This document shows, in pieces, positions 1 through 38,084 of a stretch of 38,084 bases of DNA. The notes below the pieces were generated by a model. That model was not told the DNA's origin, ran no database searches, and was given only the letters and a program-made list of their open reading frames with translations. Both the position numbers and the translations under genes were made by a program. Numbering within the stretch: the stretch's first letter is position 1; each line of letters begins with the position of its first letter. This DNA comes from Bacteroidota bacterium (GTDB taxonomy: Bacteria > Bacteroidota > Bacteroidia > J057 > RFSG01). The DNA lies in NCBI GenBank assembly GCA_947459115.1, contig CANHCC010000003.1, positions 1-38,084 of the forward strand, written 5' to 3'.

Positions 1-21
1 ACAAACATAGGGAATCGCTCG

Positions 22-153
22 GCTTGGTGCAAGTATCCGCTTGGTGCAAGCCCCTGCTTGGTGCAAGCCCCTGCTTGGTGCAAGCCCCTGCTTGGTGCAA
101 GCCCCTGCTTGGTGCAAGCCCCTGCTTGGTGCAAGCATCCGCTTGGTGCAAGC
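22..153. repeat. Tandem array of 8 REP-like mini-hairpins GCTTG-GTG-CAAGC (17-bp period, 4-nt spacers ATCC/CCCT)
   Basis: Units start at 22, 39, 56, 73, 90, 107, 124 and 141 (first unit ends in T instead of C). The array lies directly upstream of a Y1 HUH transposase gene. Confidence 0.95.
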
Positions 154-165
154 GATGCATTTGTC

Positions 166-198
166 CTTGCGTTCCCCATACCCCATGTCGTATGTTTG
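166..198 (+). promoter_or_regulatory. Putative Bacteroidota primary-sigma promoter for RAYT1 (CTTG-N21-TATGTTTG)
   Basis: TAnnTTTG -7 match at 191-198; TTG-type -33 element at 166-169. Confidence 0.5.
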
Positions 199-223
199 CC
201 AGAAACACTAAAACTAAATACTT

Positions 224-937
224 ATGAAAAAAACAGTTGAATTCAAACCCGGGCTTTTTTACCACGAAGTTTTAAAAGCCAATTCTGATGGAATCCTATT
301 CAGGGATGCAGAAGACCGAAATTTCTTTCTCAACAAAATCCGAGCCTTCATCCTGCCCTGCTGTGAGGTCTGGGCTTATGTGATCTTGGGAAATCATGTC
401 CATTTGTTACTTAGGCCGCATCCCAAAGAAATCTTGGCCCGGCTTCCGTTGCAATTACACTTGCTGGATTTAGATTTGAGCATCGCAAATCTAAAAGAAT
501 ACCTGCAAAAGGATTTTAACTTAAGGCCACCTTACGCACTGAAGCCTTTTCAAGGCTCGATTCACTTCCAGATTCGGTATTGCATCAGAAGTATTAAACA
601 TTCCTACGACCAGTATTCCAAAAGAAAATACGAAACCAAAGGAGTGTTATGGTCCAGAGATAAGTTCACCAAAGAACTACCAACCGTTGAAGACATTGCT
701 CGAACGGTTCTGTATATTCATAAAAATCCGGTGTTTCATGGAATGGTGGATCAGCCAGAGGATTGGCAGCATTCCTCTTACCATGAAATCTTGGGAGGAG
801 AAAATCGAATGGTCATGCGGGAAGATGTTTTGAGTTTATTTAGAAATGAAGAGACCTTTCAAAGAGAACACTTTGCGACGGCTTCTGAGTTTGGGAGAAA
901 ACCCTCTCAGCAAAAAGTAGCCTTGCTAAATCGGTAA
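224..937 (+). CDS. REP-associated tyrosine transposase (HUH/Y1, IS200/IS605 TnpA superfamily), RAYT1
   Basis: YH..K/R N-terminal motif, LF.D..D...FL, AYVILGNHVHLL (HUH H58-V-H60), YIHKNPV (candidate catalytic Y164) and W.HSSY. Flanked on both sides by hairpin repeats. Confidence 0.85.
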   Translation: MKKTVEFKPGLFYHEVLKANSDGILFRDAEDRNFFLNKIRAFILPCCEVWAYVILGNHVHLLLRPHPKEILARLPLQLHLLDLDLSIANLKEYLQKDFNLRPPYALKPFQGSIHFQIRYCIRSIKHSYDQYSKRKYETKGVLWSRDKFTKELPTVEDIARTVLYIHKNPVFHGMVDQPEDWQHSSYHEILGGENRMVMREDVLSLFRNEETFQREHFATASEFGRKPSQQKVALLNR

Positions 938-950
938 TTAGAAAGTTACC

Positions 951-980
951 GCTTGGTGCAAGCCTCCGCTTGGTGCAAGC
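951..980. repeat. Two copies of GCTTGGTGCAAGC (spacer CTCC)
   Basis: Copies at 951-963 and 968-980, 13 nt after the RAYT1 stop codon. Confidence 0.95.
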
Positions 981-994
981 CAAAACTAACCTTC

Positions 995-1068
995 TGTCAC
1001 CCCACTGTCAGATTTATTGTCATCCTGTCAGGTTTTAGAAGTAAAATCCATTGTGGCACATTATTCGA
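995..1068 (+). promoter_or_regulatory. groESL control region: four TGTCA boxes plus a sigma54-like TGGCAC element (GG-N10-GA)
   Basis: TGTCA at 995, 1006, 1018 and 1026; TGGCAC at 1054-1059. No CIRCE element is present. Confidence 0.45.
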
Positions 1069-1106
1069 TAAGGGCAGGAAAACTAATTTTTTAGGAGGAA
1101 ATTAAC

Positions 1107-1382
1107 ATGTCAGTAAAAATCACACCATTAGCGGACAGAGTGCTGGTGGAACCCGCACCTGCCGAGGAAAAAACCGCTTCCGGAATCATTATCCCCGATA
1201 CGGCTAAAGAAAAGCCCCAAAAAGGCGTTGTTATCGCTGTGGGTCCAGGTAAAAAAGATGAACCTACCACTGTGAAAGTCGGAAATACTGTCCTTTATGG
1301 CAAATATTCCGGCACAGAAATCTCCGTTGAAGGGAAAGATTACCTCATCATGCGGGAGTCTGATATTTACGCAATAGTTTAA
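1107..1382 (+). CDS. groES: Co-chaperonin GroES
   Basis: [27 protein letters not shown] and GKYSGTEI motifs; AGGAGG at 1093-1098. Confidence 0.99.
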
Positions 1383-3065
<1,683 letters not shown>

Positions 3066-3089
3066 TTCTGCCAGACAGATAGAAAAAAG

Positions 3090-3123
3090 AAAGGCGTCTC
3101 GAAAGGGGCGCCTTTTTTGTTTT
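3090..3123 (+). terminator. Intrinsic terminator of groESL
   Basis: AAGGCGTCTC-GAAA-GGGGCGCCTT hairpin (G-U pairs valid on the + strand) followed by a T-run. Confidence 0.85.
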
Positions 3124-3157
3124 GAGGCAAAAATGCTAATTTGAGATTGCGATTAAT

Positions 3158-3189
3158 ATTGGGCAATCAGAAAGGAATTCTTATATTTG
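3158..3189 (+). promoter_or_regulatory. Putative Bacteroidota primary-sigma promoter (ATTG-N20-TATATTTG)
   Basis: Matches the -33/-7 consensus spacing upstream of the ORF at 3238. Confidence 0.5.
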
Positions 3190-3237
3190 ATAGATAGAAT
3201 TCAACTACTGGAGATGGGGCATATCTGAACTTATAGA

Positions 3238-4776
3238 ATGCGCAATAGACTAAACCATACCATCAGGCTCGGGATATTTGTAATTGTATCCCTTCAATCA
3301 CTTTATGGCCAGTATGAAGATAGAAACTGGGTTTTTAATGTAAACCAGGGATTGAAATTTTTGCCGGACGGGAATGTTTCATTTTTTAGTTCTCTATTGA
3401 ATGATTCTATTTGGGATGGTTTTTCTCAAGCTTGCATTAGTAACCAAACTGGTGATTTGATGTTTTATTCAGGCACCCATGACTCTATTCCTCAACCATC
3501 AACTTCATTTAATTTCTTATTTGACAGAAATCATCAATATGTAAAGAACTCATTTAATCTATCTTCCTGGAGTGGGCAAACTCTGATTTTACCAGCAGAT
3601 ACGATTGAGCGTTTTTATCACTATTTTCATCAAACTTTATATGGGGCTCCTGAAGGCAGACCATTGTTCTACTCAGAAATTGATGCTTGGGGTAATGGGG
3701 GGTTAGGAGAAATTACATCTAATAAAAATATCAGAATATTTATCAATCCTACAGTAACAAATTTTACTTCTGTAAAACATGCCAACGGAAGAGATTGGTG
3801 GGTAATTGCTCATGAATATGGTACTAATCAATTTTTGATACTAAACACGGTACCAGGTGGTAATCATATCAAAAAATATCAATCAATAGGAGAAGTTTTT
3901 GGAAAATATGATAATGGAGGCTGGGGGAGTGGAGGGGGTGGAATTGGACGATTTGTTTTCAGTAAAAATGGTGAAAAATTAATTACATTATGTTTAGATG
4001 GTACAATTGATTTTTTTAATTTCGATAGATGTAATGGTATATTTAGCAACTACCGGAACATTAGACAGGGTACTATTGTTGGAACTGGAAATATTATTAT
4101 TTACGATGCATGCTTATCTCCTAACGGTAGATTTTTGTACACTTTAGGAGTCAATCCAATTTCTTCTAATAGATGCTATATAGACCAATATGATTTAAAT
4201 GCAGATGATATTTTAGCTAGCAGGGTTATTTTATATACTTCACCACACTTAAATGTTGAATTATACGGTATCTCATTAGCACCTAACGATAAGATATATT
4301 TTACAAAGAAAAATTCTGCACCTACTCCCAATTCTTTTCCAGGTCAGGATTATTTAGGTGTCATTCATCAGCCAGATAATAAAGGTTCGTTGTGTAATCT
4401 TGACTTGTATGGATTATACCTAAATGGAGGTAAATCTTCTTTGTCACTCCCACATATTCCTAACTTTCATTTAGGCCCTGTTGATGGAAGTATTTGTGAT
4501 TCGTTGGGTATTGATGCTGTTTCCTCATCGCCTCAATATACAACTCGTGAGAATAATATTTTAATTTATCCCAATCCTAATGAATATCTAAATTCAAAAC
4601 TTACAATCAATTATCCATCTTCAATTTACCATGTTATTATTTACGATGTAACAGGAAAATCCATCTGGGAACATATTGATGAAAATACTATTATTAATTT
4701 ACCAGAAAACCTAAATTCTGGAATGTATCGCGTGGTAGTATCGGGTGTTGGGAGTATAAATTGGATTGTAAATTAA
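3238..4776 (+). CDS. Secreted beta-propeller-like protein with T9SS type A C-terminal sorting domain
   Basis: Signal peptide, KHANGRDWWV motif, propeller-type repeats (FSKNG, LSPNG, LAPNDKIY) and C-terminal IYPNP...IYDVTGK...LNSGMY. Visibly AT-rich. Confidence 0.8.
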   Translation: MRNRLNHTIRLGIFVIVSLQSLYGQYEDRNWVFNVNQGLKFLPDGNVSFFSSLLNDSIWDGFSQACISNQTGDLMFYSGTHDSIPQPSTSFNFLFDRNHQYVKNSFNLSSWSGQTLILPADTIERFYHYFHQTLYGAPEGRPLFYSEIDAWGNGGLGEITSNKNIRIFINPTVTNFTSVKHANGRDWWVIAHEYGTNQFLILNTVPGGNHIKKYQSIGEVFGKYDNGGWGSGGGGIGRFVFSKNGEKLITLCLDGTIDFFNFDRCNGIFSNYRNIRQGTIVGTGNIIIYDACLSPNGRFLYTLGVNPISSNRCYIDQYDLNADDILASRVILYTSPHLNVELYGISLAPNDKIYFTKKNSAPTPNSFPGQDYLGVIHQPDNKGSLCNLDLYGLYLNGGKSSLSLPHIPNFHLGPVDGSICDSLGIDAVSSSPQYTTRENNILIYPNPNEYLNSKLTINYPSSIYHVIIYDVTGKSIWEHIDENTIINLPENLNSGMYRVVVSGVGSINWIVN

Positions 4777-5114
4777 TATATGTAATAAAGAATATTGTTA
4801 TTAAATATACTAACGGCCCTCGCATAAGTCAGTAAATACAATATCTCCCATTCCAAATTCATAGATTAACTTTAACCCCACCACATTAGATTGACTCTTA
4901 ATCTAACTTCAGAAAATACCGCCAAATTCTATAGTAGGAAATCGAATTAATATTTACCGATTTCAAAATATAGATTAATTGATTATCAATAAAATAACCT
5001 CCCTCTTTTCGGACATCTTTCCTACCCCCTTGCCTTTCCCTCTACCATGGGTTTAAATTAGTATAAACAACACATTTGAATCTACTGATTTAACCAATCG
5101 CCTTTCTCAAAACC

Positions 5115-5783
5115 ATGGCAGAAAAATATCAAAATAAATATCGCATCCCATCTATTCGCCTTCAAAACTGGGATTACCGCAGGGCAGGGGGTTACTTCAT
5201 CACGATCTGCACCAAGGGAAGACAACATTATTTTGGCCAAATACGAAATAAAAAAATGCATCTATCCCAGGTGGGTGTTATTGCAGATCTACTCTGGCAT
5301 GAAATTAAAAACCATTCCAAAAATGTAATCCTTGGGGAATTTGTGGTGATGCCAGATCACATTCATGGGATATTGATATTGACGGGGGATGGCGGCGATG
5401 CCAGGGATGGCAGGGATGCCGGGGATGCCGGGGATGCCGGCCCTGCACAGACAGGGCATGCGGTACAGACAGGGCATGCCCTGTCTCTTCCGCATGCCCC
5501 ATCCCCATCGCAATCGCAATCCCCATCCCCATCCCAATCCCAATCCCCACCCCCTATCGGCCGACAACGCTACCAAAACATCGGGAAAAATTCCGTTTCC
5601 TCTATTATCGGCAGCTACAAATCTGCGGTAACGAAACACGCCAATCGGCTGGGTTTTGAATTCGGATGGCAACCCCTGTTTTACGAAAGCATAGCCCGAG
5701 ACCCGGAATCGCTTGAACGAATTTCTCGATACATTCGAAACAACCCCATAAAATGGAAAGAAGACAATTTTTATAAAAAATAA
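5115..5783 (+). CDS. REP-associated tyrosine transposase (HUH/Y1), RAYT2, with an in-frame REP/microsatellite insert
   Basis: SIRLQNWDY...GGYFITICT, FVVMPDHIHGIL (H82-I-H84), IIGSYKSAVT, WQPLFYE and RYIRNNP (Y206). Confidence 0.9.
   Translation: MAEKYQNKYRIPSIRLQNWDYRRAGGYFITICTKGRQHYFGQIRNKKMHLSQVGVIADLLWHEIKNHSKNVILGEFVVMPDHIHGILILTGDGGDARDGRDAGDAGDAGPAQTGHAVQTGHALSLPHAPSPSQSQSPSPSQSQSPPPIGRQRYQNIGKNSVSSIIGSYKSAVTKHANRLGFEFGWQPLFYESIARDPESLERISRYIRNNPIKWKEDNFYKK
5385..5550. repeat. Intragenic cassette: 6x 9-bp (RGGGATGSC), REP half-copy, REP (5463-5490), 9x 6-bp (CCCCAT-like)
   Basis: Read directly from sequence; translates as GDG/DAG repeats, VQTGHALSL and PS/QS repeats. Confidence 0.9.
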
Positions 5784-5851
5784 TGAAAATATCAGGGGAT
5801 AATATTTAAAACATGGCCAATCCGGATGATGGCGCCATGATGCATTATGCG

Positions 5852-5995
5852 GGATCATCACGCATAAACGGATCATCCTGCATGCACGGATTATCATGCA
5901 TGCCTGGATAATCATGCATGCTTGCATAATCATGCATGCCTGGATAATCACGCATGCCTGGATAATCATGCATGCCTGGATAATCATGCATGCCC
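5852..5995. repeat. 8x 18-bp tandem repeat GGATAATCATGCATGCCT
   Basis: Units start at 5852, 5870, 5888, 5906, 5924, 5942, 5960 and 5978; the two most distal units are the most degenerate. Confidence 0.9.
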
Positions 5996-6023
5996 GTACA
6001 GACAGGGCATGCCCTGTCTCTAC
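5996..6023 (-). repeat. GTAG-type REP palindrome GTAGAGACAGGGCATGCCCTGTCTGTAC
   Basis: 28-bp near-perfect palindrome with a 5' GTAG on the minus strand; matches the intragenic copy at 5463-5490 at all but one base. Confidence 0.9.
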
Positions 6024-6111
6024 CCGCATATCCCACATATCTGGCATATCCCCAATCCCCATACCCATACCCAACATTTTCCCATAAATTTGCATCACAT
6101 TCAAAATCCGC

Positions 6112-7275
6112 ATGAACCTATCCCACATCCTCTTCGAACTGGGCGAAGACCGCGAAAATTATAAAAATGCCGTAAGCCCTCCGGTTTTCCAATCTTCAAA
6201 TTTCTGCTTCAACTCCGTTGAAGAAATGCGATCCAAACTCGCAGAGGAGATGGACTACCCCTTCTACACGCGTGGGCATAATCCAACGGTAGCGATTCTT
6301 CGTAAGAAACTGGCAGCACTGGAAGGAACAGAAGATGCCCTCGTATTTGGTAGTGGTAGCGCTGCGGTTGCGGCTGCCGTTCTTTCTCAGGTGAAATCCG
6401 GGGATCATATTGTTTCCGTCAAAAATCCCTACTCCTGGACAAACAAACTGTTCAATCGTTACCTCAAAAGATTTGGCGTGGAAACGACTTTCGTGGATGG
6501 CACAGACGCTGAAAATTATCGAAAAGCCATACGCCCTGAAACCAAAATCTTATACCTGGAAAGTCCAAATTCTTTCTCCTTCGAACTACAGGATATTGAG
6601 GCAGTGGTAAAAATTGCCCAAACCCATAATTGCGTCACCATCCTGGATAACTCCTACTCTACCCCACTCCACCAAAACGCTTCTGACATGGGCGTAGATA
6701 TAATTGTTCACTCGGCTACTAAGTATTTAAATGGTCATAGCGATGTCGTAGCAGGCTTATTATGTTGTAATCGAAAAATCGCAGAACATATTTTCGAAAC
6801 GGAATATATGAATACGGGGGGCATCCTATCGCCGCATGATGCCTGGCTCATGATACGGGGCTTGCGCACCTTGCCTTTACGTTTAAAACAAAGTACAGCG
6901 TCCACACATTGGTTACTGGAACAATTAGAAAAGCATCCAAAAGTCGAACGAATTCATTATCCTTTACATCCGAGTCACCCCCAATTTAAATTAGCACAGA
7001 AACAAATGACAGGAGCCGGAGGATTATTTTCGTTGACCCTCAAGGTCCATACACCAGAAGAAATTGATAAATTTTGTAATGCACTCCAACATTTTCTGAT
7101 TGCCTGTTCCTGGGGAGGCCATGAATCATTAGTATTTCCCGTAGCAGGACTATGTGATTCGGCTAATTATAGCACCTCACCACACCCTTGGAATATGGTA
7201 AGATTTTATATTGGCCTCGAAGAAAAAGAATATCTACTGCACGATATTGAACAAGCGCTCACACAATTAAAATAA
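6112..7275 (+). CDS. PLP-dependent trans-sulfuration enzyme (cystathionine beta-lyase/gamma-synthase, methionine gamma-lyase family)
   Basis: YTRGHNPT, YLESP, DNSYSTP, HSATKYLNGHSD (PLP lysine), SWGGHESL and RFYIGLE. Confidence 0.92.
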   Translation: MNLSHILFELGEDRENYKNAVSPPVFQSSNFCFNSVEEMRSKLAEEMDYPFYTRGHNPTVAILRKKLAALEGTEDALVFGSGSAAVAAAVLSQVKSGDHIVSVKNPYSWTNKLFNRYLKRFGVETTFVDGTDAENYRKAIRPETKILYLESPNSFSFELQDIEAVVKIAQTHNCVTILDNSYSTPLHQNASDMGVDIIVHSATKYLNGHSDVVAGLLCCNRKIAEHIFETEYMNTGGILSPHDAWLMIRGLRTLPLRLKQSTASTHWLLEQLEKHPKVERIHYPLHPSHPQFKLAQKQMTGAGGLFSLTLKVHTPEEIDKFCNALQHFLIACSWGGHESLVFPVAGLCDSANYSTSPHPWNMVRFYIGLEEKEYLLHDIEQALTQLK

Positions 7276-7323
7276 TAAGGCATTTAAACTCAATTATTGA
7301 ACAATACTCATACAACTAAAAGA

Positions 7324-8424
7324 ATGGCTCTGATAAAACTCAAGTATAACACCTATCTAATTATCGGCGCCATCCTATTGGGGGTTTCCTGTAAGCCGAA
7401 ATACGAATCCACGGAGGTACAAATGGAAGATATTACAGAAGCTGTATATGCATCCGGCATCATTAAAAGTAATAACCAATATAAAGTATATTCTACTGTT
7501 AATGGCATCATTGAGGAAGTATTAGTATCTGAAGGGGATAGCGTAAAAAAAGGCGATGTCTTATTTATTCTGAAAAGCGAAGCAACAAAATTAAATACAG
7601 AAAATGCGGCCTTAAATAAAGAATTTACAAGTTCAAATATAAATGGTGAAAAATTAGAAGAATGCAGAAATCAAGTTGAAATCGCATATAATAAAATGAT
7701 TCTAGATTCCATAAATATAGGTAGACAAAAAAAGCTATGGCAGCAGGAAATTGGCTCGAAATCCGAATTAGAACAAAAAGAATTAGTATATAATAATTCC
7801 CGAACAACTTATCTCACTGCATTAAATCAATATGAAGATTTAAAAAAGCAATTAAAGTTACAGGCAGATCAGGCGAAAAACATTTGGAAACTAAATGTAT
7901 CTCAATTAAAGGAATATGAAATTCGTGCAGCAAAAAATGGAATAATTTATGGGCTCTACATAGAAGCCGGAGAATGGGCGGGTCTTCAAAGAGAGCTGGC
8001 GCTTATTGGAGATGCGCATCAATTCATTCTTTCACTTCAGGTGGACGAACGGGATATTACCAAAATTCAAAAAAATCAGAAACTCTTTGTTTCGATGGAC
8101 AGCTATAAAAATCAAATATTTGAGGCCCTTGTTACAAAAATAAACCCAGCAATGAATGAGAAAAGTCGGACTTTCGAATTAGAAGCAACATTTATAAAAA
8201 GGCCTCCGGTATTGTATCCGAATTTAACGGCGGAAGCCAATATTATTATTTCAGAAAAACAAAATGTTCTGACCATTCCCAGAAATTATCTGGTGGCAGA
8301 CTCATTTGTATTATCTGAACATGGAGAAAAAATAAAAATTCATACCGGCTTAAAGGACTATCAAAAGGTTGAAGTATTAGAGGGGCTTAAACCCGGAGAA
8401 ATTATCCGGAAACCTCAACCATGA
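7324..8424 (+). CDS. Efflux periplasmic adaptor (HlyD/MacA-like membrane fusion lipoprotein)
   Basis: Lipobox LGVSC, VYASG, VSEGDSVKKGDVLF lipoyl half-motif, coiled coil and VDERDI. ATG at 7324 preferred over TTG at 7297. Confidence 0.88.
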   Translation: MALIKLKYNTYLIIGAILLGVSCKPKYESTEVQMEDITEAVYASGIIKSNNQYKVYSTVNGIIEEVLVSEGDSVKKGDVLFILKSEATKLNTENAALNKEFTSSNINGEKLEECRNQVEIAYNKMILDSINIGRQKKLWQQEIGSKSELEQKELVYNNSRTTYLTALNQYEDLKKQLKLQADQAKNIWKLNVSQLKEYEIRAAKNGIIYGLYIEAGEWAGLQRELALIGDAHQFILSLQVDERDITKIQKNQKLFVSMDSYKNQIFEALVTKINPAMNEKSRTFELEATFIKRPPVLYPNLTAEANIIISEKQNVLTIPRNYLVADSFVLSEHGEKIKIHTGLKDYQKVEVLEGLKPGEIIRKPQP

Positions 8425-9680
8425 AATATAAAATTCTGGGAGAAATAGCCATCGCTCTAATGAGGGCTAGATGGAAACAGACTTTTGTCGCGGCTATTGG
8501 TGTTTCGTTCAGCATTGCAATGTTTATTGCATTATTAGGATTCATGACGGGTCTTAATACTTTATTGGATGGAATTATGCTAAATCGCACCCCACATATT
8601 CGCATTTATAATGATATTAATCCTTCGGCTGTTCAACCTTTACAAAGGATAGCTGAATATAAAGATTCTTACCTGTTTTTACATTCTATACAGTCAAATG
8701 CCAATAGAGGTGAAATTTATAATGCTGGCCCTATTCTGGAAACCCTCCATAAAGATCCACGAGTTAAAGGAACCGCAAGTAAAATAATTGCAGCTGCCAT
8801 TTATCAATCCGGCAATATCAGCATGACAGGTCTAATTAATGGAATTGAAGCCTTAGAAGAATCTAAATATTTCTCCTTTGTCGATTATATTCGTACAGGT
8901 AATCCTGAAGATTTAGACATTGTCAGCAATAGCCTGTTTTTAGGTAGCGGCTTAGCCTCTCGCCTCGGTGTAGAAGTTGGTGAAAATATTCAGGTAACAA
9001 CAGCGAGTGGCGATCAGCTGCCGCTAAAAGTTATTGGAATCATACATACAGGGATTTCAGATTTGGATAAAACCCAAGGCTATGCTTCTCTGAAAACAGT
9101 TCAGAAGTTATTAGGCAAATCAAATTTATATATTACTGACATTCAAATTAAACTATGGAATATGAATTTAGCGCCGGAATTGGCAAAGGCATATGCGCAA
9201 TTGTTTGAAACCAATGCTGAAGACATTCAGACGGCAAATGCCCAATTTGAAACCGGGAGTTTTGTCCGAAGTTTAATTTCCTATGCTGTAGGAATCACGC
9301 TGCTGATTGTGGCAGGTTTTGGTATTTATAATATTTTAAATATGATGATTTATGAAAAAATGGATACGATAGCGATACTAAAGGCAACCGGATTTTCAGG
9401 TAAAGATGTGAAACAAATATTTATTGGCATTGCACTAACCATAGGAATTGTAGGCGGGATTTTGGGATTAATCAGCGGGTATTTAATTTCCTTATTAATT
9501 GATCAGATTCCATTTGAAACTGCTGCTTTACCTACTGTTAAAACATATCCTATTGATTACAATCCAATCTTTTATATTATCGGAATCAGTTTCGCGATAA
9601 TTACTACCTATCTGGCTGGATATTTTCCTTCCAGAAAGGCAAGTAAAATAGATCCTGTCATTATCATTCGAGGAAAATAA
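8421..9680 (+). CDS. ABC transporter permease (FtsX/LolCE/MacB-type)
   Basis: N-terminal TM, large periplasmic domain, IAILKATG, three C-terminal TMs and PSRKASKIDPV. ATGA overlap with the upstream gene. Confidence 0.9.
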   Translation: MKYKILGEIAIALMRARWKQTFVAAIGVSFSIAMFIALLGFMTGLNTLLDGIMLNRTPHIRIYNDINPSAVQPLQRIAEYKDSYLFLHSIQSNANRGEIYNAGPILETLHKDPRVKGTASKIIAAAIYQSGNISMTGLINGIEALEESKYFSFVDYIRTGNPEDLDIVSNSLFLGSGLASRLGVEVGENIQVTTASGDQLPLKVIGIIHTGISDLDKTQGYASLKTVQKLLGKSNLYITDIQIKLWNMNLAPELAKAYAQLFETNAEDIQTANAQFETGSFVRSLISYAVGITLLIVAGFGIYNILNMMIYEKMDTIAILKATGFSGKDVKQIFIGIALTIGIVGGILGLISGYLISLLIDQIPFETAALPTVKTYPIDYNPIFYIIGISFAIITTYLAGYFPSRKASKIDPVIIIRGK

Positions 9681-9681
9681 T

Positions 9682-10368
9682 ATGTCAAACATCGCATTAA
9701 AGGCCTCGCATATTGATAAATACTTTCACGATCCATATAAGGTACAAGCCTTGAGAGACATCGAAATCGAAGTACTAAAAGGTGAATTCGTATCTATTAC
9801 AGGGAAATCAGGATGTGGCAAATCTACCTTGCTATATATTGTTTCCACAATGGATACAGATTATACGGGAGAATTATGGATTGACAACAGTTGTATGACA
9901 GGTAAATCTGAACCGGAATTGGCCAAAGTCAGAAATGAAAAAATAGGGTTTGTATTTCAATTTCATTATTTACTTAATGAATTTAGCGTGCTAAAAAATG
10001 TAATGCTTCCGGGGATGAAATTACATCCGGAAAATAAATTGGAAATAGAGTCCAGAGCGGTAGAATTATTGAAATTATTAAAAATTGAACATTTGGCGCT
10101 TAAACGCGCTAACTTAATTTCTGGCGGGGAAAAGCAAAGGGTTGCGATTGCAAGAGCATTAATTAACAATCCAATTATAATAATGGGGGACGAGCCTACC
10201 GGTAATTTAGACAAAAAGAATTCAGATATTGTATTGGAAATATTCCATCAGTTATCAGAGGAATTAAATAAAACCCTTTTGATTGTTACCCATGACTTAA
10301 ATTTTGCCAGACAGACGCACCGAAACATCTATATGGAAGATGGAAGAATTATAGATAATCCATTTTAA
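9682..10368 (+). CDS. ABC transporter ATP-binding protein (LolD/MacB-like)
   Basis: Walker A GKSGCGKST, GFVFQFHYL, signature ISGGEKQRVAIARAL, DEPTGNLD and VTHD. Confidence 0.95.
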   Translation: MSNIALKASHIDKYFHDPYKVQALRDIEIEVLKGEFVSITGKSGCGKSTLLYIVSTMDTDYTGELWIDNSCMTGKSEPELAKVRNEKIGFVFQFHYLLNEFSVLKNVMLPGMKLHPENKLEIESRAVELLKLLKIEHLALKRANLISGGEKQRVAIARALINNPIIIMGDEPTGNLDKKNSDIVLEIFHQLSEELNKTLLIVTHDLNFARQTHRNIYMEDGRIIDNPF

Positions 10369-10437
10369 CTTTTAACGACCCTCAACATAGACGCATATCG
10401 AGAAGAGCAAATGCGAAAATATGGACGGATACCCTAA

Positions 10438-10833
10438 TTAAACCAATGCCTCTGCAATTCGCTTTGCCATTTCACTTAACTCCTCCTCCGACCAACTACG
10501 CCTGGATTTACCAAAATCCATATCTGTAACACGGTCAATCGGAATCAAATGTATATGAGCATGCGGAACCTCCAGTCCTATCACACTGACCCCAATTTTA
10601 GTACAGGGCACAACCTTTTTTATGGCCTGTGCAACATACTTTGAAAAAAGATGAAGACCCATCAGACTTTCATCATCCATATCAAAGATATAATCCACTT
10701 CCTTCTTGGGAATGACCAATGTATGACCCGGTGCAAGAGGCTGAATATCCAGAAATGCGAGATAATCATTTGTTTCTGCCACTTTATGGCAGGGAATTTC
10801 TCCTGAAAGGATTTTTGAAAAAACAGAAGCCAT
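10438..10833 (-). CDS. HIT family hydrolase
   Basis: AFLDIQP, GHTLVIPK and the histidine triad VPHAHIHLIP. Confidence 0.95.
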   Translation of the reverse strand: MASVFSKILSGEIPCHKVAETNDYLAFLDIQPLAPGHTLVIPKKEVDYIFDMDDESLMGLHLFSKYVAQAIKKVVPCTKIGVSVIGLEVPHAHIHLIPIDRVTDMDFGKSRRSWSEEELSEMAKRIAEALV

Positions 10834-10835
10834 GA

Positions 10836-11309
10836 TTATCTGCCGATATGTAAAATTTCAAATTTTAATACCCCGGCCGGCACTTTAATTTCAACCACCT
10901 CACCAACCGACTTGCCCAAAAGCCCCTTGCCTATTGGACTGTCCACAGATATCTTACCTTCCTTTAAGTTGGCCTCTTTCTCAGAAACCAGGGTATAAGT
11001 GACCTCTGATTTGTTATTAAGATTCTTCAATTTCACTTTTGCCAAAACAGTGATTTTACTCAAGTCCACATTAGACTCATCAATCAACCTGGCATTGGCT
11101 AGTAAATCTTCCAATTTGGAAATGCGTAATTCATGCATGCCCTGAGCCTCTCTTGCTGCATCATATTCAGCATTCTCAGATAAATCGCCTTTCTCTCGCG
11201 CTTCTGCGATAGCATGTGCAATGTCCGCCCTGCCTTTGGTCTTTAATTCCTGTAATTCGGCCTTTAACTTTTCTAGCCCTTCTTTTGTGAAATAAGATAT
11301 ATCTGCCAT
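10836..11309 (-). CDS. greA: Transcription elongation factor GreA
   Basis: AREKGDLSENAEYDAA and ISVDSPIGKGLLG; start re-set to MADISY (ATG at 11309). Confidence 0.97.
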   Translation of the reverse strand: MADISYFTKEGLEKLKAELQELKTKGRADIAHAIAEAREKGDLSENAEYDAAREAQGMHELRISKLEDLLANARLIDESNVDLSKITVLAKVKLKNLNNKSEVTYTLVSEKEANLKEGKISVDSPIGKGLLGKSVGEVVEIKVPAGVLKFEILHIGR

Positions 11310-11333
11310 AATCTGTTTCCTGTCAAAATTGAT

Positions 11334-11374
11334 AAAACAAAAAGGTTGACAGCCACAGGTGACTGACAACCTTT
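11334..11374 (-). terminator. Hairpin plus U-tract between the PorV-like gene and greA (operon terminator and/or greA attenuator)
   Basis: Minus strand AAAGGTTG-T-CAGTCAC-CT-GTGGCTG-T-CAACCTTT followed by TTGTTTT. Confidence 0.7.
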
Positions 11375-11382
11375 AATATGTA

Positions 11383-11414
11383 CAAAATTACTACTTTAAA
11401 AATTACAAATCAAT
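11383..11414 (-). promoter_or_regulatory. Putative greA promoter (ATTG-N20-TAATTTTG)
   Basis: Bacteroidota -7 consensus at 11383-11390 and TTG-type -33 element at 11411-11414. Confidence 0.55.
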
Positions 11415-12524
11415 GCGCAATCCGATGTTGTGGGTACCGGAGAAGGGATTGCTGGTACGGTAGGCGTAATCCACTGCAAACTTGGAATTCTGGTCTTTTC
11501 CGGATTTAAAAGGAATCTCAAAAGAACAGCCCATTGAAAGACCGGTATGCACATTTATCCTTTCAGCATCTGCAATCCACATGGGCAACTTATCATTAAT
11601 CCACATGTCGGAGAAAATCCCTTTCTCAAACGAATATGCAGATCTCAACATGAAATATTCCCTAAACTTATATTCGAAACCTAACCCTAATTGATCACGA
11701 GAAAAGGTGTGGGAATAGAAAGTACCTAAGGCTGTAAGCGTGTGCTGCTCTGCCAGCTTGAAATCATAACTTACACCCATCGTCAACAAGGAGGGTAATT
11801 CATACTTGGAACCAACCCGACTAACAGCAGAGGAGAATGCATTGCCATTGAGATTAGCCCTCTGTTGCAAACCATCGCCTGAGAACCGCATGGCAGGACC
11901 AATATTTCTAAGGGAAACCCCGATTTTCAATCTGTAATTTTCTGCCTCAATTTCTTCCTTCTTAAATGAAGTACGATACTGAACCCCGGCATCAAAAGCC
12001 AGACCGGTTGCAGAAGCATCTGTAATCGCTTCATGAATCATACGTGTGGTAAAACCGACATTTATTTGATCCGTGAATTGTTTAGCATAAGAGGCCCCGA
12101 TATTCATGAAAGTAGGACTGAAAGTTCCTAAACCGCCGTCAGGATTGTTTTCAGTAGTTCTTTCAATTTCGCCAAAATCAAACGCCATGACAGACAAACC
12201 TATCACGCCACCTTTACGCGTAGCCTGTGACAATCCAAAAGAATTGATGTTGATGGCAGATCCTGACAACCAACGCGTATGACTAAAAACGAATTCCGTC
12301 TTTTTCGTGTAGGCAAGACCAGCAGGATTATTAATCGCACTTTCAATCCCATAGGCGTTGGCAACATTCATCCCGTTTACACCGGAACTTCTGGCCCAAG
12401 GATTAATCAGCAACTGGGTGGCACCTGCCTGACCCACACGGTCAGGATTACCTGCAAAACTCAGGCTGAATCCCAACATCAGCCAGCAAATGAGTATCGA
12501 TAGTTTTTTCATTTTCGTGTTCAT
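11403..12524 (-). CDS. PorV/PorQ-family (FadL-like) outer-membrane beta-barrel
   Basis: Signal peptide, GQAGATQLLINPWARSSG, NPAGLA, alternating beta-strand pattern, DYAY and a terminal GLRIDL strand. Start could be 12512. Confidence 0.85.
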   Translation of the reverse strand: MNTKMKKLSILICWLMLGFSLSFAGNPDRVGQAGATQLLINPWARSSGVNGMNVANAYGIESAINNPAGLAYTKKTEFVFSHTRWLSGSAININSFGLSQATRKGGVIGLSVMAFDFGEIERTTENNPDGGLGTFSPTFMNIGASYAKQFTDQINVGFTTRMIHEAITDASATGLAFDAGVQYRTSFKKEEIEAENYRLKIGVSLRNIGPAMRFSGDGLQQRANLNGNAFSSAVSRVGSKYELPSLLTMGVSYDFKLAEQHTLTALGTFYSHTFSRDQLGLGFEYKFREYFMLRSAYSFEKGIFSDMWINDKLPMWIADAERINVHTGLSMGCSFEIPFKSGKDQNSKFAVDYAYRTSNPFSGTHNIGLRIDL

Positions 12525-12540
12525 TCAGTGAATTTCCGGA

Positions 12541-15500
12541 TCAGAATGAGTTCAAGTCAATTTCAGGCATGACAGCAAAGAACTTCACTGTTTTATGCCC
12601 TAATTCAAATCCATCAACATGGATGATATACAAACCACTGGAGATAGGCACCCCTACACTATTTCTCATATCCCATGCCTGGAAGGTTTCAGCACTTTGT
12701 TTGTCATAGGTCCTAACCAAATTTCCGCCCAGGGTATAGATACTAATTTTACAACGCTGTGGAAGGTTGGTGATTTTAACAGTGGACTGCAACTGAGAAT
12801 TCTCATATTGAGAGAATGCATAATATGGATTAGGGACAACTCTAACCAAATCCTTCAAGGACTTTTCAGCAACAGCCTCCTGACCGGTCTCTGCTGCATA
12901 ATTTTGCATGTTAATGATGTAAGCAGGATTTGCATCCGGAGTTGCACCTTTAACAAACTGACGCTTTACTCTCAATGACACACGAGCTTCACATGGCATA
13001 TTAGCAGGATTCTTAAAGCTATACTGAGGCGAGCTTAATACTGGAATGGTTGTCCAGGAAAGGTTTCCATACACATTTGTGATAACCTTATTGCCGTTGA
13101 TAGATCCATTAGTGGCAAGATAACCTGTAAAAGGGGCAGGAATAACCAGGTTGGAGGCGATTTGTGCGCAAGCATCATAAGGAGTATTACTTACATAGAT
13201 ATAATGATGCCCACCTGCAAGGATTTCCAGGCGATTACCAGAAAGCGTAACCTGCTGACCAGTAGGGTTGAAGAGCATATCATTACCATTCTCAGATGCA
13301 TACCAGCTATTTTCACCAAAGAAGATATTTAGTCTTTCTCCTGTTTGAACATTGTAGGCATAACCGGGGAACCAACTCATACCGGTTGAACCAGATTCAT
13401 TTACCCCATTTTGATCTTTACTTGGCGCCCATCTTGCCAGGAAGCAAGGGGTACCGCTTGCTGCGAGGGCAGTGTTCGGCTGAGTTTCAACTACCACACA
13501 ACGAGACCATTTAGATTTATCCGGAGTTAGGACAATTTCGACATCTTGAAGCGTTGAAAGATTTGCCAAATCTGGAATGGTCACCTGAGAAGTGGTGGGA
13601 CGAAGACCCCACCTTCCATCAGAAGCATTGTAGTTACGGGTCATACCGAAAGGAGCCCAGGTTCCACCTAGTATGCCCTCAAAAAATTCATTAGGATCAT
13701 ACAAGCGATTAATTTGATAAGCACCCGAAGCGTTATCGGCCTGAGGATTCAAACCAGAACCAGTTCTATTCCCGGACAAAATCCAGTTAAAGGGAGAATC
13801 ATCTACATCCTGCAACCCTGTTAACCAAGGCTTAGAAGGATCAGAGAACGACAACCTTCCATCGATCAAACCATTGGTTTCATCAGCGGAATCTCCGGGA
13901 TTGGAAACCTGGCGTACCGCAATAGAAATACCATGACCGGTAATAATTCTTTCGGAACCCATTAACGGCATCGGACGAAACTCTTTAGTCAAGCTATTCC
14001 GGTAATATTCAGACATGAAAATTGGCGTCCAACCTGAACCCGAGTTTTCGTACAATACCCATTCGGCAAAAGTGGTATCGTAACGGGGTGGAACCTGAGA
14101 AATATCATATCGAACGGATAGGACAGAGTCAAATACCATACGAACCATATACTCACTGGCCTTAACATCTTTAGGATTTACCACTTTTACAGAAATCGGG
14201 CCCAAATTCTCACGGAACCTCAAAGCAGATACCGCAGAATTAGCTACAACCAAATTCTCGCTTTCCTGAGTTAATTGAGTAAAATTGCCACTATTGCCAT
14301 TTCCAGCAATGCGAGTAATCTCAGGTCCTAAACCAAACGCACTATTAATCTCCGTTCCAAAATTCTCGAAACTAATTTTGTGTGGAGTAGCGATTGTGTT
14401 AACGAAGTTTCCGTTACCTGGGAGGAATTTCAACCCATCGGAAGTAGTATCATTGTGGGCATAGGCAACAATCCCAAAATAATAATTCTTGTAGTTAATA
14501 AGGTTGTTGTCTGATCCTGAAGCGAATTGATCTTTGGTCACCCTTACAGCACTAAATATCCCTTTATTCTCGCCTTGAACCATGACCTCATCCGTTGTTA
14601 GGAAATCCCCACTTCCCGGAACAGGGGTCTGATATCTATTGATGATAGTGGATACATTATCAATAATATCACACTGTGCAATCAAGCGCGCCTTATCCGG
14701 ATCTCTCAATTGATCTGCTGTAACTGTTGGGTCTTTTAATTGATACAACATGTACCCTTGGAACTGAAAGATAGAATCAGGAACTAAGGCTGCACTCAGA
14801 GTAGGATCTACCTGAGCATAGGATTCATTAAAATTGTTAGATGGAAAATTCTTGTCATATTTCCATGAGATTAACAATTCCTGATCGTATTCATCGATTT
14901 TCAAGATTGGAGCATCCGGACCGGTCAACAATTGGAAATTAGCATCAAACAAAGCTTGAGCAATATCATCTGCCTTTAAGACCTCACAGACAGAACCAAA
15001 TTGATCATCATAATATCCTCTTGCCCAAACAACACCTGTAATAATCTCATTTTCTGCACCTGGCACCAAAGTGAAGGGGCCGGCGGATTGCAATAGACGA
15101 CGGTCAAATGGCGTGTTGTTGGCAGACTTTTCATTCCAACCAAATGTATTAGCGAAATTACAGGAGGCAGAATTTCCCGGATATCCATAATACATATAGT
15201 CAGTAGCCGGACCTGCAGCAGTTGCAGGGAAACCATTTCTGCCATTGTCCACCATTCTGGAGCCATCTTTCCATCGTCCGATCAGGTAATTGTAAAAATG
15301 AATCGCCTTTTCAGGATTTCCTCTCAAAGAAAAATCATTTTCGTAGTAAATAAATTTCTTCATTCCAAGACGATTTCCGTCATCCCCAACAGGACCTTGG
15401 AAGAAGTCAACCCCTAATGCCGGCGGATTAAGACCGTAACCGGTTGCGGTTTCATCATCTGAATCTCCGTTGTAAGCGTAACCCAAACCTCTTATCGTAT

Positions 15501-16404
15501 CACAGCCGACATAGTCATCTGCATAATTACCGACATCAATATCTGCCCAAGCTCCCATGTAGGTGTCAAACAAAGTATTGTTGGAACGATTGATAACTTT
15601 TTGGGAATAAAATGTCATATTATTGATGGCATTTGCAGTTGCAAAACCAAAGGCCATCATCTGAATTTCTATACCAATAGCCTCACCACCGGTTGCAGTA
15701 TGCACATTCCCTTTGTCGTTAATGACCCACCAGATAGCCTGATCCCCTTTGATTTTGGGATAATCCCCTGCATTGGGATTATAAGTATTGTCACCATCGG
15801 TATCTACGAAAGGCGCTAAATAGAAGGATGTACCGGCATCACCGTGCGCTGGCCAGGTTTGTACCACAGGATACTTGGAAAAATCTACAGTACCTCTGGC
15901 AAAATCTGAACGGAATAAATCAATTTCAGCACGGGTAATTTTATAGTGCTTATCCCATTTAACACAAGTTGCCTCATCAACAGAAGCTCCGTTCAGGGTA
16001 AGAGGTCCAGGCCAAAAGTCATTCCCATCCTGACGATAGGTTTGAGCTGCTATTCTTAACTGGTTACTTGCATCAATTCCTCCGATCCACAAAGAAGCTG
16101 CGAAAGAAGAATATCTTCTCAATGAAGGATTCCCATCAATCTTAGGCACTTCGTAGCGAGGATTAGCATTCAAATCCCACCACATATCTCCTCCGTTCAA
16201 GAGCAAAGCCCGAACATTGTTTACATCCAGGTTCACAGAAGAAGTGGAAGGGAAACAGGTACTGGCAGTTCTTAAAGCACTACCTGAGGCTTGTCCATTA
16301 TTCTGTTTCGGTACGAACCCCTGAATTTCCCTCGCAACTCCGGAGAGTGACAGGAAGGTAAGGGCAACGAGCAGTAATAACTTGTTATTCATATATCTTA
16401 ACAT
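12541..16404 (-). CDS. Large secreted protein (1287 aa) with a T9SS-type C-terminal sorting (Ig-like) domain
   Basis: Signal peptide; LDVNNVRA..GDMWWD..LWIGG N-terminal region; DxDGD Ca-binding-like loops; C-terminal VVPNPY...ITNLP..ISIYTLGGNLVR...WD...ISSGLYIIHV. Confidence 0.8.
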   Translation of the reverse strand: MLRYMNNKLLLLVALTFLSLSGVAREIQGFVPKQNNGQASGSALRTASTCFPSTSSVNLDVNNVRALLLNGGDMWWDLNANPRYEVPKIDGNPSLRRYSSFAASLWIGGIDASNQLRIAAQTYRQDGNDFWPGPLTLNGASVDEATCVKWDKHYKITRAEIDLFRSDFARGTVDFSKYPVVQTWPAHGDAGTSFYLAPFVDTDGDNTYNPNAGDYPKIKGDQAIWWVINDKGNVHTATGGEAIGIEIQMMAFGFATANAINNMTFYSQKVINRSNNTLFDTYMGAWADIDVGNYADDYVGCDTIRGLGYAYNGDSDDETATGYGLNPPALGVDFFQGPVGDDGNRLGMKKFIYYENDFSLRGNPEKAIHFYNYLIGRWKDGSRMVDNGRNGFPATAAGPATDYMYYGYPGNSASCNFANTFGWNEKSANNTPFDRRLLQSAGPFTLVPGAENEIITGVVWARGYYDDQFGSVCEVLKADDIAQALFDANFQLLTGPDAPILKIDEYDQELLISWKYDKNFPSNNFNESYAQVDPTLSAALVPDSIFQFQGYMLYQLKDPTVTADQLRDPDKARLIAQCDIIDNVSTIINRYQTPVPGSGDFLTTDEVMVQGENKGIFSAVRVTKDQFASGSDNNLINYKNYYFGIVAYAHNDTTSDGLKFLPGNGNFVNTIATPHKISFENFGTEINSAFGLGPEITRIAGNGNSGNFTQLTQESENLVVANSAVSALRFRENLGPISVKVVNPKDVKASEYMVRMVFDSVLSVRYDISQVPPRYDTTFAEWVLYENSGSGWTPIFMSEYYRNSLTKEFRPMPLMGSERIITGHGISIAVRQVSNPGDSADETNGLIDGRLSFSDPSKPWLTGLQDVDDSPFNWILSGNRTGSGLNPQADNASGAYQINRLYDPNEFFEGILGGTWAPFGMTRNYNASDGRWGLRPTTSQVTIPDLANLSTLQDVEIVLTPDKSKWSRCVVVETQPNTALAASGTPCFLARWAPSKDQNGVNESGSTGMSWFPGYAYNVQTGERLNIFFGENSWYASENGNDMLFNPTGQQVTLSGNRLEILAGGHHYIYVSNTPYDACAQIASNLVIPAPFTGYLATNGSINGNKVITNVYGNLSWTTIPVLSSPQYSFKNPANMPCEARVSLRVKRQFVKGATPDANPAYIINMQNYAAETGQEAVAEKSLKDLVRVVPNPYYAFSQYENSQLQSTVKITNLPQRCKISIYTLGGNLVRTYDKQSAETFQAWDMRNSVGVPISSGLYIIHVDGFELGHKTVKFFAVMPEIDLNSF

Positions 16405-16421
16405 GACGAATCAGCTATGCA

Positions 16422-19400
16422 TTAAAAGTTAAAGGAACATCCCAAACGCAGACGACGCGGAATACTGAAGTTTCCAGGATTCTGAGCTTTGATTTGGTAC
16501 AATTGGGTAAAAGCAACCGGATCGATTTGAGCAGCGGTCTGCTGACGACCCTGATTGGTATTCAGATAACCATCATCATCCGGTAATCCGGAAGTACGAT
16601 AAACACTAAGGATATTTTGAGTATCAAAAATATTCAATACCAACAGGAAGATATTTAGAGAATATTCACGCTTGTTGTACATAACGCCATCCGGGCCTTT
16701 TGCAGACTTGCCTCCAAAGGTAAAGTCCTTATCTAAACGAAGGTCACAACGAATTTGGAAAGGCGTGCGACTTCCGTTCGGCGTACCAGCCAACTGAATA
16801 CTCTGGTTAATACCAAACTGAACATCCGCAGAGTTGGCCAGACTGTTTCGGGAATATGGCGTACCAGATCCTAACAAGAAGGTAAAGTTAGCACCGGCAT
16901 CTTTAAAGGGATATTTCCCGAAAATTTTTGGACCGAATTTATTGGCGGCTGAAATATAACGGTAATCCGCAATGGCACGGAACTGATGTCTTTGATCAAA
17001 ATCCAATGGTAACAAGACACGAATGGCACTGAAACCATCCACATTGTTACTGGCATTACGATTGGAGGTAAAGCTTGAACCTGTACCGCTGGCAAATGAC
17101 ATAGTGTAAGAACCTTTCAATTGCAGATTGTTCATACGACGGAAGTCAATGTCAAAAATGAAACCTTTAACTGTTCCAAAATCCAGGTTGGTAAAGGTTG
17201 TGTAACTAATAGGATAGGCATTAATCAATTGCTGAACCTGAATCATATCCCGCATCTCACGGTAGAAAGAAGAGGCTGTAATACTTGCATTGTTGCTGAT
17301 CTTTTGTTTAAACCCTGCCTCGTACTGAATGTTTTTGGTAGGACGAAGATTTGGATTGTTGATTGCAACGGTAGCACGATTTTGAAGGAATTCATAATCC
17401 GTCAACTGACTTAGAATACCACCTCTCGGACGAGCTGTTAACACATCATAATTTGCAAAGAACAAAGCTTCATCACTGATAGGGAAAGAGAAAGAAATAC
17501 GAGGCATGAAATTCACCTGAGCCTGATAATCTGTCATAGACTCAACACTAAATTGATTGTCTTTAATGACTGGCTGTACACGACCACTTGCAGTTTGCAA
17601 TAGGTTGGAAGAAACAGGTGATCCATTCGCATCGTACCAAATATCCCCGTCACGATATCCCACGATTCTTGCTTCTCCTCCGAAATCTGGAGAGCTTACA
17701 TAAGGAATCCATTCTTTGTCTATGTTGCCGGGTAATTCACCGCCCGGAAACATATTAGGATAAGCGGCCAAAGCCTCTTCCGCATTGTAGGCAGGATACA
17801 ATAAATAACGATCCTTCAATACCAACTGATTGGCATCAAAACGATCTACCCTCAAACCCACATTAAAATAGATATCCTTAAATTCAAATTTGTCTTGAAT
17901 GTAACCAGCTACATAAGTTGGAGCATAAGCATTCAATGGACGATTTTCTTTTTGCTCCTGATCGAAGAATCTTCTGGAGCTTGCATTTTTTACCAGGTTA
18001 CCTTTGTAGTCATAACCATAATAATCTACGTAAGAATTACCATTGTTCCATAATTCATCAGCGGTAAATAAGTTCAGAGAGAAAACGGATGGATTTAATC
18101 CGTCAATATTCAAAAACTCTGTACCGTTGGGGTCTTTACCTAAGGCCTCTCTGAGTTTGCGATCGAAAGAAGATTGATCGGCTTCTACAAAACGACGATT
18201 GAAACGAACTGTATCTTGAAATTCCCCTCCACTATACACAGGGATTGGGTTCGCCGTATCCAATTCGGTAATGTGACGATTTGCCAATTGACGCATATAG
18301 GGCCACAAGCCGGATGCACTCAAAGAATAAGCTCTGTCATAACGCTGGTCAAACTCAAAACCCAATTTAATGTTATGGTTTTTGATTTCAGCGGTTGTCT
18401 GACCGGTCAATCGAATCATTTGCTCATGAGCACGAGAAAAACCGGTAGTTCTGGTACCGGGTGCATTATACAAGGAGTAAATGTTGGCAGGATTATCGCC
18501 ATTTCTTAATCCCCCAATACTTGTTAATTCCACAGAGTTACGAACGGTTGTTCCCTGTTGAGCCAAGTAATTGTAAATAAAATTGTTGTAATTCGCTAAG
18601 ATTGGATTTTGTGTTCCTTCATCACTGTAAACAAATGAAGTATCCTGGAACCCGACAGTTTGCCAGTAAGGGGTATTACTAATTCTTGGATCAGGCGTAT
18701 CATTAAACTGAAATACCTCCGCTTGTTTTAAATCAAATTTACCAAGATAACCATAACTAAAGGTATTATCTCTCCAGTCCCTATCTCCGGAGAAGGCAGT
18801 TCTTAAAGAATAATCTCCCTGAATAGAGTAAAACAGATTTTTAACCAAAGAAGAAGAATCTCCCTGGAAACTTTGATTTAACCTTGCCCAACCACGATAG
18901 GTGTTATCTTCAGTTATGGTAATGGTTTTAGGAGAAAGAATATAACTGTTTTGGCTCCAGTTTTCAAGCGTCGTTCTGTTATAGGTAAACCCAACTTTCA
19001 CCCCTGTATTTTGTGCTGGTTGAAAATCTAATCGGGCATTGGCACGATAAGAATTTACTCGCGCATTGGAACGAGCCTGAACATTTTTAAAATCTCCAGA
19101 CCTCAGAAAGTTTGCATTATTAAGGAAAAAAGAACCATCAGGAGAAACTCTCAATGGATCCTGTTCCAGTTTTTCCAATAATCCATCATTTAATTGAAAG
19201 ATCCCAATCGCTGAAGGACTTGGATCGCCTTGTAATTCAGCCTCAGCGTTTAAGAAATATCCAAGTATGGTTTTCTTGACCCCATTTGACTGCTTTTTAG
19301 ACCAAATCGGACCTGCTAGATTTACCCCTAATAAGTCATAATTGTATTTGTCAAACAGACGACTGGTTTGGGCTTCAAAGCCACCTGATATTTCAGAGCT

Positions 19401-20087
19401 GGGCGCTGCGGTAGAGATGGAGATAACCCCACCTGTTACATCCCCGAATTCTGCAGGCGTACCGGAAGTAACGATATCCATTTGTGCAATTGCTCTCTGA
19501 GGCGGAAGATTTCTTGCACCACGGACACGAACCCCATCCACGAAATATTCTGTTTCCTCCGGACGAGAACCACGAACACTGATACCACGACCTTCGTCCG
19601 ATTGAAACACCCCGGGCGTACTATTCGCTGCGATAGAGATCACATTTCTGGAACCCATTTTTTGGATTTCATCGGCTGTAACCTGACGGCCACCGCGCGT
19701 TTGATCTTTTTCAATGAGCGGAACCTTATATTCTATAACCTCTGTCGTAGCCAATTGAGAGGTAGTAGAAATTTCAATATCAAGGGTTTGTGTACGACCC
19801 GCTGATATCAAAACATCATTAATTTCTACAGATTTACCTGTGTAAGAGGCAACCACCTTGTACTTTCCGGGGGAAAGAGGGGCTATACTGTAATTTCCTT
19901 CAAAGTCGGCTCGGGTTCCGCCTTTGATAATTCCATTTTGCTCAACACGGATGATTGCATCAATGAGCTCCTCTTTTGTGTCTTTGTCTCTGACTTTACC
20001 GCTCAATTTACCAGCATCTGACTGTGCCAACAGCAGTTGTCCGGATAGTGCGAACAAAATGAAAAACCAAAAAGTCCTTAGTAACAT
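16422..20087 (-). CDS. TonB-dependent receptor-like protein with N-terminal carboxypeptidase-regulatory-like domain
   Basis: GKLSGKVRD..G.Y.I..L.PG.Y N-terminal domain; plug motifs VRGSR..YFVDG and G.PAEFG..GGVI; GLRVDRFD, PRISFSFPI, NPNLRP; terminal aromatic residue (FNF). Confidence 0.88.
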   Translation of the reverse strand: MLLRTFWFFILFALSGQLLLAQSDAGKLSGKVRDKDTKEELIDAIIRVEQNGIIKGGTRADFEGNYSIAPLSPGKYKVVASYTGKSVEINDVLISAGRTQTLDIEISTTSQLATTEVIEYKVPLIEKDQTRGGRQVTADEIQKMGSRNVISIAANSTPGVFQSDEGRGISVRGSRPEETEYFVDGVRVRGARNLPPQRAIAQMDIVTSGTPAEFGDVTGGVISISTAAPSSEISGGFEAQTSRLFDKYNYDLLGVNLAGPIWSKKQSNGVKKTILGYFLNAEAELQGDPSPSAIGIFQLNDGLLEKLEQDPLRVSPDGSFFLNNANFLRSGDFKNVQARSNARVNSYRANARLDFQPAQNTGVKVGFTYNRTTLENWSQNSYILSPKTITITEDNTYRGWARLNQSFQGDSSSLVKNLFYSIQGDYSLRTAFSGDRDWRDNTFSYGYLGKFDLKQAEVFQFNDTPDPRISNTPYWQTVGFQDTSFVYSDEGTQNPILANYNNFIYNYLAQQGTTVRNSVELTSIGGLRNGDNPANIYSLYNAPGTRTTGFSRAHEQMIRLTGQTTAEIKNHNIKLGFEFDQRYDRAYSLSASGLWPYMRQLANRHITELDTANPIPVYSGGEFQDTVRFNRRFVEADQSSFDRKLREALGKDPNGTEFLNIDGLNPSVFSLNLFTADELWNNGNSYVDYYGYDYKGNLVKNASSRRFFDQEQKENRPLNAYAPTYVAGYIQDKFEFKDIYFNVGLRVDRFDANQLVLKDRYLLYPAYNAEEALAAYPNMFPGGELPGNIDKEWIPYVSSPDFGGEARIVGYRDGDIWYDANGSPVSSNLLQTASGRVQPVIKDNQFSVESMTDYQAQVNFMPRISFSFPISDEALFFANYDVLTARPRGGILSQLTDYEFLQNRATVAINNPNLRPTKNIQYEAGFKQKISNNASITASSFYREMRDMIQVQQLINAYPISYTTFTNLDFGTVKGFIFDIDFRRMNNLQLKGSYTMSFASGTGSSFTSNRNASNNVDGFSAIRVLLPLDFDQRHQFRAIADYRYISAANKFGPKIFGKYPFKDAGANFTFLLGSGTPYSRNSLANSADVQFGINQSIQLAGTPNGSRTPFQIRCDLRLDKDFTFGGKSAKGPDGVMYNKREYSLNIFLLVLNIFDTQNILSVYRTSGLPDDDGYLNTNQGRQQTAAQIDPVAFTQLYQIKAQNPGNFSIPRRLRLGCSFNF

Positions 20088-20496
20088 AGGTTCAATATTC
20101 TTTGTGGTTGAATGTTTTCCTCTAATTGAAATTTTAACAATTGGTTAAAATAAGGAAACATGAGCTTAAAAAACAAATTTTCGCAATAAATAGACTTTTA
20201 CTGCGTTAAGTTTATTTTAATCCCACGTTTCGTGAGGGTGAAACTAAAAAAAAACCTTTTACGAAGCTTTTTCAATTTTCGCATTTGATTACACTCAATT
20301 TTTAACTTATTGAATATCTGAATAATAAGATGAAATTATCCGGAAACTTTTTTTTCCGAAAACATCGTCAGAAACAATTCCTGCCTCCTTTTAACCAAAA
20401 TTCTCTGAAATTTTCCCGGCGGACTCTTACCGAATTCTTTTTAAAGGAACCAATACCGCCAAAAGCCCGTAATTTTAACATCAACAAATCAAATTC

Positions 20497-21390
20497 ATGA
20501 AAATATTACTCGTCGGTGGATCAGGAACAATAGGCAAACACCTGATCGAAGATTGGCTTCTTGCCGGTCATCAAGTACAAAATCTAAGTCGCTCCTCAAT
20601 GGATGCCCTTGTGACTTCGGCGGGCTCACTTCTTCAGCAACAATGGGATGGCCAGACCATTCCAGATACTGAATTCAGACCAGACCTGGTTGTGAATCTG
20701 GCCGGGGCAGGTATCGCAGACCATGCTTGGACGCCTGACAGAAGAAAACTCATCCTCGATTCCAGAATCAAATCTACCCGTGCCTGTGTAGAATACATCC
20801 GTAAAAATACCGACAGCGTCAAATTGTTTATTAACTCCAGCGCGGTTGGGTTCTATGGAGCACATAGGGAAGAGATATGTACCGAAGAGTCAAAACCCGG
20901 CAATGATTTTCTGGCAGAAGTGTGTGAGGCCTGGGAAAATGAAGCCAAACGAGCCCCTGTCCGAACAGTCTTGTTAAGAACCAGTGTGGTCATAAGCAAA
21001 TATGGCGGGGCCTTACCCAAAATGTTACCCGTATTCAAAGCAGGGATTGGTGGATGGCTTGGCAATGGAAGACAACCTTTCCCATGGATTGATGGCAGAG
21101 AATTTTCGCATTTGATTCAATGGCTGATGGACCACCCCGAAGCATCCGGGCCCTATAACATTTGCTCCCCTCAATCTATCAATAACAAACAATTTTCTCA
21201 GGCGTTATCGGAGGCTGTTCATCGCCCTTGTCTCTTCGCTGTTCCTGCCTTTGTGCTAAAGATTATGTTGGGAAGCCGGGCAGACTTGGTGCTGAAAGGT
21301 CAGAATCAGGTTCCGGAAAGGCTAACCCGGGAAGGGTATGTTTTCAAATACGATAAGATTTCTGAGGCTCTGCATTTTCATACCCGCTAA
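20497..21390 (+). CDS. TIGR01777-type NAD(P)-dependent epimerase/oxidoreductase (YfcH-like)
   Basis: GGSGTIG, VVNLAGAGI, SSAVGFYG, FLAEVCEAWE and LGNGRQPFPWI. Confidence 0.92.
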   Translation: MKILLVGGSGTIGKHLIEDWLLAGHQVQNLSRSSMDALVTSAGSLLQQQWDGQTIPDTEFRPDLVVNLAGAGIADHAWTPDRRKLILDSRIKSTRACVEYIRKNTDSVKLFINSSAVGFYGAHREEICTEESKPGNDFLAEVCEAWENEAKRAPVRTVLLRTSVVISKYGGALPKMLPVFKAGIGGWLGNGRQPFPWIDGREFSHLIQWLMDHPEASGPYNICSPQSINNKQFSQALSEAVHRPCLFAVPAFVLKIMLGSRADLVLKGQNQVPERLTREGYVFKYDKISEALHFHTR

Positions 21391-22856
21391 AGTTTCCCTT
21401 TTCCCAAAGAATGTTGCTCAATCCATTCTTCCAATCGAATCAATTCAAAGGAGGCGGGATTAAAAGGCACTTTATGATGATAATCCTGTAAGCGAGCAAT
21501 TTCCTTTTTCAGATAGGACTCTGCTGCAAAAAAATCAAACTGATGTTTATGCCAAATGGAAATTATCTCTGTCAGTAATTGTCCACGGGTAGTATCTTCT
21601 TCCGGCTGCGTGCGACGGATAAATTGTTTTAGATTTTCTATCCGGCTGTCCAGTATATCACGCTTCCCAGCCTCGTATAAACTCATAATTTCCAAAAGCC
21701 TCAGGGCGATATTCCAACCCGATTTATCGGCCATGACCGGTGTGGCTTCAATCAACTGACGATTACATTCCCGGAAATTGCCTTCTTTGAAGCGGAGGGC
21801 AGCTTCAAAATACTTCCATCTTCCAATTCTAATCTTTGATATGGCGAGCATTGGGTGTTGCACGGCTTGCTTCAAAATATCGTTACAACGATTTAAGTCA
21901 TTCTTTAAAAACGCAATTCGAAAATCTGTTTCCAGAGCAATCAGAAAATTCACCTCGTCCGTCTTATACAAAGACAGGGTCGCTTTGATGAAGGTAGATG
22001 CCCTGTGAAATTCTCCCCCTCTGAGACACACTTCAGACAACTGTAATAATGCAGCCCCTTCCCTCTGCCTGGATTGAAGGGCAGGAGACTGTCTCACCAA
22101 TTCTAGCAATTCTTGAGAAAATCGGCGGGCAGAAACAGAATCATGGGTGATCAGATGATAATAAATAGCAATCTTCAAATAATAAAATCCAATCTGGGGA
22201 TGCGCTGTGGTCTCCCAAATGTGCTTTAAAACATTAAGGGTATTTAAGGCGTCTTCAAATTCCTGGGCATCTTTAAAGGTCGTTGAAGCCAATAAACCAG
22301 ACATTCGATAATACAGAATACTGGCCTCCTGATATTGCGCCACCTGCTGACTTAATATTCTCAATTCCTCCACTGCCCTCAATAACTCTGTGGCCGGCAT
22401 ACTGTTACAAGCATGGCGAAATAGCAACATTTGGGCATGAAAACACTCCTCCAAAAAAAAATACTTTTTAGAGGTAACGATTACCTGTTCCAATAAATTC
22501 TTACTAGCCGCATAAGCTCCCCGTCCCATCAGGATCTCGCCCTGAATCAATCGTTTTTTTGTGGTAAGGAGGGCAACAACATGTTCAGCGTCGTATTCCT
22601 TAAGACTTCTTTCCCCCAGAAGGGACTCCTCCATTAACTTTTTTAATCGTGCTTTGGTTACACGAAAACTATTCTCCGCATCCTTCTGGTATAATTTTCG
22701 AGCAAAAAAATTTTCCTCCTCTTTGGGATATTTTACAAGCAGTTCGAAAAGTTTACCAACTTTCTCAAATTCATGCGGATTATTGCGAATCTGTGATTTG
22801 ATTCGTTTGATTTCCTGTAAAGAGAGTTTTTGATAAATATCTTGTATGAGATCCAT
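21387..22856 (-). CDS. Hypothetical all-helical (TPR-like) cytoplasmic protein
   Basis: Long ORF of helical character with no signal peptide. ATG at 22856 preferred over GTG at 22913. Confidence 0.7.
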   Translation of the reverse strand: MDLIQDIYQKLSLQEIKRIKSQIRNNPHEFEKVGKLFELLVKYPKEEENFFARKLYQKDAENSFRVTKARLKKLMEESLLGERSLKEYDAEHVVALLTTKKRLIQGEILMGRGAYAASKNLLEQVIVTSKKYFFLEECFHAQMLLFRHACNSMPATELLRAVEELRILSQQVAQYQEASILYYRMSGLLASTTFKDAQEFEDALNTLNVLKHIWETTAHPQIGFYYLKIAIYYHLITHDSVSARRFSQELLELVRQSPALQSRQREGAALLQLSEVCLRGGEFHRASTFIKATLSLYKTDEVNFLIALETDFRIAFLKNDLNRCNDILKQAVQHPMLAISKIRIGRWKYFEAALRFKEGNFRECNRQLIEATPVMADKSGWNIALRLLEIMSLYEAGKRDILDSRIENLKQFIRRTQPEEDTTRGQLLTEIISIWHKHQFDFFAAESYLKKEIARLQDYHHKVPFNPASFELIRLEEWIEQHSLGKGKL

Positions 22857-22981
22857 CCGATTGGTGATTATATGTGAAGATACGGATTTCCATACTGTAT
22901 CAGATGAATACACCCCTTGATTTCAGATAAAAAAAAGGCTCCGCTTACATGGAAAATTGTGCGCTTACCCCTACCCCACAT

Positions 22982-24244
22982 TCAAGGCAAAGATTGACTC
23001 AATTCTTTCAAAAAAGGAAAGCCGATCTTTGCATATTCATATACGCCGTCGTTCAAGATACCATCTTGATTAACATATATGGTGGCTGAAAGTACCCATG
23101 CTTTTTGATCTTTTTTATCTAATATGTAGGCACTTTCTGTTAGAAATCCATAGGCCTGCCCAACGATATTATACACTTCCAGAGAATCCGGTTCCCGAAG
23201 GGCCGGATTTTGCCCACAGAAAAAATAACAGGTAATAGCCTCATGATAAGGTTTTGAAAGATACTTCTGAATACCGGTTTGAGATGGCTTCATGCGAAGG
23301 GCTGCTTTCAAAAGACTATCCGATACAGGGGCCAATAGAAAGCGCTGATCCTTGGGCACGATAGTGGGATGAAACAAAACGGTCATCATGCGATGGAGCT
23401 CAAGTAATGGCAGAACATTAGATCCTCTGAATTCTCTGGCAGGGCCTGTTTCACCGGAAGCCCCCCTCCATGCAGTCCCTACTTTAGTATGTTGCATCTC
23501 TGGCCAACCCCAATTGACACTATCCTGTTGCCGGTTAAGGACATAAAATTCTTTACCATTCTTATCCTGAAAATGAACCTCCGAGGACCAAAGATTTTGC
23601 TCCTGTCCACAGGAAGGCTGAAACTTTTGCAGAATTCTGGAATGCGCATACCCCATTGCGTTCAGACGATGATTTAAAAATCCTCTGCCATTAAACTCAA
23701 ATAATGCATTGTAGGCTTCATCCTCACTCACCACCAAGGCGGCAAGTATAAGATTCCGAAGATTAAGAACTTCTTTGGAGCCAGGGAGTAATTCCCGGCG
23801 AGAAGGCCGGCAGGATGTTCCATTCCCTTCCATTAACATGGGCGTTTCTTCCGTTACGCCATTCGGTCGTAATTGATCCAGTTTTTCAAGTGCCAATGCG
23901 GCACTGGGTAATTTGACAGTACTCGCCGGATTAAAATATTCCTCCGGCCGGAGATGGAAGGAATAATGTTTCAAAGTGGGAGCAGCAGACAATGGGTTAT
24001 CAATCTGTGTAAGAATAATCTGAAGTTTAAATACATCAGGATTCGAAACCACCCGACGCATAACTTCAGACCCTTTGAGAAGTCGTGATTTTAAGGTCAT
24101 GGTATCTGTCTGAGCGTAATCGAGTATATTATCTTTGAGATCGTCAGAAGCTTGTTCCACCTTAGGAGAATTACTCTGCCCGCAGGCAGTAAAACTTGCG
24201 AGCCCAGATATAATAAACAAAAATATTATATACTTAATTATCAT
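22982..24244 (-). CDS. Class A beta-lactamase-like serine hydrolase lipoprotein
   Basis: Lipobox SFTAC21 and FNPASTVKLP (SxxK); the SDN-like motif reads SED and the KTG-like region reads NIVGQAYG. Confidence 0.8.
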   Translation of the reverse strand: MIIKYIIFLFIISGLASFTACGQSNSPKVEQASDDLKDNILDYAQTDTMTLKSRLLKGSEVMRRVVSNPDVFKLQIILTQIDNPLSAAPTLKHYSFHLRPEEYFNPASTVKLPSAALALEKLDQLRPNGVTEETPMLMEGNGTSCRPSRRELLPGSKEVLNLRNLILAALVVSEDEAYNALFEFNGRGFLNHRLNAMGYAHSRILQKFQPSCGQEQNLWSSEVHFQDKNGKEFYVLNRQQDSVNWGWPEMQHTKVGTAWRGASGETGPAREFRGSNVLPLLELHRMMTVLFHPTIVPKDQRFLLAPVSDSLLKAALRMKPSQTGIQKYLSKPYHEAITCYFFCGQNPALREPDSLEVYNIVGQAYGFLTESAYILDKKDQKAWVLSATIYVNQDGILNDGVYEYAKIGFPFLKELSQSLP

Positions 24245-24287
24245 TTATAAAATCTAAAAATGCATGTAATAATAAAAATCGAATGTA

Positions 24288-25649
24288 TTATTCATGTAAA
24301 TCTTCATTTACTTTTTTAGGAGTTGTATTTGAATCCCTGATAAAAAACCAAATAAAAACACCAATCGCAGAAATTCCGAGGCCGGAGATGGATTCCCATG
24401 GCTGATAGATTAATCCATATACCATTAACCACAGACTAAAGGCCAGAAAAATACCAGGTATCCAGGGGAATGCCGGTGCAAGATAGGCGATACCGGCTGT
24501 ACCGTGTTTATACCGGGCATACACCATACCTGCGACACTCAAAAAGGCAAATAAATTCAGAGTAAATCCAACATATAAAATGACTTCCTGAAAAGAAGCT
24601 GTGAATATATAAAAGGATATTATTACCCATTGTAAGAGGAGTGCCGGAATTGGTATTCCAAAAGTATTCAGGTGGCCTAAGCGCCTTAAGGCTTTATATT
24701 CAGAAGCCATTACCTGCATCACTCTGGATCCGGCAATAATCATAGAGCTCATGCCGGAAACCAAAAGAAGCGCAATGACCAGACCTAAAATATCACCAGC
24801 TTGTTGACCCCATATTTTTCGGGAGAAGATTAATCCAACATCGACTTGCCCGTTTAATTCTTCCATCGGTACTGCCCATAAAAAGGCCGCATTAATCAGC
24901 ACATAAATCCCCACCACCACAAGCGTTCCCATCATCAAACTTCTTGGTAAATTTTTAGAGGGATTCGATATTTCTCCTGCGATATAGGCAGATGCATTCC
25001 AGCCGGAGTAGGCGTAAGAAACAAAATATAAGGAGATAACAAATCCCGGACTGACAATTTCAGAGAAAGCGGTTGGATTTGGAATAAAAGAAACGGTTGA
25101 GGGCGCAGCAAAAAAACCGAATCCAATTAAGACGAGCATCACGCCGATTTTAAAAATCGTAAACAAATTTTGAAATCCTCCGCTCACGCGATGTGATAAA
25201 GCATGCACCAGAGTAATGATTGTAGCACCAATCCAGGCAAACAACACGGGCGTTGAGACAGGCATTCCGGAAAAATATTCCGGCCACCGCATGGCATGCG
25301 TGAGATAACTCCCCATAGCAAGCCCTGAGGCAGCTATAGGTGCGGCAAATCCCACAAGGGCAGAAGCCCATCCGGAAGCAAAGCCCAATGCAGGATGAAA
25401 CATTTTTGCGAGGTAACGATATTCCCCGCCTGAACCAGGAAACCGGGTACCTAATTCCGCATAGGCCATAGCCCCGCAAAAGCAGGCAATTCCTCCAAGA
25501 ATCCAAAGGAAAAGAATTGAAAATCCTTGTTGCAAAACTGCAACTTGAAAGCCTAGACTGGTCAGGACACCGGTCCCGACCATACTGGCAACGACAATGG
25601 CAAATGCTGTTAGCGGGCTATAATGACGGTGGGGCGTTTCACCTGACAT
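24288..25649 (-). CDS. APC-family amino acid permease
   Basis: IVVASMVGTGV, YAELGTRFPGSGGEY.Y, YAYSGWN and GEISNP; about 12 TMs. Alternative TTG start at 25670. Confidence 0.92.
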   Translation of the reverse strand: MSGETPHRHYSPLTAFAIVVASMVGTGVLTSLGFQVAVLQQGFSILFLWILGGIACFCGAMAYAELGTRFPGSGGEYRYLAKMFHPALGFASGWASALVGFAAPIAASGLAMGSYLTHAMRWPEYFSGMPVSTPVLFAWIGATIITLVHALSHRVSGGFQNLFTIFKIGVMLVLIGFGFFAAPSTVSFIPNPTAFSEIVSPGFVISLYFVSYAYSGWNASAYIAGEISNPSKNLPRSLMMGTLVVVGIYVLINAAFLWAVPMEELNGQVDVGLIFSRKIWGQQAGDILGLVIALLLVSGMSSMIIAGSRVMQVMASEYKALRRLGHLNTFGIPIPALLLQWVIISFYIFTASFQEVILYVGFTLNLFAFLSVAGMVYARYKHGTAGIAYLAPAFPWIPGIFLAFSLWLMVYGLIYQPWESISGLGISAIGVFIWFFIRDSNTTPKKVNEDLHE

Positions 25650-25662
25650 GGGAGGGCATTCA

Positions 25663-26568
25663 TCAGGCAATCCTTATGGATCGACCAATTTTCAAAACGG
25701 TTTTAGGGGAAAGATTTTTGTTCATCCTACAAATTGCGGATACCGAGGTACGGTTGCGAGACGCAATTTTGCCTAGTGTATCCCCTTTTCGAATTCTGTA
25801 CCAAACTTCCTGAGGTTCTTCAGGTTCTTGAGGCGGCTCCGGAGTTCCTCCCGGGGATTGTTCCGTTCCTTCCGGAAGCAAGGTTGCTTCAGAATATCTG
25901 GGCGCAGTTTCGGAAGGAATCGCCATCTGACCTTCCGCCACCAATGGGGTCAATGTTTTATTTTGTAAGTCAATAACCTTCTGGATATCGATCGCCACAT
26001 CTTTGTGCCGTAATTCAAGATGAAGATGAGGAGAACGACTTCTACCTGTTGACCCGCCTAAACCTATCACTTGACCGGCAGAAACCTCCTGATCAGGTTT
26101 TACCTTGATTTTTGAAAGATGAGCATACCAGGTTTCCAATCCATTGGGATGACGAATAATAACAAGATTACCATAACCACCGCGGTTGTACATAGCGTAA
26201 CGCACCTTACCATCAAAAGCCGCTGCAATAGGATCTCCGGTGTTTAAGTCAATATCCACGCCTTTGTGGCCTTTCCCAAATCCTCTCCAGATTTTTCCGG
26301 AACAAGGAATGGCGAAATTCATGCCTCGGATTTTCTCAGCGAGTTCAGCATCAGAAATAACTTGTTTGGGTTCACCCAAATAGGCAAATATCTGGCGTTG
26401 ATCCCAGTTGGTTTCATATGCCTGTGTCTGAATGCGAGTCGTATCTGCACTTTTACGAACCGGGTCTTCCGGAAAGCCGGCATTTATATATGGATTTCCT
26501 GCCATGACCCCTTCCGCGGGAAAGAGAATGGTAAGAATTCCAAAAATGTAAAAAGACCAAAATTTCAT
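25663..26568 (-). CDS. M23 family peptidoglycan metallopeptidase with C-terminal LysM
   Basis: HKGVD (HxxxD), GGYGNLVIIRH, YAHL, STGRSRSPHLHLE (HxH) and LysM YRIRKGDTLGKIA. ATG at 26568 preferred. Confidence 0.93.
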   Translation of the reverse strand: MKFWSFYIFGILTILFPAEGVMAGNPYINAGFPEDPVRKSADTTRIQTQAYETNWDQRQIFAYLGEPKQVISDAELAEKIRGMNFAIPCSGKIWRGFGKGHKGVDIDLNTGDPIAAAFDGKVRYAMYNRGGYGNLVIIRHPNGLETWYAHLSKIKVKPDQEVSAGQVIGLGGSTGRSRSPHLHLELRHKDVAIDIQKVIDLQNKTLTPLVAEGQMAIPSETAPRYSEATLLPEGTEQSPGGTPEPPQEPEEPQEVWYRIRKGDTLGKIASRNRTSVSAICRMNKNLSPKTVLKIGRSIRIA

Positions 26569-26575
26569 AAGTCGA

Positions 26576-27712
26576 TTACAAAGTTCGCATTTTTTTAGCA
26601 AAAATCAGATTGGTCTGACGAAATTGTTGATTGTATCCAATGATAAATCCAGTTTTTCTCACCTTGGCAGAGTCTGCAAACAGACTTTTCAATTCCGGCT
26701 GATAAAAAGAAGCAAACAGCGGAATGGTCTGAGTATATTCTCCAAATACTTGAATATCATCAAATTGATTTTTCAAAAATTTCAAAGGCACACCGGAATC
26801 GTCTTGAAGAAGAACTGAAGACTGCTCTAAAATGTGACCGCGGATTGTAGAAAAGGGAGCCTGATGCAATAAATAGGAGGCAGCTTTTAAAAACACCCCA
26901 AATTCCCCTTGATTTTTAAGAAATTGTGTGAAAGCCGGCGTCTGTTTTAACCCTGAATCCGATAGATCAATAGAAAAGTAATACAAAACTCTTTCTTTAG
27001 TTTCTCCTGCTTTTTGATAATAGATGATATTAGATTGTGTGCGTGATGTATCAGCAGAGACCGCGAGACTTCCATCCGATAAAAGCTTAGACGGCAGAAT
27101 TCGGTTAATCTGATATCCACTTCGGGCCAAATAGAACACAATGGGGTGTAGCGTTCCATTGAGTCTTATTTGCTTCAATTCCTTTTCCATGCTTAGCGTG
27201 CGAAAAAAGCCTAACTCATTAGAAAAAAACAAGGATTGACTAAGCTTTGACAAATAGCTTTGGCGCTCAGGATTTGGAAGAGAATCAGGGATAAAAAGAG
27301 AACCCGGAGGCTCAAGACCTACCATGATAAGGGTATCTATTTCCGGAAAAAACACATTGGCATACAAAAAGTCGCCTCCGGAGAAAGGATAAAAGAGCTT
27401 TCGAACTTTTTTAACCGGCGCAAGAAAGGAATCTCTAAAATTTAAAATAGGATTGATTTTTCCGGTAACAACCTTACGCCAAATATTATTAGAGGACTCT
27501 TGATATTTCAGATACCCGGAGGAAGTATCCTGAGTGGATAAGCCAGAAATCCAGAGCGCAAAAGCCTGATGCTGGGGATTCATGACAACAGGTGATGACA
27601 CCTCGGCATCTTCCTTTGAGGGATTGTTCTGATTGTTGTCTGCCTGAGAAGAACCGGAAGTTGTACAGGCAATGCAACCAAAACAGAAAATTAAGAATAA
27701 CAACTTTTTCAT
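26576..27712 (-). CDS. Uncharacterised lipoprotein (FYPFSGGDFLY / LQDDSG motifs)
   Basis: Short signal peptide with lipobox-like CIAC, Ser/Asn-rich linker, then a globular domain with enzyme-like motifs. Confidence 0.75.
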   Translation of the reverse strand: MKKLLFLIFCFGCIACTTSGSSQADNNQNNPSKEDAEVSSPVVMNPQHQAFALWISGLSTQDTSSGYLKYQESSNNIWRKVVTGKINPILNFRDSFLAPVKKVRKLFYPFSGGDFLYANVFFPEIDTLIMVGLEPPGSLFIPDSLPNPERQSYLSKLSQSLFFSNELGFFRTLSMEKELKQIRLNGTLHPIVFYLARSGYQINRILPSKLLSDGSLAVSADTSRTQSNIIYYQKAGETKERVLYYFSIDLSDSGLKQTPAFTQFLKNQGEFGVFLKAASYLLHQAPFSTIRGHILEQSSVLLQDDSGVPLKFLKNQFDDIQVFGEYTQTIPLFASFYQPELKSLFADSAKVRKTGFIIGYNQQFRQTNLIFAKKMRTL

Positions 27713-27731
27713 GCGAGTAAGAATGAAGGTG

Positions 27732-27739
27732 CAAAATTA
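27732..27739 (-). promoter_or_regulatory. Bacteroidota -7 element TAATTTTG for the lipoprotein operon
   Basis: Exact TAnnTTTG, 19 nt upstream of the ATG. Confidence 0.55.
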
Positions 27740-27758
27740 ATCTGAATACAACTCAGTT

Positions 27759-27928
27759 GGTAATTTACCGGAAGGGGGGGGGTAAGTAACTTACCGGAAG
27801 GGGGGGTAAGTAACTTACCGGAAGGGGGGTAAGTAACTTACCGAAGGGGGGTAAGTAACTTACCAAGGGGGGTAAGTAACTTACTAGGGGGGGTAAGTAA
27901 CTTACCAAGGGGGGGTAAGTAACTTACC
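27759..27928. repeat. Tandem array of 7 palindromes GGTAAG-TAA-CTTACC with G-rich spacers (plus one degenerate unit)
   Basis: Units start at 27781, 27805, 27828, 27850, 27871, 27892 and 27914; spacers are 9, 8, 7, 6, 6 and 7 nt; degenerate GGTAATTTACC at 27759. Confidence 0.95.
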
Positions 27929-27980
27929 CGTCTGAATATTGAACCTGGCAGATGTGTAAAGCGTTTGAAGAAAGGATTAC

Positions 27981-27988
27981 TATTTTTG
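27981..27988 (+). promoter_or_regulatory. Bacteroidota -7 element TATTTTTG for mrp
   Basis: TAnnTTTG ending 6 nt before the ATG at 27995. Confidence 0.5.
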
Positions 27989-27994
27989 TACCCT

Positions 27995-29080
27995 ATGACC
28001 ATAAACGAAAAACAGGTTCTTGATGCACTGAGAGAGGTGGAAGACCCGGATTTAAAAAAAGATCTGGTAACGCTGAATATGATTCGAAACCTTCATATCG
28101 AAGGAAAAAGAATCTCCTTTACTGTCATGCTTACAACTCCGGCATGCCCAATGAAGGAAATGATACACAATGCCTGTGTTCGCGCCATACACCTCCTGGT
28201 TTCACAAGAGGCTGAGGTTGAAATTGAAATGAGCGCAGAAGTAACAGGTCGCAAACCCAAAGACCAGGTTTTACCAGGTGTAAAAAATATTATCGCAGTC
28301 GCCTCAGGAAAAGGAGGCGTTGGAAAATCCACCGTATCCATGAATCTTGCGATTGCTCTTACCAGATCCGGTTCGAAAGTTGGATTGATGGACGCGGACA
28401 TCTATGGCCCCAGCCTACCAATTATGAGTGGCCTTCAGGGAGAACAACCCATGGCCCATAATCGGGATGGGAAACAATGGATTCAGCCATTGGAAAGATT
28501 TGGAATTAAATTAATGTCCATAGGTTTTCTGGTCCCTCAGGACCATGCGATTATCTGGAGAGGTCCAATGGCCTCTAAGGCACTTGGGCAATTTATTACA
28601 GATGTAGATTGGGGGGAACTGGATTATTTAATTGTGGATTTGCCTCCCGGCACAGGAGACATCCATTTAACTCTGGTACAACATCTGCCCCTGACAGGCG
28701 CTGTAATTGTAACCACCCCACAGGCCGTTGCGCTCGCAGATGCCAGAAAAGGACTAGCAATGTTCCAATCCGATGCAGTGAAAGTACCCGTTCTGGGAGT
28801 GATTGAAAACATGTCCTGGTTCTCTCCTCCCGATATGCCTGAGAAAAAATATCATCTGTTTGGAAAAGATGGCGGAAAAGATTTATCCATTGAAAAAGGG
28901 GTTCCTCTTTTAGGTCAGATTCCGATGGTTGAAAGCCTGAGAACAGGTGGAGACATTGGGGTACCTGCAGCATTAGAGGCTGAAGGATTGGTCGCTGAAG
29001 CATATTTAAATTTAGCAGGGGAAGTGGCTCGACAGGTATCTATGCAGAATTCCCGTACCTTTGATACAGTCATTTCATAA
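27995..29080 (+). CDS. mrp: Mrp/NBP35 (ApbC) Fe-S cluster carrier ATPase
   Basis: N-terminal DUF59-like V.DPDL..LTTPACP, VASGKGGVGKST, DADIYGPS, WRGPM, DLPPGTGD and ENMS. Confidence 0.95.
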   Translation: MTINEKQVLDALREVEDPDLKKDLVTLNMIRNLHIEGKRISFTVMLTTPACPMKEMIHNACVRAIHLLVSQEAEVEIEMSAEVTGRKPKDQVLPGVKNIIAVASGKGGVGKSTVSMNLAIALTRSGSKVGLMDADIYGPSLPIMSGLQGEQPMAHNRDGKQWIQPLERFGIKLMSIGFLVPQDHAIIWRGPMASKALGQFITDVDWGELDYLIVDLPPGTGDIHLTLVQHLPLTGAVIVTTPQAVALADARKGLAMFQSDAVKVPVLGVIENMSWFSPPDMPEKKYHLFGKDGGKDLSIEKGVPLLGQIPMVESLRTGGDIGVPAALEAEGLVAEAYLNLAGEVARQVSMQNSRTFDTVIS

Positions 29081-29086
29081 ATCATC

Positions 29087-29335
29087 ATGAGTGCAAGAAC
29101 TGCTGAATTAGAGCAAAAAATTGAAACTGCCCTGGATACCATTCGCCCTTATCTTCAATCGGATGGAGGAGGCGTGCGTTTGGTAGATATTACAGAGGAG
29201 GGAGTTGTACAGTTGGAATTGACCGGCGCCTGCGGGGATTGCAGCATGAGCAGCATGACTATGAAAGCAGGCATTGAACAGGCCATTCGAAAAGCAGCCC
29301 CTGAAGTAACCCGGGTGGAAGCCATCAATGGGTAA
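29087..29335 (+). CDS. NifU/NfuA C-terminal-domain Fe-S scaffold protein
   Basis: IRPYLQSDGG and LTGACGDC (CxxC). Confidence 0.93.
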   Translation: MSARTAELEQKIETALDTIRPYLQSDGGGVRLVDITEEGVVQLELTGACGDCSMSSMTMKAGIEQAIRKAAPEVTRVEAING

Positions 29336-29543
29336 AAATATTTTTATTTGCGCCATCCTGATTTTTCAGGGTTCACAAACCTGGGCTCAAATGACTTATG
29401 AAGGAAGGTTAACGCCTAACGAATCACGCGCCTGGCTTTATGGGAGCCTCACGGTTTTTGCATTATTACTTCTATTGGTTTACAACATGGAAAAAATATC
29501 CCCCTGGATTCGAGAACGGTTTCGTAAATTCACAGGCAAATAA
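29328..29543 (+). CDS. Small membrane protein, hypothetical
   Basis: Overlaps the nfu stop codon; signal-like N-terminus plus one TM helix and a basic tail. Confidence 0.55.
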   Translation: MGKNIFICAILIFQGSQTWAQMTYEGRLTPNESRAWLYGSLTVFALLLLLVYNMEKISPWIRERFRKFTGK

Positions 29544-29685
29544 TTACGCCACCTGATTACAGTCTCCAATAATACCCCTCAGGCAGTATCTTCCTGTTAT
29601 TAAAAGATGACCTGTTTCTTGTGGCGCATAGCAGAATTAAAACATGATGCCAATCCAATTTAAATCAGCCAATCTTTGCTGTTCC

Positions 29686-30480
29686 ATGGCCCCCGTTAAA
29701 TGGTTTCTTCCCCTAATTGCCGGCGCCACTCTTTTACTCCCCGGATGTTATTCAATCCGGAAAAACGAGAAAAATATACCTGTTTACAAACGAAAAGAAG
29801 CACTTCCTGCTTACACGGAGAAAACGCAGGCCGTTGAAATCGTCGATACAGAATCGCCCAAACCAGTAGAATCCTCCCCTACGCCCTCCACCACCTCCTC
29901 AACGGAAATGAATGCGACGGAAAGTACCGCCACTTCAGCAGAAACATCTGCACAACCTACCCAAGAACGCATTCACCGTATGGTACATGAATCCAAAATG
30001 GAAATCATCGCTTCGGGCATGAGTGCGGAATATGTAGAAGCCCATTTTAAAGTTGTTGAAATGATAGACGAAGAGACCGAGAAAAAAGTGATCTGGCGTT
30101 ATCAAATTGGGGAATATCAAATTGAAATTATTGACCTGGTGAATTGGAATATGGATGCGCAGGGCAACATCCAATATACCCACAACATTCGTCAGGAGTG
30201 GGGCACAACCAGAAACATTGAGACTGTCATTTCCTCAGCAGAGGCCGATCAAGCGATGCGCAATTGCATTGGAGATTACGAAGGAGCCGTTTTAAAATAC
30301 ACCGCACTTGAACTACCTGGCTCTGCCTCTCCCTGGCTAATAGCCAAAAGCACCAAGCCTGCACCGGGTGGTTCTCCCGAGGACAAAATTTTCCTGCAAG
30401 GATATATCAATTTAGAAACCGGTGCCTGTCACAAAGAAATCGCAGGAGTCATCCATACACCGTTAGATGACAGAAAGTAA
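29686..30480 (+). CDS. Hypothetical lipoprotein with Ser/Thr-rich linker
   Basis: Lipobox LLPGC and low-complexity S/T/E linker. Start could be 29644. Confidence 0.7.
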   Translation: MAPVKWFLPLIAGATLLLPGCYSIRKNEKNIPVYKRKEALPAYTEKTQAVEIVDTESPKPVESSPTPSTTSSTEMNATESTATSAETSAQPTQERIHRMVHESKMEIIASGMSAEYVEAHFKVVEMIDEETEKKVIWRYQIGEYQIEIIDLVNWNMDAQGNIQYTHNIRQEWGTTRNIETVISSAEADQAMRNCIGDYEGAVLKYTALELPGSASPWLIAKSTKPAPGGSPEDKIFLQGYINLETGACHKEIAGVIHTPLDDRK

Positions 30481-30510
30481 AAATTGATTTTCCGATACCC
30501 AATGAAACCT

Positions 30511-30547
30511 AAAAAAAAGCCCTCAAAATGAGGGCTTTCTTTTTTTT
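30511..30547. terminator. Bidirectional intrinsic terminator
   Basis: A8-GCCCTCA-AAA-TGAGGGC followed by a T-run, between convergent genes. Confidence 0.88.
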
Positions 30548-30566
30548 AAATTATGCTGCTGTGTTT

Positions 30567-31079
30567 TTAAAAATCATAGAGGATAACTTTCTTCATATCC
30601 ACATTTTCCGGAGGAAGATTGTTTAGTTTCAGCTGAACCTGCTCTACAGGGAAACAAAAACAACATTTATTTTGATCCATGGCCTGCCCGGAAGAAATTC
30701 GATTAACCTTTAGAATGGTAATCGTATCCTTCAGGTTAAATTCTGCATTAGTTATGACATAACGGGTCATAGGATTAGGGAGAAGCAAGGCTTTGCAAGA
30801 ATCCGCCAGACCATAAGAGTATAACCACTTACCGGTATCCGTCAAGCTGCTTATGGAGTAACCGGATATCTGAGTTCCCACATGAAAAGCGGAATCACAA
30901 TATTTTTTGGCAGTATCCACATACTCGATTACCACATGATTTTTGGGGCAATCCGGACACACTTTATCCTTACATACATCCTTGGTACAGGATGGAAGGA
31001 TAAAAAATCCGAGAACAAAAATTAAGAGCAGAGAGGGCTGAGTGAATTTTCCTGACCAGACAGAGAGGTTTGTTTTCAT
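30567..31079 (-). CDS. Cys-rich hypothetical lipoprotein
   Basis: Hydrophobic stretch plus lipobox LPSC; multiple cysteines (CPDC, CCFC). Confidence 0.7.
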   Translation of the reverse strand: MKTNLSVWSGKFTQPSLLLIFVLGFFILPSCTKDVCKDKVCPDCPKNHVVIEYVDTAKKYCDSAFHVGTQISGYSISSLTDTGKWLYSYGLADSCKALLLPNPMTRYVITNAEFNLKDTITILKVNRISSGQAMDQNKCCFCFPVEQVQLKLNNLPPENVDMKKVILYDF

Positions 31080-31098
31080 GTGTAAGGGGATTGATAAA

Positions 31099-31656
31099 TC
31101 AGGAACGAATATCTTTAAGTTTTGAAACCGGAAGATTCAGGAGTTCAAAATCTGGATAATCCTCCATTAAAATTCTAAATTTTTCCAAATAGGTGCCTGT
31201 AGAATTTTTATTCTTTGTAACAAAAGAGGTAATTTTTTGAAAGTACTCCCGAATGGAGGGATGCGCCTTATCTACAATCAGACCCTGAATTTTATCCATT
31301 TCAAATTCTTTCTCATTGGCGAAATAGGTAATCAAAAGGGGCTTCATCTTTTTCTTTTCTTCATCCTCAAAGGCGGAATTACAAAAAGCTTTGATAACAT
31401 CAAATAAAACCGTTCTGTGATTGGTGTTTTTGAAAAAAAGGCTCAGCTCCATCCAGAAGATGTAAGGGATATAAACGCCACCGGCAACATCCATAACCTG
31501 GTTTCGAAACATGCGATAGTCATCTTCGCCTTTATTTTTCATATCCAGGCACAAGGATTTTAAATCCGCCAATACCTGATCCCGATTTTCGTCTAGATCC
31601 GCACCGGCCTTTTCTTCTATCCGGGTAATCAATTGATTTATTTCTGCAACTGTCAT
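31099..31656 (-). CDS. Hypothetical helical protein
   Basis: 185-aa ORF; a TAAATTTG -7 element lies upstream at 31687-31694. Confidence 0.7.
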   Translation of the reverse strand: MTVAEINQLITRIEEKAGADLDENRDQVLADLKSLCLDMKNKGEDDYRMFRNQVMDVAGGVYIPYIFWMELSLFFKNTNHRTVLFDVIKAFCNSAFEDEEKKKMKPLLITYFANEKEFEMDKIQGLIVDKAHPSIREYFQKITSFVTKNKNSTGTYLEKFRILMEDYPDFELLNLPVSKLKDIRS

Positions 31657-31808
31657 GAAATACTAATTCTATTATGATTCAAATGGCAAATTTAATACAA
31701 ATTCAGGACTCTTTCAGGCATAAAAGTAGCAGTTCATATGGATTTTGAAACAGAATATTAAGTATTTTTAAGCCCTGAAAGCTAAAATAGAGAGCCGAGA
31801 ACAGGATT

Positions 31809-33551
31809 ATGAGCGAAAACGTATCCAAAATCAGCATCGACGGGAAAGAATTTGAATTTGTTTCTTCCGGTCCGGACAAGGAAAAAAGAAAGTTGTTGCA
31901 GTTTGCACTGGACAACGGTGTAGATATTCCATATTTCTGCTACCACGAGGGTATGTCCATCCCCACTAATTGTCGTATGTGCCTGATAGAACTCGGGAAT
32001 CCCGTCATAGATCGGGGAACGGGTCAGGCAGTATTAGAAGAAGATGGCAGCCCTAAGATTGGCTGGATGCATAAACCTATGACTTCCTGCAATCTGGATT
32101 TAAGCCCGGGTATGGTGATTAAAACGCAGAAAACTTCCCCAAAAATCAAAAAAGCTCAGGAAGGCGTTTTGGAATTTATGCTCATCAATCACCCTCTGGA
32201 TTGTCCGATTTGCGATCAAGCCGGTGAGTGCCCACTTCAGATCAACACGTATAAGTTTGGTCCCGAGGGTTCGAGATATGAACTGAGCAAAGTTCATAAG
32301 CCCAAGCGTATTGAACTGGGCCCTCATGTTACGCTGGATGCGGAAAGATGTATTAACTGCACGCGTTGTACCCGATTCACAGAAGAAATCTCCAAAACGG
32401 ATCAATTAACCATTATCTCCCGAGGAGACAAAAACCATCCGGCAGTTGCGCCTGGAAAAACATTCGATGATGCCTACTCCATGAATGTGATAGATCTTTG
32501 TCCGGTAGGTGCATTAACCAGTACTGATTTCCGTTTTAAAGCGCGTGTATGGGAAATGAATTATACGCCTACCCTTTGTACTGGTTGCGCTAAAGGATGT
32601 AGTGTGAATGTTTGGGTTAAAGACAATCAGGTCCTTCGTCAAACCCCAAGAGAGAATCGTAAGATTAACGATTGGTGGATGTGCGATGAAGGCAGATTAG
32701 ACATTGACAAATTGAATCATAACCGTACTTCCGGGATAAAACTCAAAGGGGATGTTCCGGTTACATTTGAAGCGGGCATTCAAAAAGCAGCAGACTTACT
32801 TGCCCAGGCCAATAAATCCAAAGTGCTATTTGCAGGGTCTCCCTATGCCTCTCTCGAGTCGAATTATGCAATTGCTAAACTCGCAAGAGAATATAATAAC
32901 AGTACCGTTGTCTTCACCGGTCACACACAGACTGGGTGGGGAGATGATCTTTTGAAAAAGGATGATCGTACCCCCAATCGCAAAGCTTGTGAATTATTGG
33001 GTTTTACAGAAGTAAGTGCAGAAGAATTCAGCAATATGGCTGCTCAGGCCGATTTGGTTTACATGTTGGAAAATGACCGCTTGCTGGATTCAATAGAAAT
33101 TTCAGAAAACACACGCATCATTGCCCATGCCACCCGTCATGGCAAAAATTCTGACAAATGCACGATGATTCTTCCTGCAGCCACTCACCTGGAGGCAGCT
33201 GGTACATTCATCAACGAAGGCAATATCGCACAGCTAACCCGCCAGGCGAAAGAAATCCGTCAAATGAGCCCTGAAATGTGGATGAGTATGTCCAAAAGCA
33301 GATCTGATAAAGGAGCGGTTTTGATGGATAACTGGAAACATGCGGACCATATTTTAGATTGCCTTGCTTCCTATTCTATCATAAGTAGAATTTCCAAAAA
33401 AGCCGGCGTCCCTGCCTTACCAGAAAGTCATAAAGAGTTGTTTGCTCAACTTAAACAACAATACCCTGAATTATTATCAGACTTAAAATTATCCGCTTTT
33501 GTTCCGAAAGAGGCATTCAAAATGAATCAGTTTGATTTTGCCATAGGATAA
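31809..33551 (+). CDS. nuoG: NADH-quinone oxidoreductase subunit G-like (2Fe-2S/4Fe-4S)
   Basis: IPYFCYH, NCRMCLIE, NHPLDCPICDQAGECPLQ, RCINCTRCTRF, DLCPVGAL and CTGCAKGC...CDEGR. Confidence 0.9.
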   Translation: MSENVSKISIDGKEFEFVSSGPDKEKRKLLQFALDNGVDIPYFCYHEGMSIPTNCRMCLIELGNPVIDRGTGQAVLEEDGSPKIGWMHKPMTSCNLDLSPGMVIKTQKTSPKIKKAQEGVLEFMLINHPLDCPICDQAGECPLQINTYKFGPEGSRYELSKVHKPKRIELGPHVTLDAERCINCTRCTRFTEEISKTDQLTIISRGDKNHPAVAPGKTFDDAYSMNVIDLCPVGALTSTDFRFKARVWEMNYTPTLCTGCAKGCSVNVWVKDNQVLRQTPRENRKINDWWMCDEGRLDIDKLNHNRTSGIKLKGDVPVTFEAGIQKAADLLAQANKSKVLFAGSPYASLESNYAIAKLAREYNNSTVVFTGHTQTGWGDDLLKKDDRTPNRKACELLGFTEVSAEEFSNMAAQADLVYMLENDRLLDSIEISENTRIIAHATRHGKNSDKCTMILPAATHLEAAGTFINEGNIAQLTRQAKEIRQMSPEMWMSMSKSRSDKGAVLMDNWKHADHILDCLASYSIISRISKKAGVPALPESHKELFAQLKQQYPELLSDLKLSAFVPKEAFKMNQFDFAIG

Positions 33552-33571
33552 AATCCTGTCGTCATAAGTTC

Positions 33572-33609
33572 AATAAAAAAAGCAACTCATCCGGGTTGCT
33601 TTTTTTATT
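33572..33609 (+). terminator. Intrinsic terminator after nuoG
   Basis: AATAAAAAAAGCAACTC-ATCC-GGGTTGCTTTTTTTATT. Confidence 0.88.
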
Positions 33610-33613
33610 TATG

Positions 33614-33711
33614 GCTTGGTGCAAGCCCCCGCTTGGTGCAAGCCTCTGCTTGGTGCAAGCCTCTGCTTGGTGCAAGCACCCGCTTGGTGCAAGCACCCGC
33701 TTGGTGCAAGC
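33614..33711. repeat. Distal tandem array of 6 GCTTGGTGCAAGC hairpins (17-bp period)
   Basis: Units start at 33614, 33631, 33648, 33665, 33682 and 33699; spacers are CCCC, CTCT, CTCT, ACCC and ACCC. Confidence 0.95.
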
Positions 33712-33747
33712 AAAAAGAAACGCCGATTGATATAATCAACCGGCGTT
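33712..33747 (-). terminator. Intrinsic terminator of the atp operon
   Basis: Minus strand AACGCCGGTTGAT-TAT-ATCAATCGGCGTT followed by TCTTTTT. Confidence 0.8.
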
Positions 33748-33768
33748 CGCTTGTGTGTGTATTAAATA

Positions 33769-34662
33769 TTAATTAGACTCCAGAGCATTGGCTCCACCCA
33801 CAATTTCCAAAAGTTCTTTGGTAATGGCAGCCTGACGCGCAGTGTTGTAGTATAATTTTAACTTACCCAATAATTCATTCGCATTCTCGGTTGCTTTATC
33901 CATCGCCGTCATTCTCGCCCCGTGCTCAGCTGCATTGGACTCAAGAACAGCTTTAAACAATTGAATCTTAATACTCTTAGGTAACAAATCCGACAAAATC
34001 TCTTCACGACCGGGCTCAAAGATATAATCCACGGATGAAGTTTTACCGCCTCCTGTTTGCTCCGGCATACTGATCGGCAATACCACTTCATTTACTCTTC
34101 TCTGAGTTGCGACATTCTTGAATTCATTGAATACCACTTCTACCCTATCCCACTCCTTCTGAACAAAACCGCTAATCACGCGGTCGGCAACTTCATTCAC
34201 CCGATCAAAACTCAATTGAGAAAACAAATCGGTGTTTTTGTTGTCGAGAATATTGAACTTCCTTTTGTTGAAGAATTCGAAACCGTATTTTCCAATACAC
34301 AGCAGGCTTACATTACCAGCTTTATACTGTTCAGAATATTTCTCTTGAATCAACTGAACCGTACCTTTATTGACATTCGCGTTAAAAGCACCACAAAGCC
34401 CTTTATTGGAGGTTACTACCACAATCAATACTTTATCCAGACTTCTGTTTTCTGTGAGAGGAGATAAAGCTTCCGCCTCAGAGGAATTTCCCTGAAGGTT
34501 GTCAATCAAATCCCTCAGCTTTCCTGCGTAAGGTCTCAGCATAATGATATTATCCTGAGCTCTTCTAAGCTTAGCCGCAGAAACCATTTTCATGGCCTTG
34601 GTAATCTGCTGCGTACTTTTAACGCTCTTGATACGATTGCGTATTTCTTTCAGGTTTGCCAT
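33769..34662 (-). CDS. atpG: ATP synthase F1 gamma subunit
   Basis: QQITKAMKMVSAAK, KGLCGAFN, ARMTAMD and RQAAITKEL. Confidence 0.99.
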   Translation of the reverse strand: MANLKEIRNRIKSVKSTQQITKAMKMVSAAKLRRAQDNIIMLRPYAGKLRDLIDNLQGNSSEAEALSPLTENRSLDKVLIVVVTSNKGLCGAFNANVNKGTVQLIQEKYSEQYKAGNVSLLCIGKYGFEFFNKRKFNILDNKNTDLFSQLSFDRVNEVADRVISGFVQKEWDRVEVVFNEFKNVATQRRVNEVVLPISMPEQTGGGKTSSVDYIFEPGREEILSDLLPKSIKIQLFKAVLESNAAEHGARMTAMDKATENANELLGKLKLYYNTARQAAITKELLEIVGGANALESN

Positions 34663-34681
34663 TTCGTCAAGTATTTCCTAA

Positions 34682-36262
34682 TCAGGCTTTATAAAGAGAG
34701 GAAACTTCGGCAGCCACCTGGCGGAGATTTTTCTCCACCTCATCTGTAAGCTTTCCATCCTTAATATCAGCCAAAGTCTGAGCGTATTTATTTTTCAAAA
34801 GATCCAGATAATTTCTTTCGAACTCTTTTACCTTGTCAACCGGCACATCATCAATCAGACCTTTAGTAGAAGCATAAATCACAGCAACTTGTTCTTCTAC
34901 GGACATAGGCACATATTGGGCCTGCTTTAATACTTCCACATTGCGTTTACCTCTTTCAAGTTGGCGCTTGGTGGTTGCGTCCAAGTCTGATCCGAATTTA
35001 GCGAAAGCTTCCAGCTCGCGATACTGAGCCAAATCCAGCTTCAGGGTACCAGCTACCTTTTTCATGGATTTAATCTGAGCAGATCCACCCACACGAGATA
35101 CCGAAATACCCACATTGATAGCAGGTCTTACACCGGAGTTAAACAATGCGGACTCCAGGAATATCTGACCATCTGTGATAGAAATAACATTGGTCGGAAT
35201 GTAGGCAGAAACGTCCCCTGCCTGAGTTTCAATAATCGGAAGAGCTGTTAAAGAACCTCCGCCTTTAATAATGGGACGGAAAGACTCCGGAAGGTCGTTC
35301 ATATTGGCAGCGATGCTATCATTGCTGATAATTTTAGCTGCTCTTTCCAACAAACGAGAGTGAAGGTAGAATACATCCCCGGGATAAGCTTCCCTTCCTG
35401 GAGGACGACGCAACAAGAGAGAGACCTCACGGTAAGCAACTGCTTGCTTAGAAAGATCATCATATACGATAAGCGCATGACGACCTGTATCTCTAAAGAA
35501 TTCGCCGATAGCAGCACCGGCGAAGGGCGCATAAAACTGATTTGGTGCCGGATCTGAGGCAGGAGCGGAGACCACAATGGTATATTCCATTGCCCCATTT
35601 TGCTCCAGCGTTTTCACGATTTGTGCAACCGTAGAAGCCTTCTGACCGCAGGCAACATAAATACAATATACAGGCTTCCCATTTTTAAAGCCTTCTTTCT
35701 GATTGATGATTGTATCAATAGCAACGGCTGTTTTACCTGTCTGACGATCACCGATAATTAATTCTCTCTGACCACGACCAATTGGAATCATGGCATCCAC
35801 TGCCTTCAAACCCGTTTGAAGTGGTTCATTAACCGGCTGACGGAAAATTACCCCCGGCGCTTTTCTTTCGATTGGTGCCTCATATAACTGACCTTGAAGC
35901 GGACCTTTTCCATCAATGGGTTCACCAAGTGGATTAATAACACGACCAAGCATCCCCTCTCCCACTTTAATGGAAGCAATCTGCCGGGTTCTTTTTACAG
36001 ACTCCCCTTCTTTGATGCCTTCGGAAACCCCAAGGATTACCGCACCGACATTATCTTCTTCCAGGTTAAGGACAATCCCTTTGAGTCCGTTTCTGAACTC
36101 AATCAACTCCCCGGATTGTACGCCTGTCATGCCGTAAATACGGGCAATACCATCACCAACCTGAAGAACAGTACCTACCTCTTCCAAATCCGCACCTGAA
36201 CGGAAGCCGGAGAGCTGCTCCTTTAATATTGCTGAAACTTCATCTGGTCTGACCTGTGCCAT
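34682..36262 (-). CDS. atpA: ATP synthase F1 alpha subunit
   Basis: [14 protein letters not shown] and [21 protein letters not shown]. Confidence 0.99.
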
Positions 36263-36267
36263 GTTCT

Positions 36268-36843
36268 TTAATTTTTAATATATGGATTACTGTTGAATTG
36301 CTGACTTAATCTTCTCAGAGACTCTGAGAAACTTTGATCGTATTGTAAATCTCCCGCTTTCAGAATAAATCCCCCTATTAAAGTAGGATCTATTTTTTCC
36401 ACCAAAGAGATGGTTGTATTGGATTTACCCGCCTGACGGGCGAGAAGTTCCTGGATTTTAGTTAACAAGGAAGACCGAGTTGCTTCTGAAACCGGCCCGG
36501 CTGTAATAACCTGTACTTCGGTAATATTGTGCAGACGACGATACAACTGAATGTACTCTTCACCTATAGTGGCTAAAACTGAAGAACGATTTTTATGGGT
36601 AATCAGAGCAAAGGCTTCCATTACCAATGGATTCATTTTGTCTTGGAAGAGGGATTGTAAAATTTGCTTCTTCTTATCACCTTGAATCAAAGGACTGCGC
36701 AGCATCAGAACGAATTCCCGATTTTCCATACATACCGAACGGAAAAGCTCCATGTCGTCCAACACCTGCTTATCAATGCCTTTCTGGATAGCCAAATCCA
36801 TGATGGCTTTAGCATACCTTTGGCCGATTCTTTCTGCTACCAT
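36268..36843 (-). CDS. atpH: ATP synthase F1 delta subunit
   Basis: RYAKA and [16 protein letters not shown]; position in the operon. Confidence 0.96.
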
Positions 36844-36844
36844 A

Positions 36845-37339
36845 TCAGTTAAATTGAATATCTCCGATTAACCGCTTCACAGTGGCTTCCTGCTCGGCTG
36901 CATCCGCCATTTTTTGCTTGAGTATTTTCTCTGCAATTTCTATAGACATACGACCGACTTCATTTTTTAATTCTGTAATCGCTGCCATCTTCTCAGATTC
37001 AATTTGTTTTCTGGCATTTTCCAGTGCACGAGCGGTTTCTGACCCGGCAGATTCTCTGGCTTCAGCCAAAATTTTCTCTTTTAAATCCCTTGCCTCTTTC
37101 AAGATTAAATCTCTTTCTTTGCGGGCCTCATTCAGCAATTTCTGATTATCCGCCTGAAGTTTAGACATTTCATCTCTGGCTTTTTCAGCAGCCTGCAATG
37201 AAGCTTCTATAGAAGACTCTCTTTCTTGAATAGCTTTCAAAATAGCAGTCCATGCAAATTTTCTTAAAATCAGGAACAGGATCAGGAAAAGAACCAGTGC
37301 CCAAAAAAACAAACCGAAATTAGGTAATACAAACTCCAT
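36845..37339 (-). CDS. atpF: ATP synthase F0 subunit b
   Basis: PNFGLFFW TM, KFAW..I, long coiled coil and IAEKIL. Confidence 0.97.
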   Translation of the reverse strand: MEFVLPNFGLFFWALVLFLILFLILRKFAWTAILKAIQERESSIEASLQAAEKARDEMSKLQADNQKLLNEARKERDLILKEARDLKEKILAEARESAGSETARALENARKQIESEKMAAITELKNEVGRMSIEIAEKILKQKMADAAEQEATVKRLIGDIQFN

Positions 37340-37392
37340 AATTTATTAAGTGTCTTAACTTACTACTGTGTTGAATCTATGTGTCAGATAAA

Positions 37393-37445
37393 CTCTGGTG
37401 TTCTCCGGTCCTGAGCCAATCGCCCGGAACCGGAGAATTTCAGAG
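37393..37445 (-). promoter_or_regulatory. Long stem-loop immediately after atpE (mRNA stability/partial termination element)
   Basis: CTCTG..TTCTCCGGT-TCCGGGC-GATTG-GCTCAGG-ACCGGAGAA..CAGAG; no clear U-tract directly after it. Confidence 0.6.
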
Positions 37446-37448
37446 GAA

Positions 37449-37709
<261 letters not shown>

Positions 37710-38084
37710 TTAATGATGTGCGTGAGCCTCTGCCTCGTGATGGTCATGTGAATGATCTTCCATCGCCTGACCAATGAATACAGCGGTTAACAAAGTAAAT
37801 ACATATGCCTGAACTGCTGCTACGAGCACTTCAAGACAAAAGACGAAAATACCAAAGGCAACCGTTAAAGGTGCGATGCCCAGCCCTGCACCAATACTAC
37901 TGCCCCCTTTGCCAAGAATAAAGATTAACCCAATAAGCGCCAGGATCATCAAGTGACCTGCTGCAATATTGGCAAATAAACGCACGGTCAAGGCAAAAGG
38001 CTTGGTAAACATACCCACCAGCTCCACCGGTAACATGAGGAACTTTACAGGCAAGGGCACGCCAGGGAACCAAAAGATATGCCC
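37710..38084 (-). CDS. atpB: ATP synthase F0 subunit a (5' end outside the window)
   Basis: KPFALTVRLFANI.AGH, QAYVFTLLT and a His-rich tail; the frame is open to the window edge. Confidence 0.96.
   Translation of the reverse strand, partial: GHIFWFPGVPLPVKFLMLPVELVGMFTKPFALTVRLFANIAAGHLMILALIGLIFILGKGGSSIGAGLGIAPLTVAFGIFVFCLEVLVAAVQAYVFTLLTAVFIGQAMEDHSHDHHEAEAHAHH

Follow-up and report, generated by a model that had tools for sequence, protein, structure and literature searches.

The stretch of DNA analysed here (38,084 nucleotides, hereafter the window) opens with a gene for a Y1 HUH transposase set between tandem copies of a very short hairpin, which raises the question of whether enzyme and hairpin belong together as a RAYT and its cognate REP, and of how such arrays would grow. 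The upstream array (22..153, + strand) contains 8 head-to-tail units of GCTTG-GTG-CAAGC with 4-nt spacers, starting at 22, 39, 56, 73, 90, 107, 124 and 141, a period of exactly 17. The downstream array (951..980, + strand) has 2 units of the GCTTGGTGCAAGC hairpin (starts 951 and 968) in the orientation of the upstream array and of the gene. At one mismatch or fewer, GCTTGGTGCAAGC is matched 16 times in the window, always on the + strand, against 0.03 expected, and none of 100 shuffles reached 16; all are exact (15/16) except the first upstream unit (22-34), with 1 mismatch. These counts agree with the preliminary description of the locus, which had reported same-orientation copies with a 17-bp period, 8 upstream and 2 downstream of the Y1 gene. 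A third array that it did not mention (33614..33711, + strand, 6 units) is a dispersed member of the GCTTGGTGCAAGC family, lying in the spacer of convergent genes and flanked by two terminator-like hairpins. The repeat unit of 17 nt consists of a 4-nt pyrimidine-rich NYCY spacer, variable within the window (ATCC, CCCT, CTCC), and a 13-nt hairpin with a 5-bp stem and a GTG triloop. As ssDNA a single GCTTGGTGCAAGC unit gives a weak fold (-3.3 kcal/mol) and has no T-run; within an array, the alternative register (CAAGC-NNNN-GCTTG) folds as strongly as the hairpin register. A CRISPR reading of the arrays was ruled out, since the spacers are just 4 nt long.

The transposase gene (224..937, + strand) encodes a RAYT-like protein of 237 aa. 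Its motifs are NHVH (H58, H60) and YIHKNP (Y164), and roughly residues 66-112 form an extra segment. The HUH residues and Y164, described earlier as intact, are invariant across 20 aligned clade members, together with the IHKNP that follows Y164 and with W181/S185. The long segment after the HUH motif, likewise remarked upon, was substantiated by a HUH-to-Tyr distance of 107 residues in the clade vs 87, the median for 147 remoter relatives. The protein matches NCBIfam REP_Tyr_transpos (E=6e-13) and misses the curated cut-offs of NCBIfam NF047646 (48.9 vs 80 bits) and Pfam PF01797 Y1_Tnp (16.1 vs 23 bits); the 10 other relatives scanned, namely clade members P0020 and P0022 and 8 more distant proteins, fall below the cut-offs too (39-66 bits). 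Its sole significant PDB sequence match, by profile, is 4ER8 TnpA_REP (E=3.6e-6), over YIxxNPVxHGxVxxxxDWxxSS. The Tyr/W/S region aligns to 4ER8 residues 93-140, and the combination of HUH, Y-x-x-x-N-P and D-W-x-x-S-S tail that marks RAYTs is present. An AF2 model (pLDDT 90) has 4er8_A as best Foldseek match (E=7.3e-8, TM by target 0.65), followed by the TnpA of ISDra2, IS200 and IS608. The family, PDB and fold matches uphold the earlier view of a RAYT-type Y1 HUH protein, and judged by sequence and predicted fold ORF 224-937 is a divergent RAYT (a TnpA_REP-like Y1 HUH enzyme). Between the array and the start codon lies a conserved promoter-like stretch (159..198, + strand) with the blocks ATTTGTCC (159-166) and TATGTTTG (191-198), both invariant in an alignment of the upstream regions of 4 clade genes; presumably this is a Bacteroidetes-type -33/-7 promoter. 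In one metatranscriptome, contigs cover groES (1087-1300) and none lies over 177-924; contigs cannot show absence.

Beyond the window, the genome (G000) holds 351 exact copies of GCTTGGTGCAAGC at 108 loci, vs about 0.1 copies expected. About 80% of them stand in 17-nt head-to-tail arrays, with 227 same-strand 17-nt neighbour pairs. The genome-wide abundance and intergenic enrichment that the preliminary description had proposed to look for were both found: crude ORF calls place 45 of 58 tandem arrays in intergenic DNA, with 89% of the genome counted as 'coding'. The 6 arrays listed as wholly inside an ORF, among 11 scored 'coding', were all ORF-call artefacts, and nearly all arrays stand between genes. 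Where both neighbours were called, 17/30 arrays lie between convergent genes and 2/30 between divergent genes, and both orientations relative to the flanking genes occur. The single orientation and purely tandem arrangement noted earlier hold within the window but not genome-wide, where 8 '-+' and 1 '+-' inverted pairs of exact copies occur among the 108 loci, as well as 42 exact solo copies. Two inverted REPs are not the replicative unit that these numbers suggest for the family, as a REPIN would have it: 9 inverted pairs stand against 227 same-strand neighbours. Twenty of 123 loci lie at contig ends, short-read assemblies breaking at arrays.

The 4 nt on the 5' side of the hairpin are variable ([C/A]-Y-C-Y); NYCY fits 169/227 spacers, the commonest being CCCC (47), CTCC (29) and CCCT (23). 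The purine-rich minus-strand tetramers to which attention had been drawn are present, but they are simply the complement of these NYCY spacers. The lack of a GTAG was borne out, and neither CGTC nor GT[AG]G is conserved at the hairpin foot. Since the foot tetranucleotide is variable, a role as guide sequence cannot be read off. Applied to both strands, the GTAG-guide rule as given in PMC8266576 predicts a dinucleotide that lies in none of the spacers, and no cleavage site is proposed for this reason.

The decisive support for the proposed link between enzyme and hairpin comes from the paralogues and orthologues of a narrow clade, each of which is found with its own 13+4 hairpin family. Just 6 of 1.84 billion representatives reach E<=1e-30, after which scores fall from 246.7 to 126 bits (weakest full-length match, 286.3); this small isolated clade with its steep score drop is in line with the distinct subfamily suggested earlier. 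A single-protein search of genome contigs found no relative, an alignment-based search of the same contigs returned the three loci of a congener (G001) plus two spurious short matches and nothing else, and a metagenome search gave 10 loci, 4 of them clade members. The G001 orthologue is syntenic, sharing the upstream and groES-side flanks, 69-70% identical, and bordered by 6 and 19 units of the GCTTGGTGCAAGC hairpin. The paralogue C59 and its G001 orthologue (81% identical) lie in GCTTACCCTAAGC arrays, C53 and the metagenome locus L025 (87% identical) in GCTCCCCCCGAG arrays, L023 in GGTTGGGTGTCAACC arrays and G001-L014 in GTTTAGGGTAAAC arrays. All these families have a period of 17 and the 13+4 design. 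Three orthologue or near-orthologue pairs thus share a hairpin family and families differ between lineages, the pattern by which RAYT co-evolution is recognised, and the syntenic G001 locus accords with vertical inheritance. Arrays occur at 8/9 clade loci; at the remaining one, C80, the gene is flanked by inverted repeats and an array is lacking, which counts against the cognate reading. The flanking units are all on the gene's strand in C3, G001-L013 and G001-L015, and likewise up to the contig end in G001-L014. Homologous transposases devoid of flanking hairpin arrays had been named beforehand as the outcome that would speak against the proposal; instead, arrays of the same design, with a family proper to each lineage, were found around them. 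Among 41 genomes, close copies of the enzyme are present in G000 and G001 only, and the GCTTGGTGCAAGC 13-mer counts 351 and 167 copies in these two, 0 in 35 of the other 39 relatives and 1 in 4. As this co-occurrence is confined to one lineage (two congeners), it counts as one evolutionary event.

Based on this evidence, ORF 224-937 is probably a divergent class-2 Y1 HUH enzyme of the RAYT/TnpA_REP kind with GCTTGGTGCAAGC as its cognate minimal REP, seeding units that then expand locally. By analogy with TnpA_REP and IS200/IS605 TnpA, the enzyme would bind the folded hairpin on ssDNA, nick beside it through Y164 and rejoin the ends, a reaction that could seed units at new intergenic sites, mainly at 3' gene ends. 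Once at least two units adjoin, the array would grow or shrink locally, either by enzyme-mediated re-insertion beside an existing unit or by replication slippage, the latter being plausible because any 3' arm can pair with every 5' arm. The gene itself appears to be non-mobile, given one copy per type and a conserved locus beside groES, and the enzyme would have duplicated several times in the lineage, each paralogue co-diverging with its own 13+4 family. Like a RAYT gene, ORF 224-937 is flanked by a palindromic repeat abundant elsewhere (8 + 2 units; 351 copies). Two other RAYT hallmarks are missing and count against the assignment: the flanks are direct, not inverted, and a variable 4 nt takes the place of a GT[AG]G/CGTC foot. 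The scores below the curated cut-offs and the weak hairpin, with its equally stable alternative register, weigh against it as well. On this reading the system is a pared-down form of the established REP/RAYT partnership. The enzyme may itself build the arrays, or it may seed units that slippage later expands.

The strongest competing explanation is a hairpin minisatellite, a tandem repeat that propagates itself by slipped-strand mispairing or unequal exchange, with the gene as incidental neighbour or ancient seeder. The behaviour of the arrays speaks in its favour. Adjacent spacers are identical in 70/167 pairs (0.42) vs 0.085 between arrays, and such array-specific spacers imply that arrays grow locally; TRF detected 34- and 51-nt higher-order periods as well; one locus was assembled twice, with 6 vs 12 units; and neighbouring arms can pair in either register. 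Plain slippage accounts for the array-specific spacers no less well than the enzyme does. Conversely, slippage is unable to create some 110 dispersed loci of one 13-mer, and it leaves unexplained why five enzyme lineages each sit in their own hairpin arrays, one of these families occupying just 12 loci genome-wide. In addition, the G001 spacer orthologous to 33614-33711 has been colonised by an inverted pair of a different hairpin family; together with the 6 vs 12 units at one locus, this speaks for mobility and turnover in the RAYT/REP reading. A minisatellite of this sort is considered unlikely. The contigs of three lake metagenomes provided no array-length variants, as all assemblies break at arrays.

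Less probable still is that host selection keeps the arrays at 3' gene ends, where they would act as stacked terminators or mRNA stabilisers or would bind proteins, with the RAYT-like protein as a domesticated maintenance nuclease. The preference for convergent-gene spacers and the position of the array at 33614-33711 between two terminator-like hairpins would suit such a function, and RAYT genes have been described as housekeeping-like (PMC5581495), with each type here single-copy and syntenic. However, arrays stand in both orientations to the flanking genes, the hairpin is weak and without a T-run, and copy number and occupancy differ across strains and congeners, contrary to a fixed function.

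An autonomous IS200/IS605-like insertion sequence, in which gene and end hairpins move together and the arrays represent left and right ends, is very improbable. As in IS608 and ISDra2, one-strand hairpins stand at both ends of a Y1 gene, on its strand (layout in PMC8266576), the guide-sequence position 5' of the hairpin is taken by a tetranucleotide, and IS200/IS605 TnpAs are the next-best fold matches. Unlike in IS200/IS605, though, the gene is not multi-copy, TnpB is missing and the hairpin has been amplified without the gene, its 351 copies not being matched by genes in similar number. The gene and its ends do not recur in near-identical form, the paralogues being 40-81% identical and the locus syntenic between congeners, and the Tyr motif, YIHKNP, is of the RAYT class and not Y-x-x-x-Q (motif table in PMC6006769).

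A further question is posed by the copies inside genes. Twenty-four exact solo copies lie within ORFs of at least 150 aa, e.g., secA, and at 6/7 sites compared with the congener's orthologue the sequence has been replaced without a change of length; in secA, the conserved GLHQA motif has been re-coded in this way. Of the LVQA tetrapeptides, 12/30 are encoded within the exact 13-mer, and of the LHQA tetrapeptides 9/24. These observations would suit a word over-represented through uptake or repair bias, in the manner of DNA uptake sequences or cyanobacterial HIP1, built by substitution and with a secondary link to the transposase, a reading that is barely credible given that about 80% of copies form 17-nt tandem arrays, an arrangement foreign to uptake or HIP-type words, that coding DNA is sparsely occupied (about 1 per 100 kb) and that the enzyme-hairpin pairing across paralogues would go unexplained. 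Length-neutral intragenic copies are not predicted by cut-and-paste insertion, which counts against the favoured reading. A speculative, rather doubtful possibility is that the clade does more than cut and paste, its unit being written both into head-to-tail arrays of perfect register and into 15-nt patches (GGCTTGGTGCAAGCC) that leave length unchanged while overwriting existing, only partly similar sequence in intact, even essential genes (secA, gmd). If true, the patches would imply templated short-patch conversion tied to the Y1 HUH enzyme or to its released single-stranded units, a way for repeats to spread that is undescribed among REPs; if enzyme-linked, the copies would also represent a new route for repeats to reshape coding sequence.

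Returning to the favoured RAYT/REP reading, the closest comparison is the REPtron, a RAYT/TnpA_REP with its cognate REPs, as known for E. coli YafM (PDB 4ER8), Stenotrophomonas and Marinomonas (PMC3333891, PMC8266576, PMC2817692). Shared with it are the Y1 HUH enzyme, the Y-x-x-x-N-P motif, the TnpA_REP fold, a single-copy gene amid its own abundant intergenic hairpin, the co-divergence of enzyme and hairpin, and the preference of hairpins for 3' gene ends; moreover, a five-bp stem is a proven substrate of the Marinomonas REPtron (PMC8266576). By contrast, a variable NYCY tetranucleotide replaces the GT[AG]G foot, the flanking hairpins are direct and not inverted as in the classical RAYT definition (Nunvar et al. 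2010; PMC2817692), and a strict 17-nt head-to-tail array dominates in place of singlets, inverted doublets or BIMEs. With 237 aa against the 165 aa of the 4ER8 chain, the protein also exceeds it by about 70 aa; it has its extra post-HUH segment and lies below family cut-offs.

REPs with five-bp stems, and triloop REPs that lack GTAG, are already in print (Marinomonas, PMC8266576; Thauera, PMC3733652; subclass 2.6, PMC6006769). TnpA_Y1 subclass 2.6, equivalent to Bertels group 5, belongs to Bacteroidetes and has the motifs NH[LIV]H, WQ and YIH[QN]NP (Quentin et al. 2018, PMC6006769). The window's enzyme resembles it in host phylum and in NHVH, which fits NH[LIV]H, with YIHKNP close to YIH[QN]NP. 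The hairpins of this subclass are called 'atypical', without GTAG and often triloops with a 3-5 nt 5' foot, and one B. xylanisolvens unit in its list is a 13-nt 5-3-5 hairpin (PMC6006769). The differences are that the listed hairpins mostly have 7-10 bp stems and 21-35 nt, that W-S is found here vs W-Q, and that the protein has 237 aa vs a mean of 179 (PMC6006769); the word 'tandem' does not occur in that paper. The nearest relatives by profile carry NHFH (105/147), closer to the motif set of subclass 2.1, which is reported to be without REPs (PMC6006769); the clade is compared with both subclasses by motif.

Regarding the arrays, a literature search on head-to-tail REPs, with bioRxiv supplements and subscription journals outside its scope, returned no 17-nt single-hairpin head-to-tail design beside a RAYT; it did return clustered or tandem REPs in Thauera and SBW25. 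As in P. fluorescens SBW25, distinct hairpin families each stand beside their own RAYT and form ordered tandem clusters, attributed in SBW25 to 'a second mechanism' (PMC3116915). There, however, the replicative unit is an inverted doublet and the tandem modules span 71-184 bp with flanking sequence (PMC3116915), whereas the module in the present genome measures 17 nt (one hairpin + 4 nt) and few loci hold inverted pairs. The GTAG-1 repeats of Thauera sp. MZ1T, found via a tandem-repeat database, are similar in having five-bp stems and being mostly clustered in arrays; they differ in their GTAG tag and in that their intragenic REPs are described as inserts adding amino acids, unlike the length-neutral copies here (6/7 checked) (PMC3733652).

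REP multiplication is still largely inferred, and known substrates have 20-40 nt with a fixed GTAG tag. The 13-nt hairpin + 4 variable nt, the smallest unit seen in this analysis, would make a handy minimal REP/RAYT model, and at least 5 enzyme/hairpin pairs that share this design, all from closely related genomes, form a ready-made set for swapping specificities in assays of binding and cleavage. Whether the foot serves as a guide sequence in the IS200/IS605 manner is a question to which the strict 17-nt register, the direct orientation of both flanks and the variability of the 5' tetranucleotide are all relevant. Since array copy number differs between strains, the arrays are practical strain markers for this freshwater lake Bacteroidia lineage.

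With respect to the other array families of the genome, no transposase was linked to the ACTTACC...GGTAAGT arrays, and seven 251-aa RAYT-like paralogues were rejected as mobilisers of such families, HUH motif, Tyr and flanking arrays all being missing. Elsewhere in the genome there is also one canonical Y1_Tnp gene (C270).

The 13-mer hairpin GCTTGGTGCAAGC was matched 16 times in the window with no more than one mismatch, always on the + strand, against an expectation of 0.03 and with 16 or more matches in 0 of 100 shuffles. An upstream array of eight units (22-153, +), with starts exactly 17 nt apart and one mismatch in unit 1, and a downstream array of two units (951-980, +) enclose an ATG-initiated ORF of 237 aa (224-937), in agreement with the copy numbers, strict 17-nt period and single orientation claimed in the preliminary description, from whose list a third array of six units (33614-33711, +) was absent. 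Since the 21 bases ahead of the first upstream unit are non-repeat and correspond to flanking sequence at the orthologous locus of the congener genome G001, the upstream array is complete despite its position at a contig end. Two elements, ATTTGTCC (159-166) and TATGTTTG (191-198), are invariant upstream of the window gene and of three close relatives (loci L013, L014 and L015 of G001), the second matching the Bacteroidetes -7 consensus TAnnTTTG. This suggests that each gene of this group of close relatives (the clade) may have retained a promoter of its own, downstream of the array and ahead of the start codon.

The encoded protein scored below the cut-offs of Pfam Y1_Tnp (E=0.013; 16.1 bits, cut-off 23) and of the NCBIfam model 'REP-associated tyrosine transposase' (E=6e-13, yet 48.9 bits against a cut-off of 80), the latter being missed by all 10 proteins scanned (eight distant relatives and the clade members P0020 and P0022). 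Its sole meaningful match among solved structures was E. coli TnpA_REP (4ER8), aligned over ...YIHKNPVFHGMVDQPEDWQHSSYH..., with an E value of 0.012 from the single sequence and of 3.6e-6 from a 20-sequence profile. A confident AlphaFold2 model built on the 20-sequence alignment (pLDDT 90, pTM 0.89) retrieved 4ER8 as top PDB entry in Foldseek (E=7.3e-8), followed by the ISDra2, IS200 and IS608 transposases. The intact HUH motif (H58/H60) and Y164 noted previously are unchanged in 20 of 20 clade sequences, and the long segment described after the HUH motif was located at about residues 66-112, the HUH-to-Tyr spacing being 107 residues in the clade, whereas 147 more distant relatives (NHFH in 105 of these, mostly YIHxNP) have a median of 87. 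Together these results show a RAYT-fold enzyme with intact catalytic residues.

In the source genome G000 (2.86 Mb, 280 contigs, 92% complete), of whose contig C3 the window forms the first 38,084 bases, the exact 13-mer occurs in 351 copies (200 forward, 151 reverse) at 108 loci, when about 0.1 copies are expected by arithmetic for a word of this length in 2 x 2.86 Mb; this count, like the 167 copies in G001, is a lower bound as both genomes are fragmented MAGs. Including near-copies, 388 units were found at 123 loci, in arrays of 2-20 units and at 48 solo sites, and 20 of these loci reach contig ends, evidencing that the arrays break the assembly. Neighbouring exact copies form 227 same-strand pairs at exactly 17 nt, eight '-+' inverted pairs at 16-17 nt and one '+-' pair. 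The spacers fit N-Y-C-Y in 169 of 227 cases (60 perfect runs; commonest CCCC, CTCC, CCCT and ATCC), and this pattern is found in the 4 nt ahead of the first unit in 32 of 57 arrays and past the last unit in 18 of 57, where the sequence is more often C-R-A-like; the repeat unit is therefore read as spacer plus hairpin. One unit folds as ssDNA into a 5-bp/GTG hairpin (-3.3 kcal/mol). The alternative register CAAGC-spacer-GCTTG is just as accessible to an array, whose folding ensemble is diffuse; the constant GTG, the variability of the spacer and the existence of solo copies identify GCTTG-GTG-CAAGC as the conserved element.

Crude longest-ORF gene calls (2,250 ORFs, with 88.7% of the genome scored as 'coding') place 45 of 58 tandem arrays between genes, two across a boundary and 11 in 'coding' sequence, and the six arrays listed wholly within ORFs all coincide with an over-extended ORF 5' end or an ORF made of the array itself. 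This shows that the hairpin is dispersed over intergenic loci. Among the 30 arrays with both neighbours called (17 convergent, 11 co-directional, two divergent), no preference of array orientation relative to the flanking genes was found.

Besides the window gene, three clade members are present in G000 and three in G001, and arrays, of five hairpin families in all, were found at eight of nine clade loci. The window gene and L013 (69-70% identical) share GCTTGGTGCAAGC and are syntenic, with a common upstream flank and a similar groES-side flank; the L013 arrays comprise six units upstream and 19 downstream, with period 16. The other families have period 17: GCTTACCCTAAGC at contig C59 of G000 and at L015 (81% identical; on both sides of L015, same strand), GCTCCCCCCGAG... 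at contig C53 and the metagenome locus L025 (87% identical), GGTTGGGTGTCAACC at the metagenome locus L023 and GTTTAGGGTAAAC, with purine-rich spacers, at L014. The most divergent member (contig C80, 40-45%) has a long inverted repeat on its two sides, with no array or hairpin family. In every family the unit can be divided into 4 nt and a 13-nt hairpin box (5-3-5 or 4-5-4), and the stems are visibly related (GCTTG, GCTTA, GTTTA, GGTTG, GCTC), with paired changes in the arms. Higher-order repeats of 32 nt occur in G001, made up of A-type units in alternation with units of the GTTTAGGGTAAAC type and of intermediate type. In G000, family D is limited to 12 loci with 20 exact copies in all, one locus lying directly upstream of the family-D enzyme. 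Co-varying hairpins flanking homologues, which the preliminary description had proposed as the test of its own reading, are therefore present, and the comparison shows that the hairpin is probably cognate to the enzyme and lineage-specific. Among 41 related genomes, close enzyme copies occur in G000 and G001 only, and the other 39 hold zero (35) or one (four) copies of the 13-mer; this co-occurrence is one lineage and one event, not a statistic.

The clade is small and isolated in sequence searches. A census of 5.8 billion proteins yielded 21 clusters, 20 of them at 44-99% identity, and when 1.84 billion representatives were searched exhaustively with a profile, only six scored at E<=1e-30. 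Below these the scores drop from 246.7 bits (the weakest full-length representative having 286.3) to 126 bits, at the edge of a very large family with 2,384 hits at E<=1e-10 and 14,080 at E<=1e-3. Palindromes in alternating orientation, in the classical BIME manner, flank a distant relative of the same order (L003, 29% identical), and no array was detected by TRF at the other distant loci (L004-L012, L026-L031), indicating that the tandem design characterises the narrow clade.

Of 167 pairs of neighbouring spacers, 70 (0.42) are identical, vs 0.085 between different arrays, with slow decay at lags 2-4 (0.33, 0.32, 0.27), and thus arrays grow by copying their own units; replication slippage and adjacent enzyme-mediated re-insertion fit this local growth equally well. 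Local growth is accompanied by turnover between strains and species. Contigs C44:1-330 and C92:1-330 of G000 represent one locus assembled twice, with 6 vs 12 units and near-identical flanks with few SNPs, which is strain-level copy-number variation in the sampled population, inside the bin. The G001 spacer orthologous to 33553-33768 carries an inverted GTTTAGGGTAAAC-family pair in place of the six-unit array, so that array occupancy turns over faster than the species split. Contigs from three lake-water metagenomes, each of a different study, also contain the array-bounded gene body, with 0-2 differences.

Among 42 exact solo copies, 24 lie deep within ORFs of 150 aa or more. Every frame and either strand is represented, the 15-mer G-13mer-C is the predominant form, and the encoded peptides are GLVQA, GLHQA, LGAS, LAPS or ACTK. 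In the ORF set, in which some ORFs counted are array artefacts, the exact 13-mer encodes 12 of 30 LVQA, 9 of 24 LHQA, 9 of 34 LGAS, 8 of 15 LAPS and 10 of 15 ACTK tetrapeptides. Seven sites in six genes with long intact ORFs (L032-L038; G000 C10:6805, C47:3260, C178:3485, C95:3849, C95:3951, C161:2807 and C8:26034) were aligned with their orthologues in G001, in G002 and in genomes further removed, and the 13-mer is missing from G001 and G002 at all seven. Length relative to the congener is unchanged at six (one each in the C10 and C161 ORFs, two in the C95 ORF, and one each in two genes that we take to be gmd-like and secA from recognised conserved motifs); the C8 site is ambiguous, as the length of its surroundings varies. 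At the secA site a conserved GLHQA is only re-coded and G001 already matches 13 of 15 bases; elsewhere 7-11 of 15 match and amino acids are altered, e.g., GLLTV to GLVQA. Unchanged length implies that these copies overwrite sequence and do not insert, unlike the intragenic REP inserts surveyed in PMC3733652. Short-patch conversion from many copies and stepwise drive, as for uptake sequences, are candidate processes.

By analogy with TnpA_REP and IS200/IS605 biochemistry, as described in PMC8266576, the enzyme would recognise the folded hairpin on ssDNA, nick near it with formation of a 5'-phosphotyrosine link through Y164, and then carry out strand transfer. The direct-orientation hairpins on both sides of the gene resemble the layout of IS200/IS605 ends, and the variable 5' tetranucleotide occupies the position of the IS200/IS605 guide sequence and of the REP GTAG; no consistent cleavage dinucleotide could be derived from it.

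According to PMC6006769, TnpA_Y1 subclass 2.6 (group 5) of Bacteroidetes combines the motifs NH[LIV]H and YIH[QN]NP with 'atypical' hairpins without GTAG, for which parts 5-6 of Table S1 give mostly 7-10-bp stems with triloops and feet of 3-5 nt, plus a single 13-nt unit of 5-3-5 form; 'tandem' does not appear as a word in that study. Five-bp stems are an active substrate in Marinomonas (PMC8266576) and are clustered but GTAG-tagged in Thauera, and head-to-tail dimers are reported to be absent or rare in most genomes (both from PMC3733652). The ordered tandem REP clusters of SBW25 differ in their modules of 72-184 bp (PMC3116915). New here are the 13+4 minimal unit as dominant form, one design kept in at least five co-diverged enzyme/hairpin pairs of one genus-level lineage, gene-flanking hairpins in direct orientation and the length-neutral intragenic copies.

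Other RAYT-like genes and repeats were also observed. An unrelated RAYT gene at 5115-5783 (+; PDHIHG ... YIRNNP), with motifs resembling subclass 2.4 as described in PMC6006769, contains its own palindrome ACAGACAGGGCATGCCCTGTCT and low-complexity repeats in frame between HUH and Tyr; the palindrome recurs downstream with a seven-unit 18-nt array, GGATAATCATGCATGCCT (repeat features at 5447-5490, 5870-5994 and 5998-6025). A third subclass-2.4-like RAYT (G000 C13:26100-27500, -) has one TAG in its reading frame; a 'double-foot' palindrome, GTAGAGACGCG...CGCGTCTCTAC, occurs at two places within the gene and again downstream of it. Seven paralogous RAYT-like ORFs of 251-257 aa (G000 C7, C51, C103, C12, C31, C42 and C16) have retained neither the HUH motif nor the catalytic Tyr (e.g., ...RNKLL..., ...IQNTPLIH...); none of the seven has flanking arrays, and five share the conserved upstream element ...GTTGCGG.CACAACAGA..TGACA.... 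A seven-unit array at 27777-27928 belongs to another family, ACTTACC-(loop)-GGTAAGT (7-bp stem, period 21-22), for which no linked transposase gene was found and which recurs at many G000 loci with variable loops and periods of 21-25. Finally, AATCCGTGT, a separate short repeat of period 9 in tandem blocks of 2-3 copies, is dispersed over 25 G000 loci, e.g., C11:22532-22623, C27:23850-23941 and C62:12766-12936, often as two blocks 67 nt apart.

Follow-up and report, generated by a model that had tools for sequence, protein, structure and literature searches.

A conserved triad of genes for a TonB-dependent receptor, a large protein with a T9SS CTD and a PorV-like barrel: a probable surface capture-and-import complex in Bacteroidota

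The window, i.e. the whole stretch of 38,084 nucleotides analysed here (Bacteroidota bacterium, GCA_947459115.1, CANHCC010000003.1:1-38084), contains three co-directional genes on the minus strand, located by ORF calling at 16422-20087, 12541-16404 and 11403-12524. In this order they encode a TonB-dependent-receptor-type outer-membrane protein (P0001), a large protein that has a T9SS CTD in addition to its Sec signal peptide (P0002) and an outer-membrane barrel of the PorV/PorQ family (P0003). The genes are separated by only 17 nt (16405-16421) and 16 nt (12525-12540). The first upstream ORF lies on the plus strand and starts at position 20497, which leaves 409 bp of intergenic DNA (20088-20496, minus strand) as a putative promoter and 5' leader. 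A scan of this DNA for sigma-70-type promoters gave 23 sites against 23.9 in shuffled sequences, i.e. no excess, and a search of the leader against Rfam returned chance-level snoRNA matches only. The opposite end of the triad is marked by an intrinsic-terminator-like hairpin with a U-run (11333-11374, minus strand); the hairpin itself (11341-11374; dG -17.8 kcal/mol, z -4.21) is not matched in stability by any of 200 shuffles, and was found by reading and folding of the sequence, being absent from the list produced by the terminator scan. The ORF coordinates and the folding therefore confirm the layout given in the original prediction. Further genes of the window encode GreA, a HIT protein, a MacB-type ABC exporter, an epimerase, the product of an unassigned 508-aa ORF and a beta-lactamase-family protein. 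As had been claimed, there is no SusD, CAZyme or regulator among the triad's neighbours in the window, and the housekeeping surroundings of the operon likewise offer no inner-membrane transporter.

The source organism is a freshwater-lake bacterium, and contigs of RNA libraries from four freshwater studies map onto the triad. The X15 contigs span positions 11414-20226 and the X16 contigs 11548-20216, while the flanking DNA is barely covered. Their upstream ends (20226 and 20216) lie about 130-140 nt upstream of the receptor ATG, and at the hairpin side the X15 contigs end near 11414. Each gene junction is bridged by one such contig, although these contigs may include DNA and so stop short of proving a single transcript. 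The best explanation of the locus is a single operon encoding an outer-membrane module.

P0001 (16422-20087, minus strand; 1221 aa) has the architecture expected of a TonB-dependent receptor, with a Plug followed by a large C-terminal beta-barrel. Its N-terminal part (residues 28-111; 19755-20006, minus strand) is a CarboxypepD_reg-like domain (PF13620, 41 bits; PF13715, 38.2 bits), and the Plug occupies residues 135-221 (19425-19685, minus strand; PF07715, 36.8 bits, cut-off 23.9). The barrel matches in Pfam both TonB_dep_Rec_b-barrel (residues 534-1072; PF00593, 47.3 bits, cut-off 27) and OMP_b-brl_3 (PF14905, 47 bits, cut-off 27). The Plug motifs RG.R...T.Y..DGV and GG.PA..GD..GG recur in 70% or more of 75 orthologues; in the segment searched for a TonB box (residues 112-134), P123 and D129 alone reach this level of conservation, and no TonB box was recognisable with confidence. 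A sequence search of the PDB with P0001 gave no match. Membership of the SusC/RagA group was rejected, since TIGR04056 gave no match to P0001 at E<=0.1; there is also no SusD-like neighbour. The same holds for the genome at large (92% complete), in which PF07980 (SusD) has no match and the profile search found no SusC above the cut-off.

P0003 (11403-12524, minus strand; 373 aa) is a FadL-like barrel belonging to the PorV/PorQ family, as judged by its score with the PorV_fam model NF033709 (161.8 bits, cut-off 90). It falls well below the equivalog cut-offs for PorV (NF033710, 77.8 against 250), PorQ (NF033711, 71.6 against 220) and PorV2 (NF052325, 37.2 against 325). A profile of 40 P0003 orthologues matches the Flavobacterium johnsoniae PorV chain 6h3i_F (6h3i; E 2.7e-19) and, at E of about 1e-5, TodX/TbuX; the identity of P0003 to the genome's own PorV is 28% over 205 aa. 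The housekeeping roles are filled elsewhere, by PorV on C10 (395.2 bits), PorQ on C83 (298.3 bits) and PorV2 on C32 (440 bits), so that P0003 was rejected as the sole housekeeping PorV. The genome separately encodes SprA, an adjacent PorU-PorV pair, PorQ, PorZ, PorV2, PorU2 and one more PorV-family orphan, and the description of P0003 as a private PorV paralogue is thus well founded. In total, the genome has six PorV-family genes, and two genomes of the class Rhodothermia have 11 and 16.

The middle protein, P0002 (12541-16404, minus strand; 1287 aa), belongs to no family of Pfam or NCBIfam, in which it yielded a weak C-terminal signal only. Its relatives at E<=1e-30 form 3042 clusters (50% identity), and the family comprises several thousand unnamed proteins of 1100-1400 aa. 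Searches of the ESM Atlas led to unnamed clusters and to a Fidelibacterota cluster with Por_Secre_tail (score 0.92), and a sequence search of the PDB gave a single chance match. In two AF2 models (pLDDT 85.2 and 88.0) P0002 is predicted to be globular and multi-domain, without repeats. Foldseek comparison of these whole chains gave low TM scores, and a wide search with VIA-align was more informative. According to the latter, residues about 50-492 (14929-16257, minus strand) are predicted to form a galactose-mutarotase-like beta-supersandwich, best matched by 9ju0 (Z 19.0, rmsd 3.2 over 252 residues), then by 1ulv (Z 18.5) and by the N-domains of GH94, GH65 and GH116 enzymes. The alignment to GH15, GH94, GH65 and GH116 proteins, in which a catalytic domain of (alpha/alpha)6 or similar type comes after the supersandwich, is confined to this N-domain (model residues 26-468, Z 15-19), the rest of the model being beta-rich. 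Mutarotases (Z about 13) and YidC P1 (Z 12.6) are also similar; the supersandwich fold is known in proteins that do not bind glycans, YidC P1 being an example. The claim of several DxDGD-type loops has to be reduced to a single strict DxDGD (201-205), which lies within a conserved DxDGD...GDYP loop (201-216); other conserved Asp-rich stretches are located at 288-301 and 313-318.

The highest conservation, with invariant columns, is found in the central beta-rich region (residues about 493-1177; 12874-14928, minus strand), which contains the motifs WFPGYA.N..TGERLN..FGE, DM.WNPT and GG.H.IYV. R1024, E1031, D1042 and H1067 are its most conserved residues, a set that would suit catalysis no less than the binding of a ligand. 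Outside the N-terminal domain, VIA-align found no match to the P0002 models of Z>=8 other than those to the CTD, the central region being searched as part of the whole models.

Residues about 1178-1279 (12568-12873, minus strand) form a predicted Ig-like C-terminal beta-sandwich, and together with the T9SS of the genome this identifies P0002 as a T9SS-CTD protein. Both the structural model and profile searches place the CTD in the PorZ/PorU (FlgD-Ig-like) subtype. Its best structural match is PorZ (5m11_A; Z 11.6, rmsd 2.1 over 89 residues, 26% identity), with the next at Z 8.1, and in Foldseek it reached a TMt of 0.64-0.67 with the CTDs of NucA, RemZ and RemA. It does not qualify as an ordinary type-A CTD: P0002 scores 15.9 bits with TIGR04183 (cut-off 23), exceeded by 77 matches above the cut-off elsewhere in the genome, and has no match with PF18962 at E<=0.1. 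The NCBIfam PorZ model NF052228, which covers two beta-propellers plus a CTD, matches the C-terminal end only (model 666-751; E 6.9e-7, 28.1 bits, cut-off 260); P0002 was accordingly rejected as PorZ itself, which the genome encodes on C100 (471 bits). A profile of the P0002 family also gave weak matches in the PDB, confined to the CTD, with PorZ (E 0.044), PorU (0.16) and FlgD (0.18).

In a scan of every ORF segment of the genome (12821) with an HMM of the family CTD, P0002 (155 bits) was followed by a protein of a second cluster of a TonB-dependent receptor and a PorV-like barrel on C36 (49.7 bits), and then, weakly (E 3e-4 to 9e-4), by PorU (20.2 bits), PorU2 (19.7) and PorZ (18.6). No other segment reached E 0.005 (next C21, 0.0066, 15.8 bits), and few of the 77 TIGR04183 matches are among the matches listed. 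VPNPYY (1190-1195) is invariant or almost so among 49 relatives, and K1274, near the CTD end, is conserved in 48 of them. The CTD is followed by a family-specific tail, P-E-I-D-L-N-S-F (12544-12567, minus strand; consensus R-P-x-D-L-x-x-F), with D1283 present in 48/49 relatives and a terminal F or Y in 45/49. In an alignment, this tail is missing from PorZ, PorU and PorU2 of the genome and from three ordinary type-A CTDs. The notion of an atypical CTD with VVPNPYY and an extra tail is therefore upheld across the family. PorU and PorZ are cargos reported to retain their CTDs, with PorZ reported to be anchored on PorQ (PMC10947112). By analogy, the mature P0002 may likewise retain its CTD; the predicted tethering of P0002 through this domain thus has a direct precedent in proteins whose CTDs are the nearest to it in structure and in the genome, retention itself being inferred from that likeness.

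The triad is strongly conserved. Among 40 genomes of the same order, 35 have the genes in the same order and strand (31 with all three on one contig and four cut by contig ends), and the remaining five are without all three. A seeming absence from G001, a genome of the same genus, was rejected as a case of loss because in that assembly only 198 nt separate the start of the neighbouring gene from the end of a contig. In public sequences, both neighbours accompany the P0002 homologue at 50 of the 54 judgeable loci; the four exceptions are extra copies, in genomes that have their receptor and barrel orthologues at another site, 4.4 kb from each other. Of 20 distant loci, 19 preserve the order, and some of these are of Rhodothermales type. 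Identities, which amount to 42-74% within the order and about 30-40% across classes, co-vary between the three proteins (r 0.78-0.91, n=50). Given this conservation across genomes and loci, the arrangement is far beyond chance, and the survey bears out, for Bacteroidota, both the joint conservation of the three genes and the statement that similar triads occur in other genomes. The suggested correlation with sprA was also observed: all 46 carriers of a homologue among 301 genomes of the phylum are SprA-positive, and none of 64 SprA-less genomes carries one, although 63 of these belong to one family (with one other) and the correlation therefore amounts to about one independent event. Of the 237 SprA-positive genomes sampled, 191 yielded no member of the family.

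The same design recurs with other middle proteins. In genome G048 (class Rhodothermia), seven of the 11 PorV-family genes close a triad of TonB-dependent receptor, protein with the same CTD subtype and PorV-like barrel, in which the middle proteins differ. Downstream genes encode a Chondroitinase_B-type lyase in one of these triads, an ABC sugar-binding protein in another and a CBM20 protein in a third. In the alginate locus of Rhodothermus marinus, a TonB-dependent receptor, a protein with a T9SS type A sorting domain and a PorV/PorQ protein are drawn in a row (PMC9530828, Fig. 2). A search for earlier descriptions of the triad or of PorV paralogues, in literature outside subscription journals and supplements, yielded two Rhodothermus gene maps only.

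We propose that the products of the three genes probably assemble into a surface complex for capture and import, in bacteria without classical SusC/SusD. The best reading of the data, in which our confidence is evenly balanced with doubt, is that P0002 is a T9SS-delivered surface subunit docked on a PorV paralogue and serving a TonB-dependent importer. In this scheme, Sec would carry all three proteins across the inner membrane, the receptor (NTE-Plug-barrel) and the PorV-like barrel would insert into the outer membrane, and the CTD would guide the 1287-aa protein through the SprA translocon of the T9SS. The CTD, of PorZ/PorU subtype and bearing the extra tail, might then escape cleavage by PorU and be captured and held by the private PorV paralogue, in the manner of PorQ-PorZ and PorV-PorU. 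The large protein would thereby be displayed at the cell surface beside the receptor, in physical contact with both barrels, where the supersandwich and central domains may bind a ligand (a glycan being the likeliest) and pass it to the receptor for inward, TonB-powered transport. The module would thus be a T9SS-built analogue of SusC/SusD in an organism that has neither. An uptake role is consistent with the lack of SusD and SusC in the genome, with a supersandwich of a type found in glycan enzymes, and with the occurrence of triads beside a polysaccharide lyase and within an alginate locus. Of the uptake-or-adhesion machine originally predicted, it is the uptake half that fits these observations; adhesion is possible, and received no specific support.

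Other explanations account for parts of the evidence. The PorV paralogue could be a dedicated shuttle that collects a single cargo at SprA, the CTD being removed and P0002 acting as a free or LPS-linked enzyme or binder whose products are imported by the receptor without a stable complex. PorV has indeed been described as a shuttle whose extracellular loops bind CTDs inside SprA (PMC10994853, PMC10947112), the near-invariant K1274 (48/49) matches a conserved CTD lysine reported to contact PorV (PMC10994853), the genome encodes PorU, and the conserved polar motifs of the central region would suit an enzyme. We nevertheless consider this unlikely, though worthy of serious attention: the CTD remains under the type-A cut-off passed by 77 other matches and ranks with those of PorU, PorU2 and PorZ, and since the remaining proteins with type-A CTDs are presumably handled by the housekeeping PorV, a conserved tail and a strict one-to-one linkage with the barrel throughout the phylum seem more than a transient shuttle needs. 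The resemblance to PorZ could equally be taken as the mark of an envelope-biogenesis or T9SS-accessory machine, with a PorZ/PorU-like surface enzyme or carrier for a cell-surface glycolipid or glycan placed on a PorQ-like barrel, and a receptor-like barrel that delivers or exports the substrate instead of taking up a nutrient. The single-copy state of the gene among housekeeping genes, the high conservation of all three proteins (42-74% within the order, about 30-40% across classes), the invariant R, E, D and H of the central region, and the precedent of the PorU2/PorV2 pair (modelled in NCBIfam as a second putative sortase/barrel pair and present in this genome) would all agree with such a role. 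A core part of the T9SS should, however, not be missing from 191 of 237 sampled SprA-positive genomes; moreover, the receptor keeps a canonical plug, and the seven triads of G048 have differing middle proteins and partly nutrient-type neighbours (lyase, ABC binding protein, CBM20), which makes this machine quite improbable in our view.

It is very unlikely that P0002 is an adhesin with its own anchor, used in gliding or in attachment to particles or prey, and that the receptor is a mere neighbour. Dedicated co-encoded barrels, PorP/SprF-like, are known for type-B CTD adhesins (PMC9143113), and P0002 is large and surface-directed. P0003, however, is of the PorV/PorQ family and not of the PorP/SprF one (TIGR03519, 13.8 bits against a cut-off of 90.55), P0002 is modelled as a globular, multi-domain protein free of repeats, and the linkage to the receptor gene is no less strict than that to the barrel gene. 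An accidental adjacency of three unrelated genes deserves almost no credence, being contradicted by the order kept across classes and by joint presence or absence in 40 relatives.

Nutrient capture in Bacteroidota is explained almost wholly by SusC/SusD pairs and surface lipoproteins, and the T9SS is viewed as the exit path of enzymes, adhesins and components of its own. If true, the proposed module would unite both fields in a TonB-dependent transporter whose partner arrives through the T9SS and is retained by a dedicated PorV paralogue. It would explain why, in many environmental Bacteroidota, PorV-family genes far outnumber the requirement of the T9SS (6 here; 11 and 16 in the Rhodothermia genomes) and how polymers are taken up in lineages without SusD, and it would give a role to the several thousand unnamed proteins of 1100-1400 aa. 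Given the freshwater-lake host and the lake metatranscriptome contigs found on the operon, its function is relevant to how carbon is turned over in lakes. A broader proposal, which we consider somewhat less likely than not, is that PorV-family barrels, beyond being parts of the T9SS, may serve as general docking stations, each for a single cargo, by which surface subunits are added to TonB-dependent transporters through the T9SS. Receptor, CTD protein and PorV paralogue would together form a hidden, SusD-less class of T9SS-built uptake complexes in polysaccharide and other nutrient loci of Rhodothermia, Chitinophagales-like and other Bacteroidota, of which the triad of the window would be the most conserved member, inherited phylum-wide.

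Among published loci, the alginate locus of R. marinus (hypA, hypB) is similar in that the three annotations recur there in identical succession, within a locus for polysaccharide utilisation (PMC9530828). Its genes are shorter, at 2805, 2181 and 1056 nt, and the likeness is one of annotation; hypA and hypB are listed as hypothetical only, without comment or experiment (PMC9530828). The triad of the window, unlike that of R. marinus, has no catabolic neighbours. A close parallel to the proposed anchoring is provided by PorZ-PorQ and PorU-PorV of the T9SS attachment complex of Porphyromonas gingivalis, where a T9SS surface protein with a retained CTD is bound to a barrel of the PorV/PorQ family (PMC10947112); the CTD of P0002 is structurally nearest to that of PorZ and, in sequence, has its nearest relatives of known type within the genome in PorU, PorU2 and PorZ. 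These pairs include no TonB-dependent receptor, PorZ and PorU being T9SS components with other passenger domains, and P0003 stays below the cut-offs of both PorV and PorQ. SprB-SprF and other pairs of type-B CTD cargo and PorP-like barrel share the principle of a cargo-specific, co-encoded anchoring barrel (PMC9143113), but differ in barrel family (PorP/SprF instead of PorV/PorQ) and CTD type and have no receptor. BamG-BamH, a pair belonging to the BAM complex of Bacteroidota, likewise joins a large surface protein to the extracellular loops of a FadL/PorV-like barrel, the partner in this case being a surface lipoprotein without T9SS signal or receptor (PMC12578637); complexes of TonB-dependent transporters with lipoproteins exist as well (PMC12578637). 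By analogy, the triad may follow the capture-then-import logic of SusC/SusD (including BtuB-BtuG), with which it shares a receptor with a carboxypeptidase-regulatory-like extension and a plug, co-encoded with a large putative surface partner. SusC and SusD form a lidded pair. The partner proposed here differs from SusD in that P0002 is neither a lipoprotein nor SusD-like and would reach the surface by the T9SS route, and in that a PorV paralogue always takes the third place.

The receptor, the large middle protein and the PorV-like barrel are encoded on the minus strand in a tightly packed operon: P0001 (the TonB-dependent receptor; 16422..20087, 1221 aa) is followed by P0002 (the middle protein; 12541..16404, 1287 aa) and P0003 (the barrel; 11403..12524, 373 aa), with intergenic gaps of 17 and 16 nt. 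Upstream, 409 bp separate the P0001 start from a gene that begins at 20497 on the opposite strand, and a hairpin (11341-11374; dG -17.8 kcal/mol, z -4.2) with a U-run is located 30 nt past the P0003 stop. The three-gene layout of the original prediction is therefore borne out in all these respects, as is its statement that no SusD, CAZyme or regulator is adjacent: the neighbours in the window, assigned with Pfam, comprise greA, a HIT protein, a MacB-type ABC exporter, an epimerase, an unassigned ORF and a beta-lactamase-family protein, and none of those three types. The greA ORF as called (10836-11369, minus strand) has a TTG start that overlaps the operon terminator hairpin; translation more probably begins at an ATG near 11309. 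A 508-aa ORF at 21387-22913 (minus strand), for which the Pfam search gave no family, has a counterpart of 68% DNA identity in G001, a genome of the same genus, where it lies 198 nt from the start of a contig.

Nearly identical copies of the window occur in freshwater and lake metagenomes from 13 studies (two runs may be the source of the window DNA itself), and contigs from four metatranscriptome libraries map to it. These RNA-library contigs span 11414-20226 in library X15 and 11548-20216 in library X16, and depth falls close to zero at 10300-10673 and across most of 20398-21500; the flanking exceptions are 1.39 (20398-20771) and 0.76 (21146-21500) in X15, and 1.6 (10674-11047) in X16. The P0001/P0002 junction is bridged by one X15 contig (16088-18749) and the P0002/P0003 junction by one X16 contig (12095-13025); such contigs do not prove a single transcript, and RNA libraries can contain DNA. 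In two studies the contigs end upstream at 20226 and 20216, which hints weakly that transcription starts about 130-140 nt ahead of the P0001 ATG.

The three genes are conserved together. Among 40 genomes of the same order, close homologues of the three proteins are all encoded in 35 and all missing from five. Of these five, G009 has a completeness of only 56%, and G001, of the same genus, does not show a loss, as its contig breaks off beside the neighbouring gene. Of the 35 carriers, 31 have the genes on one contig and one strand, running receptor, large protein, barrel, while in the other four (G007, G011, G035, G037) the triad is cut by contig ends and the pieces are consistent with this order. 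In the GTDB species genomes, 528 stretches encoding a relative were found and 80 kept, of which 54 loci had sufficient flank on both sides; both triad neighbours are present at 50 of these, and the remaining four are extra copies in genomes whose receptor and barrel orthologues stand 4.4 kb apart on another contig. In a sample of the phylum, P0002 homologues (E<=1e-40) occur in 46 of 301 genomes, and 19 of the 20 distant Bacteroidota loci examined contain the three genes in the same order, the exception being a second copy in G207. The middle protein of more distant classes is about 1100 aa long and shares with P0002 600 residues at the N-terminus as well as the CTD (the C-terminal sorting domain of type IX secretion system, T9SS, cargo); one type of this kind belongs to Rhodothermales, judging by its nearest public records. 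Over 50 loci, the three proteins vary together in percent identity (r 0.91, 0.85 and 0.78; descriptive values, as the genomes are related), a sequence pattern that fits inheritance of the triad as a unit.

Extra P0002-like genes also occur in tandem. In G137, three further copies follow the triad (L121:11792-19861), and several large genomes of the same order carry arrays of ~870-aa proteins with the P0002 N-terminal domain (about 50-490), e.g. at G025:C71:24996-33026 and on G006:C1, G015:C6, G021:C107 and others. These additional proteins could serve as alternative surface subunits.

P0001 combines a carboxypeptidase-regulatory-like N-terminal domain (28-111) with a Plug domain (135-221) and a TonB-dependent-receptor barrel (Pfam/NCBIfam). 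P0003, with at least 3538 relatives, belongs to the PorV/PorQ family (NF033709, 161.8 bits, cut-off 90), whose model has six matches in the genome of the window (2.86 Mb, 280 contigs, 92% complete). These are PorV proper (C10, 395 bits on the NCBIfam model), encoded directly downstream of PorU (1202 bits), PorQ (C83, 298 bits, NCBIfam), PorV2 (C32:17120-18310, 440 bits on NF052325), a weak match on C31, and two orphan genes, namely P0003 and that of a 353-aa protein on C36. P0003 is 28% identical to the PorV of its own genome over 205 residues, and with PorV, PorQ and PorV2 encoded elsewhere it is a private paralogue, as had been proposed, and not the sole housekeeping PorV. SprA and PorZ are present too, and the type-A CTD model has 77 matches over its cut-off. 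PorU2 (C75:1-3741, truncated where the contig begins; 389.8 bits on NF052324) and PorV2, encoded on different contigs, form a putative second sortase/barrel pair. In the window itself, a 512-aa protein (3238-4776, plus strand) carries an ordinary type-A CTD (TIGR04183 29.6 bits, PF18962 23.6 bits), with no family assigned to the rest of it.

The same genome, 92% complete, contains no match to SusD (PF07980) and no receptor over the SusC/RagA cut-off, the best reaching 92 bits vs 368. About a dozen of its receptors are 760-830 aa long with an N-terminal regulatory-like domain. Within the phylum sample, every one of the 46 carriers of a P0002 homologue encodes SprA, and no homologue occurs in the 64 genomes that lack SprA; this correlation is roughly one independent observation, because 63 of the 64 come from one family. 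The P0002 family is absent from 191 SprA-positive genomes of the sample.

P0002 itself belongs to no Pfam or NCBIfam family. Its unnamed family numbers at least 3410 relatives, with E<=1e-30 reached by 3042 clusters (50% identity). Two AlphaFold2 models were built from a 49-sequence alignment, covering residues 25-770 (pLDDT 85.2) and 741-1287 (pLDDT 88.0). In the model, residues about 50-492 form a galactose-mutarotase-like beta-supersandwich with long insertions, most similar to the N-terminal domain of dextran dextrinase (9ju0; Z 19.0, rmsd 3.2, 252 residues), followed by the N-terminal domains of glucodextranase (Z 18.5) and glucoamylase (Z 18.2), GH94, GH65 and GH116 enzymes and, more weakly, mutarotases (Z about 13) and the YidC P1 domain (Z 12.6); the matches to glycan enzymes are limited to their non-catalytic domain. 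The central region (residues about 493-1177), modelled within the larger segments, is predicted to be beta-rich, has no match to a solved chain at Z>=8, and carries the most conserved motifs of the family. The several DxDGD loops noted in the original prediction come down to one strict conserved loop (201-205) and further Asp-rich stretches.

The last 100 residues scored below the cut-off of the type-A sorting domain model (TIGR04183, 15.9 bits vs 23) and matched the C-terminal end of the PorZ model (E 6.9e-7). They are modelled as an Ig-like sandwich, by far closest to the PorZ CTD (5m11; Z 11.6, rmsd 2.1 over 89 residues, 26% identity; next match Z 8.1), while Foldseek also gave TMt 0.64-0.67 for the CTDs of NucA, RemZ and RemA as bound in the SprA-PorV translocon. 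The extra tail noted for this CTD is real and conserved, with D1283 in 48 and a terminal F/Y in 45 of 49 relatives. An HMM of the CTD columns of the family alignment, run against every one of the genome's 12821 ORF segments, matched P0002 (155 bits), a 696-aa protein on C36 (49.7 bits, E 2e-13), PorU (20.2 bits), PorU2 (19.7) and PorZ (18.6), and no further segment at E 0.005; weaker matches lie on C21 (E 0.0066), C181 (0.011) and C157 (0.045), the last two overlapping type-A CTD matches. Searched against all PDB sequences, the whole-family profile found only PorZ, PorU and FlgD, with weak E-values (0.04-0.24). The motif WD..(D/N)..G is common to the aligned CTDs of P0002, PorZ, PorU, PorU2 and the C36 protein, and is not found in three ordinary CTDs of the genome. 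The P0002 CTD is thus a subtype of its own, whose nearest relatives are the CTDs of T9SS components.

The same design recurs. The C36 proteins are encoded in a cluster (G000:C36:3787-16028) comprising, in order, a 436-aa endonuclease/phosphatase-family protein with a type-A CTD, the 696-aa protein with the triad-type CTD (no family), a 713-aa ExeM/NucH-like nuclease with a type-A CTD, a 499-aa unknown protein, a 972-aa CarboxypepD_reg-Plug-barrel receptor with the architecture of P0001, directly after it the 353-aa orphan barrel, and a 396-aa unknown protein. This cluster is possibly the triad's counterpart for DNA utilisation. In eight relatives, a second P0003-like match is accompanied, at a distance of about 7 kb on its contig, by a gene for a ~700-aa protein with the triad-type CTD. 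PorV-family genes number 11 in G048 (loci L155-L165) and 16 in G076, both genomes of another class. In G048, seven of the 11 close a triad of receptor, CTD-subtype protein and PorV-like barrel, one belongs to a PorU-PorV pair and three stand alone. The seven middle proteins (738-1262 aa; CTD HMM E 1e-13 to 3e-23) have no Pfam family, and neighbours of these triads include a FadL-like gene with a Chondroitinase_B-type lyase, an ABC solute-binding protein, a CBM20 CTD protein, an amidase with a beta-lactamase, and FG-GAP/ASPIC and TPR proteins.

Beyond the observed gene linkage, protein families, folds, CTD subtype and genomic context, we infer a retained CTD, contacts between the proteins, a ligand and a direction of transport. 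According to the best-supported reading, which has about an even chance of being right, P0002 would be exported by the T9SS, P0003 would capture and keep its PorZ/PorU-like CTD, conserved tail included, and this pair would form, with the co-encoded receptor, a surface capture-and-import unit. P0003 could instead be a transient, cargo-specific shuttle, after whose action the P0002 CTD is cleaved, which we consider unlikely. It is a little less probable that the triad is an enzyme complex of envelope biogenesis or a T9SS accessory, a view suggested by its housekeeping neighbourhood and by the conserved R1024/E1031/D1042/H1067 patch in the central region of P0002. That P0002 is an adhesin with an anchor of its own is very improbable, and for genes that stay together over such distances adjacency by chance is next to negligible.

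If the capture-and-import reading is true, the triad is a functional analogue of SusC/SusD. Its parts are individually known or resemble known kinds (TonB-dependent receptor, PorV/PorQ family, T9SS CTD cargo). In open-access PMC and bioRxiv we found no description of the three-gene unit, the CTD subtype, the middle family or PorV paralogues beside receptors, and just two unannotated gene maps. In the published alginate utilisation locus of Rhodothermus marinus, a TonB-dependent receptor, 'hypA' (T9SS type A sorting domain) and 'hypB' (PorV/PorQ family) are consecutive and are given without comment (PMC9530828), and Table 1 of PMC6987092 lists, for the xylan locus of this species, a TonB-dependent receptor and then hypothetical proteins with the sorting domain; these genes resemble the triad in their published annotation. 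A bolder reading, which we put forward tentatively and as somewhat more doubtful than not, is that the triad is one instance of a general class of transporter complexes built by the T9SS. The closest known mechanism, and what the tethering idea of the original prediction amounts to, is that of PorZ and PorQ: according to Gorasia et al. 2022 (PMC10947112), PorQ is the barrel that anchors PorZ, the two assemble into a subcomplex without PorU or PorV, and PorQ may replace PorV at the translocon, collecting its own substrate.
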